DNA from: an uncultured Gammaproteobacteria bacterium
GTDB taxonomy: Bacteria; Patescibacteriota; Patescibacteriia; UBA11705; DATKZF01
DNA length: 64,000 nt
NCBI GenBank assembly: GCA_964411255.1
Contig: CAYPKD010000005.1
Span: 5,547 to 69,546 of the forward strand
Direction: 5' to 3'
Below the pieces are notes generated by a model that did no database searches, had not been told where the DNA came from, and saw only the letters and a list, made by a program, of their open reading frames with translations. This document shows positions 1-64,000 of this stretch, one piece after another (the first letter of the stretch is position 1; each line of letters starts with the position of its first letter). The position numbers and the translations under genes were made by a program.

Positions 1-1
1 T

Positions 2-3000
2 AATAAATGGAAGGAAACTCAATTGGAGGAATTAGAAGAAAGTTTTAGCCAAGTTCAAAAAGAGCTAAAAGATTTAGAACCAATGCAGATTTTACCTGAA
101 AATGTTTACCAGGATTTATCACTTAAATACGGTCATGTTTTTGATGCTGGAATCGGTGCTGATGCTCTTAGGAAATTGTTGCAAAAAGTTGATTTAGAAG
201 CATTAATAAAAAAGCTTGAAGTAGAAATAAAGAAAGAGAAGGTAACAAAAAAGAAAAAAGCAATTAATAGAGTAAAACTATTAAAAAGTTTGAGAAGAAC
301 AGGCATTAAGCCTGAATGGATGGTATTGACCTCAGTCCCAGTCATTCCTCCTGATTTGCGGCCAATGGTGCCATTAGATGGCGGACGGTTTGCCACATCT
401 GATTTAAATGATTTATATAGAAGAGTTATCAGTAGAAATAACCGTCTTAAAAGATTGGTGGATTTGCGTGCCCCAGAAGTTATCTGCAGAAATGAGAAGA
501 GGATGCTTCAGGAAGCAGTGGACGCTTTGATAGATAATTCTGCCAGAAAGGCGAAGACGACTACGGCTTCAACAGGCCAAAAGAGAAATTTAAAATCAAT
601 TGCTGATTATCTTAAAGGTAAGCAGGGGCGTTTTAGACAAAATTTATTAGGAAAAAGAATTGATTATTCTGGACGAAGCGTGATTGTAGTAGGTCCTCAC
701 TTAAAATTACATCAGTGTGGTCTGCCAAAGAAAATGGCTTTAGAATTATTTAAACCATTTATTATTTCTAGACTGATTAAGGAAGAATATGTCCATAATA
801 TTCGAAGCGCAAATCGGTTTATTGAAGCGGACAGATCTGAGGTGTGGGATATTTTAGAAGATATCGTAAAGGGCGCTCATGTATTATTAAATCGTGCGCC
901 GACTCTTCATCGTTTGGGTATCCAGGCTTTTCAACCAGTTTTAATTGAAGGTAAAGCAATTAAATTGCATCCTTTGGTTTGTTCTGCATTTAATGCGGAT
1001 TTTGATGGCGACCAAATGGCTGTGCACGTCCCATTAACTGAAGAAGCAAAAGCGGAAGCAAAGGAGAGAATGCTATCAATTAGAAATTTGTTAAAACCAG
1101 CTACTGGCATGCCAGTTACTCAACCATCAATGGATATGGTATGGGGAAGCTATTATTTAACTGAAATGATTGATAAAGAAAAACCAAAATATTTTAGTGA
1201 TAGTAAAGAAGCAAAATTAGCTTATGACTTGCGAAAAATCACATTACAAGAAAAAATATTGGTTAAAGTTACAACCTCTTCAGATTTGAAAGCAAAAGTA
1301 AAAGATAATATTCTTGAAACAAGTATTGGAAGGATAATTTTTAATAAAATATTTCCAGAAAAAATGCCATTTTATAATGAATTAGTTGATAAGAAAAAGC
1401 TAGCCTCTATCGTAAGTTATGCAATAGAAAAATATGGATTTGATGGTACGTCGAAGATTTTAGATAATATTAAGGAATTAGGTTTTATGCAGCTAACCAA
1501 GTCAGGGTATTCATGGGGTATGGATGATTTACCAAAACTGCAGGGAAAAGAAGAATTAATTAAGGAAGGGAATAAAAGAGTAGATGAAGTTCAGATGCAA
1601 TATGAATCTGGATTATTAACTGAAGATGAGCGATATAGCAAAGTAATTGAAATTTGGACTGAAATAAAGGAGAAAGTAATACAATTAAGTCAGAAAAGCT
1701 TAATTGAAGATGGGCCAGTATATACAATGATAACCTCAAATGCCAGAGGCTCATGGGGTCAGCTTACACAGATGATGGGCATGAAGGGATTGGTGACAAA
1801 CCCAGCAGGTCAAATTATTGAATTACCGGTTAAAGCGAACTTTAAGGAAGGTTTTTCTGTGTTGGAATATTATATTTCTACCCATGGTGCCCGTAAAGGT
1901 TTGTCAGATACTGCGTTAAGAACTGCGAACGCAGGATACTTGACCAGAAGATTAGTTGATGTTTCCCAGGACGTAGTAATTATTAAAGAAGATTGCGGTG
2001 AAAAAGAAGGTAAGTTATATACAAAGGAAGAAAGTGATAATATTGGCCAAAGTTTGGTTTCCAGAATTATTGGCCGATATTTATTAGAAGATATAAAGCA
2101 TCCGAAAACTAAAAAAGTGATTGTCAAAAAAGGAGAAGTAATATCTTTGTCAATTGCTAGAGAATTGGAAAAAATTGATTTGCAAGAGGCCCGGGTGAGA
2201 ACTGTTTTAAACTGCAAACTCAATCGTGGCTTATGTCAAAAATGCTATGGCTATGATTTATCTTATAACAAGCCGGTTGATTTAGGGTCTGCTGTAGGTA
2301 TTATTGCTGCGCAGAGTATTGGTGAACCAGGAACCCAGCTTACTATGAGAACTTTCCATACTGGTGGTGTAGCTGGTCAAGATATTACCCAAGGTTTGCC
2401 GAGGGTTGAAGAAATATTTGAAGCTCGTCCACCAAAGAAGAAAGCATTGTTAAGTGAGGCCACTGGAAAAGTATCTATTATTGAAAAACCTAGAGTCATC
2501 CAAGGACCAAAAGGTGAAATTATAGCTCAAACTGCATTTGGAGAAAGGACTATAAAAATTAAATATAGAGAGGAAGAAGTTGATACATATAATTTTAAAG
2601 ATTCTAAAAAAGTTGAATTAGTGGTAAAGGATAATGCTAAGGTAAAACAAGGCGATTTACTCTTCACTGAAGGCCGTAAAAAAATAAAGGCTGTAAGAGA
2701 CGGTGTATTAAATATCGAAGAGAAAGGTGTAAAGATAGTAAATGATATAAATAAGGAAAAGGAATATATTATTCCAGCAGGTGTTACAGTTTGGGTAAAA
2801 GACGGTGACAAAGTGCAAAAAGGTGATCAGCTGACTGAAGGAAGTATAAATCTTGAGGAATTATATAACCTTAAAGGCAAAGATGCTGTCCAGCAGTATA
2901 TATCAAATGAAATTCAGTACATTTATTCATCTCAGGGACAGAAATTAAATGATAAGCATGTTGAGGTTATTTGCCGTCAAATGTTTTCTAGGGTTTATAT

Positions 3001-3298
3001 CAAAGAACCAGGTGATACCTATTTGCTCGAAGGTGAAATAGTAGAAAAGTCTGAATTAGAAGAAGCTAATGAACAAGTGAAAAAAGGTGGCAGGCTGGCA
3101 GCAGTTGAAGAAAAGTTTTTGGGTATTTCAAAAGTATCGCTCTCAACAAAGAGTTTCTTATCTGCAGCCTCATTCCAGGAAACAGCAAGGGTTTTGATAA
3201 ATGCTGCTGTTACTGGAAAAATTGATAGATTAGAAGGCTTAAAAGAAAATGTTATTATTGGTAAATTGATTCCAGCTGGAACAGGATTTAAAAAGTAA
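2..3298 (+). CDS. rpoC: DNA-directed RNA polymerase subunit beta-prime, 5'-truncated by window edge
   Basis: Frame is open from nt 2 (the track start at 23 is an artefact). Catalytic NADFDGDQMAVH, RAPTLHRLGIQAF and C-terminal GKLIPAGTGF motifs. Confidence 0.97.
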   Translation, partial: NKWKETQLEELEESFSQVQKELKDLEPMQILPENVYQDLSLKYGHVFDAGIGADALRKLLQKVDLEALIKKLEVEIKKEKVTKKKKAINRVKLLKSLRRTGIKPEWMVLTSVPVIPPDLRPMVPLDGGRFATSDLNDLYRRVISRNNRLKRLVDLRAPEVICRNEKRMLQEAVDALIDNSARKAKTTTASTGQKRNLKSIADYLKGKQGRFRQNLLGKRIDYSGRSVIVVGPHLKLHQCGLPKKMALELFKPFIISRLIKEEYVHNIRSANRFIEADRSEVWDILEDIVKGAHVLLNRAPTLHRLGIQAFQPVLIEGKAIKLHPLVCSAFNADFDGDQMAVHVPLTEEAKAEAKERMLSIRNLLKPATGMPVTQPSMDMVWGSYYLTEMIDKEKPKYFSDSKEAKLAYDLRKITLQEKILVKVTTSSDLKAKVKDNILETSIGRIIFNKIFPEKMPFYNELVDKKKLASIVSYAIEKYGFDGTSKILDNIKELGFMQLTKSGYSWGMDDLPKLQGKEELIKEGNKRVDEVQMQYESGLLTEDERYSKVIEIWTEIKEKVIQLSQKSLIEDGPVYTMITSNARGSWGQLTQMMGMKGLVTNPAGQIIELPVKANFKEGFSVLEYYISTHGARKGLSDTALRTANAGYLTRRLVDVSQDVVIIKEDCGEKEGKLYTKEESDNIGQSLVSRIIGRYLLEDIKHPKTKKVIVKKGEVISLSIARELEKIDLQEARVRTVLNCKLNRGLCQKCYGYDLSYNKPVDLGSAVGIIAAQSIGEPGTQLTMRTFHTGGVAGQDITQGLPRVEEIFEARPPKKKALLSEATGKVSIIEKPRVIQGPKGEIIAQTAFGERTIKIKYREEEVDTYNFKDSKKVELVVKDNAKVKQGDLLFTEGRKKIKAVRDGVLNIEEKGVKIVNDINKEKEYIIPAGVTVWVKDGDKVQKGDQLTEGSINLEELYNLKGKDAVQQYISNEIQYIYSSQGQKLNDKHVEVICRQMFSRVYIKEPGDTYLLEGEIVEKSELEEANEQVKKGGRLAAVEEKFLGISKVSLSTKSFLSAASFQETARVLINAAVTGKIDRLEGLKENVIIGKLIPAGTGFKK

Positions 3299-3415
3299 TA
3301 TTACGAATACCCCGAATTATTGATCCGAATATCTGAAATATTTTATAATTCGTAGAGTATTCAGATTATTTGGGGTATTAGGATAGGAAATTCGGGTCAT
3401 TAGGATCAATAATTT
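3299..3415. repeat. 8-nt-periodic degenerate word array, inverted halves (..CGAA words then TTCG.. words)
   Basis: Read in 8-nt register: ATTACGAA TACCCCGA ATTATTGA TCCGAATA.., then reverse-complement-type words ..ATAATTCG.. TTTGGGGT ATTAGGAT. Confidence 0.6.
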
Positions 3416-5275
3416 ATGAAGAAAAATTTAACAAAAAATGTAATTATATTCATTGTCATCTTTTTTGTGATTGCTGCAATTTTCAGTACGTATAACCTGT
3501 CCAACAAGGAAAAAGAAACTATTGATGTTCAAAAAATGATTCAGGAAATAGATGAAGAGAAAATTAAGTCAATTGAAGTGGCAGGCAGTGAAATATCATT
3601 AATTTTAAAAGATGATTCATTGCAAACACTAAAAAAAGAGCCAAATGAAAATTTCTCAGATTTGGTGAATAATTATAATATTGATAGGGAAAAACTATCT
3701 TTAATTTCAATTGAAGTAACAGAAGAGAGAGGGATGTCTTTTTGGTTAACCAGCGTTTTACCCTTTTTATTGCCGATTTTATTGATTGTAGCATTTATTT
3801 GGTTTATGATGCGACAAGTTCAGGGTGCAAATACAAAGGCAATGTCTTTTGGTCAGAGCCAGGCAAAGCAGTTTGACAGTAAGGGGAAAAATAAAACCAG
3901 TTTCAAAGATGTTGCAGGTGTGAGGGAAGCAAAAGAAGAATTAAAAGAAGTGGTTGAGTTTTTACGCTATCCAAAAAAGTTTTTAGATTTAGGAGCAAAG
4001 ATTCCTAAGGGTGTATTGCTGATGGGCCCTCCGGGTACAGGGAAAACATTGCTAGCAAAAGCTGTCGCCGGAGAGGCAAAGGTTCCATTCTTTACTATAT
4101 CAGGATCTGAATTTGTTGAGATGTTTGTTGGTGTGGGTGCGTCCCGGGTAAGAGATTTATTTAAGAAAGCAAAAAAGAATGCACCCTGTATTATATTTAT
4201 TGATGAAATTGATGCCGTTGGCAGACAAAGGGGAGCTGGTCTGGGTGGTTCGCATGATGAAAGAGAACAGACATTGAACCAAATTTTGGTTGAGTTAGAC
4301 GGATTTGATGTCAATACAAATGTGATCGTTATGGCAGCTACCAACAGGCCTGATGTTTTAGACCCGGCTTTACTTCGGCCAGGAAGATTTGACCGCAGAG
4401 TTATTTTAGATATGCCAGATATTCGAGATAGAGAAGAAATATTAAAAGTTCATGCTAAAGGCAAGCCATTAACGAAAAAAGTTAACATGAGAAGAGTTGC
4501 AGAAAGAACTCCGGGATTTTCTGGCGCTGACTTATCAAATTTACTAAACGAAGCGGCTATTTTAACAGCCAGAAAGGACAAGCATGAGATTGGTATGGAT
4601 GAAATACTTGATAGTATTGAAAAGGTTCTGCTTGGTCCGGAAAGAAAAAGTAAAGTACTTACTGTGGAAGAGAAAAAAGTAACAGCTTATCATGAAGCTG
4701 GCCATGCTTTAGTTGCCCATATTCAGCCAGGAGTTGATCCGGTGCAAAAAGTATCTATAGTTTCCAGAGGCCATGCAGCTGGGTATACATTGAAATTACC
4801 AACAAAAGACCGAAGCCTGCACAAGAAATCAGAATTTATAAGTGATTTGGCTGTGTTATTGGCAGGTCATACTGTAGAAAAGATAATTTTTGGCGAGGTG
4901 ACTACTGGCGCATCCAATGATTTGCAAAAGGCAACCGATCTCGCAAGAAATATCGTCACCCGATATGGTATGAGCGAGCATTTGGTGCCAAGAATATATG
5001 GGGAAAAAGAAGAATTAGTATTTTTAGGCAGGGATATACGGGAACAGAGAAACTATAGTGAGAAAGTAGCTGAAGTTATTGATAAGGAAATTGATTATCT
5101 AATAAGCGAAGCAGTAAAAACCTCTACTAATATTATTAATGATGAAAAAGATAAGCTTGAAAAGATAGTTAAACATCTTTTGGAACATGAAACGCTCGAA
5201 CAAGATGAGTTTATAAAGTTAATAGGCAAAAAAAAAGAATTAAACAAGAATGATAATATTGAAAAAAAAGAATAA
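3416..5275 (+). CDS. ftsH: ATP-dependent zinc metalloprotease FtsH
   Basis: N-terminal TM segments, Walker [12 protein letters not shown]+ core, HEAGHA zinc-binding motif. Confidence 0.97.
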
Positions 5276-5279
5276 AAGT

Positions 5280-5307
5280 AAAGCTGCTTTTCGCAGCTTT
5301 ATTTGTT
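5280..5307 (+). terminator. Rho-independent terminator after ftsH
   Basis: AAAGCTGC-TTTTC-GCAGCTTT stem-loop followed by a T-rich run. Confidence 0.7.
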
Positions 5308-5310
5308 TAT

Positions 5311-6105
5311 ATGAAAAAAATAATTATTCCCCTAATTTTTTTAATAATTCTCCTGTCAGGCTGTAGCGTGGAAGTCATAGAACAAGACGATCAGAATGTA
5401 GCGGAAACCACATTTGAATTGTCCAAAGTAGAGTTTACCAACTGGACTCAAATTGATATTGGATTAAACATAAAACAATTTATTGCTGATAATCAAAATA
5501 CAATCACAGTATTGAGGATAGATGAAGATAAATATGAATGGGCGCTAGCTCAGGATAGAAGCAATCCAAAAATTATCAGCCAATGGCAGCAGAAATTGAA
5601 AGCAGAAATTGTAATAAATGGAGGATATTTTGATGAGAATAATGAATCCACTGGATTTTTAAAGATTGAAGGAGAAAAATTTGGGAATTTATCGATTAAT
5701 GGTAAAAACGGATATACGGGAATGTTATTAATAAAAGACAATCAGCCTGAATTGAGATATTTACCTGCAGAAAATTATAAAAATGAAAAAGTCAATTTTG
5801 CATTGCAGACTTTTCCAACATTAATCTATAATAATAAAAGCTTAATAACCGAAGATAGTGGGAAAACTGCGAGAAGAACGGTTTTAGCCCAGACAAAAGA
5901 TAAAAAGACTTATATTATTATTTCAGAATCATTTATCAGTTTATACAAATTAGCTCAATGGCTGGAAAATTCAGAATTAGATATTTCAATTGCTATAAAC
6001 CTGGATGGCGGACCCTCAACAGGTTTGATTGTAAAAGATTATTATAAATCTGATTCGGCTTTAGTACCTAATGTTGTTTATTTAACGGCGGTCGGCAATA
6101 GGTAG
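5311..6105 (+). CDS. Lipoprotein, phosphodiester glycosidase (DUF2233/NAGPA-like) family
   Basis: Signal peptide with lipobox LLSGC. NGGYFDE and NLDGGPSTGL motifs remembered from the family. Confidence 0.75.
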   Translation: MKKIIIPLIFLIILLSGCSVEVIEQDDQNVAETTFELSKVEFTNWTQIDIGLNIKQFIADNQNTITVLRIDEDKYEWALAQDRSNPKIISQWQQKLKAEIVINGGYFDENNESTGFLKIEGEKFGNLSINGKNGYTGMLLIKDNQPELRYLPAENYKNEKVNFALQTFPTLIYNNKSLITEDSGKTARRTVLAQTKDKKTYIIISESFISLYKLAQWLENSELDISIAINLDGGPSTGLIVKDYYKSDSALVPNVVYLTAVGNR

Positions 6106-6158
6106 TAGGCCAGATGTTAATAAGTTTTCGCTATAAAATTAAACTTTTGATATAATAA

Positions 6159-6186
6159 AAGTAGCTTGATGTCAAGTTACTTTTTA
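6159..6186 (+). terminator. Rho-independent terminator
   Basis: AAGTAGCTTGA/TCAAGTTACTT stem (one G-U pair) followed by TTTTT. Confidence 0.6.
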
Positions 6187-6241
6187 ATTACCAATATACA
6201 AATTAATATAAAATATTACAAATAATAACAAATATACAAAT

Positions 6242-7327
6242 ATGCCATTGTACAGAATTATTTTAAAAAAAGCATGGAAGATTAGTTTGAAAAATAAATG
6301 GCTTTGGTTTTTAGGATTTTTTGCTGCCTTTTTAAGTAATGAAAGTATTTATGAATCTATCATTGGTGGATTTACAAATAAGTTTCAGGGTCAGGATTTT
6401 GTTTTCCTGACTAAAGACTTTTTAGGTGTTGGGTTATTAGATATTTTTCAATGGTCATTTTTAAAATCATGGTGGACTTCAGGAAGTATTACTTTTACTT
6501 TTTTGTTATTGGTTACAATAGCTTTTATTTGTTTATTATTATTCTTTGTCTTTGTTTCAATTATTTCCCAGGCAGGATTGATCAAGTCAGCAATTGCCAT
6601 TGATGTAAAAAAAACATACAGCCTAAAAAAAGCTTTGCAGGATGGTATTGAGAAGTTTTGGTCTGTATTGGCGCTGAATGTGATTACAAAAGTCGTTTTA
6701 TTTGGAGTATTGGTGATTGTTGCATATTTATTTTCTGCATTAATAAAATTAAATCCAGTTAATTTTATTGATTACGTTTTGTATGTGATCTTTATTGCAT
6801 TATTGGTTTTTGGCGCATTGATAATATATTATTTAACAATTTATGGCACTGCTTTTATAATGCTCAGAGGAAAAAAAGTTTTTGATAGCTTAAGACTTTC
6901 ATGGCACATTTTTGTAAAAAATATATTGATAAATTTAGAAATGGCTTTGATTTTATTTGTGTTCGTAATATTGTTAACCATAGTATATTTAATTGTTCTG
7001 TTTGTATTAGGAACCCCATTAGTTCTGCTATACATGCTTTTAGGCTTTGCTGCAGCAGAAAAAGGGGTGATTATTGTCGCTGCTTTAGCTGTATTACTGT
7101 TTATTATTGTTACAGTATTTTTCGGAGCCTGGTATTCTACATTTCAAATCACATGCTGGGCTTTGCTATTTGAAGAATTGGTGTTGAAAAAAGGACGATC
7201 AAAGTTTCTAAGAGTTTTAGATGCGATTTTTGGTAAAAGTAAAAGGAAAAAATTAAACAAAGGGAAAATAAAAAAAATTGCCCGAAAGACTGTAAAGAAG
7301 GGTAAGAAAAGTTTAAGAAGAAGATAA
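6242..7327 (+). CDS. Polytopic membrane protein with Lys/Arg-rich C-terminal tail
   Basis: Multiple hydrophobic helices. Tail is KSKRKKLNKGKIKKIARKTVKKGKKSLRRR. No recognisable family. Confidence 0.8.
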   Translation: MPLYRIILKKAWKISLKNKWLWFLGFFAAFLSNESIYESIIGGFTNKFQGQDFVFLTKDFLGVGLLDIFQWSFLKSWWTSGSITFTFLLLVTIAFICLLLFFVFVSIISQAGLIKSAIAIDVKKTYSLKKALQDGIEKFWSVLALNVITKVVLFGVLVIVAYLFSALIKLNPVNFIDYVLYVIFIALLVFGALIIYYLTIYGTAFIMLRGKKVFDSLRLSWHIFVKNILINLEMALILFVFVILLTIVYLIVLFVLGTPLVLLYMLLGFAAAEKGVIIVAALAVLLFIIVTVFFGAWYSTFQITCWALLFEELVLKKGRSKFLRVLDAIFGKSKRKKLNKGKIKKIARKTVKKGKKSLRRR

Positions 7328-7343
7328 ATTTATTTATATATAA

Positions 7344-7367
7344 AACAAGGCATAAAGCCTTGTTTTT
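7344..7367 (+). terminator. Rho-independent terminator
   Basis: ACAAGGC-ATAAA-GCCTTGT followed by TTTTT. Confidence 0.7.
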
Positions 7368-7371
7368 GTTT

Positions 7372-7418
7372 TCGTCAAAAGGTAAAAACGAATTCGAATT
7401 CGTTTTTACCTTTTGACG
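7372..7418. terminator. Near-perfect 23-bp-arm palindrome, probable bidirectional terminator
   Basis: CGTCAAAA(A)GGTAAAAACGAATTC|GAATTCGTTTTTACCTTTTGACG. It lies between convergent genes and overlaps the stop codon of the minus-strand methyltransferase. Confidence 0.6.
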
Positions 7419-8554
7419 GCTATTTTCCAAATTGTAATTCTTCGAACCAAATGTTGTCCTGGCCTTGAATAATCAAATTCATTGAGTAAATTATAGCCAA
7501 GCTGTTTTATATTTTCATCAATTGACGTATCGATTATTTGTTTTTTAGATTTTAATTTTGGAAAGATAAATACCACTATATGTTTAGATCCAAGCAATTT
7601 ACTAAATTTTTCAAAGGATTTTAAATATAAAAGCTGAAGTTCTTTTTTTATTTTATTTAAGTCTGCCTGATTTTCTTTACCAGTTAAGGGTTTGCCTAAA
7701 TATGGTTCAGTGACAATTGCTTGAGGTAAAAATTTTAAATCTTTTGCAGTTGCTTTGGTTATGTCTAGCGTTTTCATTTCAATATTTACAGTTAAATTAA
7801 AATTTTCAAGCAGCCAATCAATATTTTTTTGAGCTTTTAGAATAGTTGAAGCATTTATATCACTACCAAAGATGTTTTCATATCCTAATATTGCTGCTTG
7901 CTGCAAAATAGTGCCAAAACCGCAAAATGGATCCCAAATAGTTTTTGTTTTTTGTGGAATTAGATTAATCATCATTTGCGCCACTTTAGGCGGCAGCATA
8001 CCTATCTTGGGATCAAATTCTGGACGGCCATAGTCAAGCTTGTTCCAGAGCTCAAAGTCCTGAACGGCTAAGGTTTTACCAATTAAAAAAATTCCGCGTT
8101 GTTCAAAAATACAAAGCTCAATTCCCTGATCAATCAGCTTATTTTTTTTAACAACGACTGCGGTTAGGTTTTGCGTTTTCGGACTCACAAATCTACATGG
8201 CCGGCTTTGTTTAATAATTTTTTTTATTTCAATGCCCAGTTTGTTTATTTTAAGTTTTTGATTTGTATAGTCGCTTATTCCAAACTGGATCTTGTTTGTT
8301 TGTTTTAAATCAATCGTTTTGATGAGCTCGTTGGCATTGAGTCTCTGAATTTGGCCGATGATTTCACCGAATTTTATTTGACCGCCGAGTCTGTAAAAGA
8401 TTTTGTTATCTATTTTTTCTTTCGATTCAATAATAAAAAGCTCGTTTTGCTGCAAAATTTGCTTAAATTCAATTTTTGTTAAAAACAAAACGTTTTTTAT
8501 CTCAGCTAAAGATAATTGGGGTGTTTTTCCAAAAATAAAATAATATTTATGCAT
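7406..8554 (-). CDS. SAM-dependent RNA/DNA methyltransferase (UPF0020/Trm11-like)
   Basis: DPFCGFGTILQQAA (motif I) and VTEPYLG (motif IV-like). Start moved to ATG 8554 (MHKYYFIFGK..); the 50-aa upstream extension in the track looks non-coding. Confidence 0.8.
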   Translation of the reverse strand: MHKYYFIFGKTPQLSLAEIKNVLFLTKIEFKQILQQNELFIIESKEKIDNKIFYRLGGQIKFGEIIGQIQRLNANELIKTIDLKQTNKIQFGISDYTNQKLKINKLGIEIKKIIKQSRPCRFVSPKTQNLTAVVVKKNKLIDQGIELCIFEQRGIFLIGKTLAVQDFELWNKLDYGRPEFDPKIGMLPPKVAQMMINLIPQKTKTIWDPFCGFGTILQQAAILGYENIFGSDINASTILKAQKNIDWLLENFNLTVNIEMKTLDITKATAKDLKFLPQAIVTEPYLGKPLTGKENQADLNKIKKELQLLYLKSFEKFSKLLGSKHIVVFIFPKLKSKKQIIDTSIDENIKQLGYNLLNEFDYSRPGQHLVRRITIWKIAVKR

Positions 8555-8605
8555 ATATTTTATTGTATCATTTTTTTGATATTTTGATACTTTTATACAT
8601 ACAAA

Positions 8606-8737
8606 TAAAAGTCTGCGCCTATGCCATTTTACAGCAGAATGTTGAGGAGAGAGAGATTTGGTTTTGAATACGTTGTTACGTACCCTAGCCAAAAACATTC
8701 GCACTGTTATAAATTGGCAAAAAGACGCAGACTTTTA
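8606..8737. other. About 130-nt rod-like nested hairpin (four coaxial stems)
   Basis: Stems pair 8606-8617/8726-8737 (12 bp), 8637-8643/8694-8700, 8657-8663/8687-8693 and 8669-8673/8678-8682, with loop TGTT. Confidence 0.4.
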
Positions 8738-8806
8738 CAACCAATGTATTTATTATTGTAGCATATTTTTAAATTTTGTAAATACTTAAAAGTTAAATAC
8801 AGCAAA

Positions 8807-8835
8807 TTGACACTTTTCGAAAAAATTGCTAAACT
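8807..8835 (+). promoter_or_regulatory. Sigma70-type promoter upstream of infB
   Basis: TTGACA, 17-nt spacer, TAAACT. Confidence 0.5.
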
Positions 8836-8853
8836 AAAAGCAATCTTTTTATT

Positions 8854-8999
8854 TAAGAAGGCCTAAGAAGGCACCAGATGGCTTAATAGATAAAGAGGAA
8901 AAGAGGTTGAGAAGGCAAGTATTAAAATTGGAATAGCCTTCTTTTCCCATATGCCTCATTTTCCTATCAATCCCGCTTAAGCCCTATCAAGCCTTCTTT
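8854..8999. repeat. 8-nt-periodic word array, inverted halves (infB 5' leader)
   Basis: TAAGAAGG CCTAAGAA GGCACCAG .. AGAAGGCA, then ..GCCTTCTT-type reverse-complement words. Confidence 0.6.
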
Positions 9000-9022
9000 A
9001 ATAATGAAAGGAGAATATTACC

Positions 9023-11005
9023 ATGAATGTAACAGAATTAGCTAGAATATTAAAAGTTCCGACAAGCGAGCTTTTGGATAAACTGCCAAAGCTTGGTTTT
9101 AGTATTGGGAAAAAAGCGATAAAGGTAAATGATAAATTAGCTCAGCAGATTATGATCGCCTGGCGAGCGCAGGAAAAGCAAAAGGTACAAGAAGAAAAAT
9201 ATTTATCAACAAAAGATCAGGAAGAAGAAAAGGAAGTGATTGAAAAAGGTGAGGTAAATATCCCACCTGTTTTAACGGTAAGAGATTTTTCAAAAATATT
9301 AAATATGCCTGTTACTGAAGTGATTGCAGAATTAATGAAAAATGGAGTCATGGCATCAGTAAACCAGCGTATTGATTATGATACAGCTGCAATTATTGCA
9401 GAAGAATTGGGATTCCAACCAACAGAAGAGGATGTGGAAGCCAAGTTTGAAGTCGATAAATCAGTAAGAGTTAAGGAAGTTTTAGAAAAAGAAAAAAAAT
9501 TATTAGACCGGGCGCCTGTTATTGTAGTTCTTGGCCATGTTGATCATGGAAAGACAAAGCTTTTGGATGCAATAAGAAAAACAAATGTTGTTGAAGGCGA
9601 GGCCGGAGGAATTACCCAACACATTGGTGCTTATCAAGTGAAAAAACAAGGAAGAAAAATTACTTTTATTGATACTCCAGGACATGAGGCATTTACAGCT
9701 ATGCGTTCCCGCGGAGCAAAAATAGCAGACATTGCCATTTTAATAATTGCTGCTGATGATGGCATTAAGCCACAGACCGTTGAAGCGTTAAAAATTGCCC
9801 AGGAAGCGGGTTTGACAATTGTAGTTGCTATCAATAAAATTGACAAGCCCGCTGCAAATGTTGAAAAAGTGAAGCAAGAGCTAACAAAATATAATTTATT
9901 ATCAGAAGAATGGGGAGGCAAAACAATTTGTGTTCCAATATCAGCGAAACAAAATATTGGCATTGATGAATTATTAGAACAGATTTTATTAGTGGCAGAC
10001 ATGGAAGCTGAAAAAATCGTAGCCAATCCGGAAGGACAATTTATTGGAAGTACGATTGAATCGCATGTTGATAAGAACGTAGGACCGGTAGCCACTGTTT
10101 TAGTGAAAAATGGAACGTTAACAAAAGGAGATTTGTTATCTGGTGATGGCGAGTATTTTGGAAAAGTAAGAGCAATGAAAAATTATAGAGGTGAAGAATT
10201 AGACGAGGCCGGCCCATCAGTCCCTGTTCAAATCATCGGTTTTAAGGTGGCGCCAAAAGTAGGAGATGTTATTGAAGTTGGTGGAGATATGAAAAAAGCT
10301 CGAAGAAAAACAGATTATTATAAATTAACAAAAGAAGAGGAATTTGTTAAAACGTCGCATGACTCAGAAGATAATGAAGAAAAAGAAGGCATTACAAAGC
10401 TGGCTATTGTTTTACGAACCGATGTTTTAGGCTCCCAGGAGGCGATTATTGAATCTTTAGAAAAAATTGAAACTGATGATATAAAAATAGACATTGTATC
10501 AAAAGGACTGGGCAGTGTAAATGAATCAGATGTGTTGGCTGCAGAAGCCAGTAATGCAATGCTTTTGGGTTTTAATGTTATTCCTTCAAACGCAGCTGAA
10601 GCACTGGCCAGAGATAAGGGTATTGAAATAAAAACATTTAAAATAATTTATGAAATAATTGATGAGGTGAAGGCACGGCTGAATGAACTTATTAAGGCTG
10701 AATTAATCAGGGAAGATTTAGGTAAATTGGAGGTTTTAGCGTTATTTAAAAAAACAGATAAAGGGCATATCATCGGGGGCAAAGTAATTGAAGGAAAAAT
10801 AGAGGCAAACACCAGTGCGGCAGTAATAAGAAATAAGGCATTTATAGGACTGGGTAAAATTACAGAGCTACAATCGGGAAAACAGGAGGTAAAAGATGTT
10901 CAAAAGGGCCAGGAAGCCGGACTTTCATTTGAAGGACAGGCTGATATTGAAATTGGCGATATTTTAGATATTTATCGTGAGCGGGAACAGAAGAAAGTCA
11001 TTTGA
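9023..11005 (+). CDS. infB: Translation initiation factor IF-2
   Basis: GHVDHGKT, DTPGHEAF and NKID GTPase motifs. One of the few core genes with an SD (AAAGGAG). Confidence 0.97.
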   Translation: MNVTELARILKVPTSELLDKLPKLGFSIGKKAIKVNDKLAQQIMIAWRAQEKQKVQEEKYLSTKDQEEEKEVIEKGEVNIPPVLTVRDFSKILNMPVTEVIAELMKNGVMASVNQRIDYDTAAIIAEELGFQPTEEDVEAKFEVDKSVRVKEVLEKEKKLLDRAPVIVVLGHVDHGKTKLLDAIRKTNVVEGEAGGITQHIGAYQVKKQGRKITFIDTPGHEAFTAMRSRGAKIADIAILIIAADDGIKPQTVEALKIAQEAGLTIVVAINKIDKPAANVEKVKQELTKYNLLSEEWGGKTICVPISAKQNIGIDELLEQILLVADMEAEKIVANPEGQFIGSTIESHVDKNVGPVATVLVKNGTLTKGDLLSGDGEYFGKVRAMKNYRGEELDEAGPSVPVQIIGFKVAPKVGDVIEVGGDMKKARRKTDYYKLTKEEEFVKTSHDSEDNEEKEGITKLAIVLRTDVLGSQEAIIESLEKIETDDIKIDIVSKGLGSVNESDVLAAEASNAMLLGFNVIPSNAAEALARDKGIEIKTFKIIYEIIDEVKARLNELIKAELIREDLGKLEVLALFKKTDKGHIIGGKVIEGKIEANTSAAVIRNKAFIGLGKITELQSGKQEVKDVQKGQEAGLSFEGQADIEIGDILDIYREREQKKVI

Positions 11006-11006
11006 T

Positions 11007-11038
11007 TAAGGTGGTAGGCCGGTAGGATGGTAGTTTAA
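11007..11038 (+). repeat. TAGNNNGG-type 8-mer array
   Basis: TAAGGTGG TAGGCCGG TAGGATGG TAGTTTAA. Confidence 0.6.
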
Positions 11039-11134
11039 TTGAAGAAATATAAACTACTTGCTATTCTATTCTAACTTTTTTAATTTTCAATATTTTGATA
11101 TAATAAAATAGTCTCTAATAAATAAAATAAAAAT

Positions 11135-11458
11135 ATGGCAGAAATAATATTAACTGATGATAACTTCGAAGTTGAGGTTTTAAATTTTAATGGCCCAGTG
11201 TTGGTTGACTTTTATGCAGATTGGTGTGGACCATGCAAGATGCAAGGTCCGATTATTGATGATTTAGCTAAAGAGCTAGAAGGAAAAGAAGTAAAAGTTG
11301 GGAAACTGGATATTGATAAAAATCCAAGAACCGCGGAAAAGTATGAAGTGATGAGTATTCCTACCTTAGTTTTGTTCAAAGGCGGAGAAGTAAAAGAAAC
11401 TTTGCATGGAGTTCATAATAAAGATGATCTTAAAGCAAAATTAGAATCATTGATGTAA
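11135..11458 (+). CDS. trxA: Thioredoxin
   Basis: WCGPC active site, about 107 aa. Confidence 0.95.
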   Translation: MAEIILTDDNFEVEVLNFNGPVLVDFYADWCGPCKMQGPIIDDLAKELEGKEVKVGKLDIDKNPRTAEKYEVMSIPTLVLFKGGEVKETLHGVHNKDDLKAKLESLM

Positions 11459-11463
11459 TCCTG

Positions 11464-11486
11464 AGGGCTTGTATAGCCCTTTTTTG
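11464..11486 (+). terminator. Rho-independent terminator
   Basis: AGGGC-TTGTATA-GCCCT followed by TTTTTT. Confidence 0.6.
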
Positions 11487-11519
11487 TGTTGAAAATGTTT
11501 AATAATTCCCAATTTTCAT

Positions 11520-12509
11520 ATGACAGATAAAAATACAATTTATGATGTAATAATCATCGGTGCTGGCGCTGCAGGTTTGACAGCAGCCATTTATACTGGC
11601 CGAAGAGAATTGAAAACATTAATTTTGACAAAAGACATTGGCGGCCAGGCTGCGATGACTGATGAAATTGAAAATTGGCCTGGTGAAATTTCTATTTTAG
11701 GACCTGAACTAATGAATAAATTTAAAGCCCAAGCTGAAAAGTGGGGTGCAAAAATTGAATTTGCTGAAATAAAAGAGATTAAAAAAGAAAAAGATTATTT
11801 TGTACTACTTGCAGATGGAAAAGAATATAAAGCATTAACTATAATTTTAGGATTTGGACTTGAGCATAGGAAATTAGGAGTGAGCGGAGAGAAAGAATTT
11901 ACTGGAAAAGGAATATCATATTGCGCCACTTGTGATGGCCCATTATTTCGAGGGAAGACAATTGGTGTGGTTGGCGGAGGTAATTCAGCTTTGGATGCAG
12001 TTGAATATTTAGCAAAGCTGGCGGAAAAGGTTTATATGTTTATTAGAAAAGATACTTTTAGTCCAAATGCAGAGACAGTTCTTGTTGATACAATTCAGAA
12101 TTTGGAAAAACAAGGCAAAGTTGAAGTAATGTGGAACACAGAAGTAAAGGAAATAAAAGGAGAAAAATTAATGAATTCTGTGGAATTTGTTAATAATAAA
12201 ACGAATAAAACACAAGATTTAGAATTAAAGGGTTTATTTATTGAAATTGGCATGGTACCGCAGACAAAAGTGATTGAAGGCCTGGTTGATTTAGATGAAC
12301 GTGGACAAATAGTAATTGATCAGGGATGTAATACCAGCGTGCCTGGCATTTATGCTGCTGGTGATGTAACTATCAGTCCATATAAACAATTGGTCACTTC
12401 TGCTGGGGAAGGTGCAAAAGCAGCTTTATCAGCATATTCTCATATTCAGAAAACTCAGGGTAAAAAAGGCGGAGTTGGGAGTGATTTTACAAAAAAGAAA
12501 ATTATGTAA
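11520..12509 (+). CDS. trxB: Thioredoxin-disulfide reductase
   Basis: GxGxxG FAD motif (IIGAGAAG), CATCDG redox centre, GGGNSA NADPH motif. Confidence 0.93.
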   Translation: MTDKNTIYDVIIIGAGAAGLTAAIYTGRRELKTLILTKDIGGQAAMTDEIENWPGEISILGPELMNKFKAQAEKWGAKIEFAEIKEIKKEKDYFVLLADGKEYKALTIILGFGLEHRKLGVSGEKEFTGKGISYCATCDGPLFRGKTIGVVGGGNSALDAVEYLAKLAEKVYMFIRKDTFSPNAETVLVDTIQNLEKQGKVEVMWNTEVKEIKGEKLMNSVEFVNNKTNKTQDLELKGLFIEIGMVPQTKVIEGLVDLDERGQIVIDQGCNTSVPGIYAAGDVTISPYKQLVTSAGEGAKAALSAYSHIQKTQGKKGGVGSDFTKKKIM

Positions 12510-12620
12510 AAACAGATCAACGGATAGCAACAGATACAACGGAAATCAATTAATATCCGTTTCATCTGTTGTAGATCTGCCAGTCCTGAGCTTGTCGAAG
12601 GGTTGATCCGTTTGAATAAT
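12510..12620 (+). repeat. Shared intergenic hairpin element, copy 1 (abuts the gdh ATG)
   Basis: AACAGATC AACGGATA GCAACAGA TACAACGG.. words and inverted partners. The 3' end GTTGATCCGTTTGAATAAT runs into the ATG. Carries a 30-nt insertion ..GTCCTGAGCTTGTCGAAGG. Confidence 0.75.
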
Positions 12621-13844
12621 ATGAATGCATTTGAAAACGCAATGCAGCAACTTGATAATGCTGCGAAAATAATTAATTTAGATGAAAAAGTGCTTCAGTC
12701 ATTAAAAAGGCCTCAAAAGATAATTGAGGTTTCTTTGCCTGTGAAAATGGATGACGGCTCGTTAAAGTTTTTTGAAGGTTATCGCGTTCAATATAATAAT
12801 TGGCGAGGGCCATTCAAAGGCGGCATTCGGTTCTTTCCAGAAGTTGACAAGGACGAAGTAAAAGCTTTATCGTTTTGGATGACCATAAAGTGCGCTGTTT
12901 TAGATTTGCCGCTTGGAGGCGGAAAAGGCGGTGTTACTGTAAACCCGAAAGAACTTTCAGAAAAAGAGTTGGAAAATTTAAGCCGCGTTTATACCCGGGC
13001 TTTATATAATGACATTGGACCAGACAAAGATGTACCAGCGCCAGATGTTTATACCACTCCTCAAATTATGTCCTGGATGGCTGATGAGTATTCAAAAATT
13101 AAGAAAAAAAAGACACCAGGCGTGATTACCGGAAAACCGCTTGAAGCTGGAGGCTCTGAAGGCAGAAGTACAGCTACGGCTCAGGGAGGATTTTATTTGC
13201 TAAAGCACATTATGGAAATTGAGCAGAGAAAGCCTGAAAATCAAACAGTGGCTATTCAGGGATTTGGCAATGCAGGCTCAGTAATGGCGCAGCTTTGTCA
13301 TCAGGATGGATTAAAAGTAGTGGCAGTTTCAGATTCAAAAGGAGGAATTTATAAAAAAGATGGGTTAGACATTAAAAAAGTTATTGAACATAAAAAAGAA
13401 ACTGGATCAGTGCAAAATTTTGAAAATGCAGAAAATATTTCAAATGAAAAATTATTAGAGCTTGATGTGCAGTTTTTAGTGCCTGCAGCTTTAGAAAATC
13501 AAATAACGCGAAATAACGCAAATAAAATTGACGCCAACATTATTATTGAGCTGGCTAATGGACCGATTACGCCTGAAGCAGACATTATTTTATTTGAAAA
13601 AGGAATAAATGTTGTTCCAGATGTGCTGGCAAATGCAGGTGGGGTGACAGTTTCATATTTTGAATGGTATCAGAATGTAAATAATGAAAAATGGACAGAA
13701 AAAAAGGTTTTTGAAAAATTAAAACCCAAAATGATTGAAAATTACGATCAGGTTTTTGAAAAACGAAATGAATTTCAGGTTGATATGAGGCGGGCAGCGT
13801 TTGTGTTGGCCTTGGAAAGACTAAAGCAAACCTTTCCTTTTTGA
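12621..13844 (+). CDS. gdhA: Glutamate dehydrogenase (Glu/Leu/Phe/Val dehydrogenase family)
   Basis: KGGIRF and PLGGGKGG motifs. Start moved to ATG 12621 (MNAFENAM..); the track extension translates the repeat element. Confidence 0.9.
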   Translation: MNAFENAMQQLDNAAKIINLDEKVLQSLKRPQKIIEVSLPVKMDDGSLKFFEGYRVQYNNWRGPFKGGIRFFPEVDKDEVKALSFWMTIKCAVLDLPLGGGKGGVTVNPKELSEKELENLSRVYTRALYNDIGPDKDVPAPDVYTTPQIMSWMADEYSKIKKKKTPGVITGKPLEAGGSEGRSTATAQGGFYLLKHIMEIEQRKPENQTVAIQGFGNAGSVMAQLCHQDGLKVVAVSDSKGGIYKKDGLDIKKVIEHKKETGSVQNFENAENISNEKLLELDVQFLVPAALENQITRNNANKIDANIIIELANGPITPEADIILFEKGINVVPDVLANAGGVTVSYFEWYQNVNNEKWTEKKVFEKLKPKMIENYDQVFEKRNEFQVDMRRAAFVLALERLKQTFPF

Positions 13845-13871
13845 GTTTGGACACAATAATAACAATAAAAT

Positions 13872-14530
13872 ATGGATAATATAGCTAAAAAGAAAATTGA
13901 TGAGATTTACTCAACAGGTCAAGTTGTCTCAGAATTTGACAAGACCACACACACCATCTTTCCAGTTTCCATAGACCCAGTAGAAGGAAAAAGTTTACAA
14001 GAAGTTGTTAAGCAAGAGAATCCAAAGACAGTGATAGAAATAGGACTTGGTTATGGTTTCGCTGCGTTGAATGTTTTTGCAGGAATAAATATCTCAAAAG
14101 GAAAAGATTTTAGATACATAACCATTGATCCTAATCAAGAGAGTCGTTTTTCAAATATTGGACTTCAACTATTACAAGAAATTGAGGCATCTGATTGCGT
14201 TGAGTTTCATAACTCTCTATCTGAGCTTGTATTACCGCACCTTATTGAAGCAAATGAAAAAGCAGATTTCGCAATAGTGATGGTAATCACAGATTCGAAC
14301 ATGTTTTTGTAGATTTATTTTATCTGGATCGAATCTTAAAACCAGGTAGCATAATTTTTCTTGATGACTTTCAATTACCTGGAATTCAAAAAGTTGTTTC
14401 ATTTTTTGTAAATAATATTGAATGGAAAATTGAAGCAGAAGGAAGTATTTCAAAGGATCATCATTGGGTAACGTTACGAACTCGATCTGAAGTCTTGGAG
14501 CGAGATTATGATGCTTTTACTGATTTCTAA
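13872..14530 (+). pseudogene. Class I SAM-dependent O-methyltransferase (Methyltransf_24-like), frameshifted
   Basis: Motif I is VIEIGLGYGFAAL. The frame breaks near 14278-14283 (ATAGTGATGG). The +1 frame continues DGNHRFEHVFVDLFYLDRILKPGSIIFLDDF.. to the stop at 14530. Confidence 0.7.
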
Positions 14531-14541
14531 AACGAATAAAT

Positions 14542-15081
14542 ATGCTTGGATTGAATCGTAAAAATGTGAAATTATCAAAATATCATCCGGGCTGGAAAAA
14601 GGCTTTTGAGGATGAAAAGACAGCTATCCAAAAGAAATTAGGAGAATCCGTATTAGATATTGAACATATCGGCTCAACATCAATTCCAGGAATGAGTGCA
14701 AAGCCTGTTCTTGATTTTATGATTGCAGTAAAATCAGTTGATGACTATGAAAAATTTGTTGAGCCTCTAAAAAAACTTGGATACAAATTTCGAAGAGACA
14801 ACAGAGAAATTCAGGAACACATTTTATTTGTAAAAGGTCCTGAGGATTTAAGAACCCACTATCTCAAACTAACTGAAAAAGACTCTGAATTCTGGAAAGA
14901 ACATATTTTGTTCCGTGATTATTTAAGAAATCATCCTAAAACGGCTAGGGAATATCAAGAACTAAAAGAAAACCTGCAGGAATCTCTTGGGTCAAGCAGG
15001 GCTACTTACACTGAAGCTAAAGCAGAATTTATCCAAAAGATACTTAGACTGGTAAAAGCTGAGGAAAAGGCTAAACAGTAA
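14542..15081 (+). CDS. GrpB (UPF0157) family protein
   Basis: IEHIGSTSIPGMSAKPVLDFMIAV motif typical of GrpB. Confidence 0.85.
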   Translation: MLGLNRKNVKLSKYHPGWKKAFEDEKTAIQKKLGESVLDIEHIGSTSIPGMSAKPVLDFMIAVKSVDDYEKFVEPLKKLGYKFRRDNREIQEHILFVKGPEDLRTHYLKLTEKDSEFWKEHILFRDYLRNHPKTAREYQELKENLQESLGSSRATYTEAKAEFIQKILRLVKAEEKAKQ

Positions 15082-15118
15082 CCGCAAACGGCATTTGCTG
15101 AAATTTCCTATATTAATT

Positions 15119-15736
15119 ATGCACTACGAAAGAAAATTATTTAAAGAAGGATTTAATTATATCGCCGGCATAGATGAAGCCGGCCGCGGGGCCTGGGCAG
15201 GGCCTTTATTTGTTGGTGCTGTTATTTTACCAATAAAGAACTTATCTGAATTTGGTAATATAAAAGATTCAAAAAAACTAACAGCAAAAACAAGGGAAAT
15301 ACTCGAGGATAATATAAAGCAAAATTGTGTGAGCTGGGCAGTGGGAAAAGCTGAGAGTTATGAAATTGACGAGCTGGGATTACAAAATGCGCATTTGCTT
15401 GCGGTCGAGCGTGCATTTTTAACATTAAAGCAATATCCGGATTATGTATTGGTCGATCGAATTGCCAAAGTTAAATTCCCAATACCTTTTGAAAATATTA
15501 TTAAAGCTGATGATAAGTTTTTATGCGTAGGGGCAGCATCAATTATTGCTAAAGTTGGCAGAGATAGAGAAATGATTCGATTGGCTAAAGAGTTCCCTGA
15601 ATTTAAATTTGAAGATCATAAGGGTTATGGCACAAAGCTGCATCAGGATTTAATTGATCAATATGGATTATGCAAAATTCACCGTAGATTATTTTCACCA
15701 ATCCGGCAGCTTGACAAGGATTTACATTTGTTATAA
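15119..15736 (+). CDS. rnhB: Ribonuclease HII
   Basis: GIDEAGRGAWAGPLFVGAV, with ASIIAK later. Start moved to ATG 15119. Confidence 0.92.
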   Translation: MHYERKLFKEGFNYIAGIDEAGRGAWAGPLFVGAVILPIKNLSEFGNIKDSKKLTAKTREILEDNIKQNCVSWAVGKAESYEIDELGLQNAHLLAVERAFLTLKQYPDYVLVDRIAKVKFPIPFENIIKADDKFLCVGAASIIAKVGRDREMIRLAKEFPEFKFEDHKGYGTKLHQDLIDQYGLCKIHRRLFSPIRQLDKDLHLL

Positions 15737-15772
15737 TATTTTTTATTCATAATCAAAAAAGAGGGGGAGATC

Positions 15773-15892
15773 ATGGATTCACCATTTTGGCATCAAGTAA
15801 TTTGGATATTTGGTATTGTTGGAACATTATGTGTAGGTGCATTAATTTATTATTTAATTCGATGGTTAAAAGGGAAAAAAGAGATAAACTAA
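15773..15892 (+). CDS. 39-aa single-pass membrane peptide (below the track size cutoff)
   Basis: SD AGAGGGGGAG lies 4 nt before the ATG. Sequence MDSPFWHQVIWIFGIVGTLCVGALIYYLIRWLKGKKEIN. Own terminator follows. Confidence 0.55.
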   Translation: MDSPFWHQVIWIFGIVGTLCVGALIYYLIRWLKGKKEIN

Positions 15893-15903
15893 TATGAATA
15901 GTG

Positions 15904-15931
15904 ACAGAACTTCATAGAGTTCTGTTTTTTT
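15904..15931 (+). terminator. Rho-independent terminator
   Basis: ACAGAAC-TTCATAGA-GTTCTGT followed by TTTTTTT. Confidence 0.75.
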
Positions 15932-16059
15932 ATTATGAGATTACCACGATGTGGTCACTTCGTGACAAGATCCATAATACGAGATAATACAGATTACAGA
16001 TAGTACAAGATTAGCGGATTCCAAATAGTAATAAGCAATCAGCAATTAACAATCATTCC

Positions 16060-16088
16060 TTGACATAATTTTAAATAAATGATAACAT
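16060..16088 (+). promoter_or_regulatory. Sigma70-type promoter
   Basis: TTGACA, 17-nt spacer, TAACAT. Confidence 0.45.
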
Positions 16089-16133
16089 TGATAAATGTTG
16101 GGTGAGGTCAGACATCTAAAAAAGGAGGGGTAG

Positions 16134-16454
16134 ATGTCGAGAAGAAAAGACAGAGAAGAATCCAAACCAGGCGGTACGTATGATATTCCACTTGAAAAAG
16201 TGGTTGTCACAGCTCCTGGGCAAAAACCAGATGAAGTTGCTGCAAAAAAGCAGATTGCTCAAAAGGTTTTGAGTAGCCTGCCGCCTGCAGTGGACCGGGG
16301 TTTGCGAGTGGCGTTTGGTATTCCAGTGCCATCGAGTATGCCACTTTCTCAAAAAGAGGGCGCCAGCCCAGAAACAAAAGTTGAAATTGCAAAAATTGAA
16401 CGCAGGGCCTTGGAGCGGCTTCAAACGCAACAAGCAGTTGATTCATTAAAATAA
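16134..16454 (+). CDS. 106-aa hypothetical protein with a C-terminal IERRALERL helix reminiscent of sigma-70 region 4.2
   Basis: Strong SD AAGGAGGGG. G+C-richer than flanks. Antisense ORFs 16116..16433 and 16207..16446 lack an SD. Confidence 0.6.
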   Translation: MSRRKDREESKPGGTYDIPLEKVVVTAPGQKPDEVAAKKQIAQKVLSSLPPAVDRGLRVAFGIPVPSSMPLSQKEGASPETKVEIAKIERRALERLQTQQAVDSLK

Positions 16455-16469
16455 ATTCATTAATTTATT

Positions 16470-16494
16470 AAGGACTCTTTTGGGTCCTTTTTTA
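16470..16494 (+). terminator. Rho-independent terminator
   Basis: AAGGACTC-TTTT-GGGTCCTT followed by TTTT. Confidence 0.7.
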
Positions 16495-16495
16495 C

Positions 16496-16524
16496 TTGAT
16501 TTTTTGTAAAAATTCAGATAGAAT
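16496..16524 (+). promoter_or_regulatory. Sigma70-type promoter for leuS
   Basis: TTGATT, 17-nt spacer, TAGAAT. Confidence 0.45.
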
Positions 16525-16539
16525 AGTAATAGTTTTTAG

Positions 16540-16630
16540 AAAAACAGATCAACAGATCAGCAACGGATACAACGGAAATCATTTGACATCTGTTTCATCT
16601 GTTGAATATCCGTTGATCCGTTTGAACAAT
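16540..16630 (+). repeat. Shared intergenic hairpin element, copy 2 (forms the leuS 5' UTR)
   Basis: Same words as 12510-12620 and the same 3' end GTTGATCCGTTTGAACAAT before the ATG. Lacks the 30-nt insertion. Confidence 0.75.
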
Positions 16631-19036
16631 ATGAAGAAATATAATCACCAAAAATTAGAAAAAAAGTGGCAAGAGTATTGGGAAGAAAAAGAAATATACA
16701 AAGCTTTGGATTTTGATCAAACAGATAAGCCTAAATATTACAGTTTAATAGAATTCCCTTATCCATCTGGGGAAGGTCTTCATGTTGGCCATCCGCGAAG
16801 CTACACCGCCTTAGATGTTATTGCCAGAAAGAAAAGGATGCAAGGGTATAATGTTTTATTCCCAATTGGCTGGGATGCTTTTGGTTTACCCACGGAAAAT
16901 TATGCAATAAAAACCGGTATTCATCCAAAATTAGCTACTGCTCAAAATGTTAAAAGATTTACAAAGCAATTAAAGAGCCTGGGATTGAGTTTTGACTGGT
17001 CAAGGGAAATAAATACTACTGATCCTGAATATTATAAATGGACGCAATGGATATTTTTAAAATTGTATGAAAATGGTTTAGCATATAAAAAGAAAATGCC
17101 AATTAATTGGTGTCCTTCATGCAAAATTGGTTTAGCCAATGAAGAAGTGGTCAGTGGAGTTTGTGAGCGCTGCGGTCATGACGCAGAAAAAAGAGATATG
17201 AAACAATGGCTTTTAAAGATAACTGCATATGCAGATCGTTTGATTGAGGATTTGGAAACCGTTGATTATTCTGAGAATATTAAAACAGCGCAAATAAATT
17301 GGATTGGCCGGAGCGAAGGAGCTGATGTTGATTTTGAAATAAAAGGAACAGATAAAAAACTTAGTGTTTTTACCACCAGACCTGATACTTTATTTGGCGC
17401 AACGTACATGGCAATTGCTCCTGAACATGAATGGGTTGAAGAAATCACCACAAAAGACAATAAAGAAGCTGTTTTTAATTATCAAAAGCAGGCCAGGCAA
17501 AAATCAGATTTAGAAAGAACTGATTTGGCAAAAGAAAAGACCGGAGTGTTTACTGGCGCGTATGCAATTAATCCGGTCAATGGCCAGGAAATTCCAATTT
17601 GGGTTGCTGATTATGTTTTGTCAACTTATGGCAGTGGAGCAATTATGGCGGTACCAGCGCATGATGAGCGTGATTATGAATTTGCCAAAAAATATGATTT
17701 GCCAATTATTGAAGTTATTAAAGGCGGAGACATCGCAAAAGAAGCTTACACCGAAGATGGTGAGTTAATAAATTCAGAAATGCTTAATGGTTTAAATGTT
17801 AGTGATGCCATAAGTAAAATAAATAAATGGCTGGAGGAAAAAGAATTTGGTAAAGCAACTATTAATTATAAGCTTCGCGACTGGATTTTTTCCCGGCAAC
17901 ATTATTGGGGTGAGCCAATACCAATTGTTTTTTGTAAAAAATGCGGTACAGTACCTGTCCCATATGAAGAATTGCCACTGGAGTTGCCAAAAGTTGAAAA
18001 TTATAAGCCAACTGAAACGGGTGAATCACCTTTAGCAAATATTAAAAAGTGGGTTAATACAAAATGTCCAAAATGTAAGGGATCTGCAAAGAGAGAAACA
18101 GACACAATGCCAAACTGGGCTGGCAGTTCATGGTATTTCTTGCGATATTGCGATCCAAAGAACAGTGAAGAATTTGCAAATTCTGAGAAACTAAAATATT
18201 GGTTTCCAATAGATTTATACAATGGCGGAATGGAACACACAACATTGCATTTATTGTATTCCAGATTTTGGCATAAATTTTTATTTGATATAGATTTAGT
18301 GCCAACTTCAGAGCCTTACATGCAGCGGAGATCTCATGGCTTGATTATCGGAGAGGATGGACAGAAAATGTCAAAGTCTAGAGGTAATGTTATTAATCCG
18401 GACGATATTGTTAAGGAGCACGGAGCAGATGTTTTGAGAACATATGAGATGTTTATCGGTCCATATGATCAGTCTATCGCATGGTCAACAAACGGTATAA
18501 ATGGAATTCGGAGGTTTATTGATAGGATTTATAATTTTAAGGGTTTTAAAAATAATGGAACTAAGGATTCTGAGGAAGTTGAGATATTATTGCAAAAGAC
18601 AATAAAAAAAGTAACAGATGATATAGATAAAATGCATTTTAATACAGCTATTAGCGCTTTAATGATTTTATTGAACAAATTTGAAGAAGAAAAGATTATT
18701 TCAAAAGATACTTGGAAAATATTTTTAATAATGTTTTCTGTGTTCGCGCCACATATAACGGAAGAGCTTTGGCAGGCTCTGGGTGAAAAGACCAGCATAT
18801 GCCTAAAACCATGGCCCAAGTATGATGAGGGTAAAATTAAAGAAGAAAAAATTAAATTAGTAGTACAGGTTGATGGTAAGGTACGGGCAAATATCGAGGT
18901 AGAAAGCGGAATAATTGAAGACGAAGCAAAACAAATAGCATTGAAAGATGAAAAATTAAAAAAATCTATTGGGGATAAGGAAATTAAAAAAATTGTGTTT
19001 GTGAAGGATAAGCTGATTAATTTTGTGATAAAGTAA
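16631..19036 (+). CDS. leuS: Leucine--tRNA ligase
   Basis: HVGH and KMSKS class I signatures, CP1 editing domain. Start moved to ATG 16631 (MKKYNHQKLEKKWQ..). Confidence 0.96.
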   Translation: MKKYNHQKLEKKWQEYWEEKEIYKALDFDQTDKPKYYSLIEFPYPSGEGLHVGHPRSYTALDVIARKKRMQGYNVLFPIGWDAFGLPTENYAIKTGIHPKLATAQNVKRFTKQLKSLGLSFDWSREINTTDPEYYKWTQWIFLKLYENGLAYKKKMPINWCPSCKIGLANEEVVSGVCERCGHDAEKRDMKQWLLKITAYADRLIEDLETVDYSENIKTAQINWIGRSEGADVDFEIKGTDKKLSVFTTRPDTLFGATYMAIAPEHEWVEEITTKDNKEAVFNYQKQARQKSDLERTDLAKEKTGVFTGAYAINPVNGQEIPIWVADYVLSTYGSGAIMAVPAHDERDYEFAKKYDLPIIEVIKGGDIAKEAYTEDGELINSEMLNGLNVSDAISKINKWLEEKEFGKATINYKLRDWIFSRQHYWGEPIPIVFCKKCGTVPVPYEELPLELPKVENYKPTETGESPLANIKKWVNTKCPKCKGSAKRETDTMPNWAGSSWYFLRYCDPKNSEEFANSEKLKYWFPIDLYNGGMEHTTLHLLYSRFWHKFLFDIDLVPTSEPYMQRRSHGLIIGEDGQKMSKSRGNVINPDDIVKEHGADVLRTYEMFIGPYDQSIAWSTNGINGIRRFIDRIYNFKGFKNNGTKDSEEVEILLQKTIKKVTDDIDKMHFNTAISALMILLNKFEEEKIISKDTWKIFLIMFSVFAPHITEELWQALGEKTSICLKPWPKYDEGKIKEEKIKLVVQVDGKVRANIEVESGIIEDEAKQIALKDEKLKKSIGDKEIKKIVFVKDKLINFVIK

Positions 19037-19037
19037 A

Positions 19038-19166
19038 ACCAGCATTTCTGCTGTACGCCTGCCAGTTTCGTGGTCAGCGGCAGAGATGCCGCTTGATTCA
19101 GTGCAGGCGCTTACAAGCACCATTTCTGGTGCTACCCAAAATGACAGCAGAAATGCTGGTTTTTTG
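19038..19166 (+). other. Branched G+C-rich structured element closed by a 17-bp perfect stem plus T-run (complex terminator or small RNA)
   Basis: ACCAGCATTTCTGCTGT (19038-19054) pairs with ACAGCAGAAATGCTGGT (19144-19160), then TTTTTT. Inner hairpins are GCGGCA-GAGA-TGCCGC, AGCACCA-TTTC-TGGTGCT and CGCCTGC/GCAGGCG. Confidence 0.6.
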
Positions 19167-19215
19167 ATATTTCGATAAGGTGTGATAAGATAATATATGA
19201 TTATCTAGGATAAAT

Positions 19216-19974
19216 ATGCAACTTATTCACGATTTACAAGCAATAGGTTTAAATGACAAGGAGGCAAAAGTCTATATTTCCACTTTACAGCTGGGGTTTG
19301 CCAGTGTACAGGATATTGCTGAAAACTCTGAAATAAATAGAACAACGACCTATACTCATGTAAAGAATTTAATTGAACGCGGAATGATTTTAGCACAAGA
19401 AAAAGAGGGAAAGGTTTTTTATATTGCTGAAAAGCCTGAAAAAATTCAAATATTATTAGTTGCCAAAGAAGAGGAAATAAAAAGACAGCATCAGATATAT
19501 GAAGAGGTTTTGCCAGAGCTAAAAGCACTGTATAATGTTTCTATTGAAAAACCAAAAGTGAGATTTTTTGAAGGGAAAAGCGGACTTGAAGAAATGCAGG
19601 AAGACATGCTGTATAGCAGGGAGCCGATAATGTACGGATTTTACTGTTTGGATTTTGTCTATGATGTTTTTCCAAATATTTATAAAAATTATTCCCAACG
19701 CAGAGTAAAGACAGGAATAAGAACAAAAATTATCTACACCCGTAAATCAGGTCAAATGTATTTTGAAGATGATTCTGACAGGCTGAGAGAAAGAAGGTTT
19801 GTGCCTTATGATAATTTTCCCTTTCAGAGTGATGTCACAATTTATGGGAAAAAGGTGGCAATTGCTTCTTTGAAAGATTCTCTTTCGGGAATAATTATTT
19901 CAAACAAAAAAATCGCAGAGAGCTTTAAGCTATTATTTGAATTAGCTTGGCAGGGAGCGAAAAAATATAATTGA
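19216..19974 (+). CDS. TrmB-family HTH transcriptional regulator
   Basis: N-terminal LQAIGLNDKEAKVYISTLQLGFASVQDIAENSEINRTTTYTHVKNL winged-helix region. Confidence 0.8.
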   Translation: MQLIHDLQAIGLNDKEAKVYISTLQLGFASVQDIAENSEINRTTTYTHVKNLIERGMILAQEKEGKVFYIAEKPEKIQILLVAKEEEIKRQHQIYEEVLPELKALYNVSIEKPKVRFFEGKSGLEEMQEDMLYSREPIMYGFYCLDFVYDVFPNIYKNYSQRRVKTGIRTKIIYTRKSGQMYFEDDSDRLRERRFVPYDNFPFQSDVTIYGKKVAIASLKDSLSGIIISNKKIAESFKLLFELAWQGAKKYN

Positions 19975-20012
19975 AAATATGGGATGTGAATAAAAGTGCA
20001 AAGCCTAGAACT

Positions 20013-20774
20013 ATGGATAACGTAAAACAAAAACTTATTGATTTTGGTTTGTTTGAGCAAGAAGCTGAGGCATATATTGAGTTATTAAAAAAAGGAGAAG
20101 CAAAGGCTGACGATTTAATTTATGGAACAAAAGACCATAATGATTTAATAGTGGCTTTGGATTCCTTAGCTGACCGGAATTTAATTAAAAAAATTGTTGG
20201 CAATGGCTCAGTTTATTATAAAGCAGAAGATCCGGAAAAAATTTTTAAAAATTTGAGTATAAAAAAAGCTCAGGCAGCTTCAAGCAAAGAAAAAATTGAT
20301 CAAGTAGTGGTAAATCTGGATTGGATTTATAATCAGACAGAACGGCCGACAATGGCAAATTCATATAGGGGATATCAAGGTCTTTTGGAAGCTAGAAAAA
20401 AAATTCTCAGCCAAAAATACGATAAAATTTATAATATTACTGCATTAAACAAATATCTTCCGAGAAATCATGTACAATCTTTGCTGAGTCAGGTGAAAAA
20501 TGGATTTTATGCAATTATTCCAAAATCAGATATTGAATATTTAGAAAAGATTAAAGATTTGATTGACAATGAACCAAAATTAAAGATTAAAATTATTGAA
20601 GATGATTTGTGGCAGGAAAAAATGGAAATTTTGATATTTGGAGATTGCGTATCATTTGGTAATAATGAAGATGAACAGCTTTATACAATGATTGAGGATA
20701 AAATCGTTGCGGTGGCAATGAAAAATATGTTTTTTAGCATTTGGAATGGTATTGAAGATGAATTTAAAAAGTAA
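20013..20774 (+). CDS. TrmB-like regulator paralogue
   Basis: LIDFGLFEQEAEAYIELLKKGEAKADDL. Start placed at ATG 20013; the track uses an upstream TTG at 19971. Confidence 0.65.
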   Translation: MDNVKQKLIDFGLFEQEAEAYIELLKKGEAKADDLIYGTKDHNDLIVALDSLADRNLIKKIVGNGSVYYKAEDPEKIFKNLSIKKAQAASSKEKIDQVVVNLDWIYNQTERPTMANSYRGYQGLLEARKKILSQKYDKIYNITALNKYLPRNHVQSLLSQVKNGFYAIIPKSDIEYLEKIKDLIDNEPKLKIKIIEDDLWQEKMEILIFGDCVSFGNNEDEQLYTMIEDKIVAVAMKNMFFSIWNGIEDEFKK

Positions 20775-20789
20775 AAACCGGACATGAAG

Positions 20790-21130
20790 ATGCCCGGGTA
20801 ACCCTGCTAGTGGAAGTTTTTTAATCACAACCAATATTAGCGCGCAGAAGAGTATGTATTCATCCTGGCTGAGTCCGTTTCCTCCAGCTTTAAGCACAGT
20901 ACATCTGTACAGAGCCAATAGAAGCAGAATCTGCGTTTGGTAAATTATCTCTCTGCACACAGCTGGCTTTGACCGATTACTGCTCAGAAGGGAAATAACT
21001 TGCACAATACACTCTCCTTATGCTATTTTGTTCGCTTTGAAGTTTTACCCTCAAAGGTACTATCAAATAGATCATAAAGAAAAGCATACGCAGGGTAATA
21101 CTATTATATATCAAAGAAATAAAAATGGAA
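20790..21130. other. ORF-poor, G+C-richer segment of unknown nature
   Basis: No plus-strand ORF. The only candidate is minus ORF 20652..21005 (AAGGAG-N8-GTG), which would run 123 nt antisense into the neighbouring gene. Confidence 0.3.
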
Positions 21131-21138
21131 ATAGGTTA

Positions 21139-21167
21139 TTGACAAAACGGTAAAAATGTGATAGTAT
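21139..21167 (+). promoter_or_regulatory. Sigma70-type promoter
   Basis: TTGACA, 17-nt spacer, TAGTAT, with an upstream TG. Confidence 0.5.
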
Positions 21168-21203
21168 TAAATATAATATATTATTTTATAAGGAGGTGCT
21201 ATT

Positions 21204-21398
21204 ATGGCCAGAAAAAAGACAAAGATTACCATTAAAATGAAGGAAACTGAGCAAGAGAAAGCTAAAAGGCGGCGTCGATCTGCCAGACGGGCAGGAGAGA
21301 CAGTTCATAAGCCTACCAGAGCTCATGAACCAAAAACCCGCTATAAGCGATCTCGAGCCAAACAGCAGCTTCGCAATCGACTGCAAAAGGAGGGCTAA
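21204..21398 (+). CDS. 64-aa highly basic (Arg/Lys-rich) protein
   Basis: SD TAAGGAGGTG. Sequence MARKKTKITIKMKETEQEKAKRRRRSARRAGE... The antisense ORF 21186..21386 lacks signals. Confidence 0.6.
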   Translation: MARKKTKITIKMKETEQEKAKRRRRSARRAGETVHKPTRAHEPKTRYKRSRAKQQLRNRLQKEG

Positions 21399-21415
21399 GC
21401 ATGGCTTGCCAAACT

Positions 21416-21453
21416 AAAAAAACCCTGATTCAATTTCAGGGTCTTTCTTTTTT
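21416..21453. terminator. Bidirectional Rho-independent terminator
   Basis: A-run, ACCCTGA-TTCAATT-TCAGGGT, then CTTTCTTTTTT, between convergent genes. Confidence 0.7.
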
Positions 21454-21464
21454 AAAATATTAAT

Positions 21465-23537
21465 TTAATCTTCTACTTGCTGAGTAATTACGCCCTTTTC
21501 TTTTCCTTCTTCATCAAATTCTAAATTTGTAGAAATCGGATTTAAGGATATTATCAATGAATCACCGGTAATTGAGTCTTTTGCTTCTAAGCTGGTGTTT
21601 TCAGTTAGCTTCATTAGTTTGCCAATGTCATCGTTAGTTGGTTCCAGACTGAGCTCAAAGTTTGTATGAGCTTCATTTACTGACTGAGGAAGCCTGTTAA
21701 TTTCCCAGGTTATTTGATTTGTATCAGAATTATAATTAATTTGCCCAGTCGTTATTTGTTCATTTCCTGACCAGCTTACTTTATCAGCCAGAGTAGCTTT
21801 TATTTTTACATCTGTTATTTCATGCAGATTATTTGAAATATCCCAGAAAATTTTATAGGTTGTCTTTTCATTTGCTTGCGGTGGAAGAGGACCAGAGCCG
21901 ATTTCATTCCCATCCTGATCATAATATAATGCTTTTATACCTAAAGCAATGTCTGTATTTAATTTGATTTCAATTGTCGAACTGTCAATTGTCGGCTCTT
22001 CTTCATTAATGGTTAATTGCAAATATAATTTTATGTTTTGCTCAGCTAAGCTTTCGTTTGAAAAGTCCTGCAAGGCAGCCAGTTTTTTTATTGGAATTGA
22101 AAATTCAATAACATTTTCTGAATAGGCATTTAAATTGCTTATATTCCAGCTTATTTGAGAGCCTTCTTCTGTATCCTCCAAATCACCGCCGCTCAGATCA
22201 CTGTTTTTCCAATCTAACACCTCTAACGGCCATTCAGTAATATTGGCAATTAGCCCGGCATCTTCAACATCCTGATCGCTTGTGTTTTTTATCACTGCAG
22301 TACAATTTATATTTTCACCATAGCTGGTATTACTATTTTCAGTTTTTCCATTTATTATTAAGTAAGCCAAAAGTTCTTGATCAGAAAGCTCTATAGTAAA
22401 TTGTTCTGATTTTTGGACAAAATTTTGGTCAAATTCTCCAGGATATAAAATTTGGAATTCAAATGGCTGATTTTTTTCAATTGTCGCTAAGTCAATGTCT
22501 TCGGAAAATATGCCTTCAACAGTTATTTCCTGTTCATTATTATCTGCTTTAATATTTTCAATTACCCATTCATTATTTTCAGATTTTGGCTGGCTTTGAA
22601 TAATTGAAAAATCAGCAGGAGATACTAATTTGATGATTAATTTTTCATAATCGATTTCTGTCGGGTTGCTATATGATAATGTCAAATTGAATTTTTGTCC
22701 TGGTATGGCATTTTGAGGATTAGTAATCAGTGCTTCAAGCTCAAGCGGCAAAACCTGGGTTGAATGCGTCTCTATTTTACTGAACTCAGAATTAAAATTT
22801 TCCGGGTTATAGGAAATAGTGGCATTAATTTTTTGAGTTGTGTCAACCTGTGTTATTAATTTACCTTTTATTTTTATTTGTCCAGATTCATTGATTTTAA
22901 TTTTATCAAAATTCCAGGTGCTATTTTCTGTTTCCGGAACTTGTTCAGTTAAGGAAAATCCTTTTGGCATTCTTACAAATAATTTAACATCTTTTAACGC
23001 CACCTGACCTTCATTTTCATAATTTATCAGATATGTGACCTCCTCGCCAATTTGGGTCTCGTCAGGTCCGATTATGCTAATTTTAATTTTATCCTCAGCA
23101 AACTGTTTTCTTTTATTAAAAACAATAAATCCAAATATACTGGCAGCAGCGATAATAAAAAGAAAAATAAGGGCTGATATTATAATAGTGCGTTTCCTCC
23201 TTTTTTGTCTTTTATCCATGATATGAGCCAGTATAGTTTCTTCTTCTTTCGCCTCTTTTTCAACATCTGAATTTGTCTGAAATAACTCTGCGGCCTGCTT
23301 ATATATAGAAGCAATTGATTCAGTATTTTTTGTTTTCTTTTTAAATAAGCTGAATTTACTTTTTTTCTTTTTTTGGGGTTTGTTTTTCTTCTGCTCTTTC
23401 TTCTTACCAGGTTTTTTCTCAGTTTTTTTATTAGTTATGGTTGTCTCTTTTTTTGAATCAGAATTTTTCTTTTCTTGATCAGAAAGATTTTTTTGTTCTG
23501 TATTTTTTTCTTCTTGGTTTGTGTTTTTATTTGACAT
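21465..23537 (-). CDS. Membrane-anchored surface protein with Lys-rich N-terminal tail and DUF11/CARDB-like repeats
   Basis: One TM (IIISALIFLFIIAAASIFGFIVF) after about 110 polybasic residues. Repeated beta-sandwich-like segments (EEVTYLINYENEGQVALKDVKLFVRMPKGF). Confidence 0.75.
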   Translation of the reverse strand: MSNKNTNQEEKNTEQKNLSDQEKKNSDSKKETTITNKKTEKKPGKKKEQKKNKPQKKKKSKFSLFKKKTKNTESIASIYKQAAELFQTNSDVEKEAKEEETILAHIMDKRQKRRKRTIIISALIFLFIIAAASIFGFIVFNKRKQFAEDKIKISIIGPDETQIGEEVTYLINYENEGQVALKDVKLFVRMPKGFSLTEQVPETENSTWNFDKIKINESGQIKIKGKLITQVDTTQKINATISYNPENFNSEFSKIETHSTQVLPLELEALITNPQNAIPGQKFNLTLSYSNPTEIDYEKLIIKLVSPADFSIIQSQPKSENNEWVIENIKADNNEQEITVEGIFSEDIDLATIEKNQPFEFQILYPGEFDQNFVQKSEQFTIELSDQELLAYLIINGKTENSNTSYGENINCTAVIKNTSDQDVEDAGLIANITEWPLEVLDWKNSDLSGGDLEDTEEGSQISWNISNLNAYSENVIEFSIPIKKLAALQDFSNESLAEQNIKLYLQLTINEEEPTIDSSTIEIKLNTDIALGIKALYYDQDGNEIGSGPLPPQANEKTTYKIFWDISNNLHEITDVKIKATLADKVSWSGNEQITTGQINYNSDTNQITWEINRLPQSVNEAHTNFELSLEPTNDDIGKLMKLTENTSLEAKDSITGDSLIISLNPISTNLEFDEEGKEKGVITQQVED

Positions 23538-26070
23538 AATCTTTTAGTTCAAAAATTAATCCGATTAATTCATCAGTATTTAATACTGTTTGCCCCACAG
23601 CTTTATTTCTATCTTTAATTTTTGCATCTTCAGGATAGAGCCATTTTATTTTATAATTATCAGGCAGAATAATGTTTGTTTTCAAGTCAATATTTTGCAT
23701 TCCTGGCTGTTTTTGAATAAACAGAGAATAAAATTGTGAGGAATTATTATTGTCAAAAACTGAATCAATTAATTTTTCTAACCATGAATTATCTTCTGGC
23801 AAGCTCAATCGAAAAGGCAAGGCATATGAGAGTTCTATTGTGCTTTTTTCATTTATTGGTGTTTGTATCCAATTGGCAAAAACCGTTTTACCTGATTCAG
23901 TATAAATTTCTGTTTTTGAAAGAGGATGAACTGAAACTGGAGTGATTATTTTTGACAGGGTTTGATCAGGCATTGCATTATTTAAAGGTTGATAAAAATT
24001 TGCTTCCTTCATGCTAGAAAAACCAGTAGCCTTTATTAGCTGGCTGCCCTGTGGAACAAATATTTTTAAATATGAGGTATTGGTCATGTTTTCAAAAATA
24101 TCATCAGGATCGCCTTTGTGTTCTCTTTCTATTCGCAAATTATTTATAATAGTACCGTTTTCATCGATATTGGTTGTTAATTCAACTTTTTGATGCATCA
24201 CATGGCTGGTTTTTCCACCCATCATGTTTATATCAACAATTGCCAGATAATCTTTTGATGTTTGCTTGACCTCGCCAGCCCAATTATATTCAACCACCAT
24301 TTTTTGCAGTTCTGGGTCATTTAAATACATTAATATTTCTTTTTTGCTAAAGCTGGTATTTAAGGTTTTTAGGATATTCGTTAAAGTAGCATCCTTGGCA
24401 GAGAAAATTGATTCAAGAATTTGAGGCGTAATATCAGCAATGAACTGTTTTGGCTTATTTTCTTCCCGGTCATATTCCAATTCCACAGATTTTTGGGTTT
24501 CTTCAATAAAATTTTCTGCTGTAATAATTTTTCCATATTGAGCTGCTTCAATTGGCGGTATATGATCAAGCAGTTGCTCTATTAGGCTGGCATTTATTGC
24601 TATTATGCCATCAACAGTTGCACCGCCGGCTTTTTGAAAAAACCATTCTATTTTCTGGGCTGAAGTAGGGAAGTCAAAAAACCAGTTTGAATCCTGCATT
24701 TCCCATTTATTATTCACTAATAGCAAAGGCTGCGGCGGAATTAAGCTTTCATACAAAGTTCCCTGAAAATCATAAGTACCGCCGCCAGGAATTTCAATAT
24801 TTTTTATTTCTCCTTTGTAAAAATCAACTAAAGCGACACTGCCCATAAAACCGCCGGTTGGCCGAAGCTCCCGGTTGTTTTGGAAAATTATCAGATATCT
24901 TTTTTTCTTTTTATGACCCAATACTTCCATCATAAATTTAGTAAATGAATCCAGCGTGTGAAAATCAGAATTAAATTGATGGATTTGCGACTTGACCTGA
25001 ACGAATTGATCTGCAAATTCCTCTGGAATGGCATTGGGGCTTATTAGATTTATTTTTTCAGTTGATTGATCGACTAAAGGAAGCGCTTCCTGTATTTGTA
25101 TTTGAATGTATGAAATTTTGTCAGTAATTTTTGAATTATCATTATAAAAATAATTTAGGCTTTCACTGAATATTTGCCCTAAAAGTGAAATGTTTTCTCC
25201 GACTTCAAGCAAATTTTGGGCATCAGATAAAGTTTTTCCTTCATATGGAACTATTTTTAGTATTGGTTGAAGTAAACTGCTGATTTCATCCAGCTGATTT
25301 TTTGCATTGTCAAAATTTCTTTCTGCTTTATTAAAATGTTTTTGTGCTGATGAAGGATTTTTTTCTGAAATTGCAGAGCTGGCAATTTTTAAGTCGCTAT
25401 ATGCGTCTTTTGTCAAATCAAGGACCTTGTCTTTTGTTTGATTTAATTTATAAAAGTGGCTGAAAGCATGAATCGGCCCAGCTAATAGAAGACAAACAAT
25501 TATAAAAACCGTTAATGCCCTGGCCCAGCCAACGGGTAAGACAAAAAGTCTTGGTTTAGTATATTGGCATTTAATTTCTTCATCAGATAATTTTATTTTT
25601 TTAAAATATGTTTCATTAAATTCTGAATTTAAACTGTCTGATCCTTCATCTACAATCTCAGCCTTTTGGGAAAGATCGAGCAGGTGAGGTGATATTTTTG
25701 GTTTGGCCTTTTTATATGAGGATTTGTTGGCAGTGTTTTTATTTAATAAAAAAGCAATATCTGCTTCATCTGAAGCATTGCTTTTTAAAATATTATCTAA
25801 TTTATTTTTCGACTTAACACCTTTTTTTCTTTTTGGAACAGCTTTTACTTTCTTTCTGGCTTTTTTTGTTATTGAACTCTTTTTTTTAACAAATTTTTTC
25901 TTTGTCGTTTTGTTTTTTGATTTTGGTTTTGCTTTTTTTATAATTTTTTTCTTTGCAGCAACTCTAACAGCCTTCTTAGCTTTTTTGTTAGAAGTTTTTT
26001 TCCTCACCACCTTTTTTTTAATGGTTTTCTTTTTTGCAGGTTTTTTGATTTTTGTTTTCTTTATTGCCAT
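23527..26070 (-). CDS. DUF4012 domain membrane protein with about 95-aa poly-Lys N-terminal tail
   Basis: NNRELRPTGGFMGS motif remembered for DUF4012. One TM. Overlaps the downstream gene by 11 nt. Confidence 0.75.
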   Translation of the reverse strand: MAIKKTKIKKPAKKKTIKKKVVRKKTSNKKAKKAVRVAAKKKIIKKAKPKSKNKTTKKKFVKKKSSITKKARKKVKAVPKRKKGVKSKNKLDNILKSNASDEADIAFLLNKNTANKSSYKKAKPKISPHLLDLSQKAEIVDEGSDSLNSEFNETYFKKIKLSDEEIKCQYTKPRLFVLPVGWARALTVFIIVCLLLAGPIHAFSHFYKLNQTKDKVLDLTKDAYSDLKIASSAISEKNPSSAQKHFNKAERNFDNAKNQLDEISSLLQPILKIVPYEGKTLSDAQNLLEVGENISLLGQIFSESLNYFYNDNSKITDKISYIQIQIQEALPLVDQSTEKINLISPNAIPEEFADQFVQVKSQIHQFNSDFHTLDSFTKFMMEVLGHKKKKRYLIIFQNNRELRPTGGFMGSVALVDFYKGEIKNIEIPGGGTYDFQGTLYESLIPPQPLLLVNNKWEMQDSNWFFDFPTSAQKIEWFFQKAGGATVDGIIAINASLIEQLLDHIPPIEAAQYGKIITAENFIEETQKSVELEYDREENKPKQFIADITPQILESIFSAKDATLTNILKTLNTSFSKKEILMYLNDPELQKMVVEYNWAGEVKQTSKDYLAIVDINMMGGKTSHVMHQKVELTTNIDENGTIINNLRIEREHKGDPDDIFENMTNTSYLKIFVPQGSQLIKATGFSSMKEANFYQPLNNAMPDQTLSKIITPVSVHPLSKTEIYTESGKTVFANWIQTPINEKSTIELSYALPFRLSLPEDNSWLEKLIDSVFDNNNSSQFYSLFIQKQPGMQNIDLKTNIILPDNYKIKWLYPEDAKIKDRNKAVGQTVLNTDELIGLIFELKDYVK

Positions 26071-26094
26071 AATTTACTAGAAGATTGAAAATGG

Positions 26095-27213
26095 TTAATT
26101 CAGAAGAGAATTATATATTTGCAATGTCCTTTCCGCGCATTTTTGCCAGGAATATTTTTTTGTTTGCTCAAATCCTTTGTTAATCAGATTCTGTTTTTTA
26201 TTTTCATCTGAAATAACCTGATACATTTTATCAGCCATTTCATTTGGGTTTTTAGGATCAAAATATTCTGCTGCATTTCCTAATACTTCTGGCAGACTTG
26301 AGGTATTTGATGAAACTACTGGTGTGCCGCAAGCCATTGCTTCAATACCGATTAGGCCAAAGCCTTCAATAAAAGAAGGAATGACATAAATGTCTGCTGC
26401 ATTATAAAATACCGGTAAATCCTTATTAGAAATAAATCCTGGTCTAATAATATCTTTTTCTAAGCCAAGCTTTTCCCAGGTTTGGCGCACTTCAGGATAA
26501 TGAGGATCTTCATTGCCGCCAATAACCAGTTGATAGTCCAGATTATACTTGTTTTTCAAAACATGAAAAGCACGGATTAGGCCAGGTAGATTTTTATGAT
26601 TGCGCCAAACGCCAACATAAAAAATAAAAGGCTTGGATATCCCGTATTTTGCTTTTACTTTATTAATTATACCATAATCTTCTATAACCCGGAAGTCTGA
26701 TTTTACCCCCAAATAAGTCACAGTTATCTTTTTAGCTGGTACTTTAAAATACTTAATTACATCGTTTTTTGTACTTTCTGAAACAGTGATAACTTTTTTG
26801 GCCCGAGTGACTGAATTTTTAAAAACAAAACGAAATCCATGTCTTCTTACCCATGATGACATTCGATGACCTGGAAAATGATGTGGAGTGACATCATGAA
26901 TAGTGACAACTGATGGCTTAAAATAAAAAAATGGCGAATTAAAATGCGGATAATGAATAATATCAATTTCTTCCTTTAAAAATTGGAGTGGCAATAATAC
27001 TTGCTCAGCATAGCTATACCAGCGGGGAGTTACTTTTACTTTTGTTACATTTTCGTTAAAAACCTGAAATTCAGAAAATTGCGGTTCTCGCAAATACAAA
27101 ATATATTGATTATTCTTATCAATTTTAAAAAGATTGTCTGTTAGATTTTTAATATAATTGCCAATGCCAGTTTGGGCTGAGCCATACATTCTGGCATCGA
27201 TTCCTATTTTCAT
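26095..27213 (-). CDS. Glycosyltransferase family 4
   Basis: GT-B C-terminal EGFGLIGIEAMACGTPVV motif. Confidence 0.9.
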   Translation of the reverse strand: MKIGIDARMYGSAQTGIGNYIKNLTDNLFKIDKNNQYILYLREPQFSEFQVFNENVTKVKVTPRWYSYAEQVLLPLQFLKEEIDIIHYPHFNSPFFYFKPSVVTIHDVTPHHFPGHRMSSWVRRHGFRFVFKNSVTRAKKVITVSESTKNDVIKYFKVPAKKITVTYLGVKSDFRVIEDYGIINKVKAKYGISKPFIFYVGVWRNHKNLPGLIRAFHVLKNKYNLDYQLVIGGNEDPHYPEVRQTWEKLGLEKDIIRPGFISNKDLPVFYNAADIYVIPSFIEGFGLIGIEAMACGTPVVSSNTSSLPEVLGNAAEYFDPKNPNEMADKMYQVISDENKKQNLINKGFEQTKKYSWQKCAERTLQIYNSLLN

Positions 27214-27420
27214 AAAATTATGAATAATTATAAATGAAATGAATGCTTATTTATTACAAATAATTATGAATTATCTATTACGAAACTACAAATCAACTAC
27301 ATAAACTACGAAAGCCAGGGTTTGTAACTGCGAAAGATAAATTATAGATTGATTTGTAAATTTATTGCTAGTATGTTAATTTTACCAAAAAGAGGATCTT
27401 TATAAAAGGAGAGTAGGAAA

Positions 27421-27753
27421 ATGAGACAGATGCCCTGGGAAAAAGTGAAAGGAAATTTGTTTTTTTTATTAAAACCTGATACTGAACCAACCTATGTTAT
27501 GAGAAATGGTGTACCAACAGCTATTATAATGGGCATTAATTATTTTAAACGATTAGAAATAGCCGAGGTGACAAGATTATCTTTGATAGAGTTGAGAGAA
27601 TATTTTAGCAAATGGTCGCAAAGATCATCAAAGGCAGCGATTGTATCTGTAAATAAAAAGGAAATGATGGCTATTATGGGAATTAATTTTTACAGGATGA
27701 AAACAAGAGCTTTTAAGGTAATAGATGGTGGAAAAAATAAAACTTCTGGATAA
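27421..27753 (+). CDS. 110-aa protein with two tandem Phd/YefM-antitoxin-like half-domains
   Basis: SD AAAGGAGAG. Internal duplication PTAIIMGINYFKRLE / MMAIMGINFYRMK. Confidence 0.55.
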   Translation: MRQMPWEKVKGNLFFLLKPDTEPTYVMRNGVPTAIIMGINYFKRLEIAEVTRLSLIELREYFSKWSQRSSKAAIVSVNKKEMMAIMGINFYRMKTRAFKVIDGGKNKTSG

Positions 27754-27767
27754 AATCTGGGAGTTTT

Positions 27768-28907
27768 TTATTCATTGATTGTTTTAAAAAAATTTTCTGC
27801 TGTTTGTTGCCAATTGAATTTTTGCACCTGGACAGATCCTTTGCCAATCAGATTTGCCCGTAAATTATTGTCACCTAAAATTTCTTTAATTGCCCAAAAA
27901 ATTTCATTAATATTATACGGATCAATAAACAGAGCTGTATTTTCGCAAATTTCAGTCAGTGATGAAGTGTGGCTGGTAATTACCGGTGTTCTGCAAGCCA
28001 TTGCTTCAAGTGGTGGAAATCCAAATCCTTCATAATATGAGGGATAGATAAAAATATCTGACAAATTATAAATATAAGGCTTGTCTTCAATGTCAATATA
28101 GCCTGGGAAAAAGATTTCGTTTTCCAATTTTAATGTTTGAATTAAATTAAATATTTCATTATATTTCCAGCCTTTGGCACCGGCGATTACCAGTTTATGG
28201 GGGAAATTTGTTTTTTTCTTTAATAATGCAAATGCTTCAACTAGTGACTCAATGTTTTTTCTTGGCTCAAGCGTGCCCAGGCTTAGAATAAATTTGTCAG
28301 GTAAATTGTATTTTTGTTTTATTTCTCCTTTTTTATCTTTTGAAAAATTAATATTTACACCAGAATAGACAACTTCTATTTTATTTGGATTAATATTATA
28401 TAAATCTATTAAATCGCGTTTAGTATTTTCTGAAACAGCAATTATTTTATGTGCATTTTTAAAAATTTGCCTGCAATCAATTGATTTATGCCAGATTCTT
28501 CTTTTTAAAGAATAAAAATATGGAAATATTTCAAAAGACAGATCATGGGCGGTTATAATATACTTTCCAATGGGTGATATTGATAAAAAGTTAATGTTTG
28601 GGAAAAAAAACATATCAACTTTTTTATTATATTTGGACAGAATCAGAGAGTCTAAAAAAGGACGTTCAAAAATCTTAATACAAGCATTTAATATTTTATT
28701 TGGGTAAGTAAATTCACACAAAGTTATATTATCCTGGCAGAGGCCGTTAATATGTTTCAGATAAGGTTCTCTTTTATTATAAAATAAAAAATATTGATTT
28801 TGAGAATCAATATTAAAAAGATATTTTAATAAATTAAAAGTATATTCGCCAACTCCAGTCAGTTTTTTTTCCATTAATGATCGAACATCAATGGCAATGT
28901 TTTTCAT
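27768..28907 (-). CDS. Glycosyltransferase family 4
   Basis: EGFGFPPLEAMACRTPVI motif. Confidence 0.9.
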   Translation of the reverse strand: MKNIAIDVRSLMEKKLTGVGEYTFNLLKYLFNIDSQNQYFLFYNKREPYLKHINGLCQDNITLCEFTYPNKILNACIKIFERPFLDSLILSKYNKKVDMFFFPNINFLSISPIGKYIITAHDLSFEIFPYFYSLKRRIWHKSIDCRQIFKNAHKIIAVSENTKRDLIDLYNINPNKIEVVYSGVNINFSKDKKGEIKQKYNLPDKFILSLGTLEPRKNIESLVEAFALLKKKTNFPHKLVIAGAKGWKYNEIFNLIQTLKLENEIFFPGYIDIEDKPYIYNLSDIFIYPSYYEGFGFPPLEAMACRTPVITSHTSSLTEICENTALFIDPYNINEIFWAIKEILGDNNLRANLIGKGSVQVQKFNWQQTAENFFKTINE

Positions 28908-28911
28908 ACTT

Positions 28912-30015
28912 TTATCTGCTAGAAATAAAATAGTTATCCTGTTTTATGACTTCTTTTATTTTTTTCTTAAATTGCTCAGTATCAAACTGCAGGGCATGAT
29001 TTCGGATCTGCTCTGAATCAAAATGAAATTTTTTAAAATGCAAAATTTGATAAGCTAAATCTTCCCAATTTTGCTCTTTGAAAAAAAGTCCGGTCTGGGC
29101 ATCAATAATTGTATCTAAAGCGCCGCCAGCCTGATAAGCTATAACTGGCCGGCCAGAGGCCATTGCTTCAACAGCAGTGATGCCAAAGTCTTCTTCCTGC
29201 GGATTAATAAACGCCTGGCAGCTGGCATAGAGTTCAGCTTTTTTAGCATCAGTTACATTTCCTAAAAATTCAACATTTTTCTTTGCCATTTTTTTTAATC
29301 TGCTGTAATCAGGACCAGTACCAAAAATTTTTAAGGGCATATTTAATCGATTAAAAGCCGTAACAGTTAAATCAAATCGTTTATAAGGCACAAGTCTGCC
29401 GCCAGTTAAAAAATAATTTTTCGGAGTATTATTTATATAAAATTTTGAGGTTTCAACTGGTGGATATATCACCAGGCTATCCTGTCCATAGTATTTTTTA
29501 ATTCTTTTTCTGACTGTATTTGAATTTGCAATAAACAAATCAACCCGGTCAGCTGCCAGTTTATCCCACATGCGCAGTTTGCTTAAAGCTAATGGCAGGA
29601 ATTTTTTTATCAATCGGTTTTGTTTCAGGTTTTCAACATAAGTCTGGCTGTCAGTCCAGAGGTAGCGGGTGGGAGTATGGCAATAGCAAATATGTTTTGT
29701 GTTTGGTTTGGTGATAATCCCTTTAGCAAAGGCTGAGGAGCTGGAAATTACAGTATCAAAATTTGATAAATCATAATTTTCAGTAGCTGCTGGCATCCAC
29801 AAAAGAAACCATTGGTATTTTCTAATGCCTAAGGGCAGTTTTTGCAAAAATGACGGATTAACCTGCTTTTCTTTCATGTCATCATTCATTTTTTTCTTAT
29901 CATAAACCAGGGTATATATTGGACTTTGCGGAAAAACATCATGTAAAGTACGCAAAACTTTTTCAGCTCCGCCTTCTTGGGTCAGGTGATCATGTACTAA
30001 TGCAATTTTTGCCAT
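28912..30015 (-). CDS. Glycosyltransferase family 4
   Basis: EDFGITAVEAMASGRPVIA motif. Confidence 0.9.
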   Translation of the reverse strand: MAKIALVHDHLTQEGGAEKVLRTLHDVFPQSPIYTLVYDKKKMNDDMKEKQVNPSFLQKLPLGIRKYQWFLLWMPAATENYDLSNFDTVISSSSAFAKGIITKPNTKHICYCHTPTRYLWTDSQTYVENLKQNRLIKKFLPLALSKLRMWDKLAADRVDLFIANSNTVRKRIKKYYGQDSLVIYPPVETSKFYINNTPKNYFLTGGRLVPYKRFDLTVTAFNRLNMPLKIFGTGPDYSRLKKMAKKNVEFLGNVTDAKKAELYASCQAFINPQEEDFGITAVEAMASGRPVIAYQAGGALDTIIDAQTGLFFKEQNWEDLAYQILHFKKFHFDSEQIRNHALQFDTEQFKKKIKEVIKQDNYFISSR

Positions 30016-30087
30016 AAAAAGTCAAATTTTTGTGTAAAATAAGAGAATTTCTACTGATAGTATAGCTGAAAATTGATAATTTTGGAA

Positions 30088-30195
30088 GAAAACAGATATT
30101 AATTTGTTTCCGTTTTATATCTGTTGCTATCCGCTTGCCCCGAGCGACCTGTCCTGAGCGAAGTCGAAGGAAGTTGAGGCGTTGATCCGTTTCTA
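30088..30195 (+). repeat. Shared intergenic hairpin element, copy 3 (5' arm deleted, no downstream ORF)
   Basis: AAAACAGAT..TTCCGTTTTATATCTGTTGCTATCCGC.., insertion CGAGCGACCTGTCCTGAGCGAAGTCGAAGG, then GTTGATCCGTTT. Confidence 0.65.
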
Positions 30196-30230
30196 TTAAA
30201 AAACTCTGCATTATTGTAATACAGAGTTAA

Positions 30231-31943
30231 TTATCGGCGTTCACACATGATCCTTGCTTCTTCATAGACTGGTGAATCAGATGGCAATTGCTGTAAGATT
30301 TTTTCAATTTTGCCATCACCATAAGCAGACATTTCAGCTAATTCTCCTAGTGCCCAAATTCTATTATTATTATCTAATTTTTCATTTAATATTAACTGTT
30401 CAAAAGCTTGCTCATCATCAAATTGTCCAATTCTACTGAGAACATCAGTTAATAAATCATTGTCAAATCCACCTAATTCAACATTTTCATTTAGAATTTT
30501 ATCTAATAATATTAAGAATATTTTAACATTTGAGCAATGCTCAATCAATGAAAATTTATACTGATATTCTTCAGTAAGATCTATATCTTCATCATCATCA
30601 TGTAATTGTAGATCTAAGATATCTTTTAATAATTCAAGATCAGTAATATGTTCAGTAACAACCACAGGACGCAAATTACATTCTTCGGTTAAAGCTTTTT
30701 TTAACCATTTAAATAAAATATTTTGGTCTATAAATTGAGCCCTATCCAGCATTTGCTCAAAAAGCCAATCATCATTTTGATCTAATGAATGAGAACAAAG
30801 AGTATCTATATTTTTAGATTTTTTTATTCTTTTTATAGCTAATTGACGCAGATCCTGTTCTTCATCCTGATCTGCAGCAATATCGATAAGCAAATCTTCA
30901 TCTTTTACTTTAGCAATTATAAATCTTTTTGCTTTGATTACATCTTCGTTTTCTTCATCTCCACTTTCATTTTCAAATTTTTTGAAAAATTGATAGCAAT
31001 CAGCAAGTACTTCTGGATCTCTGATTTCTATTAAAGCACGATGTCTTACTTTTACGTGCAATTTCATTTTTGATACTAATTCAAATAATTCTTCATCATT
31101 CAAATCTAATCGAGTTATAGCTTCTATTTTGTGTACAATGTTAATACCCTGAGTAAAAATCATTCTTTTGACTAAATCTGGATCTTTAATCCGATACATA
31201 ACATCTCTGAATAAATATCCACTTTCTGCCCCAAAGTGTTCGAGGATTGTGAAAAGCAGTTCTTCATCTTGAATTTTGTTCATTGCTACGTTAACATACC
31301 CAGATTTAGTAAATGGAGGTTTTTGCTCTGTCACAAATCGAATAAGAAATAGTTCATCATTGATTTTTTCTATTGCTCTTTTTGTAATATCCTCATCAGT
31401 TGAGTTTTGTGCAATTTCTTTTAGAATATTTTCGTATTCATCATCAATAAAGTCCATTGCCTCACAATTTGCCTGTTCAATTGCCAAATATTTAAATAAA
31501 CCTTGAATTCCATGATAATCCAACATTGCAGTAATTTTTCTATCCCAGGGAATGAAAACAAAAGTTAATTTTCTGTCTTGCAATACTTGTAATTTTAATC
31601 CGCGAGAGGTTTCTCCTAATACCAGACCAATAGTGTAATCATCTTTTTCTGCTGTATCCTGAAAGGACACTATTGTATCAGGTGGAAATAAATAATCATC
31701 AAATCCCAGATCTTCCAGAGTTCTGCTACACATACTTTGAAAAAGTTTAATTGCCACCTTTTTTTGTCTGGGAGTCATTTGTTGATCTGCTTGCAGATCA
31801 ACTCTAACCTGAAGTCCAACATCTGTGTTTGAGATATCGCTTGGTCTATAGCGTTTAATAATTTTTCTGCCAGATTTAGCGACTACTACGGTTCGCCAGA
31901 TTGTATTATCTGAATCTGATGTCCAGAACTGTCGTTCGCTCAT
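30231..31943 (-). CDS. 570-aa alpha-helical repeat protein (HEAT/ARM-like I-x-D-x-x-L-L repeats)
   Basis: SD AAGGAG. Recurring IQDEELLFTILE, IKDPDLVKRMIF, VKDEDLLIDIAADQ..LRQLAIKRI, ITDLELLKDILD. Confidence 0.8.
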   Translation of the reverse strand: MSERQFWTSDSDNTIWRTVVVAKSGRKIIKRYRPSDISNTDVGLQVRVDLQADQQMTPRQKKVAIKLFQSMCSRTLEDLGFDDYLFPPDTIVSFQDTAEKDDYTIGLVLGETSRGLKLQVLQDRKLTFVFIPWDRKITAMLDYHGIQGLFKYLAIEQANCEAMDFIDDEYENILKEIAQNSTDEDITKRAIEKINDELFLIRFVTEQKPPFTKSGYVNVAMNKIQDEELLFTILEHFGAESGYLFRDVMYRIKDPDLVKRMIFTQGINIVHKIEAITRLDLNDEELFELVSKMKLHVKVRHRALIEIRDPEVLADCYQFFKKFENESGDEENEDVIKAKRFIIAKVKDEDLLIDIAADQDEEQDLRQLAIKRIKKSKNIDTLCSHSLDQNDDWLFEQMLDRAQFIDQNILFKWLKKALTEECNLRPVVVTEHITDLELLKDILDLQLHDDDEDIDLTEEYQYKFSLIEHCSNVKIFLILLDKILNENVELGGFDNDLLTDVLSRIGQFDDEQAFEQLILNEKLDNNNRIWALGELAEMSAYGDGKIEKILQQLPSDSPVYEEARIMCERR

Positions 31944-32191
31944 TAGCTTCTCCTTATGGCAGGTTTGTTATTAAGCAAGCGTCCTTGCAAAGCAGGGCTG
32001 TCCAGCAGAGATGACTGGATAGCAAAATACAGGTCCCAAAAGGGAAAATTGTAAATGTGCAGGCCTTCTTGACGTCTCAAGAAAAGGCAAAAATAAATGA
32101 AAAATCACTTGCTTTTGCCTTTTCTTGTTTGAGTAAAGTTAACATTTAATATTGCTAGTGTCAAGCATGTATATAAATAAAATAGCCTTTT

Positions 32192-32351
32192 AAAAAACAG
32201 GCCCGTTAGGCCTGATTTAATCTTTTTCAATTTCGGCTTGTGCCGACCTACTTTTTGCTGCCAAAAAGTAGGCAAAAAGCACTGGGGGGCTTCAAATGCG
32301 AAGCAACGATTAAGTTTGAGGATCGCCCCAAGGGCAATCAGCCCCCCAGAC
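32192..32351 (-). ncRNA. Candidate about 160-nt small RNA (unknown family)
   Basis: Weak promoter (TTGTAA, 15 nt, TAGAAT at 32357-32383). 10-bp closing stem 32282-32291/32340-32349 with two inner hairpins. 11-bp hairpin CCTACTTTTTG/CAAAAAGTAGG. TCGGC-ACAA-GCCGA. Terminator CAGGCC-TAACG-GGCCTG plus TTTTTT. Confidence 0.4.
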
Positions 32352-32385
32352 CCCCGATTCTATTGACGAATTATTTTTTACAAAA

Positions 32386-32412
32386 GACCACCAGTTTCCT
32401 GGTGGCTTTTAT
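32386..32412. terminator. Bidirectional Rho-independent terminator
   Basis: GACCACCAG-TTTC-CTGGTGGC, with T-runs on both strands, directly after the stop of 32409..32744. Confidence 0.7.
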
Positions 32413-32744
32413 TCTAATTCCTTTCTCAATTTTTTTATTTCTGCTTCAGTATCTTTTGATTTATCTTGTTTTTTTACATCTATTATTCTTTGAGTTAACA
32501 TTTGTTGTGATTTTGCCAGAGCTGCTTGACGATTTGTTTTTATTTGTTCATGCATTTTTTTAGCTTCTGCTACTTGTTTTTGAGCCAGTTCTTCAAGTTC
32601 TTGAGGAGTTTTTGTTTGCATTTCAATAATTAAGTTTAATTCATCTTCAGTCAGATCTTTAGCCATTGAAAGCAACTTGTCTTTTTTTGCTTTTGGCAAA
32701 TTTGATTTTTTTATTTGAGTAATTATTTTCTTTTTTTTATCCAT
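32409..32744 (-). CDS. 111-aa Lys/Glu-rich coiled-coil protein
   Basis: Start is 1 nt from the upstream stop (translational coupling). No family recognised. Confidence 0.65.
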   Translation of the reverse strand: MDKKKKIITQIKKSNLPKAKKDKLLSMAKDLTEDELNLIIEMQTKTPQELEELAQKQVAEAKKMHEQIKTNRQAALAKSQQMLTQRIIDVKKQDKSKDTEAEIKKLRKELE

Positions 32745-32745
32745 A

Positions 32746-33111
32746 TTAAATTGCTTGGGCTATTCTCATAAGCTGACCAGTAATATAAATTGCTTTTGAC
32801 AATCTTTTATGCTCTCGAACCCAGTTGTTAAATTTAGCTCTGTTGGCATTGGCTTCATCTCTTATGTTCTCTTCGGCTAACTGGGATATTTCCAAAACGC
32901 GCTCATCGTCTTCATCTACACCCAGATCTTCAGCCAGTTGAGCAGGATCTCCTTCCCATATGTTACTCTCTTCAAATTTTTTTAATTCTTCTTCTGATAA
33001 TTCTTCAAGCTCGCCGCTTTCCAGCATTTCAAAAAAATTCTGCTCTTCTTCAGGAGTAGATATTTGTTCTGGAGCTTCAAGCTCAGGTTGTAATTGTTCT
33101 ATATCAACCAT
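32746..33111 (-). CDS. 121-aa strongly acidic protein
   Basis: No SD. A -10-like TATACT ends 9 nt before the ATG (possible leaderless mRNA). No family recognised. Confidence 0.6.
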   Translation of the reverse strand: MVDIEQLQPELEAPEQISTPEEEQNFFEMLESGELEELSEEELKKFEESNIWEGDPAQLAEDLGVDEDDERVLEISQLAEENIRDEANANRAKFNNWVREHKRLSKAIYITGQLMRIAQAI

Positions 33112-33140
33112 ACGATATTAGTATAACATATTACATTTTA

Positions 33141-33350
33141 CAAACAAAAAACAGCCTGCCAAAGAGACTGTTTTTTGATATTATCATTGGGATTACTGAT
33201 TTGATATTACTCTAACATCACACTGTTGCCAAGAAAAGATAGTTGGAGAGAGGTTTAAAGAACATCTATCTCTTTTGGCAAGCAGTGTGATGCCAAAGTT
33301 TGTTTACAAACTCCAGAGGAATTAGGAGCAGATGAGTGCTCCTAAAGGAA
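33141..33350 (-). ncRNA. Hairpin-dense 3' UTR or candidate sRNA downstream of the DHH-like gene
   Basis: AGGAGCA-GATGA-GTGCTCCT, AGTTTG-TTTA-CAAACT, a long imperfect hairpin 33216-33242/33266-33292 (about 23 bp), then terminator 33146-33176 with T-run on the minus strand. Confidence 0.4.
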
Positions 33351-33353
33351 AGA

Positions 33354-34199
33354 TTAGGAAAAGAGAGAATTGGCAGTTTCTGCCAGTTTGACAGGATCTA
33401 CGTTGGAAGGACTGGTAGCCGGAGCCTTTCTGGTACCGCGACTGAAAAGAAATCCTGAAGAATGGGCAAACCATTGATCCAGTTCACCCTGCTGTTCAAC
33501 TATTTCTCGAAGCTGGGGATGATCCATGCGCAAAGTCTGTGATCCCTCGCGGAAAATACCCAGACTATGGCCGTCTACGTAGACAATGGCTTTTACACCA
33601 CGCTCAAACAAAACATATGAGGTGGCGCAGTGTCGCATGTTTCTGAGAATAGCCACATTGTCTCCAGGCAAAATTTCAGCCTCATTAGCTTCAATCTTAG
33701 CCATTTGACGGGATCGGCCAGCTTTCAGCATACCATCAAAGATTTCTGACATGCATTCGATAACAGTATCGTCCCGGCCAGGAAAAATAGACTGGAAAGC
33801 ACGAAGTACTGAATTGATGCCGGTCAGCGAGAAGATTTGCTGCGCTTCATCATTGATTTCAGGCGCCAGGAATTTGACAGCAGAGCCATGAGCATCCTGG
33901 GCATCAATGAATGTAACCAGCGGAGCAAGAGCTTCCTGGTCATTTTTTGAAGCCAGTTTTGAAATGATAGTGGCAAAACAGGAATGTACTGTGCCATCAT
34001 CATCTTTTTTGCCTTTTACTCCTTTGCCGCCAGCTTCAATGTCAACGGCAACAGCTTTATCCTCATTGAGTCCAGTCCCGTCCCAGTTAGCTGGGCGGAA
34101 ACAAACTTCAGCATCCATGTATGCTTCAGCAAAAGTACGGATAGCCCATACAGATGCCACCGCATCAAGGTCCACGTTCATGTGGGTAAAAATTTTCAT
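33354..34199 (-). CDS. DHH-superfamily-like phosphoesterase (divergent)
   Basis: SD AAAGAGAGG. Motif I-like THMNVDLDAVAS, AVAVDIEAGG, FIDAQDAHG (DHH appears as DAH), FAHSSGF near the C-terminus. Confidence 0.55.
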   Translation of the reverse strand: MKIFTHMNVDLDAVASVWAIRTFAEAYMDAEVCFRPANWDGTGLNEDKAVAVDIEAGGKGVKGKKDDDGTVHSCFATIISKLASKNDQEALAPLVTFIDAQDAHGSAVKFLAPEINDEAQQIFSLTGINSVLRAFQSIFPGRDDTVIECMSEIFDGMLKAGRSRQMAKIEANEAEILPGDNVAILRNMRHCATSYVLFERGVKAIVYVDGHSLGIFREGSQTLRMDHPQLREIVEQQGELDQWFAHSSGFLFSRGTRKAPATSPSNVDPVKLAETANSLFS

Positions 34200-34317
34200 T
34201 TTCGCCTCTCTTTGTTGTGAAAAATTTCCTCTGGAATTTGCAAATTTTTAATTAACACTCTTCGAAATTTATTAAAAGTTAATAAATTTTGGAGAGCGAA
34301 GGAATTTTGTAATTCCT

Positions 34318-34635
34318 TCAGATTTGAGGTAGCGGCCAAAGCTGACGAAGCTGTTTGTCAAAGAATTCGTAAGCTTCAAAATCAGCACCGCAAAGTGTGA
34401 GTTTTGCAATTACTGGTATGAGTTGATTGTGCTCTGCTTTATTGGTGATTACGACATATGAATGGTAAGCAGAGGGATTGAAGTCATTGATTATGACATA
34501 GTCCAGTTTATCTGGCGGGGTCATCCAGTGTGAATCAATGGTAATAACCTGATCAAACTGAAAGCCTTCTTGTCTGGCTAGATCAATGATTTCAGTTGTG
34601 ATTGAACCGAACCAGAACTGGATCAGTATTTTCAC
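34318..34635 (-). CDS. 105-aa hypothetical protein
   Basis: Start re-assigned to GTG 34635, with AAAGGAG 6 nt upstream. The track's ATG at 34698 has no SD. Confidence 0.6.
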   Translation of the reverse strand: MKILIQFWFGSITTEIIDLARQEGFQFDQVITIDSHWMTPPDKLDYVIINDFNPSAYHSYVVITNKAEHNQLIPVIAKLTLCGADFEAYEFFDKQLRQLWPLPQI

Positions 34636-34739
34636 TGAAAGCTCCTTTTTAAAAAAATTTGAAAAAAAACACTCGAATCTAACAAGAGATCCAAGCATTT
34701 TTTCGTACGAAAGTCCGCTTAAGACTCTCTTTCAAAATT

Positions 34740-35100
34740 TCCAAATAAGTTTTAGAAACTTTGAGAGATCGGAGAGTGCAGTGCTCACTCTCCGATGTCC
34801 GTTGCTTTAACCCGTAGGAGGCAGCTTTAGGTGCCTATGCGTTTTAAGGATGCAAGCGTTAAAGATCTCGGCTTGTTCATCCTGTTACCCATCCCCACTA
34901 GAGGATGTATTGGGTGGTTAGCAGAATTTTATACAGGCGCCTCTGCCAGGGCGCAGATGTAAACACATTGATGACAGATTATTATCTCTTGCCACCAAAT
35001 TAATGTTGTGAAGAGCCTTGTTGCTCTTCTCTGAATTCTGAAAATAAATTTCAGAACTCGGAGAAGCTGAGGATGGTTTGACGCATCCTCAGATATTTCC
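34740..35100. other. ORF-free G+C-rich segment with at least 8 stable hairpins (unknown structured RNA or element)
   Basis: Hairpins at 34768-34796 (11 bp perfect), 34813-34841, 34848-34882, 34888-34914, 34937-34954, 35010-35029, 35031-35061 and 35067-35092. Stops occur in all frames. Confidence 0.4.
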
Positions 35101-35126
35101 TTTCTTAAAATTTGGAGGTGAATAAC

Positions 35127-35567
35127 CTAGGCCTCTTTGTTTTGGCTCTGAGCTTCAGCTTCTGCCTGGGCCTTGGCCTGCTTGAGTGCAGCCTTGGCTT
35201 TGGCTTCAGCTTCGGCCTGCTTGCGCTTTTCAGCGTCAAGTTTGGCCAGACCACCGAGGCCTGTGTTGGGCGCACCACCAGCGCGGCTGGAGCCCTGCCG
35301 TCGGCGCTTGATTTCCAAGCGCTTGAAGCGGGGATCACCATGCTGATGCTTTGCCTGGCGGCGGCGCTGGTTGCGGCGCTGGCGGCGCAGATTACGCTTG
35401 GCGCGAAGTTCATCACGCTCAACCTTGACCTGCGCACGTCGCTCAGCATTCTCAGCTTTGCGAACCAGCTCCTGCCATTTCTTCAGGCCACCATGACGGC
35501 CGCAGAAACCGCGGCCAGCCAGGACATCAGCCGTACACCCGTCATGCTTACACTTTTCCACCTTCAT
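35127..35567 (-). CDS. 146-aa Zn-knuckle (C-x4-C-x10-C-x2-H) plus Arg-rich plus Ala/Lys/Glu-tail protein, probable nucleic-acid binder
   Basis: SD GGGAGG 5 nt before the ATG. Contains EKCKHDGCTADVLAGRGFCGRHGG and RRQRRNQRRRQAKH. Chosen over two overlapping ORFs that lack signals. Confidence 0.6.
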   Translation of the reverse strand: MKVEKCKHDGCTADVLAGRGFCGRHGGLKKWQELVRKAENAERRAQVKVERDELRAKRNLRRQRRNQRRRQAKHQHGDPRFKRLEIKRRRQGSSRAGGAPNTGLGGLAKLDAEKRKQAEAEAKAKAALKQAKAQAEAEAQSQNKEA

Positions 35568-35620
35568 GTGGGCCTCCCTATATAAAAAGATTAATAGACA
35601 TTTTTGTCAAAATTGCTGAA

Positions 35621-35766
35621 AGGACGATGTAGGTGAGATGCCAAAGAGATTTGAAGGGACTTAAATAGATTTATTTCCCTTATCTCAATATGGGCAAAAT
35701 ATGCTCAGCCAATCTAATCGCAAGCGAATAGATCAGCATGAACTTCTCTCTCCTCTACATCGTTCT
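35621..35766. other. About 145-nt three-way-junction-like element
   Basis: AGGACGATGTAGGTGAGA (35621-) pairs with TCTCTCCTCTACATCGTTCT (-35766). Inner hairpins are GAGAT..AAGGGA/TCCCTT..ATCTC and CTAATCG-CAAG-CGAATAG. Confidence 0.4.
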
Positions 35767-35780
35767 GTTCAGAAATTAGA

Positions 35781-35815
35781 CATATAAAAACAGACTGAGA
35801 GAACCATGTCTGTTT
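35781..35815 (-). terminator. Terminator-like hairpin inside the long leader (possible attenuator or sRNA 3' end)
   Basis: Minus strand reads AAACAGAC-ATGGTTCTCTCA-GTCTGTTT followed by TTATAT. Confidence 0.4.
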
Positions 35816-35891
35816 AAAATACAGCTTTATAATCTAGCTGACTCTCTCTCCATGAAATTTGTTAGATTTCAATTTTCGATTTTGATTTAGT

Positions 35892-35920
35892 ATTATAGCA
35901 TATTTTTTTAAAAAAGTCAA
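35892..35920 (-). promoter_or_regulatory. Near-consensus sigma70 promoter reading toward 35567
   Basis: Minus strand reads TTGACT, 17-nt spacer, TATAAT. Confidence 0.55.
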
Positions 35921-36045
35921 GACGAGAGCATAATTTAAGTCGTTTTTTGTCTAAATTTACGGAAATTACAAATTTGCTAAACTGGTAAATTAATTAAAAT
36001 TTTAGTAAAAATATTACGAATAATTACGAATTAGCAAGGCTGTTA

Positions 36046-36074
36046 TTGAAAAGCATATATTTAATTGGTAATAT
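36046..36074 (+). promoter_or_regulatory. Sigma70-type promoter
   Basis: TTGAAA, 17-nt spacer, TAATAT. Confidence 0.45.
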
Positions 36075-36110
36075 GATAGAGCCTGTTTTCATGCGGAAAA
36101 GGAGAAAACC

Positions 36111-36545
36111 ATGCAATCATCACCAGAGCTTGGTGTATATGTGGTATTAAAAGACGGTGTAGAAATTGCACGACATCAAAGTGTGGAAAGATTACATGAA
36201 CAATTTCCAGATTGGAATGATGATGAATCAATTAGCATTGTTTATAAGCCATCTGAGGCAGAAAAAGAAATATTACGTGAACTTAAATTATTTCGATCTG
36301 GTGGGAATGTATTAGCAGAGCATGTAGATCCTTTTATTTTACATAGACAATTATTGGAAAAGCATGGAGATAAATGGATAAAAGAATATGAAGGACAATG
36401 GCTGGCAGTTGATGTTGAAAGTGAGCTGGTTATTGATCATGATTGGATGTTGGCTGATTTAGCTGATCGAATTCATGCAAGCAATAAAGATAATAGTAGA
36501 CTAGTCTTATTGTTAGGGATTTCAGATAATGATTTTATAATTTAA
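36111..36545 (+). CDS. 144-aa hypothetical protein
   Basis: SD AAAAGGAGAA. The C-terminal half (YEGQWLAVDVESELVIDHD..) faintly recalls DUF5678-type domains (weak). Confidence 0.6.
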   Translation: MQSSPELGVYVVLKDGVEIARHQSVERLHEQFPDWNDDESISIVYKPSEAEKEILRELKLFRSGGNVLAEHVDPFILHRQLLEKHGDKWIKEYEGQWLAVDVESELVIDHDWMLADLADRIHASNKDNSRLVLLLGISDNDFII

Positions 36546-36580
36546 AAAGCACTAATATTCAAAATATAGTGCTTTTTTAT
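36546..36580. terminator. Bidirectional terminator between convergent genes
   Basis: AAAAAGCACTA..TAGTGCTTTTTT. Confidence 0.65.
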
Positions 36581-36595
36581 TTATTTTCAATTTAA

Positions 36596-38023
36596 TTAAA
36601 TAGCATTTTTACCTTTAATCACTGCCCATGGAGTTTTTAATAATATCCAAAAATCAAGTTTTAGCGACCAGTTTTCAATATAGAAAATATCCATTTTTGC
36701 TTCTTCATCAAATGGCAAATCGCTTCGACCACTGATTTGAGCAATACCAGTTATTCCAGGTTTTATATCTAAGGTTCGTAATTGCTCTGGCGTATATCTT
36801 TCAACTTCTCTTGGCTGGTGAGGCCGAGGGCCAACTATGCTCATATTTCCGATAAAGACATTGAAAAATTGAGGCAGCTCATCAATGCTGATTTTTCGGA
36901 TAAATCTGCCAACAGCAGTTACGCGGGGATCTTTTTTTATTTTATATAAAGCACCTCTGGACGCCCCTTGTTCTTTTATTAATTTTTTTTCAAGTTCCAA
37001 TGCTTGTTTACTTGATGGTGCATCTGGCCCTGTACTCATATCCCAATACATTGATCTGAATTTGTATACATTGAATTTTTTTCCATTTTGGCCAACTCTT
37101 TCATTCTTATATATAATTGGCCCTTTTGAATTAATTTTTATGGCAATAGCTGTAAATAGCATTATTGGTGAAGATAAGATTATAAAAATAATTGAACTAA
37201 ATAAATCAGAAAATCTTTTAATAATTTTTTTCCAGCCGTCCAGTGGTGTCTTTTTTATTTCAATTACTGGCAGACCAGCAATCATGTGCGTTTCAATGTT
37301 GGTAGCCCTGGCTTCAAAAGGACCGGCAACATATTTAAAAATAATATGATTATATTTGGCAAAATTGATCAATGAAATTGTATCTTTTCTTGAGATATTT
37401 GGATCAGTTTGAATGATTTCATCAATAAATGTTTTTTTATGAAGAGCTTGAATTTTCATTAATGTGTCTTGATTAAACTGTTCAAAATGTTTGAGAATTT
37501 TTAATCCTAATGAAGGTTGTTTTAAGATTGCATTTTTTACAGCATTAGTATTTGAATTTTTTCCAATAATTATAATTTTATGAGTTCCCCAGCCAGTTTT
37601 ATATAAACTATTTTGAACGATTCTAATTATCATTCTGCCAACAATTATGAAAAGGATGCTGAAAAGCCAGGCAAACAAAATAATAAATCTTGATTCAAAA
37701 AGTTCTCTGACAAAGAACATATATAGAATAATTGCAGTCATGCCAGTAGAGCAGGCTAATATAATCCTGGCCATTTCATCAGTGACTTTTGTTTTTTTAA
37801 ATTTATAAAGAGATGACCAAAAAAAGAAAATCAGCCATATTGCAGCCATTACAATTAGTACACCTAAATATTTATTAAATTCCAGATCAAATACAACCGG
37901 CCTTATTTCAGTAACTGATTCAATAAAACGCAGAGAATAAGCGGTAATACCAGCCAATATTAAAAGAAAGTAGTCAGTGACCAGTTTTATAAGTACAAAT
38001 ATTAATTCTGATTTTTTTATCAT
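36596..38023 (-). CDS. Polyprenyl-phosphate sugar phosphotransferase (WbaP/exopolysaccharide priming enzyme family)
   Basis: Multi-TM N-terminus. C-terminal DELPQFFNV..GNMSIVGPRP and KPGITG motifs (Bac_transf). Confidence 0.9.
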   Translation of the reverse strand: MIKKSELIFVLIKLVTDYFLLILAGITAYSLRFIESVTEIRPVVFDLEFNKYLGVLIVMAAIWLIFFFWSSLYKFKKTKVTDEMARIILACSTGMTAIILYMFFVRELFESRFIILFAWLFSILFIIVGRMIIRIVQNSLYKTGWGTHKIIIIGKNSNTNAVKNAILKQPSLGLKILKHFEQFNQDTLMKIQALHKKTFIDEIIQTDPNISRKDTISLINFAKYNHIIFKYVAGPFEARATNIETHMIAGLPVIEIKKTPLDGWKKIIKRFSDLFSSIIFIILSSPIMLFTAIAIKINSKGPIIYKNERVGQNGKKFNVYKFRSMYWDMSTGPDAPSSKQALELEKKLIKEQGASRGALYKIKKDPRVTAVGRFIRKISIDELPQFFNVFIGNMSIVGPRPHQPREVERYTPEQLRTLDIKPGITGIAQISGRSDLPFDEEAKMDIFYIENWSLKLDFWILLKTPWAVIKGKNAI

Positions 38024-38031
38024 AAATTTGT

Positions 38032-38071
38032 TAGGCTGGTAGATCGGTAGGTTAGTAGGTTGGTAGATTTA
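38032..38071 (+). repeat. TAGNNNGG-type 8-mer array
   Basis: TAGGCTGG TAGATCGG TAGGTTAG TAGGTTGG TAGATTTA. Confidence 0.65.
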
Positions 38072-38151
38072 AAAAAAATTGGAAGAAGGACGCTACTAAT
38101 ATTATTGCAATTTTTTGTAAAAATTTCAATAATAACATCCACCTTCCAATT

Positions 38152-38762
38152 GATCCAAACAGGTCTATAAGCCGAATTCTGTCCCACCAGAGGCGGGGAT
38201 GATCATCTATCTAGTCCCGAGATTACTCTCGGGATCAAGCGAGCTACCAAACTTGCTCTTGCACCAGATAAGGTTTACCACCACCTAATGTTACCATTAG
38301 GCAAGAGAAGTATAAATTAAATAGTCACGTGAACCATTTAACTTTTTTCCTTCTCACTTTTCACCTTTCACCACTGCTACGCAGTGGAATTTCTAAATCC
38401 TAATTTTTTAAACTCTGAACAATTTTCAAATTTTCGAAAGGTTTTAAACATTAGAACATTTGAATTTCGAATTTGTTTAGAATTTCGTATTTCGAATTTA
38501 GCGCTTCCATTGCGCAACAATGGCTAGTATAGTCTCTGTGGCACTGGCTGTCGTCTAGGTTTATTAATTATCCTAGAATCGCCTGGGAGTTACCCAGTAT
38601 CATACCGCAGATTACGCTGATTAGCCGATTACGCAGATTGCAGGACTTTTTTTTATCAGCGTAATCAGCGTAATCTACGGTCAGGTGTTCGGACTTTCCT
38701 CCGGCCTACGCTTTTCACTTTGTTCAAAGCTTCGGCTGGCGATCATCCAACCTATTTGGATC
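38152..38762 (-). ncRNA. rnpB: RNase P RNA (bacterial type A core) with large insertions, about 611 nt
   Basis: Minus strand has GGAGGAAAGTCCGAACAC (CR-I/P4 5'), GTGCCACAGAGAC, GGTAAACC and ACAGAATTCGGCTTATAG (CR-V/P4 3'). P1 pairs GATCCAAATAGGT with ACCTGTTTGGATC; P2 pairs GGATGATC with GATCATCC. Confidence 0.88.
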
Positions 38763-38808
38763 ATAACAATTATATCAAAAATATTGTAAATTGTCAATAG
38801 GTATGCAC

Positions 38809-38837
38809 TTGACAGATTTTCAAAAATAAGCTAAATT
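38809..38837 (+). promoter_or_regulatory. Sigma70-type promoter
   Basis: TTGACA, 17-nt spacer, TAAATT. Confidence 0.5.
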
Positions 38838-38886
38838 AGATTATCCAATGCTCGCACTCAATTGGCTAAAATAAGGAGGAAACGCA

Positions 38887-39660
38887 ATGAGACGAGTAAG
38901 GCAATTGACATATTTTGTTGTAATTTCGTTTATTCTCATGTATGTCAATGGATGTTCTTTATATTCTGAAAATGATCGTTCTTTTTTAGATGATCAGAAT
39001 AGACAGTCTGCTCGAAGAACAGTTCGTTCAGATGATTCTATAGATCAAAATCCTAATCAGCTAAAGCGGGAAAAGATTATTCAAGTAGCTCAGGCAAAAC
39101 TTTCTTTGGAAGAATTTGCTCAGGCTGAACCTTTGAAAAGATATTGTGATATTACTGGCACCAGCTTTGAAGTAGAAAAGATGCCAGTTACTATTTCTCA
39201 TGCTGGAAGAGAAGTATATGTGGAAACTGAATTAAAGGATTCAACTCTTTTTAAAGAAAATGCAACAAAAGTGCTGGGCTGGTGGAAGCGAAATTACCGG
39301 GTAAGAAAAGTAGAAGATAAGGGTCTGCGCTTGGTCACCATGCTGAAAATTCCAAGAGCAGCCAAATATGATGATGTTGCCAAGGCAATATTTGAATTCT
39401 ATCAAAAGAATTTTCAAAATATTGTTATTTCAGTTATTTGTCGGGAAATGAATAACTGGGCAGTTGATGAATATCCAAATGATTTTTCTGTGGTGATTGA
39501 AAAAAAACAGGAAAATCAGACCCAAAAAGAAGACAAGGCTGCTGCGAAAAAGGCAGCAAGGGCTGCTGCGAGAAGGGCGGCAAGGGCTGCTGCGAGAAAG
39601 GCAGCAAAGGCTGATGCAAAAGAACCAGCCAAACCTCCTGCAAAAAAAGCAGATGAATAA
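38887..39660 (+). CDS. Lipoprotein with Ala/Lys/Arg-rich (histone-H1-like) C-terminal tail
   Basis: SD TAAGGAGGAA. Lipobox YVNGC. Tail is AAAKKAARAAARRAARAAARKAAKADAKEPAKPPAKKADE. Confidence 0.75.
   Translation: MRRVRQLTYFVVISFILMYVNGCSLYSENDRSFLDDQNRQSARRTVRSDDSIDQNPNQLKREKIIQVAQAKLSLEEFAQAEPLKRYCDITGTSFEVEKMPVTISHAGREVYVETELKDSTLFKENATKVLGWWKRNYRVRKVEDKGLRLVTMLKIPRAAKYDDVAKAIFEFYQKNFQNIVISVICREMNNWAVDEYPNDFSVVIEKKQENQTQKEDKAAAKKAARAAARRAARAAARKAAKADAKEPAKPPAKKADE
39538..39633 (+). repeat. 24-nt tandem repeat, about 3.5 copies, in-frame
   Basis: GCTGCTGCGAAAAAGGCAGCAAGG / GCTGCTGCGAGAAGGGCGGCAAGG / GCTGCTGCGAGAAAGGCAGCAAAG, plus a degenerate copy. Confidence 0.85.
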
Positions 39661-39723
39661 TACTATATAAAGCTCTCAAAGAGGGCTTTTTTTTAATTAA
39701 AAACTGCTTTGTGTAAAAAGCAG

Positions 39724-41076
39724 TTAAACTCCGAGTTGCTTAAGTAAGGGCTTCATGGCAATCATTTGATCCAGTTTTTCACCAACGGTAACCATACCGA
39801 CTTTGGTTTGAAAGCATAATCTTTTCCATTCGTCTTCAATTCTATTTACATAATCCCGTGCATTTGTTGGCAGTTCGATAAATTCCCTACATTTGCCAGT
39901 TGGTTTGAACCAACCAGGAACAGTGAGATTTACTGGCTGGCATTCATACCATTTTTGAATATCAGCTGGCGGGAATTCTAAACTTTTTCCTTCATAATTC
40001 CAGTTATACGTGACTGGAATTTTTTCAAGACCTCCCAAGACATCCAGCTTAGTAAAAGCGACTAAGTCTGGTTGAGCCATTCTGAGCGCATGACGCAAAA
40101 GTACATGATCAAGAGGACCACATCGACGCGGTCTTCTAGTAGTTACACCAAATTCATCACCATTTTTTCTAACTTGCTTTCCGAAGAATTCCAAATCTTC
40201 ACCTGGAATTGGTCCGCTGCCCACTCTGGTTGTGTAAAGCTTGGCAATACCTAAGGTAAAAGCAATATCTTTTAATGACAGACCAGCGTGACCCAAAAGA
40301 CCGCCGGGTGTGGTTAAAGAAGAAGTGACAAATGGATAAGTTCCGACAATTCTATCCAGTAAAAGACCTTGGCCTGGTTCGATGATTCCTATTTCGCCGT
40401 TTTTCCTAATTTTCTCAAAAAGCTCAATAGTATCGCCAACATTATTTGAAAAACCATGTGCCATCTCCAGAATTAAATCAAGATCAAACTTTTCTTCAGG
40501 CAGATTGCAGCCTTTAAGGAAAGCATTGGCCAGTTTATAAGCCATTTCGATTTTTTGTTCAGCTCTTTTTCGACTATCAAGCAAATCACTGAAAGTCGGC
40601 CCGAACCGGAATGCTTGCATGGCATATGTTGGCCCAATGGCATTGGCTGTGGTACCAATGTTATCTTTGCCTTTTAATTCCTCAAGCGCTTTTTCAAGGG
40701 TTTTATATACTGGCAGAATGATTTGAGCCCGGCAGTCAATTACAGTTCGATTGACATCAACGTCTTGTTGGCTTAGAACATCCATTTCTAATTGTAATTT
40801 TTCAAGATCAATTACTGTGCCAGCACCAATGATAGCAGTGATGTCAGGATCAAAAACTGCCAGCGGCATATTATGACTTTTGCAAAAAATACCATTGTCG
40901 TCTCTATAGCTATGACCAGAATTTCCGCCGCCATTAGGCTTGATTGCCCACCTGATTTTTAGACCATTTTGTTTTAGGAATTTTGCCAGCCTAAGAGCAA
41001 TTGATCCCTTGGCATTATCTCCCCATAATAAATCAACTAGTTGTATAAATTTACCTGCCAGGTTATTTGGTGGCAT
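39724..41076 (-). CDS. Adenylosuccinate synthetase family protein (PurA-like, divergent)
   Basis: SD AAAGGAGGG. LWGDNAKGS (canonical QWGDEGKGK), GGGNSGHS, IGTTANAIGPTY, TTRVGSGPIPGE, GVTTRRPRRCGPLD, FTKLDVL. Confidence 0.8.
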   Translation of the reverse strand: MPPNNLAGKFIQLVDLLWGDNAKGSIALRLAKFLKQNGLKIRWAIKPNGGGNSGHSYRDDNGIFCKSHNMPLAVFDPDITAIIGAGTVIDLEKLQLEMDVLSQQDVDVNRTVIDCRAQIILPVYKTLEKALEELKGKDNIGTTANAIGPTYAMQAFRFGPTFSDLLDSRKRAEQKIEMAYKLANAFLKGCNLPEEKFDLDLILEMAHGFSNNVGDTIELFEKIRKNGEIGIIEPGQGLLLDRIVGTYPFVTSSLTTPGGLLGHAGLSLKDIAFTLGIAKLYTTRVGSGPIPGEDLEFFGKQVRKNGDEFGVTTRRPRRCGPLDHVLLRHALRMAQPDLVAFTKLDVLGGLEKIPVTYNWNYEGKSLEFPPADIQKWYECQPVNLTVPGWFKPTGKCREFIELPTNARDYVNRIEDEWKRLCFQTKVGMVTVGEKLDQMIAMKPLLKQLGV

Positions 41077-41121
41077 TAGATGCCCTCCTTTCCCTTTTTC
41101 AAGGAACTTGAGCCCCTGTAT

Positions 41122-41150
41122 ATCTTAGTCAAATAAGGGGATTTGGTCAA
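41122..41150 (-). promoter_or_regulatory. Sigma70-type promoter for the PurA-like gene
   Basis: Minus strand reads TTGACC, 17-nt spacer, TAAGAT. Confidence 0.5.
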
Positions 41151-41180
41151 GGGCTTTTCAGGTAACATGTAGCATGTATC

Positions 41181-41211
41181 AAAAAACCGACAGGCAAGCT
41201 GTTCGGTTTTT
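41181..41211 (-). terminator. Rho-independent terminator after trpS
   Basis: Minus strand reads AAAACCGAACAG-CTTGC-CTGTCGGTTTTTT. Confidence 0.7.
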
Positions 41212-41220
41212 AAATTCGTT

Positions 41221-42198
41221 TTATTTTACTAATCCGATTTGTTCTTTTACCCGTTCCAATGTTTGTGAAGCAACTTTTTGTGCGTTTTCTGCTCCTTTTT
41301 CTAAAATTTTTAAAACCTTTTTATCATCAAGTTCATTTATTTTATCTTGAATAGGATTTAGAAATTCAATAATTTTTTCAGCTAAGTCTTTTTTAAAATT
41401 ACCATAACCTTTGCCTGCATATTTTTTTTCAATTGATTTGATTTCTTCGCCAGTTACTAAGTGGTAAATGGTTAACAGATTGGAAACCGCAGGTTTATCA
41501 TCAGCATATTTTATTTCAGATCCAGAATCAGTGACTGCTTTCATTATTTTTTTGCGAATTAAATCTGGCTGATCTGTTATTGCAATATAATTATATTCTG
41601 AAGCGGCAGATTTGCTCATCTTTTGTGTTGGGTCATCGAGCCCCATCAAGCGGGCACCATGTTCTGGCACAAAAGTTTTCGGTACTTTTAGAGCATCCCC
41701 ATACAAATTATTAAACTTCTTGGCAACTGTTCTGGTTAATTCAACATGCTGCATCTGATCTTCACCTACTGGGACAACATCAGTGTCATAAAGCAAAATA
41801 TCTGCAGCCATTAGTACTGGATAGGTGAAAAGACCGGCATTGATATTTTCCTTATGTTTTTGTGCCTTGTCTTTAAATTGAGTCATCCGCTCTAATTCAG
41901 CAATCGGAGTAATAGTGCTTAGGATCCAGGACAGCTCAGTATGTTCAGATAAATGTGATTGAATAAATAACGTGCATTTTTTTGGATCAAGTCCAGCAGC
42001 AATAAATATTTTTGCCAGATTCAAAGTATTTTGTCTTAATATTTCAGGTTGCTGATAAACTGTTAAGGCATGGAGATCAACTATACAAAAATAAGAATCA
42101 TATTCATTTATGAAGTTAAGCCAGTTTTTTATTGCGCCAAAGTAATTTCCGAGATGAATTATACCGCTTGGCTGGATTCCACTTAAAATTCTTTTCAT
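41221..42198 (-). CDS. trpS: Tryptophan--tRNA ligase
   Basis: GIQPSGIIHLGNY (HIGH-type) and KMSKS signatures, 325 aa. Confidence 0.95.
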   Translation of the reverse strand: MKRILSGIQPSGIIHLGNYFGAIKNWLNFINEYDSYFCIVDLHALTVYQQPEILRQNTLNLAKIFIAAGLDPKKCTLFIQSHLSEHTELSWILSTITPIAELERMTQFKDKAQKHKENINAGLFTYPVLMAADILLYDTDVVPVGEDQMQHVELTRTVAKKFNNLYGDALKVPKTFVPEHGARLMGLDDPTQKMSKSAASEYNYIAITDQPDLIRKKIMKAVTDSGSEIKYADDKPAVSNLLTIYHLVTGEEIKSIEKKYAGKGYGNFKKDLAEKIIEFLNPIQDKINELDDKKVLKILEKGAENAQKVASQTLERVKEQIGLVK

Positions 42199-42205
42199 AT
42201 ATTTT

Positions 42206-42245
42206 TAGATTGGTAGATCGGTAGATTTGTAGATTGGTAGTTAGA
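42206..42245 (+). repeat. TAGNNNGG 8-mer array, left flank of the four-helix-bundle pseudogene
   Basis: TAGATTGG TAGATCGG TAGATTTG TAGATTGG TAGTTAGA. Confidence 0.8.
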
Positions 42246-42246
42246 A

Positions 42247-42629
42247 TTATTTATTATTTAATTCTTTAGTTTTTGAATTTGTCATTTTATTCAACATTCG
42301 CATGACTTCATTTAATAAATTATCAACTTTTAAAAAATTTAATTTTTTTCCAAATGGTAGACGATTGGCAATTTCTATTTGAGTTTCTAATTCTGCCCCG
42401 GAAGCATATGCTACTATTAAAAAGTGACGATATTCTTTTATTGTTAGTCGTTTTTTTCCTTCAGCGATATTCGAGGGGATAGATATAGCTGTTTTTCGTG
42501 TATGTTGAATTAATCCAAATGATTCAATTTTCGGATATTATTCTGTTAATTCATAGACCGCGACAACTAAATCCATTGCTTTTTGCCAAACAATTAATTT
42601 CCGGTAATCCCCAGGTTGATTAATTTCAT
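42247..42629 (-). pseudogene. Four-helix-bundle protein (23S rRNA intervening-sequence protein family), disrupted
   Basis: ..YRKLIVWQKAMDLVVAVYELTE*YPKIESFGLIQHTRKTAISIPSNIAEGKKR..YASGAELETQIEIA. In-frame TAA at 42538-42540, plus a frame offset between the ATG (42629) and the conserved frame. Confidence 0.75.
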
Positions 42630-42673
42630 TTTAAAATAATTTCCCATGTACTTTTATCCTATCATTTAAATCT

Positions 42674-42713
42674 CTACTGATCTACCAATCTACCGCCCTA
42701 CCGAACTAACTTA
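42674..42713 (+). repeat. Inverted partner array (CCNNNCTA words), right flank of the pseudogene
   Basis: CTACTGAT CTACCAAT CTACCGCC CTACCGAA CTAACTTA, the reverse complement of the TAGNNNGG family. Confidence 0.8.
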
Positions 42714-44444
42714 TTAAATTTCAATAACTACAGGCAAGACCATTGGTCTTCTTTTAGTTTTCTTAAATAAGAATGAGCCTACTTCATTTCGTAGCCTATT
42801 TTTTATGTTATTTGGATCTGACGGGCATTTTGGATTTTTATCTTTGATAATTTTTCGGACAAGGCTGCGGGCGTTTTCAACTAATTCCCGGCTTTCTTTC
42901 ATATATATAAATCCTCTGGAAATAATGTCCGGACTTCCGATTAATTCTCCGGTTTTTCGGCTAATAGTGGCAATGACCACAAACATGCCATCTTCTGACA
43001 TCTGCCTTCTGTCTCTTAACACAATATTACTGATATCGCCGACACCCAGTCCATCAACCATTACGTATTCGGTTGGTACTCGTTTTTTTGTCAAGGTACC
43101 TCTTGCTGTTTTGCCGCGCTTTGTAAATTCAATAATTTGTCCATTATCAGCAATAAAAATATTAGATGCAGGAATGCCCATACTTTCTGCTACCTCTGCA
43201 TTTCCGCGTAACATAAAATGATTGGCTTCAATCGGGATGTAGTATTGTGGTTTTAGCAATCTGATAAGCATTTTTACATCTTCTTGTTTGGCATGTCCGC
43301 CAGCATGAACGTCCATTAGCTTATTATGAAATAATTTTGCTCCCTGGCGGGTTAGCGTGTCTTTAAGGCTTTGAATTGTTCGTTCATTACCTGGAATTAC
43401 TGAAGACGAAAATATAACAGTGTCGCCTTTTGCAATACTTAAAAATCGATGATCATTATTTGCAATTCTCATTAGAACAGCATTATTTTCGCCTTGAGCA
43501 CCTGTTCCAATAACCACTTGTTTGTTTGCAGGCAGTCGCAAAAACGGTCCTTGTTCGACAATTGTACCAGGCTTAATTTTTAAATAACCTAATTTATGAG
43601 CAATTTCAACATTAGAAACCATACTCCGGCCATCTAAATAAACTTTTTTGCCATATCTTTCAGATATGCTGATTAATTGCTGCACTCGATTTAGTGACGA
43701 GGCAAATGTCCCGACAATAATTCTACCCGGAGCCACTTTGAAAATTTTATCAATATCTTCGCCAACTGTACTTTCAGATATTTGATAACCCGGCTGCATG
43801 GCGTTTGTACTGTCAGACATTAAAGCCAATACTCCGCTTGCTCCTATTTGTGCAATTCTGTTTAAATCAGCAGGTTTATCATTGACTGGATTAAAGTCGA
43901 TTTTAAAGTCACCTGTATGAACAATATTTCCGACAGGGGAGTTAATAACGACTCCAAAACTGTCCGGAATGTTATGATTAACCCTGAAAAAGTTGACTCG
44001 GAGTTTCCCAAGCTGGATATTGTCTTTTTCCGGATCAATAATCTGAATGTTTAGTTTTTGAGTTTTGAATTCCTCATGCCGTTTTTGGATCATTCCTGCC
44101 GTTAGTTTTGCAGTGTAAATTGGTGGGAAGCTAAGCTTTGGCATTAAGTATGAAATTGCACCAATATGGTCAAGGTGACCATGAGTGATAATTACACCTT
44201 TAATTTTTTTGAGCTTGTCTTCCAGGTAAGTGATGTCTGGGATAATAAAATCAATACCAGGCATGTGTTCTTCTGGAAATTGAAGTCCCATATCGATTAA
44301 GACAATGTCATTGCCATATTCGATCAGGGTCATGTTCCGGCCGACTTCTTCCAGTCCGCCTAAAACAATGATTTTTAGTTTGTTAGAAGATTCTCTGCTA
44401 GTCCATTTTCGTCTAACAGGTCTTTTTGTTTGTTTTCGAATCAT
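42714..44444 (-). CDS. rnj: Ribonuclease J
   Basis: Metallo-beta-lactamase HGHLDHIG, beta-CASP and C-terminal domain, 576 aa. Confidence 0.92.
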   Translation of the reverse strand: MIRKQTKRPVRRKWTSRESSNKLKIIVLGGLEEVGRNMTLIEYGNDIVLIDMGLQFPEEHMPGIDFIIPDITYLEDKLKKIKGVIITHGHLDHIGAISYLMPKLSFPPIYTAKLTAGMIQKRHEEFKTQKLNIQIIDPEKDNIQLGKLRVNFFRVNHNIPDSFGVVINSPVGNIVHTGDFKIDFNPVNDKPADLNRIAQIGASGVLALMSDSTNAMQPGYQISESTVGEDIDKIFKVAPGRIIVGTFASSLNRVQQLISISERYGKKVYLDGRSMVSNVEIAHKLGYLKIKPGTIVEQGPFLRLPANKQVVIGTGAQGENNAVLMRIANNDHRFLSIAKGDTVIFSSSVIPGNERTIQSLKDTLTRQGAKLFHNKLMDVHAGGHAKQEDVKMLIRLLKPQYYIPIEANHFMLRGNAEVAESMGIPASNIFIADNGQIIEFTKRGKTARGTLTKKRVPTEYVMVDGLGVGDISNIVLRDRRQMSEDGMFVVIATISRKTGELIGSPDIISRGFIYMKESRELVENARSLVRKIIKDKNPKCPSDPNNIKNRLRNEVGSFLFKKTKRRPMVLPVVIEI

Positions 44445-44550
44445 ATTCTAAAGTTTTTTTCGTGGCATGTTGATAAGGTTTTTTGAAAATAAAAAATATT
44501 ATTTGCCACCATTTGTTGATTAATTTATTAATATTGAAGCAAGTAAAGTT

Positions 44551-46395
44551 TTACTTAGACCAAGCTCTTTTTGTTTTAATATACCAATTTGAGATATTAG
44601 CAAAACGATGAGCAGGAGTAATTATTTGATGAGATCCTGAACCATTAATTTTTTTAGTAACAGGATATGTATAGGTAGGATTAAATAGAAAAATAGCTGG
44701 AATTTCTTCACTGATAATTTTTTGAAATTCAATATATTTTTTTCCTCTTTCTTCATTTGAAGTGGTGTTTCTGGCTTCTTCAAGCAATTTATCAGCTTTG
44801 GCATTTCTAAAACAAGACAGGTTCAAACCTGGATGTTGGCATTGGCTGGAATGCCAAAATGGATAGGGATCAGGGTCGTAACCCAGTATTTCTCCGTAAA
44901 GCAAAATTTCATAATTTCTTTCTTTTATTAAACTTCGCTGAATTTCATTAGCATCTAAAATATTTAGATTTGTTTTTACTCCGATCTGCTGCCAGAACTG
45001 CTGAATTCCTTTGGCTATTTTTTCAAATTCTGCCTGATTAGGGGCGGTAATTGTTAATTCTAAAAATTTATCATCTTTTTTTCTAACTTTAAAAGGATAT
45101 AGTTCGTCTGAATTTTCATTAGAATAGTCAGTCGATTTCCAGCCGGCTTCATCAAGTATTTTTTTTGCTTCTTCGACATTAAAATTATATTTTTTTATAT
45201 CATCAGAAAATCCGATGTAGCCTGGTAAAATAGGACTCTCAATAGTAGAAGCAGATTCCTCATAGACAGAATTTTTTATTTGCTCTTTATTAATGGCAAA
45301 AGCAAGGCTTTGTCTGACTGCTTTGTTTTTCAAAAGATCGTTTTTATTTTGATTTAAAAACAATGCAATGTATTGAGGCAGGGAGAACTGCTGGAAGTTA
45401 ACGCTTCTGTTATTAAATATTTTTTCTTTAAATTGCCCAGGCAGATAACTAATGCTTTCAATGTTCTTATTATTCAAAGCATCAATGGCGCTGTTAAAGT
45501 CTGGATAAAATTTAAAAGTCAATTGATCAATAAAAGGTTGGTCGCCATGATATAAATCATTTTTTACTAAGGTAATGCTTTTTATTGCACCATTTCTTTC
45601 TTTGGTAAGAGATTTTATCTTATATCGGCCGTTGCCAATTGGCTTTAAATTATATTCAGCCAAATTCATGTTTTCAGCGGGAATGTCTATCAGTATATGT
45701 TCTGGCAGAATGCCAAATGACAATGACTCAATGAACAGAGCAAAAGGTTTTTCCAAAGTGAATTTGACAGTATAATCATCCAGCTTTTCTGTTTGCACGC
45801 CACTGAAATTAAAAATTAAAGGACTTTTCGTATTTGGATCCTTAATTCTATCTATGGTGAATAAAATATCATCTGCATTTATTTTTTCATTATCATCCCA
45901 GAAAAGGTCTTCTCTTAGATGAAATGTATACACTTTCTGATCTTCACTAATATCGTATGACGCGGCCATATCATTGACCAGGCCCTTGTCTGGCTCAAAC
46001 TTTAATAAGCCAGAAAATAAAAGATAGCTTAAATCCAGATCAACATCATTTGTCTGCGCCAAAATAGGATTTATATATTGAGGCGATCCGATCAATCCTT
46101 CAGTATATTCTCCGCCGGAAGCTGCGATTACATTTGAATTTATCCAATAAAAATTTATCCCAATACTGACGATGCTTAAAATAATAACGGTAGAAAGAAT
46201 TTTAATTAATATTGATTCTTTTTTTGAAAAGAATTTTTTTAGGTATTTAAGTTGCTTAAAAGATGGTAATTTTTTTTGTTTACTTAAATCCTGAACCAAT
46301 CTTTGATCCATTTTCATTTGCATTTGAACCTTTTTTAATCTAGATTGTTTCTTAGTGTTTGTTCTACTTAAAAAATTGTGAAAAGGATTATTCAC
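44551..46395 (-). CDS. ABC transporter substrate-binding protein, family 5 (peptide/nickel type)
   Basis: N-terminal TM anchor, SBP_bac_5-like length and composition. GTG start. Confidence 0.75.
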   Translation of the reverse strand: MNNPFHNFLSRTNTKKQSRLKKVQMQMKMDQRLVQDLSKQKKLPSFKQLKYLKKFFSKKESILIKILSTVIILSIVSIGINFYWINSNVIAASGGEYTEGLIGSPQYINPILAQTNDVDLDLSYLLFSGLLKFEPDKGLVNDMAASYDISEDQKVYTFHLREDLFWDDNEKINADDILFTIDRIKDPNTKSPLIFNFSGVQTEKLDDYTVKFTLEKPFALFIESLSFGILPEHILIDIPAENMNLAEYNLKPIGNGRYKIKSLTKERNGAIKSITLVKNDLYHGDQPFIDQLTFKFYPDFNSAIDALNNKNIESISYLPGQFKEKIFNNRSVNFQQFSLPQYIALFLNQNKNDLLKNKAVRQSLAFAINKEQIKNSVYEESASTIESPILPGYIGFSDDIKKYNFNVEEAKKILDEAGWKSTDYSNENSDELYPFKVRKKDDKFLELTITAPNQAEFEKIAKGIQQFWQQIGVKTNLNILDANEIQRSLIKERNYEILLYGEILGYDPDPYPFWHSSQCQHPGLNLSCFRNAKADKLLEEARNTTSNEERGKKYIEFQKIISEEIPAIFLFNPTYTYPVTKKINGSGSHQIITPAHRFANISNWYIKTKRAWSK

Positions 46396-46413
46396 ACAGT
46401 TTATTATTAGATT

Positions 46414-46629
46414 TTAAATAATAATTTGAAGTAATGAAATACCTAAAAATAATATAGAGAGGATTATAGTTAGAGAAAATAATGTTTTTTCAATTCCTCG
46501 TTTTGTCCTATAAACAGCGCTTGTACCGCCAAAAACACCGCTTAATCCAGATCCGCGGTTTTGAAGCAAGATGGTTACTGACAGTAAAACAGCAATAGCC
46601 AACTGTACAATTGTAATTATATTTTTCAT
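46414..46629 (-). CDS. secG: Preprotein translocase subunit SecG
   Basis: 71 aa, two TM, LLQNRGSGLSGVFGG motif. Confidence 0.85.
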   Translation of the reverse strand: MKNIITIVQLAIAVLLSVTILLQNRGSGLSGVFGGTSAVYRTKRGIEKTLFSLTIILSILFLGISLLQIII

Positions 46630-46769
46630 AAGTTTTTTGTAAGAAACGTCAAATGATATTTACATTATAATTGATAAGGACATATTTGTCAATCCCTGTG
46701 TTGTTAGAAAATTTTTTTGTACTCAGTTTCATTTTTCTATGCAGTAAAAAAATGCTATAATATAAATCA

Positions 46770-47465
46770 ATGAAAGAAGCTAATAAATTGTATAAAAACT
46801 GGTGGTTTAAGCCAACAATAGTTATTATTGGCATTCTTTTGATTATAATAATGATAAACGTAAAAGTCAATAGGCCATTTGAGGATTTTATAAAAAAAAT
46901 AAAACAGGCAGCAGTGCCAATTGAAAGCACTTATAATATGGATGAGATACGAACTGACAATGATCCGTATTTGGGGATTAAAGAAGCACCTGTTCAGATT
47001 GTGGAATTCGGAGATTTTAATTGTCCGTATTGCAAGGCTTCTGTATCAATAATGAGAGAAGTACTGCTAGAGTATGAAGATGAAGTTTTTTATCAGTTCA
47101 GAGATTTTCCAGTAGTATCTGAACAATCAATATTTTTGGCAATGGCAGGCAGCTGCGCTCATGAGCAAAATAAATTTTGGGCATTACATGATTTGCTCTT
47201 TCAAAGACAGGGAGAAATTAATGAACTCAATATTAATCAGTATGCGCAAAGCGTGGGCTTGAACACCAATCAGTTTAGTGAATGTATAAGTAGTGAAAAA
47301 TTTAAAAATGAAGCAATGGAAGATTTTTTAGCTGGAGATAAATTGCAGGTCAAGGGCACGCCAACATTTTTCGTTAATGGGAACAAATTCCAGGGCGTAC
47401 CAACAAAGGAAAATTTAAAAAGAATAATTGATCAGCTTATTTTAATAGAAGAAAAAAAACAATAG
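46770..47465 (+). CDS. DsbA-family thiol:disulfide oxidoreductase, membrane-anchored
   Basis: N-terminal TM, CPYC active site. TGcTATAAT ends 8 nt before the ATG and there is no SD. Confidence 0.85.
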   Translation: MKEANKLYKNWWFKPTIVIIGILLIIIMINVKVNRPFEDFIKKIKQAAVPIESTYNMDEIRTDNDPYLGIKEAPVQIVEFGDFNCPYCKASVSIMREVLLEYEDEVFYQFRDFPVVSEQSIFLAMAGSCAHEQNKFWALHDLLFQRQGEINELNINQYAQSVGLNTNQFSECISSEKFKNEAMEDFLAGDKLQVKGTPTFFVNGNKFQGVPTKENLKRIIDQLILIEEKKQ

Positions 47466-47472
47466 TTTATAT

Positions 47473-48024
47473 ATGAAAGAAATAAGAATACATGGGCGAG
47501 GTGGTCAAGGCACAGTTACTGCAGCTGAACTTTTAGCAATGGCAATTTTTTTTGATGGCAAATATTCTCAAGCTTTTCCAAACTTTGGAGTAGAAAGAAG
47601 GGGTGCGCCTGTAGAATCATATGTTAGAATTGGCAAAAAGCCAATCAGGCTGCGTTCCCAGATTTATAAGCCAGACTTTTTAATCATTATGGATTTAAGT
47701 TTATTAGATTTGCAGCAGGTTTTAGCAGGTACAAATAAGGATACGATTGCGCTGGTTAATAGCGAGGTAAAACGAAAATTAAAGGGAATGAAATCGTATC
47801 ATATACCTGCCACTTCTGTTGCCCTAGAAGCGATTGGCAGTCCATTGCTTATCAATACGGCATTAATGGCAGCCTTTATTACAATAACTAAATTGGTTGA
47901 TTTTGATTCATTGATAAAGGCAGTACAAGAAAGATTTTTATATAAGGGAGAAGAAGTAGTTAAAAAAAATATTATTGCAATGAAAGTGGCGAAAAAATTT
48001 ATGGAAGAAGAATACAGCTTGTAA
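47473..48024 (+). CDS. porC: 2-oxoacid (pyruvate):ferredoxin oxidoreductase gamma subunit
   Basis: IRIHGRGGQG..AFPNFGVERRGAP motif. Confidence 0.9.
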   Translation: MKEIRIHGRGGQGTVTAAELLAMAIFFDGKYSQAFPNFGVERRGAPVESYVRIGKKPIRLRSQIYKPDFLIIMDLSLLDLQQVLAGTNKDTIALVNSEVKRKLKGMKSYHIPATSVALEAIGSPLLINTALMAAFITITKLVDFDSLIKAVQERFLYKGEEVVKKNIIAMKVAKKFMEEEYSL

Positions 48025-48034
48025 TAACAAAATT

Positions 48035-48313
48035 ATGAAAAAACCATTACATACCAAATCAGGTACAACCAAAGATAATAAAACAGGTTCATGGCGGACA
48101 TATGTGCCAGTTGTTGATCATGATAAATGCATTGCCTGCGGAATTTGCGCTCGCGTATGCCCTGAAGGATGTGTTTTTCCGGTGGGAGAAAGAGTGTTAC
48201 AGAAAAATGCTAAAATTTTTTATGAACATGACTTGGATTATTGCAAGGGCTGCGGAGTTTGCGTTGAAGAATGCCCGGTTAAGTGTATAAAAATGGTTAG
48301 AGAGGAAAAGTAA
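48035..48313 (+). CDS. porD: 2-oxoacid:ferredoxin oxidoreductase delta subunit (2x[4Fe-4S])
   Basis: CIACGICARVCPEG and CKGCGVCVEECP cluster motifs. Confidence 0.9.
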   Translation: MKKPLHTKSGTTKDNKTGSWRTYVPVVDHDKCIACGICARVCPEGCVFPVGERVLQKNAKIFYEHDLDYCKGCGVCVEECPVKCIKMVREEK

Positions 48314-48438
48314 TTTAAATTTGAGAATAGTTATTTAGAAATCAGTATTAGAAATAAGATAATAAAAATAGTTTTTAAATACTAATTTCAAATTTCCATT
48401 TTCCATTACCAATTTTGATTTTCTATAAACTAATTTCT

Positions 48439-49539
48439 ATGAGAAAAAACATTGAGGGATCAGAAGCAATAGCTGAGGTGGTTAAATTAATACAACCAGA
48501 AGTGGTAGCCACTTTTCCAATTACACCTCAGACTCATATAATAGAACATCTGGCTAAATATAAAGCAGATGGTGAGGTTGGTTTTGAATATATAAAAACT
48601 GAAAGTGAGTTTGCAGCAGCCTCAGTTGTTTTGGGTGCCAGCGCGATGGGGGTACGGGTATACACCGCTTCCAGCTCACAAGGATTGCTTTTAATGGGCG
48701 AGGTTTTATATGACATTGCTGGCATGAGATTGCCCGTGGTTATAACTGCAGCTAATAGGGCGATTTCCGCGCCATTAAATATTTGGAATGACCATCAGGA
48801 TGTAATGCCTTTTCGTGATGCTGGCTGGATAATGCTTTTTGCTGAGACTAATCAGGAGGCGATGGATCTGCATCTTTTGGCTTTCAAGTTGGCTGAAAAA
48901 TTATCGCTCCCAGCAATGGTTTGCATGGATGGTTTTGTCTTAACCCACACTTATGAGCCGGTTGACATTCCAAAGTTAAGCGAAGTTAAAAAGTTTTTAC
49001 CTAAATACAGGCCAAAGAAAAATACATATTTAGATGTGATTAATCCGGTTAGCCTGGGTTGTTTTGCCACCCCAGCTGATTATCAGGAAATAAGACTGGA
49101 ATTACATGAGGATTTATTAAAATCAAAAAATCTATTCATTCAGGAAGCAAAGAAATTTAAAAAGATTTTTAAACGGAATTTAAATATTATTGATTATTAC
49201 GGCCCAAAAAATGCAAAAACTGTAATTGTCGCGATGGGAGCAGCTTTAGGCACCATTAAAGAAGCTGCAGATCAGTTAAATGAAAAAGGATCAAAGGTGG
49301 GAGTATTAAAAATATCAATGCTGCGGCCTTTTCCAAAAATGGAAATAAAACATTTATTAAAAGATAAAAAAAACGTGATTGTTCTGGATCGGGCAATATC
49401 ACTGGGTTCTGGTGGTATATTATATAATGAGGTTAGAAATGCTTTATGCAATACCAATGCCAAGGTTAGCGGAGCAGTAAACGGCTTGGGTGGAAGGGAT
49501 ATTACAATTGATTTTATTAAAAAACTTATTGTAGCGTGA
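48439..49539 (+). CDS. porA: 2-oxoacid:ferredoxin oxidoreductase alpha subunit
   Basis: GSEAIAE..ATFPITPQT N-terminus. Start moved to ATG 48439. Confidence 0.9.
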   Translation: MRKNIEGSEAIAEVVKLIQPEVVATFPITPQTHIIEHLAKYKADGEVGFEYIKTESEFAAASVVLGASAMGVRVYTASSSQGLLLMGEVLYDIAGMRLPVVITAANRAISAPLNIWNDHQDVMPFRDAGWIMLFAETNQEAMDLHLLAFKLAEKLSLPAMVCMDGFVLTHTYEPVDIPKLSEVKKFLPKYRPKKNTYLDVINPVSLGCFATPADYQEIRLELHEDLLKSKNLFIQEAKKFKKIFKRNLNIIDYYGPKNAKTVIVAMGAALGTIKEAADQLNEKGSKVGVLKISMLRPFPKMEIKHLLKDKKNVIVLDRAISLGSGGILYNEVRNALCNTNAKVSGAVNGLGGRDITIDFIKKLIVA

Positions 49540-49556
49540 TAATTTTGAGAATTGGA

Positions 49557-49633
49557 GGTTACGGAATTACGGAAGGTTACTGATATTACGGATATCCGTA
49601 GTATCCGTAATAATCAGTAAATCCGTAATCCCT
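49557..49633. repeat. 8-nt-periodic array with central inversion (TTACGGA words, then TCCGTAA words)
   Basis: GTTACGGA ATTACGGA AGGTTACT GATATTAC GGAT|ATCC GTAGTATC CGTAATAA TCAGTAAA TCCGTAAT. Centre at 49593/49594. Confidence 0.8.
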
Positions 49634-49640
49634 AATAAAT

Positions 49641-52118
49641 ATGAAAAAAATAATATTACTTACAATTCTTCTGGCATTAATTTGCACGTCTTTTTTAGTT
49701 GCTGCCAAGGTTAGTGCGTTTGAGCCTTTGGAAGAATTAATTCCAAGAATGAAAATCCCGATCCCGCAGCTTGAACCATTTCAAAAGCCTACTTATGTGG
49801 AAGAAGGAGGCAAGGGCTATATTTTCATTCCATGGATAGCCCAATATGTAAGTGCAATGTATAAATATGCTTTGGCTATTGGATCAATCATTGCTGTGAT
49901 TGCAGTTATGGTAGGAGGAATTTTATATTTAACCTCTGGCGGTGCGCCTGGCAGAATAGATCAGGGTAAAAATATTATTATTGGTGCTATTACCGGACTT
50001 TTAATTATAATTTTTTCTTATATCTTTTTAAATACAATTAATCCTGAACTGGTGAATCTTAAGGCTATTAGAATTCAAGCTGTAAAACAAGAAGCATTAG
50101 TGGTTGGAAATAATTGTAAGGATTTGGGAGCTGGATTTATAGTCAGAACTCCAAGCGGAGAAAAAGAAGGAACAACAGGTAATGCCCAGTATTTTGCATG
50201 CGGCAGTTCATATCCAGTAAGGTCAGGGGCAGCAGATGTGATTGTTCCCGAAGGTCAGAATTGCGATGGGGCGTATTGCCAAAAGGGTGCTTGCGAGACT
50301 GTTGATGGTAAACCACAGTGTGTGAATGCTTTGTTTACAGGAGAAATTACAGGAACGATGTTGTCCGGAGGAAGATATATTGATGAAGAATTTGAGCTTT
50401 GGGGCATGCCGGGAAATGGTCTTCTCGCAGCATTTCCAGTTCCATCTAAAGGACGATATGTTATTCCTTTAACAGCTGAATTAGAAAACAAACTAAATCT
50501 TGTAGACAAAGTGTATTTTCATCTACAGATAAATACCACAGGTGCTTATCCTTATTGGGCCTATAAAATTGGAAAGGAAGGAGTTGTTGATGTGGATTTG
50601 ATAAAAGAAACGGTAAAAAGTTATTTTAAAACTACAATAGATAGTGAATTTTATGCAGTAAAAAGTTATAAGGATCCAGAAAAAGCAATATGGGGATTCC
50701 CATACTCTCTAGATCAGATGTCCCCACTCAATCCTAGTTATGGTAATACCCCTTGTGATCCATGTTTTGTGATGCCTAGGAACGCTGAATGGCGATTTGA
50801 ACAGAGATTGCCTTGGTGTCAATTTTGGGAACCGACTGATCTTTTAGTAGCAGCAAAAAGTGGATCTGGAACAGTTGTAAATTTTAATATTGATGATTTT
50901 CCAGAATATCCTCAGTGGCCTCCACCGGTTCTAGTAAAAGAACTTCTATTAGATAATATTTCTGGATTACCTACGCCTGAATTTTTAAAGGGTGTTAAAT
51001 ACGAAGATATAGATTGGAATAATTTGGCTACAATCAATCCAGATTTATATCCTTATATGACTGATCCTGCTGAATTTTGTGTGGCTTCGAGTCAGTTAAC
51101 ATCTGCCTCTCCATTTCCTGGGACTCCATGTACTAGTCCGTTTGAGACAGCATTTGTTGCAGCTGATGATGCGAATGCGCCAGATGATTTAAAGGGGAAA
51201 ACATTATATTGTCGGCCTGCTGGTTATCAAGTCGGTTCAGGCACAGCAGTAGCAAAGTTTGAATGGACATTGGAAGATGCTAGGAAAGGAGATACGTGTG
51301 ATAATTTAAGTGTTGCTCAGAGTTTTCCAGGACAATTTTCAGCTGGACAAACAGCAAAAAACGATGGACAGCCATTTGTTAATTGTGAATCTGGCGTTAG
51401 TTGCCAATGGGTTAGCGGTGATGTAGGAGAATGTATAAATGGTTTAACATATTGTTTTGGGTTTTGTGAAGATGATGAAGCAGTATTGTCTATGGGAATT
51501 GGAGATCCATGCAGAGATGGCACCTGCCTTCCATATAAAGGATCAATAGAATTAAAATGCGTTTTAAATGGAAATGCCAGGGAATGTTTATTAGGCACAT
51601 GGGGATCATTTTGCAATACTGATAACGACTGTAAAGACGGTTTTGAATGTATTAAGCATGACACTACAACTACTGATGAAGTTCAATTTTGTGCAAAAAA
51701 GAATGCAGGAAGATGGCAGGCATGTGGAGATAAAATTAGCGGTAGTGGTACGAATTGTTCTTCTGGATTGGATTGTGAGCAAGTAGAATACGGAGAAGAA
51801 GGTGATAGTGACGCACAGTGTGATACAGGCCATTGGTCTGGAGCAGATACTAATAATTTGAAATTTTGTCTTGAAAGTACTTATGATGATAATAATCATG
51901 GGATCTGCTCCTGTTCAAATAATAGTAATTGTGCCAATACTTATGGTTGGGATTCTGGTGCAAATTATTGTAATTTAGCAGGTTATGAATATTGTTCTCA
52001 AAAAGTTGAAGGCGCATGGTGTAAAGTAGAGGGAAAAACAACACCAGACAATTATTTTTGCCATGGTGTAGGAGGTGAGTATGGAGTTTTACATCAAAAG
52101 ATTTCAACTAGTCAATAA
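49641..52118 (+). CDS. 825-aa secreted/membrane protein: T4SS-pilin-like (TrbC/VirB2-type) N-terminal module plus large Cys-rich ectodomain
   Basis: Signal peptide. IPWIAQYV..GGILYLTSGGAPGRIDQGKNIIIGAITGLLIIIFSYIFLNTINP. About 40 Cys counted by eye in the C-terminal 680 aa. Confidence 0.8.
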   Translation: MKKIILLTILLALICTSFLVAAKVSAFEPLEELIPRMKIPIPQLEPFQKPTYVEEGGKGYIFIPWIAQYVSAMYKYALAIGSIIAVIAVMVGGILYLTSGGAPGRIDQGKNIIIGAITGLLIIIFSYIFLNTINPELVNLKAIRIQAVKQEALVVGNNCKDLGAGFIVRTPSGEKEGTTGNAQYFACGSSYPVRSGAADVIVPEGQNCDGAYCQKGACETVDGKPQCVNALFTGEITGTMLSGGRYIDEEFELWGMPGNGLLAAFPVPSKGRYVIPLTAELENKLNLVDKVYFHLQINTTGAYPYWAYKIGKEGVVDVDLIKETVKSYFKTTIDSEFYAVKSYKDPEKAIWGFPYSLDQMSPLNPSYGNTPCDPCFVMPRNAEWRFEQRLPWCQFWEPTDLLVAAKSGSGTVVNFNIDDFPEYPQWPPPVLVKELLLDNISGLPTPEFLKGVKYEDIDWNNLATINPDLYPYMTDPAEFCVASSQLTSASPFPGTPCTSPFETAFVAADDANAPDDLKGKTLYCRPAGYQVGSGTAVAKFEWTLEDARKGDTCDNLSVAQSFPGQFSAGQTAKNDGQPFVNCESGVSCQWVSGDVGECINGLTYCFGFCEDDEAVLSMGIGDPCRDGTCLPYKGSIELKCVLNGNARECLLGTWGSFCNTDNDCKDGFECIKHDTTTTDEVQFCAKKNAGRWQACGDKISGSGTNCSSGLDCEQVEYGEEGDSDAQCDTGHWSGADTNNLKFCLESTYDDNNHGICSCSNNSNCANTYGWDSGANYCNLAGYEYCSQKVEGAWCKVEGKTTPDNYFCHGVGGEYGVLHQKISTSQ

Positions 52119-52124
52119 ATTTCT

Positions 52125-53039
52125 ATGCCAATAAAAAATAAATACCACACACCATATCAGCATTTAATAAATCCAGGACACACAGCCTGCTCTGGGTGTG
52201 GTTTGATTGTGGCAATGATTAATATTTTAGATGCGCTAGGTCCGAACACGATTGTTGCCAATGCCACTGGCTGCAGCGAGGTGACGACCAGCAAATATCC
52301 TCAGACTGCTTTTAAGGTGCCGTGGATCCATTCTATTTTTGAAAATACAGTGGCAGTGGCTGCAGGTATTGAAGCTGTGCTCAGAAAACAAGGAAAGGAC
52401 GATAATATAAATGTATTAGCCTGGGGCGGAGATGGCGCTATGTTTGATATTGGCCTTGGGTTTATGTCAGCCTCCTGGGAAAGAGAAGAAAATATTTTAA
52501 CAGTTTGTCTGGACAATGAAGCTTATATGAATACTGGAATTCAATCTAGCAGTGCCACACCAATAGATGCATATACCATGACCACTCCATCTGGAAGGAA
52601 ATCATGCGGTAAAAAATTAACTAAAAAAGATATGATAAAAGTGGCATTGGCTCATGATGTTCCCTATGTGGCTACAGCAACAATTGGAGATTTAGTTGAT
52701 TTATCTAATAAAATTAAAAAAGCATCCAAGGTTAAGGGGCCGAAGTACATTCAGGTTTTGACTACTTGTATTCCCGGCTGGAATGTTGAATCACATCTGA
52801 CAATTAAATTAGCCAGGCTTGCTCAGCAGACTGGCATTTATCCGGTTTTAGAATATGAGAAGGGCAAATTGATTTCTGCTAAAAAAGTAACAAAGGACAG
52901 GCCAAAAGTTGAAGAATATTTGAAACCGCAGGGAAGGTATAAACATTTGTTTAGCAAAAGCGGCAAGTGCAGAGGAGGAGTTGATATTATTCAAAAGCTG
53001 GCTGATGAGAATATTGAGAAATTCGGACTTCTCAAATAA
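52125..53039 (+). CDS. porB: 2-oxoacid:ferredoxin oxidoreductase beta subunit (TPP-binding)
   Basis: CSGCG, GGDGAMFDIG TPP motif. Starts 6 nt after the Cys-rich gene's stop. Confidence 0.9.
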   Translation: MPIKNKYHTPYQHLINPGHTACSGCGLIVAMINILDALGPNTIVANATGCSEVTTSKYPQTAFKVPWIHSIFENTVAVAAGIEAVLRKQGKDDNINVLAWGGDGAMFDIGLGFMSASWEREENILTVCLDNEAYMNTGIQSSSATPIDAYTMTTPSGRKSCGKKLTKKDMIKVALAHDVPYVATATIGDLVDLSNKIKKASKVKGPKYIQVLTTCIPGWNVESHLTIKLARLAQQTGIYPVLEYEKGKLISAKKVTKDRPKVEEYLKPQGRYKHLFSKSGKCRGGVDIIQKLADENIEKFGLLK

Positions 53040-53314
53040 CAAATCATTTTTTTGGTGGTCGTTGGTTGTTAGGCATGGCAGCCAGTATGATTTTTTGTTG
53101 TTAGTCATTAGACTTTCTAACCAATGACCTAGGCCCATAGACCAAACTGGCAGTCAAGACTTAAAACTAATTACCTAAAATAAATTTTTTTAAATTTACT
53201 AATTTGGGGTTCATCCCCTTTTTTTATTTTTTCTTTTTGCTTTTTGATTTCTTACCTCTTGCCACTTCCCAAAAAGTGTGATAAACTCTTTAGCAAGGTG
53301 TTTAAAGAATATTT

Positions 53315-56191
53315 ATGAATAATAATATCAAAATAAAAGGAGCTCGGGTCAATAATTTAAAAAATATTGATGTAGAGATACCCCGTAATAAGCTTGTAGT
53401 TATAACAGGACTGTCTGGTTCTGGCAAATCTTCACTTGCCTTTGACACAATCTATGCTGAAGGCCAAAGGCGTTATGTGGAGAGCTTGTCATCTTATGCT
53501 AGGCAGTTTTTAGATGTCCAAGATAAGCCTGATGTTGATGGCATTGACGGTCTTTCTCCTGCAGTAGCCATTGACCAGCGGTCAACATCCAGAAACCCGC
53601 GTTCCACAGTTGGTACAGTGACAGAAACCTATGATTTACTTCGATTATTATATGCCAGAATAGGTGTCCCTCATTGTCCAAAGTGTGGCAAAGAAGTTAA
53701 GAGACAGACGGTCGAGCAGATTGTAGATAAGATTTGGGCAATTGATAATAATGTCAATGTTACAGTTTTAGCACCAGTGATAAAGGAACAAAAAGGCAGG
53801 CATCATAAAATTTTTGAAGAATTACAAAAAGCAAATTTTTATCAGGTTCGTTTTGATGGCATTGTTTATAATTTAGAGGAGGTTTTAGAAATGCCGATTG
53901 ATAAGCAAAAAAAACATATAATTGAGGTTGTCATTGACAGGGTAATGCTTGATGGAGATAAAGAAGTAAAAAATCAGCTGCTTGAATCGGTGAAGATAGC
54001 CTTGGATCTGGGTAATGGCCTGTCAATAATCCAAAGGTCTGACAAGGATGAAGACCAGCTTTTTAGCCAATATTACAATTGTCCTGATTGCGGTATAAGC
54101 TTGCCGGAAATTGATTTAAGGAGCTTTTCATTTAATTCTCCAAATGGCGCTTGCCCAGAATGCAGTGGCTTGGGAACAAAGCAGGAAGTTGATCCGGAAT
54201 TAGTGATTTCAAATCCAAGGCTGACTTTAGCTGAAGGGGCAATCAAGCCATGGACGAAAATTTTTTCAACCCAGACAACAAATTGGCAGCTGTTGGAGGC
54301 AGTGGCTAAAAAATATAAATTTTCTGTAAATATTGCTGCAGAAAAATTGTCAAAAAAAGCAAAAGAAATTATTTTATACGGCACTGATGGAGATCTCTAC
54401 CAAATAGGAAGCAAATCTTTGCCATTTGAGGGTGTCATTCCATTTTTAGAAAAAAAATATAAATCAACAGACTCTGATTATATTCGAAAAGAAATTGAAA
54501 AGTACATGCGCATGCATATTTGTCCTCTGTGCGAAGGAAGAAGATTAAAACCAGAATCTCTTGCTGTAACAGTGGGCGGTTTGTCTATTTCTGAATTATC
54601 GAGCCTGCCAATTGAAAAAATTAAAATATTTTGTGATGAGGCTGTTCGCAGCGTAAAGGAAAAAGCAAAAAGACTACCAAAGGGGTATTCAATAATAAAA
54701 GAATCAGTTAATGAAAAAGCATTAAATATTGGACGGCAGATTTTTACAGAACTTGAGAGAAGATTGTTATATATTGAGGATGTGGGTTTAAGCTATTTAA
54801 CTTTAGACCGGAGCTCTGTTACTTTATCAGGCGGTGAAGCTCAAAGAATACGATTAGCCACTCAGATGGGTTCAAAGCTGGCAGAAGTAATTTATGTTTT
54901 GGACGAGCCAACAATTGGTTTACATCAGGCTGATATAAATAAATTAATACAAGCACTAAAAAAATTAAAAGCACAAAATAATAGCGTAATTGTAGTTGAA
55001 CATGATGAGACTACAATGCTTGAAGCTGATCAAATTATTGATATAGGGCCAGGTGCTGGAATTTACGGCGGAGAAGTAATTGCTCAGGGGTCTCCTGAGC
55101 AGATAAAAAAAGACAGCAATTCTTTAACAGGTAAATATTTATCTGGTAAATATAAAATTGAAGTACCAAAGATTGACAGAAAAAAAAGAGGCAATGGCAA
55201 AAGCATATCAATCAAGGGCGCATCTGCTAACAATTTAAAAAACATTAATGTTGATATTCCTCTGGGAAATTTCGTTTGTATTACTGGGGTATCAGGATCT
55301 GGAAAGTCAACTTTGATGACTGATATTTTATCAAAGGCACTGGCTAGAAAATTTTATCGGTCAAAAGAAATTCCATCTGATCATAAAAGCATTAATGGTA
55401 TCCAGCATTTAGATAAAGTTATTTCAATAGATCAAACTCCAATTGGCAGAACTCCACGTTCAAACCCGGCTACCTATACTGGGATTTTTACATATATCAG
55501 GGATTTATTTACACAAGTGCCTGAATCAAAGATTAAAGGTTTTGATGCCGGCAAGTTTAGTTTTAATGTAAAAGGCGGCAGATGTGAAGAATGTGGTGGA
55601 GATGGTTTTGTGAAAATAGAAATGCAGTTTTTGCCTGATGTTTATGTGACTTGTGATGAATGCAAGGGGAAAAGATATAAAAAAGAAGTTTTGGAAATAC
55701 ATTATCGGGGAAAAAATATTGCTGATGTTTTAGAAATGACTGTATCAGAGGCGAGAGAATTTTTTAATGACACGCCAATACTAAAGGAAAAATTAACCAC
55801 CTTAGAAGAAGTGGGACTTGGATATTTACAGCTTGGCCAGCCAGCCACTACTTTATCTGGCGGTGAAGCTCAGAGGATTAAACTGGCCACAGAACTTTCA
55901 AGGTATTCAACCGGTAAAACTTTATATATTTTAGATGAACCGACAACTGGCTTGCATTTTGATGATATAAAAAGATTATTGATAATTTTGAATCGATTGG
56001 TTGATAAAGGTAATTCAGTTTTAATTATTGAGCATAATTTAGATGTAATAAAGCAGGCAGATTGGATAATTGACTTAGGCCCTGAGGGAGGAGAAAAAGG
56101 CGGATATTTAGTGGCTGAAGGCAGCCCTGAGCAGATAGTGAAAATAAAAAAGTCTGCGACCAGCCAATATTTGAAAAAAGTTTTGAAATAG
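53315..56191 (+). CDS. uvrA: Excinuclease ABC subunit A
   Basis: Two ABC ATPase modules ([20 protein letters not shown], two LSGGEAQR) and zinc-finger Cys pairs. Confidence 0.97.
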
Positions 56192-56227
56192 AACTATATT
56201 GACGAATATATAGATTTATAATATACT

Positions 56228-56254
56228 AAAAAATGCCTTTAATGGCATTTTTTG
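56228..56254 (+). terminator. Rho-independent terminator after uvrA
   Basis: AAAATGCC-TTTAAT-GGCATTTT followed by TT. Confidence 0.7.
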
Positions 56255-56310
56255 AATTTATTTAACCGCGCTTGCAGTAAACTTTGCTCTTTGAGGAGGG
56301 GAAAAAGAGC

Positions 56311-56622
56311 ATGACAATGACTGTTTCAACAGCAGAGGCCGAGCCTGGCAAGGCTCCATCAGAATTAATGGCTTGTCCGCATTGCGGAGCAATTGCCCAG
56401 AAAGGGGAAGATGGGCAATTAAAGCAGCCGTTAGATATGGATGAATTAGGTGATGAAGTTTTAAATCAACTTGATTTATTGTCTTTGGAAGATAAAGTAT
56501 ATATGCTGAATAATCGGCGAAATACCCGAATCTGGCAGGATTGGCTGGATAAGAATGGTTTTGACTATATTGCCTGCATTGCCTGCGGACATTTCTACCA
56601 GCCAGAGCAGGAGGAAAGCTGA
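56311..56622 (+). CDS. 103-aa zinc-ribbon protein (CPHC...CIAC)
   Basis: SD GAGGAGG. Start placed at ATG 56311. Antisense ORF 56258..56722 rejected. Confidence 0.6.
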   Translation: MTMTVSTAEAEPGKAPSELMACPHCGAIAQKGEDGQLKQPLDMDELGDEVLNQLDLLSLEDKVYMLNNRRNTRIWQDWLDKNGFDYIACIACGHFYQPEQEES

Positions 56623-56654
56623 AGGGTACTGAATATGAATCTAGGGAGTAGAAA

Positions 56655-56918
56655 ATGGTTGCCCGTGTCATTCCGTTAAACCGTGCTCCGCCTAAAGTGC
56701 AGCAAAAGCACTTGACGCACAAAATGAATCAGGCTTTGAGCAAATTGCCAACAAAAGTTGTAGATCAGCTTTTCAATGAGCAGGATGTTTCAAAGTTTAA
56801 TTCAATTGCCTTTGTTTGTGGCAGTTGGCGCTGCTCAAAATGCCACTTTTTTTCTGATATACATCGAATTGATTCGTCGTATTGCAGGAATTGTGGCAAA
56901 TATTTGTTTGGACTTTAA
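56655..56918 (+). CDS. 87-aa zinc-ribbon protein (C-x4-C-x2-C ... C-x2-C)
   Basis: SD AGGGAG. FVCGSWRCSKCHFF...YCRNCGKY. Confidence 0.6.
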   Translation: MVARVIPLNRAPPKVQQKHLTHKMNQALSKLPTKVVDQLFNEQDVSKFNSIAFVCGSWRCSKCHFFSDIHRIDSSYCRNCGKYLFGL

Positions 56919-56944
56919 CCGTCATCATTGTGGCGGTTTTTTTA
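56917..56944 (+). terminator. Rho-independent terminator
   Basis: AACCG..CGGTT followed by TTTTTTT. Confidence 0.55.
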
Positions 56945-57009
56945 TTGAAGTTAGAAAATAGAATTTAAAACCAATTTTTATTTTAAAAAACTGTCTAGGT
57001 TCAGACAGT

Positions 57010-57414
57010 TTATTTTTTATTTTCGAGAAGATGTTTCATTCTGTTAAATAATGCTTTTTTTTCTAATGGCTTATCCATATAATCATCCGCTCCATATAGC
57101 GGCGAAGTCATTTCGTTCAGCTGTGGTCCAATTCCGCTTACAATTAAAATTATTGATGGGGGAAATTTTGGATGAGTTTGTTCATAATATCTAATTCTCC
57201 GGCATGTTTCCCAACCATTTTGGACTGGCATCATTACATCCAGTATGACAAAATTTGGTTTTACTTTTTCAAAAACCTCAAAGGCCTCACATCCATCGTA
57301 TGCTTCAAAAATTTCTACTTCTTGCCCCTCTTCTGCAAATCTTTTACAAAGTTCTTTGTGCCAAAGATTACAGATTTCCATGTCATCATCAGCTATCAAA
57401 ATTCTTAATAGCAT
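57010..57414 (-). CDS. Stand-alone response-regulator receiver (CheY-like) protein
   Basis: SD AAGGAGGGG. ILIADDD, phospho-acceptor context FVILDVMMP, conserved K in YMDKP. Confidence 0.85.
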   Translation of the reverse strand: MLLRILIADDDMEICNLWHKELCKRFAEEGQEVEIFEAYDGCEAFEVFEKVKPNFVILDVMMPVQNGWETCRRIRYYEQTHPKFPPSIILIVSGIGPQLNEMTSPLYGADDYMDKPLEKKALFNRMKHLLENKK

Positions 57415-57503
57415 GACCCCTCCTTATGTTGCCTACAGGCATAAAAAAAATGGTACACTAAATGAGGAAAAAGATCAAGATTTTTTTAAAAAACCACCTA
57501 AAT

Positions 57504-57875
57504 TTAGGCGGTTTGATGTTGGGGGTCTTTCAGGATTATTTTTTTTAAATCAGATTCCTGAATTGGTTTGGGAATGGTGTAATCTGGTCCCCAACCTTTG
57601 ACCGGATTTTTTGAAAATTCTGTATCTGGTTTTACTCTGATTAAAGTAAATTTTAGAAAACGAGTAGCCTGCAATATTGGTTCTAATCTTTGCCTAGTAT
57701 TATCATCTACTAAAACAAATGATGGCTCTTGGGTTCTCAAAAACTCCATTGCTTTTTCTAAAACATCAGTGTTACACATTACTATGTTTCGAGGTTGATA
57801 GGTTGGATACAAAAATTTTTGCATGGCCTTAAAAATATCAAAGTCAGCTGAAATAATTAAAATTTTAAGTTTCAT
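57504..57875 (-). CDS. Receiver-like (pseudo-receiver?) domain protein
   Basis: SD GGAGGAGG. KILIISADFD replaces the acidic pair; FVLVDD retained. Confidence 0.6.
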   Translation of the reverse strand: MKLKILIISADFDIFKAMQKFLYPTYQPRNIVMCNTDVLEKAMEFLRTQEPSFVLVDDNTRQRLEPILQATRFLKFTLIRVKPDTEFSKNPVKGWGPDYTIPKPIQESDLKKIILKDPQHQTA

Positions 57876-57923
57876 GCCTCCTCCATTTATCCTCAGTTTA
57901 GATATTATCTTATATCAAAAATA

Positions 57924-57950
57924 AAAAATTGGCAATAGTAGCCAATTTTT
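57924..57950. terminator. Bidirectional terminator (after rplS)
   Basis: AAAAATTGGC-AATAGTA-GCCAATTTTT. Confidence 0.7.
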
Positions 57951-57958
57951 AGAAGAAT

Positions 57959-58285
57959 TTATTTTATCTCTTTTAATCTAGTATGAGATGTTCTTAAATA
58001 TCCCAATTTTGCCCGCCTGACTCTGTATGTTTTTGCTACTTCGATTTTTTCCAAAGTAGGCATGTGCAACGGAAATATTTTTTCAACTCCAACACCATCA
58101 GAAATTTTTCTGACTGTAATGGTCGCCCCGGGTTCTGATCCATGTCTTCTGGCTAAAACCATTCCTTCAAAAACCTGGATTCTTTCTTTTTCCTCGCCTT
58201 TTGGGTTTAGCTCCTTAATTTTTTGGTGAACACGAACAACCTTGCCTGGTTGAATTTCTGGATATAATTGTTTTTTTTCTGACAT
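57959..58285 (-). CDS. rplS: 50S ribosomal protein L19
   Basis: About 108 aa with conserved ERIQVFEG and TVRK segments. Confidence 0.93.
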   Translation of the reverse strand: MSEKKQLYPEIQPGKVVRVHQKIKELNPKGEEKERIQVFEGMVLARRHGSEPGATITVRKISDGVGVEKIFPLHMPTLEKIEVAKTYRVRRAKLGYLRTSHTRLKEIK

Positions 58286-58374
58286 AGAATTGTAGATTGA
58301 TAGTCTTTAGACTGTTTTTATTGTTTATGAGTAACACGCTAAAGTTTGTCATACTGGAAAAGAATTGTCAAGTT

Positions 58375-58923
58375 TTATGTAAATATGATTTTCTCACATT
58401 CTAACATTGTTTGATCTATTTTATTTTCTTTATTATATACACTGTAATCTGCCTGAGAAGCCAGTTTAAGCTCTTTTGGTATGAAGCTTTTTCTTTTTTC
58501 AAATATCTCTTTTGGCAGATTTCTTTTTTTAAGCCTTTTTTCAATATTTTCCGGCTTGGCAGTTAAAAATATTTTTGAAATGAAATCCTTTTTATATTCT
58601 TTTTTATTAATTGACAAAGGATCAATGGTGGTGATAGCAATTTTACCTTGCTGCCAGATTTTTTCAAGTTCAGGCATTGGTTTTCCATAATAATTTCCAT
58701 AAACTTGTTCCCATTCAATTAAATTGTGCTGCGCAATTAATTTTTTAAAATCTTTTTCAGTTAAAAAAATATATTCACCGCTTGTTTCATCTTTTTTTCT
58801 TGGTAGTCTGGTAGTGTAGGTGATTAGGCGCTTAATTTTATCAGAATGTTTTTCTAAAATTTTATTAACGATTGTAGTTTTTCCTACACCAGACGGTCCT
58901 GAAAAAATTATTAATTTATTCAT
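58375..58923 (-). CDS. gmk: Guanylate kinase
   Basis: P-loop GPSGVGKTT, TTRLPRKKDE..G..Y.F motif. Confidence 0.9.
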   Translation of the reverse strand: MNKLIIFSGPSGVGKTTIVNKILEKHSDKIKRLITYTTRLPRKKDETSGEYIFLTEKDFKKLIAQHNLIEWEQVYGNYYGKPMPELEKIWQQGKIAITTIDPLSINKKEYKKDFISKIFLTAKPENIEKRLKKRNLPKEIFEKRKSFIPKELKLASQADYSVYNKENKIDQTMLECEKIIFT

Positions 58924-58994
58924 ATATATAGAAAGCTTAATGGGCTTGATAAGGCTTAAGAAGGTAAAGAGGGCAATTTCATTGCTTCATTATT

Positions 58995-59034
58995 TAACAT
59001 ATAATAACATCATAACCTCGTAACTTCATAACTT
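58995..59034 (+). repeat. 8-nt-periodic word array (CATAACNN)
   Basis: TAACATAT AATAACAT CATAACCT CGTAACTT CATAACTT. Confidence 0.75.
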
Positions 59035-59036
59035 TT

Positions 59037-60635
59037 TTATCTCTTTTTACCTTTTTTCTTCTTTTTCCTAGATTCAATAATCTGTTTTTCTTGATCCAAA
59101 ATTTCTTGCTTATGATTTTGAAGATATTTCATTGCCTGTTTTTTTGAATTTATTTCTCCATTTAGCCAAGCATCCTGAACTGCTGTTAAAGCTAAGCCAA
59201 AATAAATTCCCCCACGTCTTTCAAAAAATATTTCATTAATATCATCACTTGAAAGAATGGTCTTTGGTAATTTTTGCTCTTGCCTTGCTTCAATTCTCTT
59301 CCTTACTTTTTCAATTTTGGTCATCAGCTCATCATAACGCTTAGTATTTGGCTGGCCATCAGATTTAATTGAGCTTAATGAATCTAAATAGGTAAGCATT
59401 AATAATTCATTGCCATGTTTTCCGAAAAAAGCATTTTCAATATCTTTAAAAGAAAATTGTCCTGGATCTTCCAGCAGATTTCTTATTAAAAAAGTGATTT
59501 CCTTAATTTGCTTATTGGAAAATTTTAAACGACGAGTGATTTTTTCAGACAGTTGAGCGCTTTGCTCGTTAGGATGTTTAAATTTGATTTTTTCATCTCC
59601 ATCTTCAATTACAATTTCCTGTGATTTTGGTTTCCCAATTTGCGAAAGCATAATAGCGACAGTAAATTCTGGAGATATTTTGGCATTTGGGAATTTTGAT
59701 TTGAATTCTGGAGAATTGATTTTTTCCAGCATTAATTTAGTATGCTGCCAGACATCTCCTTCCTGATGAGATTCAGCTGGTTGAGTGCAATTTTTGAGTT
59801 TATTTAATTCAGGAATAATCTGCTGCCAGAGACTTGCTTTATCATATAAATCAAAAGCGCGTTCTGAATTTTCTTTAAGGCTTTTTAATAATTCTTTTCT
59901 AATGGTGTCTTCTGGTACTTTTCTTTCTTTTTTACCTTTTTCACCCACCACAGTATCATTGATGTGCTGGGCATTTTCAATAATTGCTTTCCAGGTATTT
60001 TTTTCAATTTGAAAATCAAACCGGCAGGCAAAGCGGATAGCGCGCAGCATCCTGGAATAATCTTCTTTGAATCTGTCTTCAGGTTTGCCAACAGCACGGA
60101 TAAGCTTGTTTTCTAAATCTTTTTTTCCATCATAAGGATCAACCAATTTTCCTTCTCTGACATCATAGGCCATGGCATTTATAGTCAAATCCCTTCGGCC
60201 CAAATCTTCTTCGACCGGCATGTTTGGATCAGACTGAACTTCAAAATCTTTTTTGCCACCGCCGCCAGTTGAAAATTCTGTGCGTGGAAAAGCAATATCA
60301 ATTGGTTCATCTAAACTTTTGTCTTCTGGCATGAATTTATAAACGCCAAAATGCTTTCCAACCAGATCTAAGCTGCCCTTTTCTTCAGTTAAAGCCTTTT
60401 CAAGGTCCTGGCCAGATATTTTTCTAAATATAAAATCAAAATCTTTTGATTTAAGCTTGTCTAAAAGGGTATCGCGCACAATTCCACCGACCATGTACAT
60501 TTCCAAATTTTCAAGATTAGGGTTGGTAATAAAATCATCTAAAAATCGCTTGACAGCTGGTTCAGTTAATATTCTTTTTCGCAGCTTGTCTTCTGGAGCC
60601 TCTTCCTTTAGTAATATTTTTTCAAAAAATTTCAT
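59037..60635 (-). CDS. cca: CCA-adding enzyme / poly(A) polymerase-family tRNA nucleotidyltransferase
   Basis: MVGGIVRDTLLD..KDFDF head-domain motif, RDLTINAMA, C-terminal extension. Confidence 0.8.
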   Translation of the reverse strand: MKFFEKILLKEEAPEDKLRKRILTEPAVKRFLDDFITNPNLENLEMYMVGGIVRDTLLDKLKSKDFDFIFRKISGQDLEKALTEEKGSLDLVGKHFGVYKFMPEDKSLDEPIDIAFPRTEFSTGGGGKKDFEVQSDPNMPVEEDLGRRDLTINAMAYDVREGKLVDPYDGKKDLENKLIRAVGKPEDRFKEDYSRMLRAIRFACRFDFQIEKNTWKAIIENAQHINDTVVGEKGKKERKVPEDTIRKELLKSLKENSERAFDLYDKASLWQQIIPELNKLKNCTQPAESHQEGDVWQHTKLMLEKINSPEFKSKFPNAKISPEFTVAIMLSQIGKPKSQEIVIEDGDEKIKFKHPNEQSAQLSEKITRRLKFSNKQIKEITFLIRNLLEDPGQFSFKDIENAFFGKHGNELLMLTYLDSLSSIKSDGQPNTKRYDELMTKIEKVRKRIEARQEQKLPKTILSSDDINEIFFERRGGIYFGLALTAVQDAWLNGEINSKKQAMKYLQNHKQEILDQEKQIIESRKKKKKGKKR

Positions 60636-60647
60636 ATTACCAATTGA

Positions 60648-61544
60648 TTATTTGTAAAGGGATCTTTTATATTCATCTAAAACATCTTTTATAAGGCTAT
60701 GGATGATTGTTTTTACAACTTGCTCTTGTTCTCCTTTTTTCCCATAACCAATGAATTTTTTAATTTCAAATTTTTTTGTCCCACCTCCAGAGAATTTTTT
60801 TATATTTATTTTTAAAAATTGTTCAGCCAGAGTTTGTAGTTCTTCTCTTATTTGGGGAATTTTTTGGTCTGCCAATTCTCTTAATTTTGCTTCGAGTATT
60901 GCCTTTAGTCCGATTTTAGTCAGATTTCTGATAATTGCTGGATCCTGATATAAAAATAAGGATTGGTTATCAAAAAAAAGTTCAGCCTGCTCAAGATCCT
61001 GAAATTGAGATGCTTTGCTGAATAGTTTAGTATAGTGATTTTCTTCTAATTTTTGTGTAATGAATTCTGCGATTTGTTCATTATTTGTATAATCTAAATT
61101 TTCTAGGTCTTCTTCGTCATTAGGCTCTATTAATCTTCCAGTAAAATACATTGGATAAGCTCCTTTCATTGCAGTGTACCATCTTGTAGTATCATATGAA
61201 TTATCTTCTTTGAGGTGAATAAAAAACACAACTTCATCATCTGAACCTTTGAATCGTTTACCTTCTTTTTCCTCACTCGATTGGACAAACTCTGGGTTTA
61301 GTCTAATTGAAAAGCGAAGTACTTTGCTATGAGTTTTTTTCGTACTATATGGCAAATTTGCTTGATCAAGTTTTTTTTGGAGCAATTTATTTATTTCCTT
61401 ACTTCTTTCTGCCAGTTCTTTTATTCTTTTTTCATGTTTCGAACCATAATCAACAACAATCTGCTCATGTTTTCGCCATCGAAGTTTTTCAGTTGGCTTT
61501 AATGATTTTTGGCCGAGTGATTCTTCTATTGTTGGTTTTCTCAT
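60648..61544 (-). CDS. 298-aa hypothetical protein
   Basis: Long ORF in an operon-like arrangement with rluD and cca. No family recognised. Confidence 0.7.
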   Translation of the reverse strand: MRKPTIEESLGQKSLKPTEKLRWRKHEQIVVDYGSKHEKRIKELAERSKEINKLLQKKLDQANLPYSTKKTHSKVLRFSIRLNPEFVQSSEEKEGKRFKGSDDEVVFFIHLKEDNSYDTTRWYTAMKGAYPMYFTGRLIEPNDEEDLENLDYTNNEQIAEFITQKLEENHYTKLFSKASQFQDLEQAELFFDNQSLFLYQDPAIIRNLTKIGLKAILEAKLRELADQKIPQIREELQTLAEQFLKINIKKFSGGGTKKFEIKKFIGYGKKGEQEQVVKTIIHSLIKDVLDEYKRSLYK

Positions 61545-61549
61545 ATTAA

Positions 61550-62491
61550 TTATGTAAGATTTTTTATAAAATTATTTAAATTTTCCTTTAAATCAATTTC
61601 ATATTCCATTTCATTACTCTGCAAGTCTGTGAATTTTAAATAATATGCTTGTAAAAACATGTTTTCAATTTTAACTGGTTTGATTTTTTTTGATTTGTAT
61701 AAAGGATCGCCGACTACTGGATTGCCCAGAGCAAAAAAGTGAACTCTGATTTGATGAGTGCGGCCGGATTTTGGCATTACATCTACAAATGAAAATTTTT
61801 TAAATTCTTTAATAACATCATACTGGGTTAAAGCTTCTTTTCCCCGACGTGAATTAAACGGGTGAGCAGCCAGCGCACCAGTTTGCGAGCTTCTGCCAAT
61901 TCGAAATGATATTGAATCTTCTTTTGTGTCTAAGTGCCCGTAAACCAATGCATAGTATTTTTTTTCAATCAATCTTTTTTTAAATTGAGATTTGAGATGC
62001 TCAAACATGTCCTGAGTTTTTGGGATTATCATCAGGCCTGACGTTTCTTTATCTAATCGATGAACAATTGCTGGTCTTTGCGGATCTTCACCTATTTTTT
62101 TTAGTTCTGGATATTTTTTTATCAGCCAATGTACTAATGTATTTGGTTCATTTTTATCAGTTGGATGAACTAAAACATTTGCTGGCTTATTGATAATTAA
62201 ATACTTATCTTTATCATCAATTACTTTAATTTGTTTTAAAAGTTCTTTATTTTCATCTTTTTTAAATACTCGTTTTACTTTGGAGACTGCTTTTTTTATT
62301 TTTTCTTCTTTGACAATGACAATATCTCCGGTTTTTAAAAAGTGATGAACAGTCGGCACTTTTTCATTTATTAAAACCAAGCCAGATTGAATCTGTTTTT
62401 TAATTTGGCTTCTGGTGATTTCTGGCATCATTTGAGCCAGAAATTTATCAAGTCGTGATTTATCAAATTCTTTAATAACTTTATATTTCAT
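61550..62491 (-). CDS. rluD: RluA-family 23S rRNA pseudouridine synthase (RluD-like) with S4 domain
   Basis: N-terminal S4-like RLDKFLA, catalytic HRLDKETSGL, GRTHQIRVH. Confidence 0.9.
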   Translation of the reverse strand: MKYKVIKEFDKSRLDKFLAQMMPEITRSQIKKQIQSGLVLINEKVPTVHHFLKTGDIVIVKEEKIKKAVSKVKRVFKKDENKELLKQIKVIDDKDKYLIINKPANVLVHPTDKNEPNTLVHWLIKKYPELKKIGEDPQRPAIVHRLDKETSGLMIIPKTQDMFEHLKSQFKKRLIEKKYYALVYGHLDTKEDSISFRIGRSSQTGALAAHPFNSRRGKEALTQYDVIKEFKKFSFVDVMPKSGRTHQIRVHFFALGNPVVGDPLYKSKKIKPVKIENMFLQAYYLKFTDLQSNEMEYEIDLKENLNNFIKNLT

Positions 62492-62548
62492 GAGTTTATT
62501 CTATCATTTTTTACCTAAACAAACAATAAAAATAGAGGAAAGGAAATA

Positions 62549-62577
62549 TTTGACAAATTAAAGCAAATATGTTAAAT
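62549..62577 (+). promoter_or_regulatory. Sigma70-type promoter for the RT gene
   Basis: TTGACA, 17-nt spacer, TTAAAT. Confidence 0.5.
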
Positions 62578-62626
62578 TGAATTACCGTGTTCTTTGAATA
62601 AAACCTCTTTGGGAAAGGGAAAAATC

Positions 62627-64000
62627 ATGCTTGATCTGAAGCGAAAAAAGCGCCGTAAGCCAAGAACTGAATTTAAGTATGAAGATTTTCGTGTTGTGAC
62701 TGAGCTTGATGTTCATCTGGCTCAGTACCTGCGGACTTTTCTTCACATTGACATTAGTCAATGGAATTTTTGCATGGATATTATCCGCCAGGGCCGGGCT
62801 TATACAACTGAGCTGCGGTCAAAAGGCAAAGGCAAAGGTACTCGAAAAATCTATAAGCCGCACAATGCGCTTAAAGTAGTGCAGCGGGCAATTAAGAACC
62901 GGATTCTAAAGCAGATCCCTGTTCATTTTGCCAGACATGGCGGGCCAGACGGCACCAGTACGATGACCAATGTGGCTCAGCATGCTGGATTTGCCAAAGC
63001 AGTTTTTTCTGTTGATCTGGTCAATGCCTATCCGTCAGTAACCCGTTATCGGGTAAAAAGAAATTTGGAAAAGCCGATTTCTTTTCTGCTAAAGCAGTTT
63101 ATGGGAGTGGAATTTTCAAAAGACGATGTTGAAAAAATGATTGAAGCAATTTGCGATTTGACATGTTACCATGATCGGGTGCAGCAGGGATTGCCATCTT
63201 CAGCAAGAATGTTGGACATTTGTTGCATGAAGCTGGATATGGACATTTTCAAGCTTCTTCATGACCAATCTTCTGCATTGCAGAAGTATCGGTATACTGC
63301 TTTTGTAGATGATCTGACAATTTCATCAAATGATGAAATTACAATTGAACTGATGCAGCAAATCATCGATACGATTGAAGCCAATGGCTTTATTCCCCAC
63401 ATAAGAAAAGATAAGACAAAGTATTTCAGCCGAAAAAGTGGTGAAGTGCCAGAGGTAACTGGCTTGGTAGTTAATGATGATGGCCGTATCACTATGGCTA
63501 AGGGAAAAGTCAACCAGATCAGGGGTACGCTTTTCAATATTTGCAAGCAAGTCAAATGGACAGAAGAAGACTTGAATAGAGTTAGGGGCCTGATCGCCTA
63601 TGTTAATATGGTTTACCCTGACAAGTTGCCCAGCAAGCTGAAAAAGATTGTTGATGCAGCGCAATTGCGAGTCAAAGCTGAACAGCTTGCCAGATTTAGC
63701 AGTTCTAAACCTGTTGAATTTTCAGCAGCGCAGGACGATGATGAAAAAGAAGTTGTCTCAGGTATTCTGTACACTGACGGCGCTTCTAAAAAGGGAATCG
63801 GAACTGTCGGAGTGGTGCTGCAAAAAGAAGGCAGAGTGGTGCGTGAGATTTCCAGTGTGATTGGCGCTGCCACAAATAATCAGGCTGAATATCAAGCCTT
63901 GATTACTGGTATGGAAGCAGCGCTTGAAGAAAATGTTACTGCTCTTGATTGTTTTTTTGACAGCAAGCTGATCTATAATCAGTTGAGCAAGAGTAATAAA
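62627..64000 (+). CDS. Retron-type reverse transcriptase fused to RNase HI-like domain, 3'-truncated by window edge
   Basis: My own translation: 458 codons open from ATG 62627 to nt 64000. RT motifs RKIYKPHNALKVVQRAIKNRIL, TNVAQH, SVDLVNAYPSV, QGLPSSARML, YTAFVDDLTISS, EVTGLVVN. From about aa 378: ILYTDGAS..ATNNQAEYQALITGMEAA..FFDSKLIYNQL. Confidence 0.88.
   Translation, partial: MLDLKRKKRRKPRTEFKYEDFRVVTELDVHLAQYLRTFLHIDISQWNFCMDIIRQGRAYTTELRSKGKGKGTRKIYKPHNALKVVQRAIKNRILKQIPVHFARHGGPDGTSTMTNVAQHAGFAKAVFSVDLVNAYPSVTRYRVKRNLEKPISFLLKQFMGVEFSKDDVEKMIEAICDLTCYHDRVQQGLPSSARMLDICCMKLDMDIFKLLHDQSSALQKYRYTAFVDDLTISSNDEITIELMQQIIDTIEANGFIPHIRKDKTKYFSRKSGEVPEVTGLVVNDDGRITMAKGKVNQIRGTLFNICKQVKWTEEDLNRVRGLIAYVNMVYPDKLPSKLKKIVDAAQLRVKAEQLARFSSSKPVEFSAAQDDDEKEVVSGILYTDGASKKGIGTVGVVLQKEGRVVREISSVIGAATNNQAEYQALITGMEAALEENVTALDCFFDSKLIYNQLSKSNK

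Follow-up and report, generated by a model that had tools for sequence, protein, structure and literature searches.

The spacer between the RNase J gene (rnj) and trpS in the 64-kb stretch of DNA analysed here (the window) probably harbours, on balance, an insertion cassette of the type found in rRNA intervening sequences (IVSs), in which a gene for a four-helix-bundle protein is enclosed by inverted arrays (arms) of the octamer TAGRNNGG, each about 35-40 nt long and acting as an RNA stem. The two components of this statement are of different strength. That gene and arms together are an inserted unit of a widespread family is very probable on the comparative evidence, while for the function of the arms as an RNA stem cut by RNase III, which is proposed by analogy, we regard the chances as evenly balanced. 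A cassette of this kind had been suggested in a preliminary description of the window, and is supported by empty and filled sites in relatives, by other bracketed copies, and by the 23S IVS of Coxiella, which is made of the same parts.

The spacer (42199-42713, 515 nt) separates two genes of the minus strand and consists of three parts, i.e. arm, gene and arm. The upstream host gene is rnj (42714..44444, minus strand), a 576-aa ORF with the Pfam domains RNase_J_b_CASP, RNase_J_C and Lactamase_B, whose TAA stop codon (42714-42716) abuts the G-rich 5' arm. In the sense of transcription this arm (42674..42713, minus strand) reads TAAGTTAG TTCGGTAG GGCGGTAG ATTGGTAG ATCAGTAG, with TAG each 8 nt, and a homologous arm is found by alignment in two relatives, L086 and L087. 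The 3' arm (42206..42245, minus strand) reads TCTAACTA CCAATCTA CAAATCTA CCGATCTA CCAATCTA in the same sense; it is C-rich and G-poor, with (C)CNATCTA repeated five times, and was recorded by TRF as 4.4 copies of period 8 (score 56). It ends 7 nt before the ATG (42196-42198) of the downstream host gene trpS (41221..42198, minus strand; 325-aa ORF, Pfam tRNA-synt_1b, 252.9 bits), and no Shine-Dalgarno-like sequence could be read between arm and ATG. On the plus strand, the two segments are TAGATTGG TAGATCGG TAGATTTG TAGATTGG TAGTTAGA (42206-42245) and CTACTGAT CTACCAAT CTACCGCC CTACCGAA CTAACTTA (42674-42713). Both are arrays of TAGRNNGG in inverted orientation, the outermost unit being degenerate in each, and their position and content as brackets of the spacer are those reported in the preliminary description.

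Four runs of three or more GTAG or CTAC motifs spaced exactly 8 nt apart were counted in the window, compared with 0.0 in simulation (50 first-order Markov sequences per motif); besides the two arms, they are the arrays at 11007-11038 and 38032-38071. A repeat search returned the arms as an inverted repeat of 36 nt (42205-42240 versus 42674-42709), 81% complementary and 433 nt apart, and in the minimum-energy folds predicted for both strands the arms are paired with each other. The complementarity by itself is modestly unusual, with a best ungapped score of 22 against 15.1 +/- 3.2 (maximum 26) in simulation. Because inverted complementarity alone is modest for a spacer as AT-rich as this one (the G+C content of the window is 35%), the case rests on the comparative data and on the periodic arrays at both ends, which are the strong signal over chance. 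Among other functions considered for the spacer, a promoter or a terminator within the cassette was rejected, since nothing exceeded expectation: the minus strand of the spacer has no predicted intrinsic terminator, and fewer promoter-like sites than expected were seen in the spacer. A CRISPR array was also rejected, because the units are 8 nt long and follow each other head to tail without spacers, as against repeats of about 24-40 nt with unique spacers.

The gene enclosed by the arms (42247..42647, minus strand; terminal TAA at 42247-42249) is, on profile scores and alignment with intact relatives, a pseudogene of the four-helix-bundle family and a decayed member of the cassette. With the nonsense codon replaced by K, the minus-strand translation scored 108.4 bits against PF05635 (Pfam 23S_rRNA_IVP; cut-off 33.8, profile positions 1-106) and 97.5 bits against TIGR02436, 'four helix bundle protein' (cut-off 24), so that the homologue recognized earlier between the arrays is indeed a clear one. 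The two lesions read from the sequence at that time, an in-frame TAA and a frame offset after the ATG, were both recovered in the alignment with intact relatives. The nonsense TAA lies at 42538-42540, where the intact genes have GGA or CAA, and a 1-nt deletion is located near 42631-42633, downstream of the ancestral ATG (42645-42647), in the alignment with two intact relatives; with these two lesions the ORF is no longer intact. Five metagenome contigs from public samples carry an identical trpS, and in four of them, obtained from different samples, the spacer with both lesions is identical, while the fifth starts inside the spacer. The lesions are therefore not sequencing errors. Since the spacer is identical in the contigs that span it, there is no variation in array copy number among these close strains, and no further copies of the gene were found within the window.

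The intact orthologue P0001 was modelled by AF2 (pLDDT 87.8) as four long helices, and matched 2GSC in Foldseek with an E value of 4.7e-7, an rmsd of 1.7 A, a TMq of about 0.8 and 42-43% identity. On this model it has the four-helix-bundle fold of Xcc0516, and resembles in this respect Avd (4DWL, 8UB7) as well as Xcc0516 and BT_0352 (2GSC and 2RLD). That the pseudogene is a decayed avd, left behind by a diversity-generating retroelement (DGR), is nevertheless barely credible: the structural similarity to Avd (TM about 0.7) and a weak similarity to the Avd model would agree with it, but the score against that NCBIfam model (NF033474) is 21-23 bits with a cut-off of 80, no reverse transcriptase and no template/variable repeat pair is adjacent, and the neighbours are rnj and trpS, which are also the neighbours of the intact orthologous cassette in L086. 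The identification with Avd was rejected on model score and context. We know of no function for four-helix-bundle proteins outside DGRs.

The conservation of the subfamily is unusually high, with 60-84% identity across proteins named as those of Falkowbacteria, Magasanikbacteria, Collierbacteria, Liptonbacteria and Kuenenbacteria, and with the motifs S-x-P-S-N-I-x-E-G and E-L-E-T-Q invariant in the alignment. The trpS of this organism, by comparison, has no matches between 81% and 58% identity. Either strong constraint or horizontal spread of the cassette is indicated by these figures. To judge by the names of its nearest four-helix-bundle homologues, the organism probably belongs to Patescibacteria.

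Relatives were located through similarity to trpS, and intact homologues through similarity to the pseudogene. The site is empty in L006 (trpS 83% identical) and L008 (81%), where the rnj stop is followed by 36-38 nt and then by the trpS ATG, and neither spacer contains GTAG arrays or a gene remnant. It is filled in L086, where the intact P0001 (84% identical to the pseudogene) lies between the end of rnj and trpS, preceded by GTAG x4 and followed by CTAC x3-4. In L087, an intact gene (P0002, 80% identical) with the same arms occupies another site, with a DUF2090 gene upstream and an uncharacterised gene downstream, and in L089 (Falkowbacteria) a gene with 71% identity, which precedes that of a class I tRNA synthetase, has arms of period 7 (GTAGGNN x4 and CTACNNC x5). 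The octamer cassettes of the window, L086 and L087 align end to end, arms included. Compared in this way, empty and filled sites show the gene and its arms to be present or absent as one unit, in keeping with the insertion proposed at the outset.

Neither hallmark of a transposon or MITE, i.e. target-site duplication and transposase, was found at the cassette: no target-site duplication is visible by comparison with the empty sites of L006 and L008, and no transposase or other mobility enzyme was seen next to it, although an enzyme acting in trans would still be possible. It should be noted that the 'empty' spacers (L008, 134-169; L006, 3549-3586) are G-poor and partly periodic themselves (CTTACTT CTTGCTT CTTACTT in L008), so that trpS may have a solo C-rich array before it even where the cassette is absent. 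Before trpS, no Shine-Dalgarno-like sequence was found in the genes of L006 and L008, as in the window.

The survey of the family covered 80 loci from species-representative genomes, chosen solely by two peptide motifs of the protein. About 20 of them are from Patescibacteria by title, and the rest are from Acidobacteriota, Bacteroidota, Planctomycetota, Proteobacteria, Clostridia and others, with one Methanophagales archaeon. On each side of the gene, the 110 nt outside the start or stop codon were inspected, and arrays were counted on the 76 loci with full flanks. Upstream and downstream flanks were inverted-complementary (score of at least 12) in 44 of the 80 loci, as against 2 of 80 cross-locus pairings. 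The duplex energy of the 110-nt flanks was dropped as a test because it was too unspecific (median -51.6 kcal/mol versus -37.4 cross-locus, with 75 of 79 controls also passing -25 kcal/mol). A short tandem array was present on at least one side in 71/76 loci and on both sides in 38/76. The expectation that family genes are always bracketed thus goes too far, since bracketing on both sides is clear in only those 38. The bracketing of other copies as such is borne out by the same cassette at its different site in L087, by the heptamer arms of L089, and by most of the 80 loci.

Within the sampled loci, 253 control ORFs had an array upstream in 39 cases, downstream in 39 and on both sides in 15, so that arrays on both sides characterize 50% of the loci and 6% of the controls. 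These figures bear on the idea that the arrays are neutral products of slippage, common in the spacers of this genome and placed around the gene by coincidence. Many spacers of the window do contain short tandem repeats and repeat-built hairpins, and 15% of control flanks in the sampled loci also have arrays. Coincidence does not readily produce two inverted arms of one unit family, with homologous arms in L086 and L087, the excess of two-sided arrays over controls, the marked polarity described below, or a layout that recurs across phyla and in viral contigs; the comparative data already contradict this explanation, which we regard as extremely improbable.

The period was 7 in 89 of 109 arrays, upstream and downstream being counted separately, and 8 in 13, so the octamer of this window is a minority form. 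Although the repeat unit differs among lineages, a YAG core (TAG or CAG) with a 4-5-nt spacer is present in 51/67 unit consensuses. The number of copies per arm ranges from 2 to 14 (median 4.4), while the span of the arm is about 28-31 nt at period 7, 8 or 9 alike, which fits a constraint on stem length more than a fixed number of units. The upstream arm contains more G than C in 52 of 58 loci (p = 3e-10). The neighbouring genes are co-directional upstream in 64/77 and downstream in 59/80 loci, and the median gaps to them (51 nt upstream, 33 nt downstream) are largely filled by the arms. Taken together, the loci show a cassette with a fixed polarity relative to co-directional neighbours, recurring at other sites with lineage-specific repeats in many phyla and, from the flanks of further copies, on cyanobacterial plasmids and viral contigs. 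A role of the arrays as stop codons in all three frames was considered and set aside: TAG units with a period of 7 or 8, such as those of the window, do provide such stops, but CAG, GGACGGT and GGCGGGC units do not.

In seven Patescibacteria loci (L099, L103, L104, L108, L112, L121 and L133), the gene that immediately follows the cassette is the same and encodes a small membrane protein (MQFKVPQF...) of the Pfam PrgI family, with scores of 43.6-46.9 bits for the two loci that were scanned. The insertion may thus be old and retained, or the site may be a preferred one.

The cyanobacterial plasmid copies have the same flanks, built of heptamers, and the same flanks surround the four-helix-bundle gene on viral contigs from IMG/VR. 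The downstream arms of L183 and L184, two of these contigs that are nearly identical, contain 3 and 4 CCTACTC units, respectively, which is direct evidence that copy number changes by slippage, as has been reported between Coxiella strains. On plasmid NZ_CP016476.1 of Picosynechococcus sp. PCC 7003 (L175, 126543-126899), the gene, with inverted arms of GGAGATA type, lies between cas10/cmr2 and cmr3 in a type III-B operon. An association of the four-helix-bundle family with cas loci has been reported (PMC3936711, PMC10910872), and may reflect insertions like this one, not a CRISPR function.

The family PF05635 owes its name to ORFs inside 23S rRNA IVSs, and the link to these elements drawn in the preliminary description proved to be real. 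A Leptospira 23S IVS with an S23p/PF05635 ORF is attributed to Ralph and McClelland (1993) in the citation given by PMC3936711. The 23S IVS of Coxiella burnetii (Warrier et al.; PMC4990558) contains an S23p ORF of this family, has a 28-bp terminal stem, and carries GACAGAT heptamers in tandem in the stretch that separates the ORF from the end of the stem; strains vary in the number of these heptamers, the first of which is the site of cleavage by RNase III in vitro, and the ORF is decaying. ORF-bearing 23S IVSs have tandem repeats of variable copy number in the arm upstream of an ORF that is often decaying, and are deemed selfish. The cassette of the window shares with them the protein family, the terminal inverted repeats able to form a long stem, the tandem repeats upstream of the ORF and the decay of the ORF. 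Unlike them, it is inserted between two protein-coding genes, rnj and trpS, and not in an rRNA helix (RNase P RNA is the only Rfam match in the window), and its period is 8, not 7. Excision by RNase III has been shown for the Coxiella IVS only.

According to the mechanism that we propose, rnj, the cassette and trpS would be transcribed together, and the G-rich arm after the rnj stop would pair with the C-rich arm before the trpS start. The resulting stem would be imperfect and roughly 30 bp long, the gene occupying its loop and the stop and start codons of the host genes its base. A stem of such length is a standard substrate of RNase III. By analogy with the rRNA IVS of Coxiella, the double-stranded RNA would be of the kind that this enzyme cuts, and the insert would thereby be tolerated inside an operon or an rRNA without wrecking it. 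In addition, a ribosome terminating at the rnj stop could unwind the base of the stem and free the trpS start. Pairing of the arms as RNA is favoured by the rRNA precedent, by the constancy of arm length across periods (about 2.5-3 turns of duplex RNA), by the lack of a predicted minus-strand terminator and of any excess of promoter-like sites in the spacer, and by the geometry that places stop and start codons at the stem base.

Some observations count against the stem or are left aside by it. The tandem-repeat nature of the arms and the YAG core common to different phyla are not explained by the stem, and solo arrays, such as that at 38032 in the window and the TAACTGA sets of Beggiatoaceae, have no partner array for pairing. 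Moreover, G:U asymmetry as a sign of sense-strand RNA pairing gave no signal: of 244 arm mismatches in 58 loci, 64 would become G:U pairs if the sense strand were the RNA and 56 if it were the antisense strand (p = 0.52), and in the arms of the window it is the antisense strand that gains more G:U pairs (3 versus 1). Given that no sense bias is seen, the complementarity may just as well be maintained in DNA, or simply be young. The stem would be compatible with a function of the arms as DNA and with recognition of the repeats by a pentamer of the protein.

The first of these possibilities can be extended to a full alternative, in which the arms act on DNA as terminal inverted repeats, as recombination sites, or as sites bound by a host protein or by the protein that the cassette encodes, and the unit is moved or maintained as a DNA element, comparable with REP sequences and RAYT or with foldback elements having tandem-repeat inverted ends. 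RAYT is an HUH transposase, usually encoded by a single-copy gene, and REPs and REPINs are short repeats scattered as intergenic hairpins. The cassette resembles these systems and foldback elements in that a gene is flanked by a short repeat in inverted orientation, and gene-less copies of the repeat are dispersed elsewhere as hairpins. In 7 of 57 loci, gene-less hairpins of the cassette's own unit lie no further than 2.5 kb from it, and with those of this window they could be likened to non-autonomous copies. Unlike REPs, however, the arms are tandem arrays and not single palindromes, and, unlike for RAYT, we know of no catalytic role for the four-helix-bundle protein.

A case that was read at the DNA level is Geobacter metallireducens, in which 24, 21 and 8 pairs of inverted tandem octa-, nona- and heptanucleotide arrays, 53 in all, are found between adjacent genes and were interpreted as DNA sites for unidentified global regulators similar to IHF or HU, with IS110 and IS481 elements at fixed distances from some of the arrays (PMC2700814). 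Like the cassette arms, these arrays are tandem, lie on opposite strands between adjacent genes (e.g. nifD/nifK and proB/proA), and have 3-5 units spanning about 27-35 nt, but they were described without any link to a four-helix-bundle gene (PMC2700814). The missing G:U bias and the existence of both filled and empty sites would also suit an element acting as DNA. On the other hand, such an element would not be expected to keep a fixed polarity to transcription, as the arrays do, including the solo arrays of the window and the TAACTGA repeats of Beggiatoaceae (PMC4679880), and the lack of target-site duplication and of an adjacent transposase, the wide variation of repeat units between lineages whose proteins are still 60-84% identical, and the arms that demonstrably form an RNA stem in rRNA (PMC4990558) speak against it. 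We consider action on DNA rather unlikely as the main role of the arms.

The repeats could also be read by the protein as RNA. The solved relatives Xcc0516, BT_0352 and Avd (2GSC, 2RLD, 4DWL) have five chains per entry in all three cases, and by analogy the four-helix-bundle protein probably forms a pentamer. HutP reads UAG-N4 repeats, and TRAP reads GAG/UAG repeats. In their manner, a pentamer might bind one YAG triplet per subunit, with (UAGAUUGG)4-5 RNA as the candidate ligand, and in competing with stem formation would control its own synthesis and the downstream gene. The YAG core and 4-5-nt spacer shared across phyla and the median of 4.4 copies per arm agree with this proposal, as do the description of Xcc0516 as 'five four-helix bundles', which is taken from the reference list of PMC3936711, and the binding of RNA by the homologue Avd in the DGR ribonucleoprotein (8UB7). 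It is the length of the arm in nucleotides that is constant over periods 7, 8 and 9, however, and not the copy number (4x8, 3x9 and 5x7 in Geobacter), which varies from 2 to 14; on these grounds one repeat per protein subunit was rejected. The arrays also persist in the window although the gene is dead, and the complementary second arm is left unexplained. As a general account of the arrays, RNA sites for the protein appear distinctly improbable.

Arrays without a gene occur in this window and elsewhere, and the two sites for which membership in the same array family had been suggested, near rnpB (38032) and after infB (11007), were both found. The first is a solo array (38032..38071, minus strand), C-rich in the sense of transcription, situated between a terminator-like hairpin that follows the RNase P RNA and a sugar transferase gene, whose ATG is at 38023; the hairpin has a z score of -3.4, and the array is unpaired in the fold. 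The second (11007..11038, plus strand) reads TAAGGTGG TAGGCCGG TAGGATGG TAGTTTAA and lies directly after the infB stop. Weak pairing is possible between it and a degenerate CTAC/CTATT stretch that leads into a T-run, but the predicted fold (-18.7 kcal/mol, z -1.5) is not significant. The solo arrays of the window keep the polarity of the cassette arms, being G-rich after stop codons and C-rich before start codons.

Strand-specific arrays of this kind recall the STRR of cyanobacteria and the TAACTGA heptamers found just upstream of start codons in Beggiatoaceae and some cyanobacteria (PMC4679880). These, too, are heptamers repeated in tandem within spacers, and the last unit often comes to within a few nt of a start codon; the reverse complement of TAACTGA, TCAGTTA, carries the CAG core seen in cassette units. 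Unlike the cassette, they were described as direct repeats with neither a partner array nor an enclosed gene. The period of the window is 8 and its host is not a cyanobacterium, although most homologous cassettes have period 7 and the cyanobacterial plasmid copies are flanked by heptamers; from these few plasmid loci, we infer a link of STRR and TAACTGA repeats to PF05635.

To our knowledge, PF05635 is among the commonest uncharacterised families of small bacterial proteins, its function having been open since 1993. The wider pattern looks under-described: no paper on a general link between PF05635 genes and flanking inverted arrays was found in a search that covered subscription journals thinly, so an earlier description is possible. 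We tentatively put forward, as a doubtful but not negligible idea, that the gene and its inverted YAG-heptad or -octad arms make up a single, so far unnamed and very widespread class of intergenic cassette in bacteria, some archaea and viruses, which would be the common origin of ORF-bearing rRNA IVSs, the cyanobacterial STRR, the TAACTGA repeats of Beggiatoaceae and the paired sites of Geobacter. The pentameric protein would then be a trans-acting factor that binds, spreads or maintains the arrays, gene-less copies included, like RAYT for REPINs. If gene and arrays are one unit, the STRR, TAACTGA and Geobacter arrays, so far puzzled over separately, would have one explanation, and the reported associations with cas genes could be due to nothing more than insertion among them, as in Picosynechococcus. 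The function could then be tested on a specific protein and a specific ligand of 30 nt. The arms would also represent a natural means of placing a gene harmlessly in an operon or rRNA, which would be of practical interest for insulating inserted genes.

Other repeats in the window were noted in passing. The RNase P RNA (38152-38758, minus strand; 139.6 bits) is 607 nt long, compared with 367 nt for the model, and the extra length includes repeat-built hairpins, with 9-mers GATTACGC[AT] at 38606-38639 facing their complement at 38655-38675, and with ATTTCGA 7-mers at 38458-38499. These repeats recall the STRR heptamers in the RNase P RNA genes of heterocystous cyanobacteria (cited in PMC2858038). 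At 49554-49632 (plus strand), a single hairpin (-39 kcal/mol) makes up the whole spacer between a stop at 49539 and an ATG at 49641; its arms are TTACGGAA x4 and TCCGTAAT x4, the G-rich one first, i.e. the layout of the cassette with a different unit and no gene in the loop. Directly after the stop at 12509, two copies of ACAGAT..AACGGA face their complement (12511-12580, plus strand), and GAAGTTAT x4 (minus sense) follows the stop of the gene 59037-60635 at 59004-59034 (minus strand). A C-rich motif, CTTAAGCC..TATCAAGCC, lies just upstream of two starts, those of infB (about 8850-9000, plus strand) and of the gene 58375-58923 (58925-58965, minus strand), and at infB it pairs in the predicted fold with an upstream stretch of TAAGAAGGCC x2. 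Finally, a 24-nt tandem repeat (39524-39653, plus strand; 5.4 copies, 75% matches) lies inside the ORF 38887-39660 and presumably encodes an 8-residue protein repeat.

Follow-up and report, generated by a model that had tools for sequence, protein, structure and literature searches.

A cysteine-rich, putatively exported protein encoded between porA and porB in a DsbA-headed operon of Falkowbacteria-like Patescibacteria: single origin, conserved cysteine scaffold and a proposed surface role

Introduction

Why would the genes of a four-subunit 2-oxoacid:ferredoxin oxidoreductase (POR) be interrupted by a gene for a large, cysteine-rich exported protein? The locus that raises this question lies in a 64-kb stretch of DNA, here called the window, from a Falkowbacteria-like lineage of the Patescibacteria (CPR), which are uncultured, ultra-small bacteria. 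CPR bacteria depend on contact with host cells, and hardly any of the proteins on their surface is understood. The porCDAB (or porGDAB) operons for pyruvate/2-oxoisovalerate:ferredoxin oxidoreductases of archaea and anaerobic bacteria share with this locus the four subunits, their order and intact TPP and Fe-S motifs. Unlike those operons, the clusters described here carry one or two genes for unrelated exported proteins between porA and porB, and a dsbA gene before porC. In this study, we describe the anatomy of the locus and of the inserted gene, named here X, trace their distribution and origin, and weigh the possible roles of the X protein.

Results and Discussion

Organization of the locus

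The cluster dsbA-porC-porD-porA-hairpin-X-porB occupies a single strand (+) at positions 46770-53039 of the 64-kb window, and each element of the order originally predicted, from the DsbA-like gene at 46770 through porC, porD, porA, an octamer array and the 825-aa gene to porB, was found where it had been placed. Upstream of it, a 140-nt divergent spacer between secG (minus strand) and dsbA (plus strand) contains a TATAAT -10-like box (46756..46761, +) 8 nt 5' of the dsbA ATG. As read from the sequence, this box is a candidate operon promoter, and one that would imply a very short leader or none. The dsbA-like gene (46770..47465, +) encodes a membrane-anchored thiol:disulfide oxidoreductase of 231 aa by Pfam, and is followed on the same strand by porC (47473..48024, +; gamma subunit of 2-oxoacid:ferredoxin oxidoreductase; Pfam POR, 134.5 bits), porD (48035..48313, +; 2x[4Fe-4S] ferredoxin-like delta subunit; Pfam Fer4 family matches) and porA (48439..49539, +; alpha subunit; POR_N, 237 bits, and PFOR_II, 109 bits). 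The porA reading frame opens with a TTG at 48415; its conserved start is the ATG at 48439, which yields 366 aa and agrees with the gene call of the source contig. The porA-X spacer holds an imperfect palindrome of 86 nt (49551..49636, assigned to neither strand), after which come X (49641..52118, +) and, 6 nt past the X stop, porB (52125..53039, +; beta subunit; Pfam TPP_enzyme_C). A terminator-like hairpin with a T-run (53061..53096, +; the hairpin site is also given as 53061-53086) follows porB and is the likely end of the transcription unit.

The alpha, beta, gamma and delta subunits are all present with their POR_N/PFOR_II, TPP_enzyme_C, POR and 2x[4Fe-4S] Pfam domains, and the PorB translation has intact TPP and Fe-S cysteine motifs (GHTACSGCG, ATGCSE, GGDGA...NEAYMNTG and TCIPGW). 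The best NCBIfam matches, PorA_Arch for PorA (462.8 bits; equivalog cut-off 550 bits) and PorB for the porB product (337 bits; cut-off 405 bits), do not reach the equivalog cut-offs, and the substrate specificity is therefore not fixed as pyruvate. X had been singled out among the accessory genes as the one lacking a Shine-Dalgarno motif; this distinction was not borne out, because none of the seven genes from dsbA to uvrA has such a motif and its absence does not set X apart.

Distribution and single origin of the split arrangement

An exhaustive HMM search with a profile of the X extracellular domain against 1.84 billion representative proteins recovered only five clusters at E <= 1e-10, namely the query, P0002, P0005, P0006 and P0007, with P0008 (E just above 1e-10) and P0010 as weaker relatives. 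A word-indexed protein search had yielded a single true homolog of X, the others coming from the exhaustive search. X belongs to a genuine but very small family confined to one clade. Every relative with genomic context sits in the same type of locus (L002/L129, L085, L086, L088/L089, L092/L096 and L005); L088 and L089 share wide synteny, from the RNase J gene to uvrA, and in L092/L096 the insertion between porA and porB consists of two X paralogs (453 and 447 aa).

The membrane anchor of X, described below, belongs to a subfamily with the motif [IV]PW[IL]A[QNM]Y[VI]xA, which occurs in only 31 loci in 241 million JGI metagenome records. About 14 of these 31 loci have the order dsbA-porCDA-X-porB, where X stands for one or two genes of the family; in five, one to three X-family genes come straight after dsbA and por genes are absent, and about 10 consist of X arrays alone. 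Copy number and architecture vary by lineage (one 820-aa gene, two 450-aa genes, extra copies after porB), and the X-family proteins range from 447 to 888 aa.

The premise that POR subunit genes are normally contiguous holds for loci from other phyla, in about 75 of 79 of which porA and porB are adjacent. In a tree that includes those 79 por loci, 29 of 30 bootstraps unite the PorB proteins of nine split clusters in a single clade, and the split arrangement is still seen at PorB identities as low as about 52%. The arrangement is clade-wide, old and of single origin, in line with the original suggestion that X is an old, domesticated insertion. The same prediction had named, as a ground for its own refutation, that related genomes commonly have the arrangement with an annotated function; it is indeed common to related genomes, but comes there without functional annotation, one relative carrying the bare name 'pilin' at NCBI. 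As a point against the explanation favoured below, the retention of the interleaved order over this range of PorB identity could reflect more than hitch-hiking.

Architecture of X and its membrane anchor

The X protein begins with a Sec-type signal peptide (residues 1-26; 49641..49718, +), recognized by hydropathy and kept across the family, with a putative cleavage site between ...KVSA and FE. It continues with a membrane hairpin of the PF18895 (VirB2/TrbC-like) type (residues 65-135; 49833..50045, +) and ends in a putative extracellular domain of 690 aa (50046..52118, +). This domain contains 38 of the 39 cysteines of X, the remaining one being part of the signal peptide, so that the protein separating porA from porB answers well to the original description of a product with a signal peptide, a PF18895-like two-helix module and about 40 cysteines. 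Hydropathy marks hydrophobic segments at residues 1-26, ~73-100 and ~110-135, and the hairpin reads, in order, as an amphipathic lead-in (IPWIAQY), TM1, a short basic cytoplasmic loop (GGAPGRIDQGK), TM2 and the motif LNTINPEL. A signal peptide and two TM helices joined by a short positive loop are kept in all nine aligned members. With this layout, X would be exported and only about 10 of its residues would be cytoplasmic.

The Pfam model T4SS_pilin (PF18895) matches X at residues 70-132 with E = 1.9e-5 and 25.1 bits, and seven of the nine family members match it at E <= 1 (best E = 2.9e-7); moreover, the X anchor aligns with P0003, a PF18895 protein (38.6 bits), at E = 8e-8. The two-helix module of X is thus likely homologous to the PF18895 module. 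These matches bear on the possibility that X is a type IV secretion (T4SS) pilin or a pilus-tip adhesin, in which the VirB2-like module would polymerize and the cysteine-rich ectodomain would decorate the pilus. One ortholog is named 'pilin' at NCBI, and the PF18895 pilins of Patescibacteria likewise have a signal peptide, two helices, a short basic loop and an ...INP(E/D)L end, are likewise CPR-restricted, and likewise occur in tandem arrays with very low identity between copies and lineages. Arrays of highly variable VirB2-like genes, with a mean identity of 25%, have been described in CPR genomes and are thought to aid host adaptation (Quinonero-Coronel et al., bioRxiv 10.1101/2025.01.22.634366); the X family, too, forms tandem arrays.

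We nevertheless regard a pilin as an unlikely identity for X. The window protein falls just below the Pfam gathering score of 26.6 bits, and it is no small subunit of the PF18895 kind (~70-130 aa when mature), having 825 aa and a large extra domain; a 690-aa domain on each subunit would be hard to fit into VirB2-type helical packing. Pfam searches of essentially all ORFs in the 64-kb window, and of the related loci inspected, revealed no VirB3, VirB4, VirB6 or other T4SS domains, and the genes upstream of the X arrays in L106, L114 and L128 encode ClpB-like ATPases and unknowns. In contrast to the PF18895 pilins, X combines a 38-cysteine ectodomain with a position in a por operon, next to dsbA and away from virB4 and virB6, and forms a distinct sub-family. 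Finally, the same anchor subfamily is fused in relatives to Peptidase_C39_2, Peptidase_M15_4 and NlpC/P60 domains, which are extracellular cell-wall-active modules, and this points to the anchor as a general membrane-display module.

A rapidly evolving ectodomain on a conserved cysteine scaffold

The ectodomain is composed of a beta-rich membrane-proximal part and a cysteine-dense C-terminal part. In all nine aligned members the number of cysteines is even in each extracellular compartment, and the ectodomain cysteines are 94-100% conserved, compared with 16-37% identity at other residues. The original prediction had described CxxxxC/CxxC-type pairs in EGF- or knottin-like spacing. As to the pairs, a true CxxC occurs only once (C372/C375), and most spacings range from x4 to x15; as to the fold, an EGF- or knottin-like nature could not be shown by Pfam, NCBIfam, a PDB profile search or Foldseek. 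Pfam gave nothing significant on the nine aligned members (an EB module at E = 0.021 in one), and NCBIfam no significant match on the ectodomain. The PDB profile search with the ectodomain returned only Dickkopf-2, at E = 0.031, while L118, a more distant relative from the anchor family, has a sub-threshold Dickkopf_N match (23.3 bits; cut-off 25 bits). In structure prediction, proposed earlier as a check, AF2 placed the two anchor helices at residues 64-100 and 104-133, and the model of X was poor: pLDDT was 32.7 with a two-sequence alignment and averaged 55.7 with seven sequences, with only residues 160-300 and 640-710 above ~70. Foldseek, queried with this poor model, found no PDB match at E <= 0.001, and its top matches, AcrA-like helical hairpins at E = 0.12, are uninformative.

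Between the window and its closest relative, dN reaches 0.66 over X residues 251-825, versus 0.027 for porB and 0.035 for both uvrA and the X anchor, the next-fastest neighbours being at 0.27; the rate for the ectodomain is about 20-fold that of porB or uvrA (dN 0.66 vs ~0.03). Its dN/dS is ~0.46 with dS saturated, for which reason no positive selection is claimed and the fast evolution may be due to relaxed constraint and not to diversifying selection.

Such extreme divergence between close relatives would be in keeping with X being the target of a diversity-generating retroelement (DGR), or else a recently inserted mobile or selfish gene, and in L088 a small gene between porA and X matches Pfam 23S_rRNA_IVP/bAvd. 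That gene, however, belongs to the four-helix-bundle family TIGR02436 (124.6 bits) and reaches only 24.9 of the 80 bits required by the DGR Avd equivalog. Neither a reverse transcriptase (YxDD and Pfam scans) nor a template-repeat-like copy of any part of X is present in the 64-kb window, and the divergence spans the whole 575-aa region and not a short C-terminal variable stretch, all of which largely refutes a DGR. With regard to a mobile gene, the synteny and the single-origin phylogeny mark X as old and fixed, and GC content and skew across X are continuous with the flanks. On both counts this explanation is highly improbable.

Association of X with DsbA

Pfam matches of the first gene product to Thioredoxin_4 (107.7 bits) and to DSBA (71.7 bits) exceed the respective cut-offs, and in its translation an N-terminal TM segment is followed by the active site CPYC and by GTPT as the cis-Pro loop; the protein scores far below the cut-offs of the NCBIfam DsbA equivalogs and therefore represents a divergent DsbA subfamily. 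A dsbA gene heads every split cluster for which enough upstream sequence is available, and none is found near por in the 79 loci from other phyla. Its leading position in the operon suggests that DsbA is dedicated to the folding of X, which would then depend on DsbA. The association proposed originally between the DsbA-like gene and the cysteine-rich protein proved stronger than claimed, as dsbA also precedes X arrays in the five loci that lack por. These dsbA-X tandem arrays without por make the DsbA-X link the more general one, and the por link secondary.

A parallel exists in Chlamydia, where disulfide-cross-linked, cysteine-rich envelope proteins are reported to depend on DsbA (PMC6752827) and the envelope is served by a DsbA/DsbB pair (PMC6752827, PMC5193440). 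In both cases a host-dependent bacterium pairs a dedicated DsbA with surface proteins that are, or for X would be, rich in disulfide bonds; the systems differ in that they have no sequence relationship, that DsbA and its presumed substrate share one operon here, and that no DsbB or VKOR partner was detected by Pfam among the ORFs of the 64-kb window, a result that counts against the explanation favoured below. CPR cells are generally regarded as having no outer membrane, unlike Chlamydia.

By this parallel, X could serve the CPR cell's own envelope as a structural component, and not recognize a partner; it could be, for example, a disulfide-cross-linked surface-layer or wall-associated protein, whose fast change would reflect low constraint on surface loops. 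The high, conserved and even cysteine content, the dN/dS below 1 and the position of the gene within a constitutive core-metabolism operon are consistent with such a role. The family is, however, very rare and confined to one clade, and its copy number and architecture vary between lineages in a way that is unusual for an essential layer, so we consider this very unlikely.

Co-transcription and the relation of X to POR

All 12 related loci compared have a gap of 2-35 nt between X and porB. On the plus strand between 46300 and 53400, no terminator-like site lies within the cluster save one weak match inside porD, and the only strong one follows porB. Co-transcription of X with porB, originally deduced from the tight junction, is strongly implied by these signals. 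Promoter-like matches at ~51858-51899 are no evidence for an internal porB promoter, such sites numbering 38 against 26.9 +/- 6.5 expected in AT-rich DNA.

A further proposal is that dsbA-porCDA-X-porB is a functional unit, in which the expression and folding of a host-contact protein would be tied to the 2-oxoacid:ferredoxin oxidoreductase by co-control or by redox or regulatory cross-talk, with the recurring spacer stem-loops adjusting how its two halves are proportioned. If so, host attachment or recognition would be co-controlled with the use of host-derived pyruvate, or the POR/ferredoxin redox system would be linked to extracellular disulfide formation. In favour of this are the conservation of the order with tight junctions down to the PorB identity given above, the occurrence of dsbA beside por exclusively in split clusters, and the lack of DsbB and VKOR in the window. 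There is also a precedent for appendage and energy genes together in CPR, the pam pilus operon beside the ATP synthase genes (Troman et al., bioRxiv 10.64898/2026.03.03.709456). Pam, like X, is a CPR-specific surface structure in conserved association with core energy-metabolism genes, but its pilins are Ig-like, use donor-strand exchange with chaperone-usher-like partners and are unrelated to X, and its genes adjoin the metabolic operon without being interleaved. Several observations speak against such a unit: hardly any of X is predicted to be cytoplasmic, POR yields reductant whereas DsbA needs oxidant, dsbA-X occurs without por in five loci and X arrays without either in about 10, and in L091 uvrA, and not porB, comes immediately after the X ortholog. 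On balance, we find a functional coupling of this kind quite unlikely.

Proposed role of X

The explanation that we favour, with a probability of roughly 60%, is that X is a DsbA-folded, disulfide-scaffolded surface or host-interaction protein that has long been fixed in the por operon and is co-expressed with it, without being a POR subunit. Under this proposal, a single event in the ancestor of the clade would have fixed, between porA and porB, a member of the X family that came from a tandem array associated with dsbA, and dsbA-porC-porD-porA-X-porB would form one conserved transcription unit. The X protein would be exported by Sec with removal of its signal peptide and held in the cytoplasmic membrane by the PF18895-type two-helix hairpin, with ~10 residues facing the cytoplasm. 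Its ectodomain of ~690 aa would be displayed and braced by ~19 disulfides, introduced by the membrane-anchored DsbA encoded at the operon head. The rapid change of the ectodomain surface on a fixed cysteine scaffold would fit a changing outside partner, such as the envelope of a host cell, a phage or some other ligand on a cell surface. The tie between X and POR would be transcriptional, X having been expressed with a central catabolic operon since its fixation.

The X family defines a small, clade-restricted group of putatively membrane-displayed, disulfide-scaffolded proteins, whose fast-evolving ectodomain may determine specificity for a host or phage. The clade is presumed to lack a quinone-based respiratory chain. 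The genomically dedicated DsbA and X are a candidate enzyme-substrate pair for oxidative folding in presumably quinone-less organisms, and raise the question of what re-oxidises DsbA. The locus also provides an example of a stable, unusual architecture, in which the operon of an essential multi-subunit enzyme is split by the gene of an unrelated exported protein and inherited in this form from a single ancestor; it is a useful clade marker and a test case for co-expression constraints in reduced genomes.

A stem-loop in the porA-X spacer

The palindrome at 49551-49636 is the longest inverted repeat of the 64-kb window. Its 45-nt arms are 78% complementary and contain four TTAC(G/T)GA units and four inverted copies of them. 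As RNA it forms a long stem-loop with a minimum free energy of -39.2 kcal/mol (z = -6.8; 0 of 200 shuffled sequences fold as well), ends 4 nt 5' of the X ATG and has no U-tract. Rfam matched the hairpin only to a plant miRNA precursor, below threshold, as would be expected of a generic hairpin. At the same site, L002 (z = -3.4) and L101 (z = -6.6) have stable stems that are unrelated in sequence, as does L088 around an ORF cassette, while loci with a porA-X spacer of 2-30 nt have none; alignment of the window hairpin with the L088 and L086 stems was unconvincing, and no homology is claimed. The hairpin is a lineage-specific element and no general feature of the split arrangement. It probably acts as an intra-operon RNA element for processing, stability or translation tuning. 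In the window, the very stable stem of the 101-nt porA-X spacer could partly uncouple expression, which counts against the explanation favoured above.

Gene organization of the split por cluster

The gene for the 825-aa protein X (49641-52118, plus strand) lies between porA and porB, two of the genes for the subunits of 2-oxoacid:ferredoxin oxidoreductase (POR). ORF listing and Pfam scans established the gene order on the plus strand as originally predicted: a DsbA-like gene (46770-47465; Pfam Thioredoxin_4/DSBA, with CPYC, GTPT and an N-terminal TM segment), porC (47473-48024), porD (48035-48313), porA with a conserved ATG (48439-49539), a 101-nt spacer containing a palindrome (49551-49636), X, and porB (52125-53039), which starts 6 nt past the X stop codon. 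The gene calls of the source contig match this order from dsbA to porB. A terminator-like hairpin followed by a T-run is located 3' of porB (53061-53086), and the sole terminator-like match found within the cluster by a terminator scan is a weak one inside porD. GC content and skew are continuous through X, which is therefore not a recent acquisition. The lack of a Shine-Dalgarno (SD) motif had been proposed as a mark that sets X apart; however, all seven genes of the stretch dsbA to uvrA lack an SD, so there is no such contrast inside the cluster.

The porD-porA spacer (48314-48438) is AT-rich, 125 nt long and weakly structured (z = -1.7). An AT-rich spacer of 110-314 nt occupies the same junction in most relatives with a long X (124, 110, 203, 222, and 314 nt), and the other por junctions are all tight.

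Distribution and origin of the split arrangement

A PorB scan covering a single genome for each GTDB species yielded 80 loci. Apart from the window, porA and porB are neighbours in about 75 of 79 loci, which bears out the view that por subunit genes are normally contiguous. Of these 79, L005 alone has the order dsbA-porC-porD-porA-X-porB; its PorB is 60% identical to that of the window, and its 810-aa X ortholog is flanked by junctions of 5 and 13 nt. A word-indexed protein search returned a single full-length X homolog, P0002 (46% identity), encoded on 3-kb contigs with porA 5' of the X ortholog and porB 4 nt 3' of it. With an ectodomain profile, an exhaustive HMM search through 1.84 billion representatives added only P0005 (porC-porD-porA-X), P0006 (porA-X-porB), P0007, P0008, and P0010. 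The P0007 locus, on contigs of 600-760 kb, has full window-like synteny: RNase J, SBP, and SecG genes are followed by DsbA, porC, porD, porA, a 122-aa gene, X, porB, and UvrA. At the loci of P0010/P0011, in MAGs labelled Candidatus Falkowbacteria, two X paralogs (X1, 453 aa; X2, 447 aa) stand in tandem in the order DsbA-porC-porD-porA-X1-X2-porB. At the locus of P0008 (753 aa; L091:1-2898), a Cys-rich gene, X, and uvrA follow one another and porB is missing between X and uvrA; thus, the chromosomal position of the X genes is the same in at least one lineage that lacks the por split.

When metagenomes were scanned with the alignment of the family and the specific anchor motif [IV]PW[IL]A[QNM]Y[VI]xA, 31 loci were obtained. 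The order dsbA-porCDA-X-porB was found in about 14 of them, some with an extra X gene past porB; in five others dsbA is directly followed by one to three X-family genes without por, and about 10 contain X-family arrays with neither dsbA nor por. The gap from X to porB is 2-35 nt in all 12 loci compared. On a neighbor-joining tree, the PorB proteins of nine split clusters form one clade relative to 79 unsplit ones (29 of 30 bootstraps). We conclude that the split has a single origin, in an ancestor of a Falkowbacteria-like CPR clade, and was retained while PorB diverged to ~52% identity, and that X-family genes are tied to dsbA more generally than to por. The synteny comparison called for by the original prediction shows that the arrangement is conserved rather than incidental.

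In five loci from a deeper branch (L110, L121, L122, L123, and L124), the gene between porA and porB encodes a short X (~320-380 aa), and a second X-family gene stands 3' of porB at a distance of -4 to 8 nt; porB is thus flanked by X genes on both sides. The public labels of the syntenic relatives conflict: L005 (CAZSER010000001.1) is assigned to 'uncultured Gammaproteobacteria' and P0007 (HUT22636.1) to 'Candidatus Bipolaricaulota', at odds with 'Candidatus Falkowbacteria' for P0010 (MBT7007093.1); the former two are probably mislabelled CPR bins.

Membrane anchor and ectodomain of X

The N-terminus of X consists of a signal-peptide-like segment and two hydrophobic helices, which match PF18895 (T4SS_pilin) with E = 1.9e-5, slightly below the gathering score. 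All nine aligned family members are built in a common order. Behind the signal peptide comes a brief extracellular stretch, which in some of them has a Cys pair, and then the motif IPWIAQYxxAxYKY; TM1, which ends with GGxxYLTS, is joined by a short basic loop to TM2, which closes with LNxINP(E/D)L, and the ectodomain follows. From this order we infer a VirB2-like topology, in which both ends would lie outside and ~10 residues in the cytoplasm. PF18895 matches were obtained for seven of the nine members, the alignment of window X to P0003, a PF18895 protein, has E = 8e-8, and the anchor module is likely homologous to PF18895. In relatives (L106:5188-8274, L118:4648-7350, and P0003), anchors of the same subfamily carry Peptidase_C39_2, Peptidase_M15_4 together with a Cys-rich stretch resembling Dickkopf_N, or NlpC/P60 as fusion partners; the anchor therefore appears to be a general module by which extracellular domains are displayed on the membrane. 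Several arrays of peptidase-fused anchors sit 3' of a ClpB-like ATPase gene and two unknown genes.

Window X contains 39 Cys residues, 38 of them C-terminal to the membrane anchor. The number of Cys is even in each extracellular compartment of all nine aligned members (38, 40, 38, 44, 38, 38, 50, 8, and 10 in the ectodomain; 0, 2, or 4 in the pre-anchor loop), and the ectodomain Cys are conserved at 94-100%, versus 16-37% identity at other residues. This parity and conservation are the signature of a predicted disulfide-braced extracellular fold, with about 19 putative disulfides in window X. The ectodomain matched no described domain among Pfam, NCBIfam, and PDB sequence profiles. The mean pLDDT of AF2 models rose from 32.7 with two sequences to 55.7 with seven and exceeded 70 only at residues ~160-300 and 640-710; a Foldseek search of PDB with this poor model gave no significant match. 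After these searches, the EGF- or knottin-like character originally suggested for the Cys spacing stays tentative.

CPR-specific arrays of PF18895 VirB2-like 'pilins' have been described (bioRxiv 10.1101/2025.01.22.634366) and are the nearest described kind for X. Both have the anchor and variability in common; however, X differs from these pilins in size and in T4SS context, and goes beyond them in its large, predicted disulfide-rich ectodomain, dedicated dsbA, and interleaving with por. A type IV secretion system (T4SS) context was rejected on the outcome of Pfam scans, which found neither VirB4 nor VirB6 in the window or among the genes adjoining X arrays elsewhere. X was likewise rejected as a target of a diversity-generating retroelement: the 64-kb window contains neither a reverse transcriptase nor a template-like repeat of X, and the small gene next to X at L088 encodes a TIGR02436 four-helix-bundle protein, not an Avd equivalog.

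Evolutionary rates

In a comparison with L002/L129, the nearest relative of the window, PorB and UvrA are each 94% identical (dN 0.027 and 0.035) and the X anchor nearly as much (residues 1-150; 93%, dN 0.035), whereas X residues 251-825 are 37% identical with dN 0.66, the fastest among nine neighbouring genes (runners-up, dN 0.27). The ectodomain dN/dS is ~0.46 with saturated dS (0.6-2) and hence does not demonstrate positive selection; the rates would be compatible with relaxed constraint on a Cys scaffold as well as with diversifying or cassette-like evolution. DsbA also evolves fast, being 30% identical to its L005 ortholog versus 49-76% for the por subunits.

Stem-loops in the porA-X spacer

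The 86-nt imperfect palindrome at 49551-49636 is composed of the unit TTAC(G/T)GA, present four times in direct and four times in inverted orientation, and is the longest inverted repeat of the 64-kb window. Its fold (-39.2 kcal/mol, z = -6.8) is far more stable than those of shuffled sequences; it lacks a U-tract, ends 4 nt 5' of the X ATG, and with its repeated-heptamer build has no match in Rfam. Counting the window, stable porA-X stems of unrelated sequence occur in four lineages; the other three are L002 (z = -3.4), L088, and L101, where a nested hairpin (3517-3570; -29.7 kcal/mol, z = -6.6) is unrelated to the octamer palindrome of the window. At L088 (7576-8000), and also at L089, L090, and L100, the site is occupied by the 122-aa TIGR02436 ORF ('23S rRNA intervening sequence protein'-like), which at L088 is bracketed by a ~20-bp inverted repeat, the MFE fold closing a stem around the entire ORF. 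Resembling the intervening-sequence (IVS) cassettes of 23S rRNA, this element is an IVS-like cassette that lies within a protein-coding operon and takes the position that the hairpin has in the window. In the remaining lineages the spacer is 2-30 nt long and unstructured. We read the window stem as a lineage-specific intra-operon RNA element for processing, stability, or translation tuning.

Proposed mechanism and the link to por

Judging from these features, transcription would start in the divergent spacer between secG and dsbA and proceed through porB. X would be exported by Sec, its signal peptide cleaved and its two-helix hairpin inserted into the membrane, and the co-encoded, membrane-tethered DsbA would oxidise the 38 ectodomain Cys; no DsbB, VKOR, or DsbD-like membrane partner for DsbA was seen across the 64-kb window. 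More tentatively, the exposed, fast-changing surface might interact with something outside the cell, for example a host envelope or a phage, or form part of the cell's own envelope.

Co-expression, fixed by one rearrangement in an ancestor, best accounts for the link to por; most simply, an X gene from an adjacent dsbA-associated array would have been duplicated or inserted into the porA/porB junction. A biochemical coupling of POR with X could also underlie the link, but the cytoplasmic part of X is minimal, dsbA-X modules exist apart from por, and at L091 X precedes uvrA with no porB. A conceptual parallel is the pam pilus operon beside the ATP synthase genes in CPR (bioRxiv 10.64898/2026.03.03.709456). 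Our literature search found no account of the X family, of a linkage between dsbA and por, or of split por operons.

Other features of the window

The rest of the window holds core genes (rpoC, ftsH, infB, trx/trxB, gdh, and leuS). Adjoining thioredoxin and thioredoxin reductase genes (11135-12509, plus strand) constitute a cytoplasmic reducing system. A bacterial RNase P RNA (RF00010, 139.6 bits) at 38152-38758 on the minus strand spans 607 nt relative to a 367-position model, pointing to at least one large insertion within the gene for this ribozyme. A perfect 46-nt palindrome (7373-7418), with 100% complementarity between its 23-nt arms and without a loop, lies where the 3' ends of two ORFs converge (6242-7327, plus strand; 7406-8704, minus strand); it probably serves either to terminate transcription in both directions or to bind a protein.
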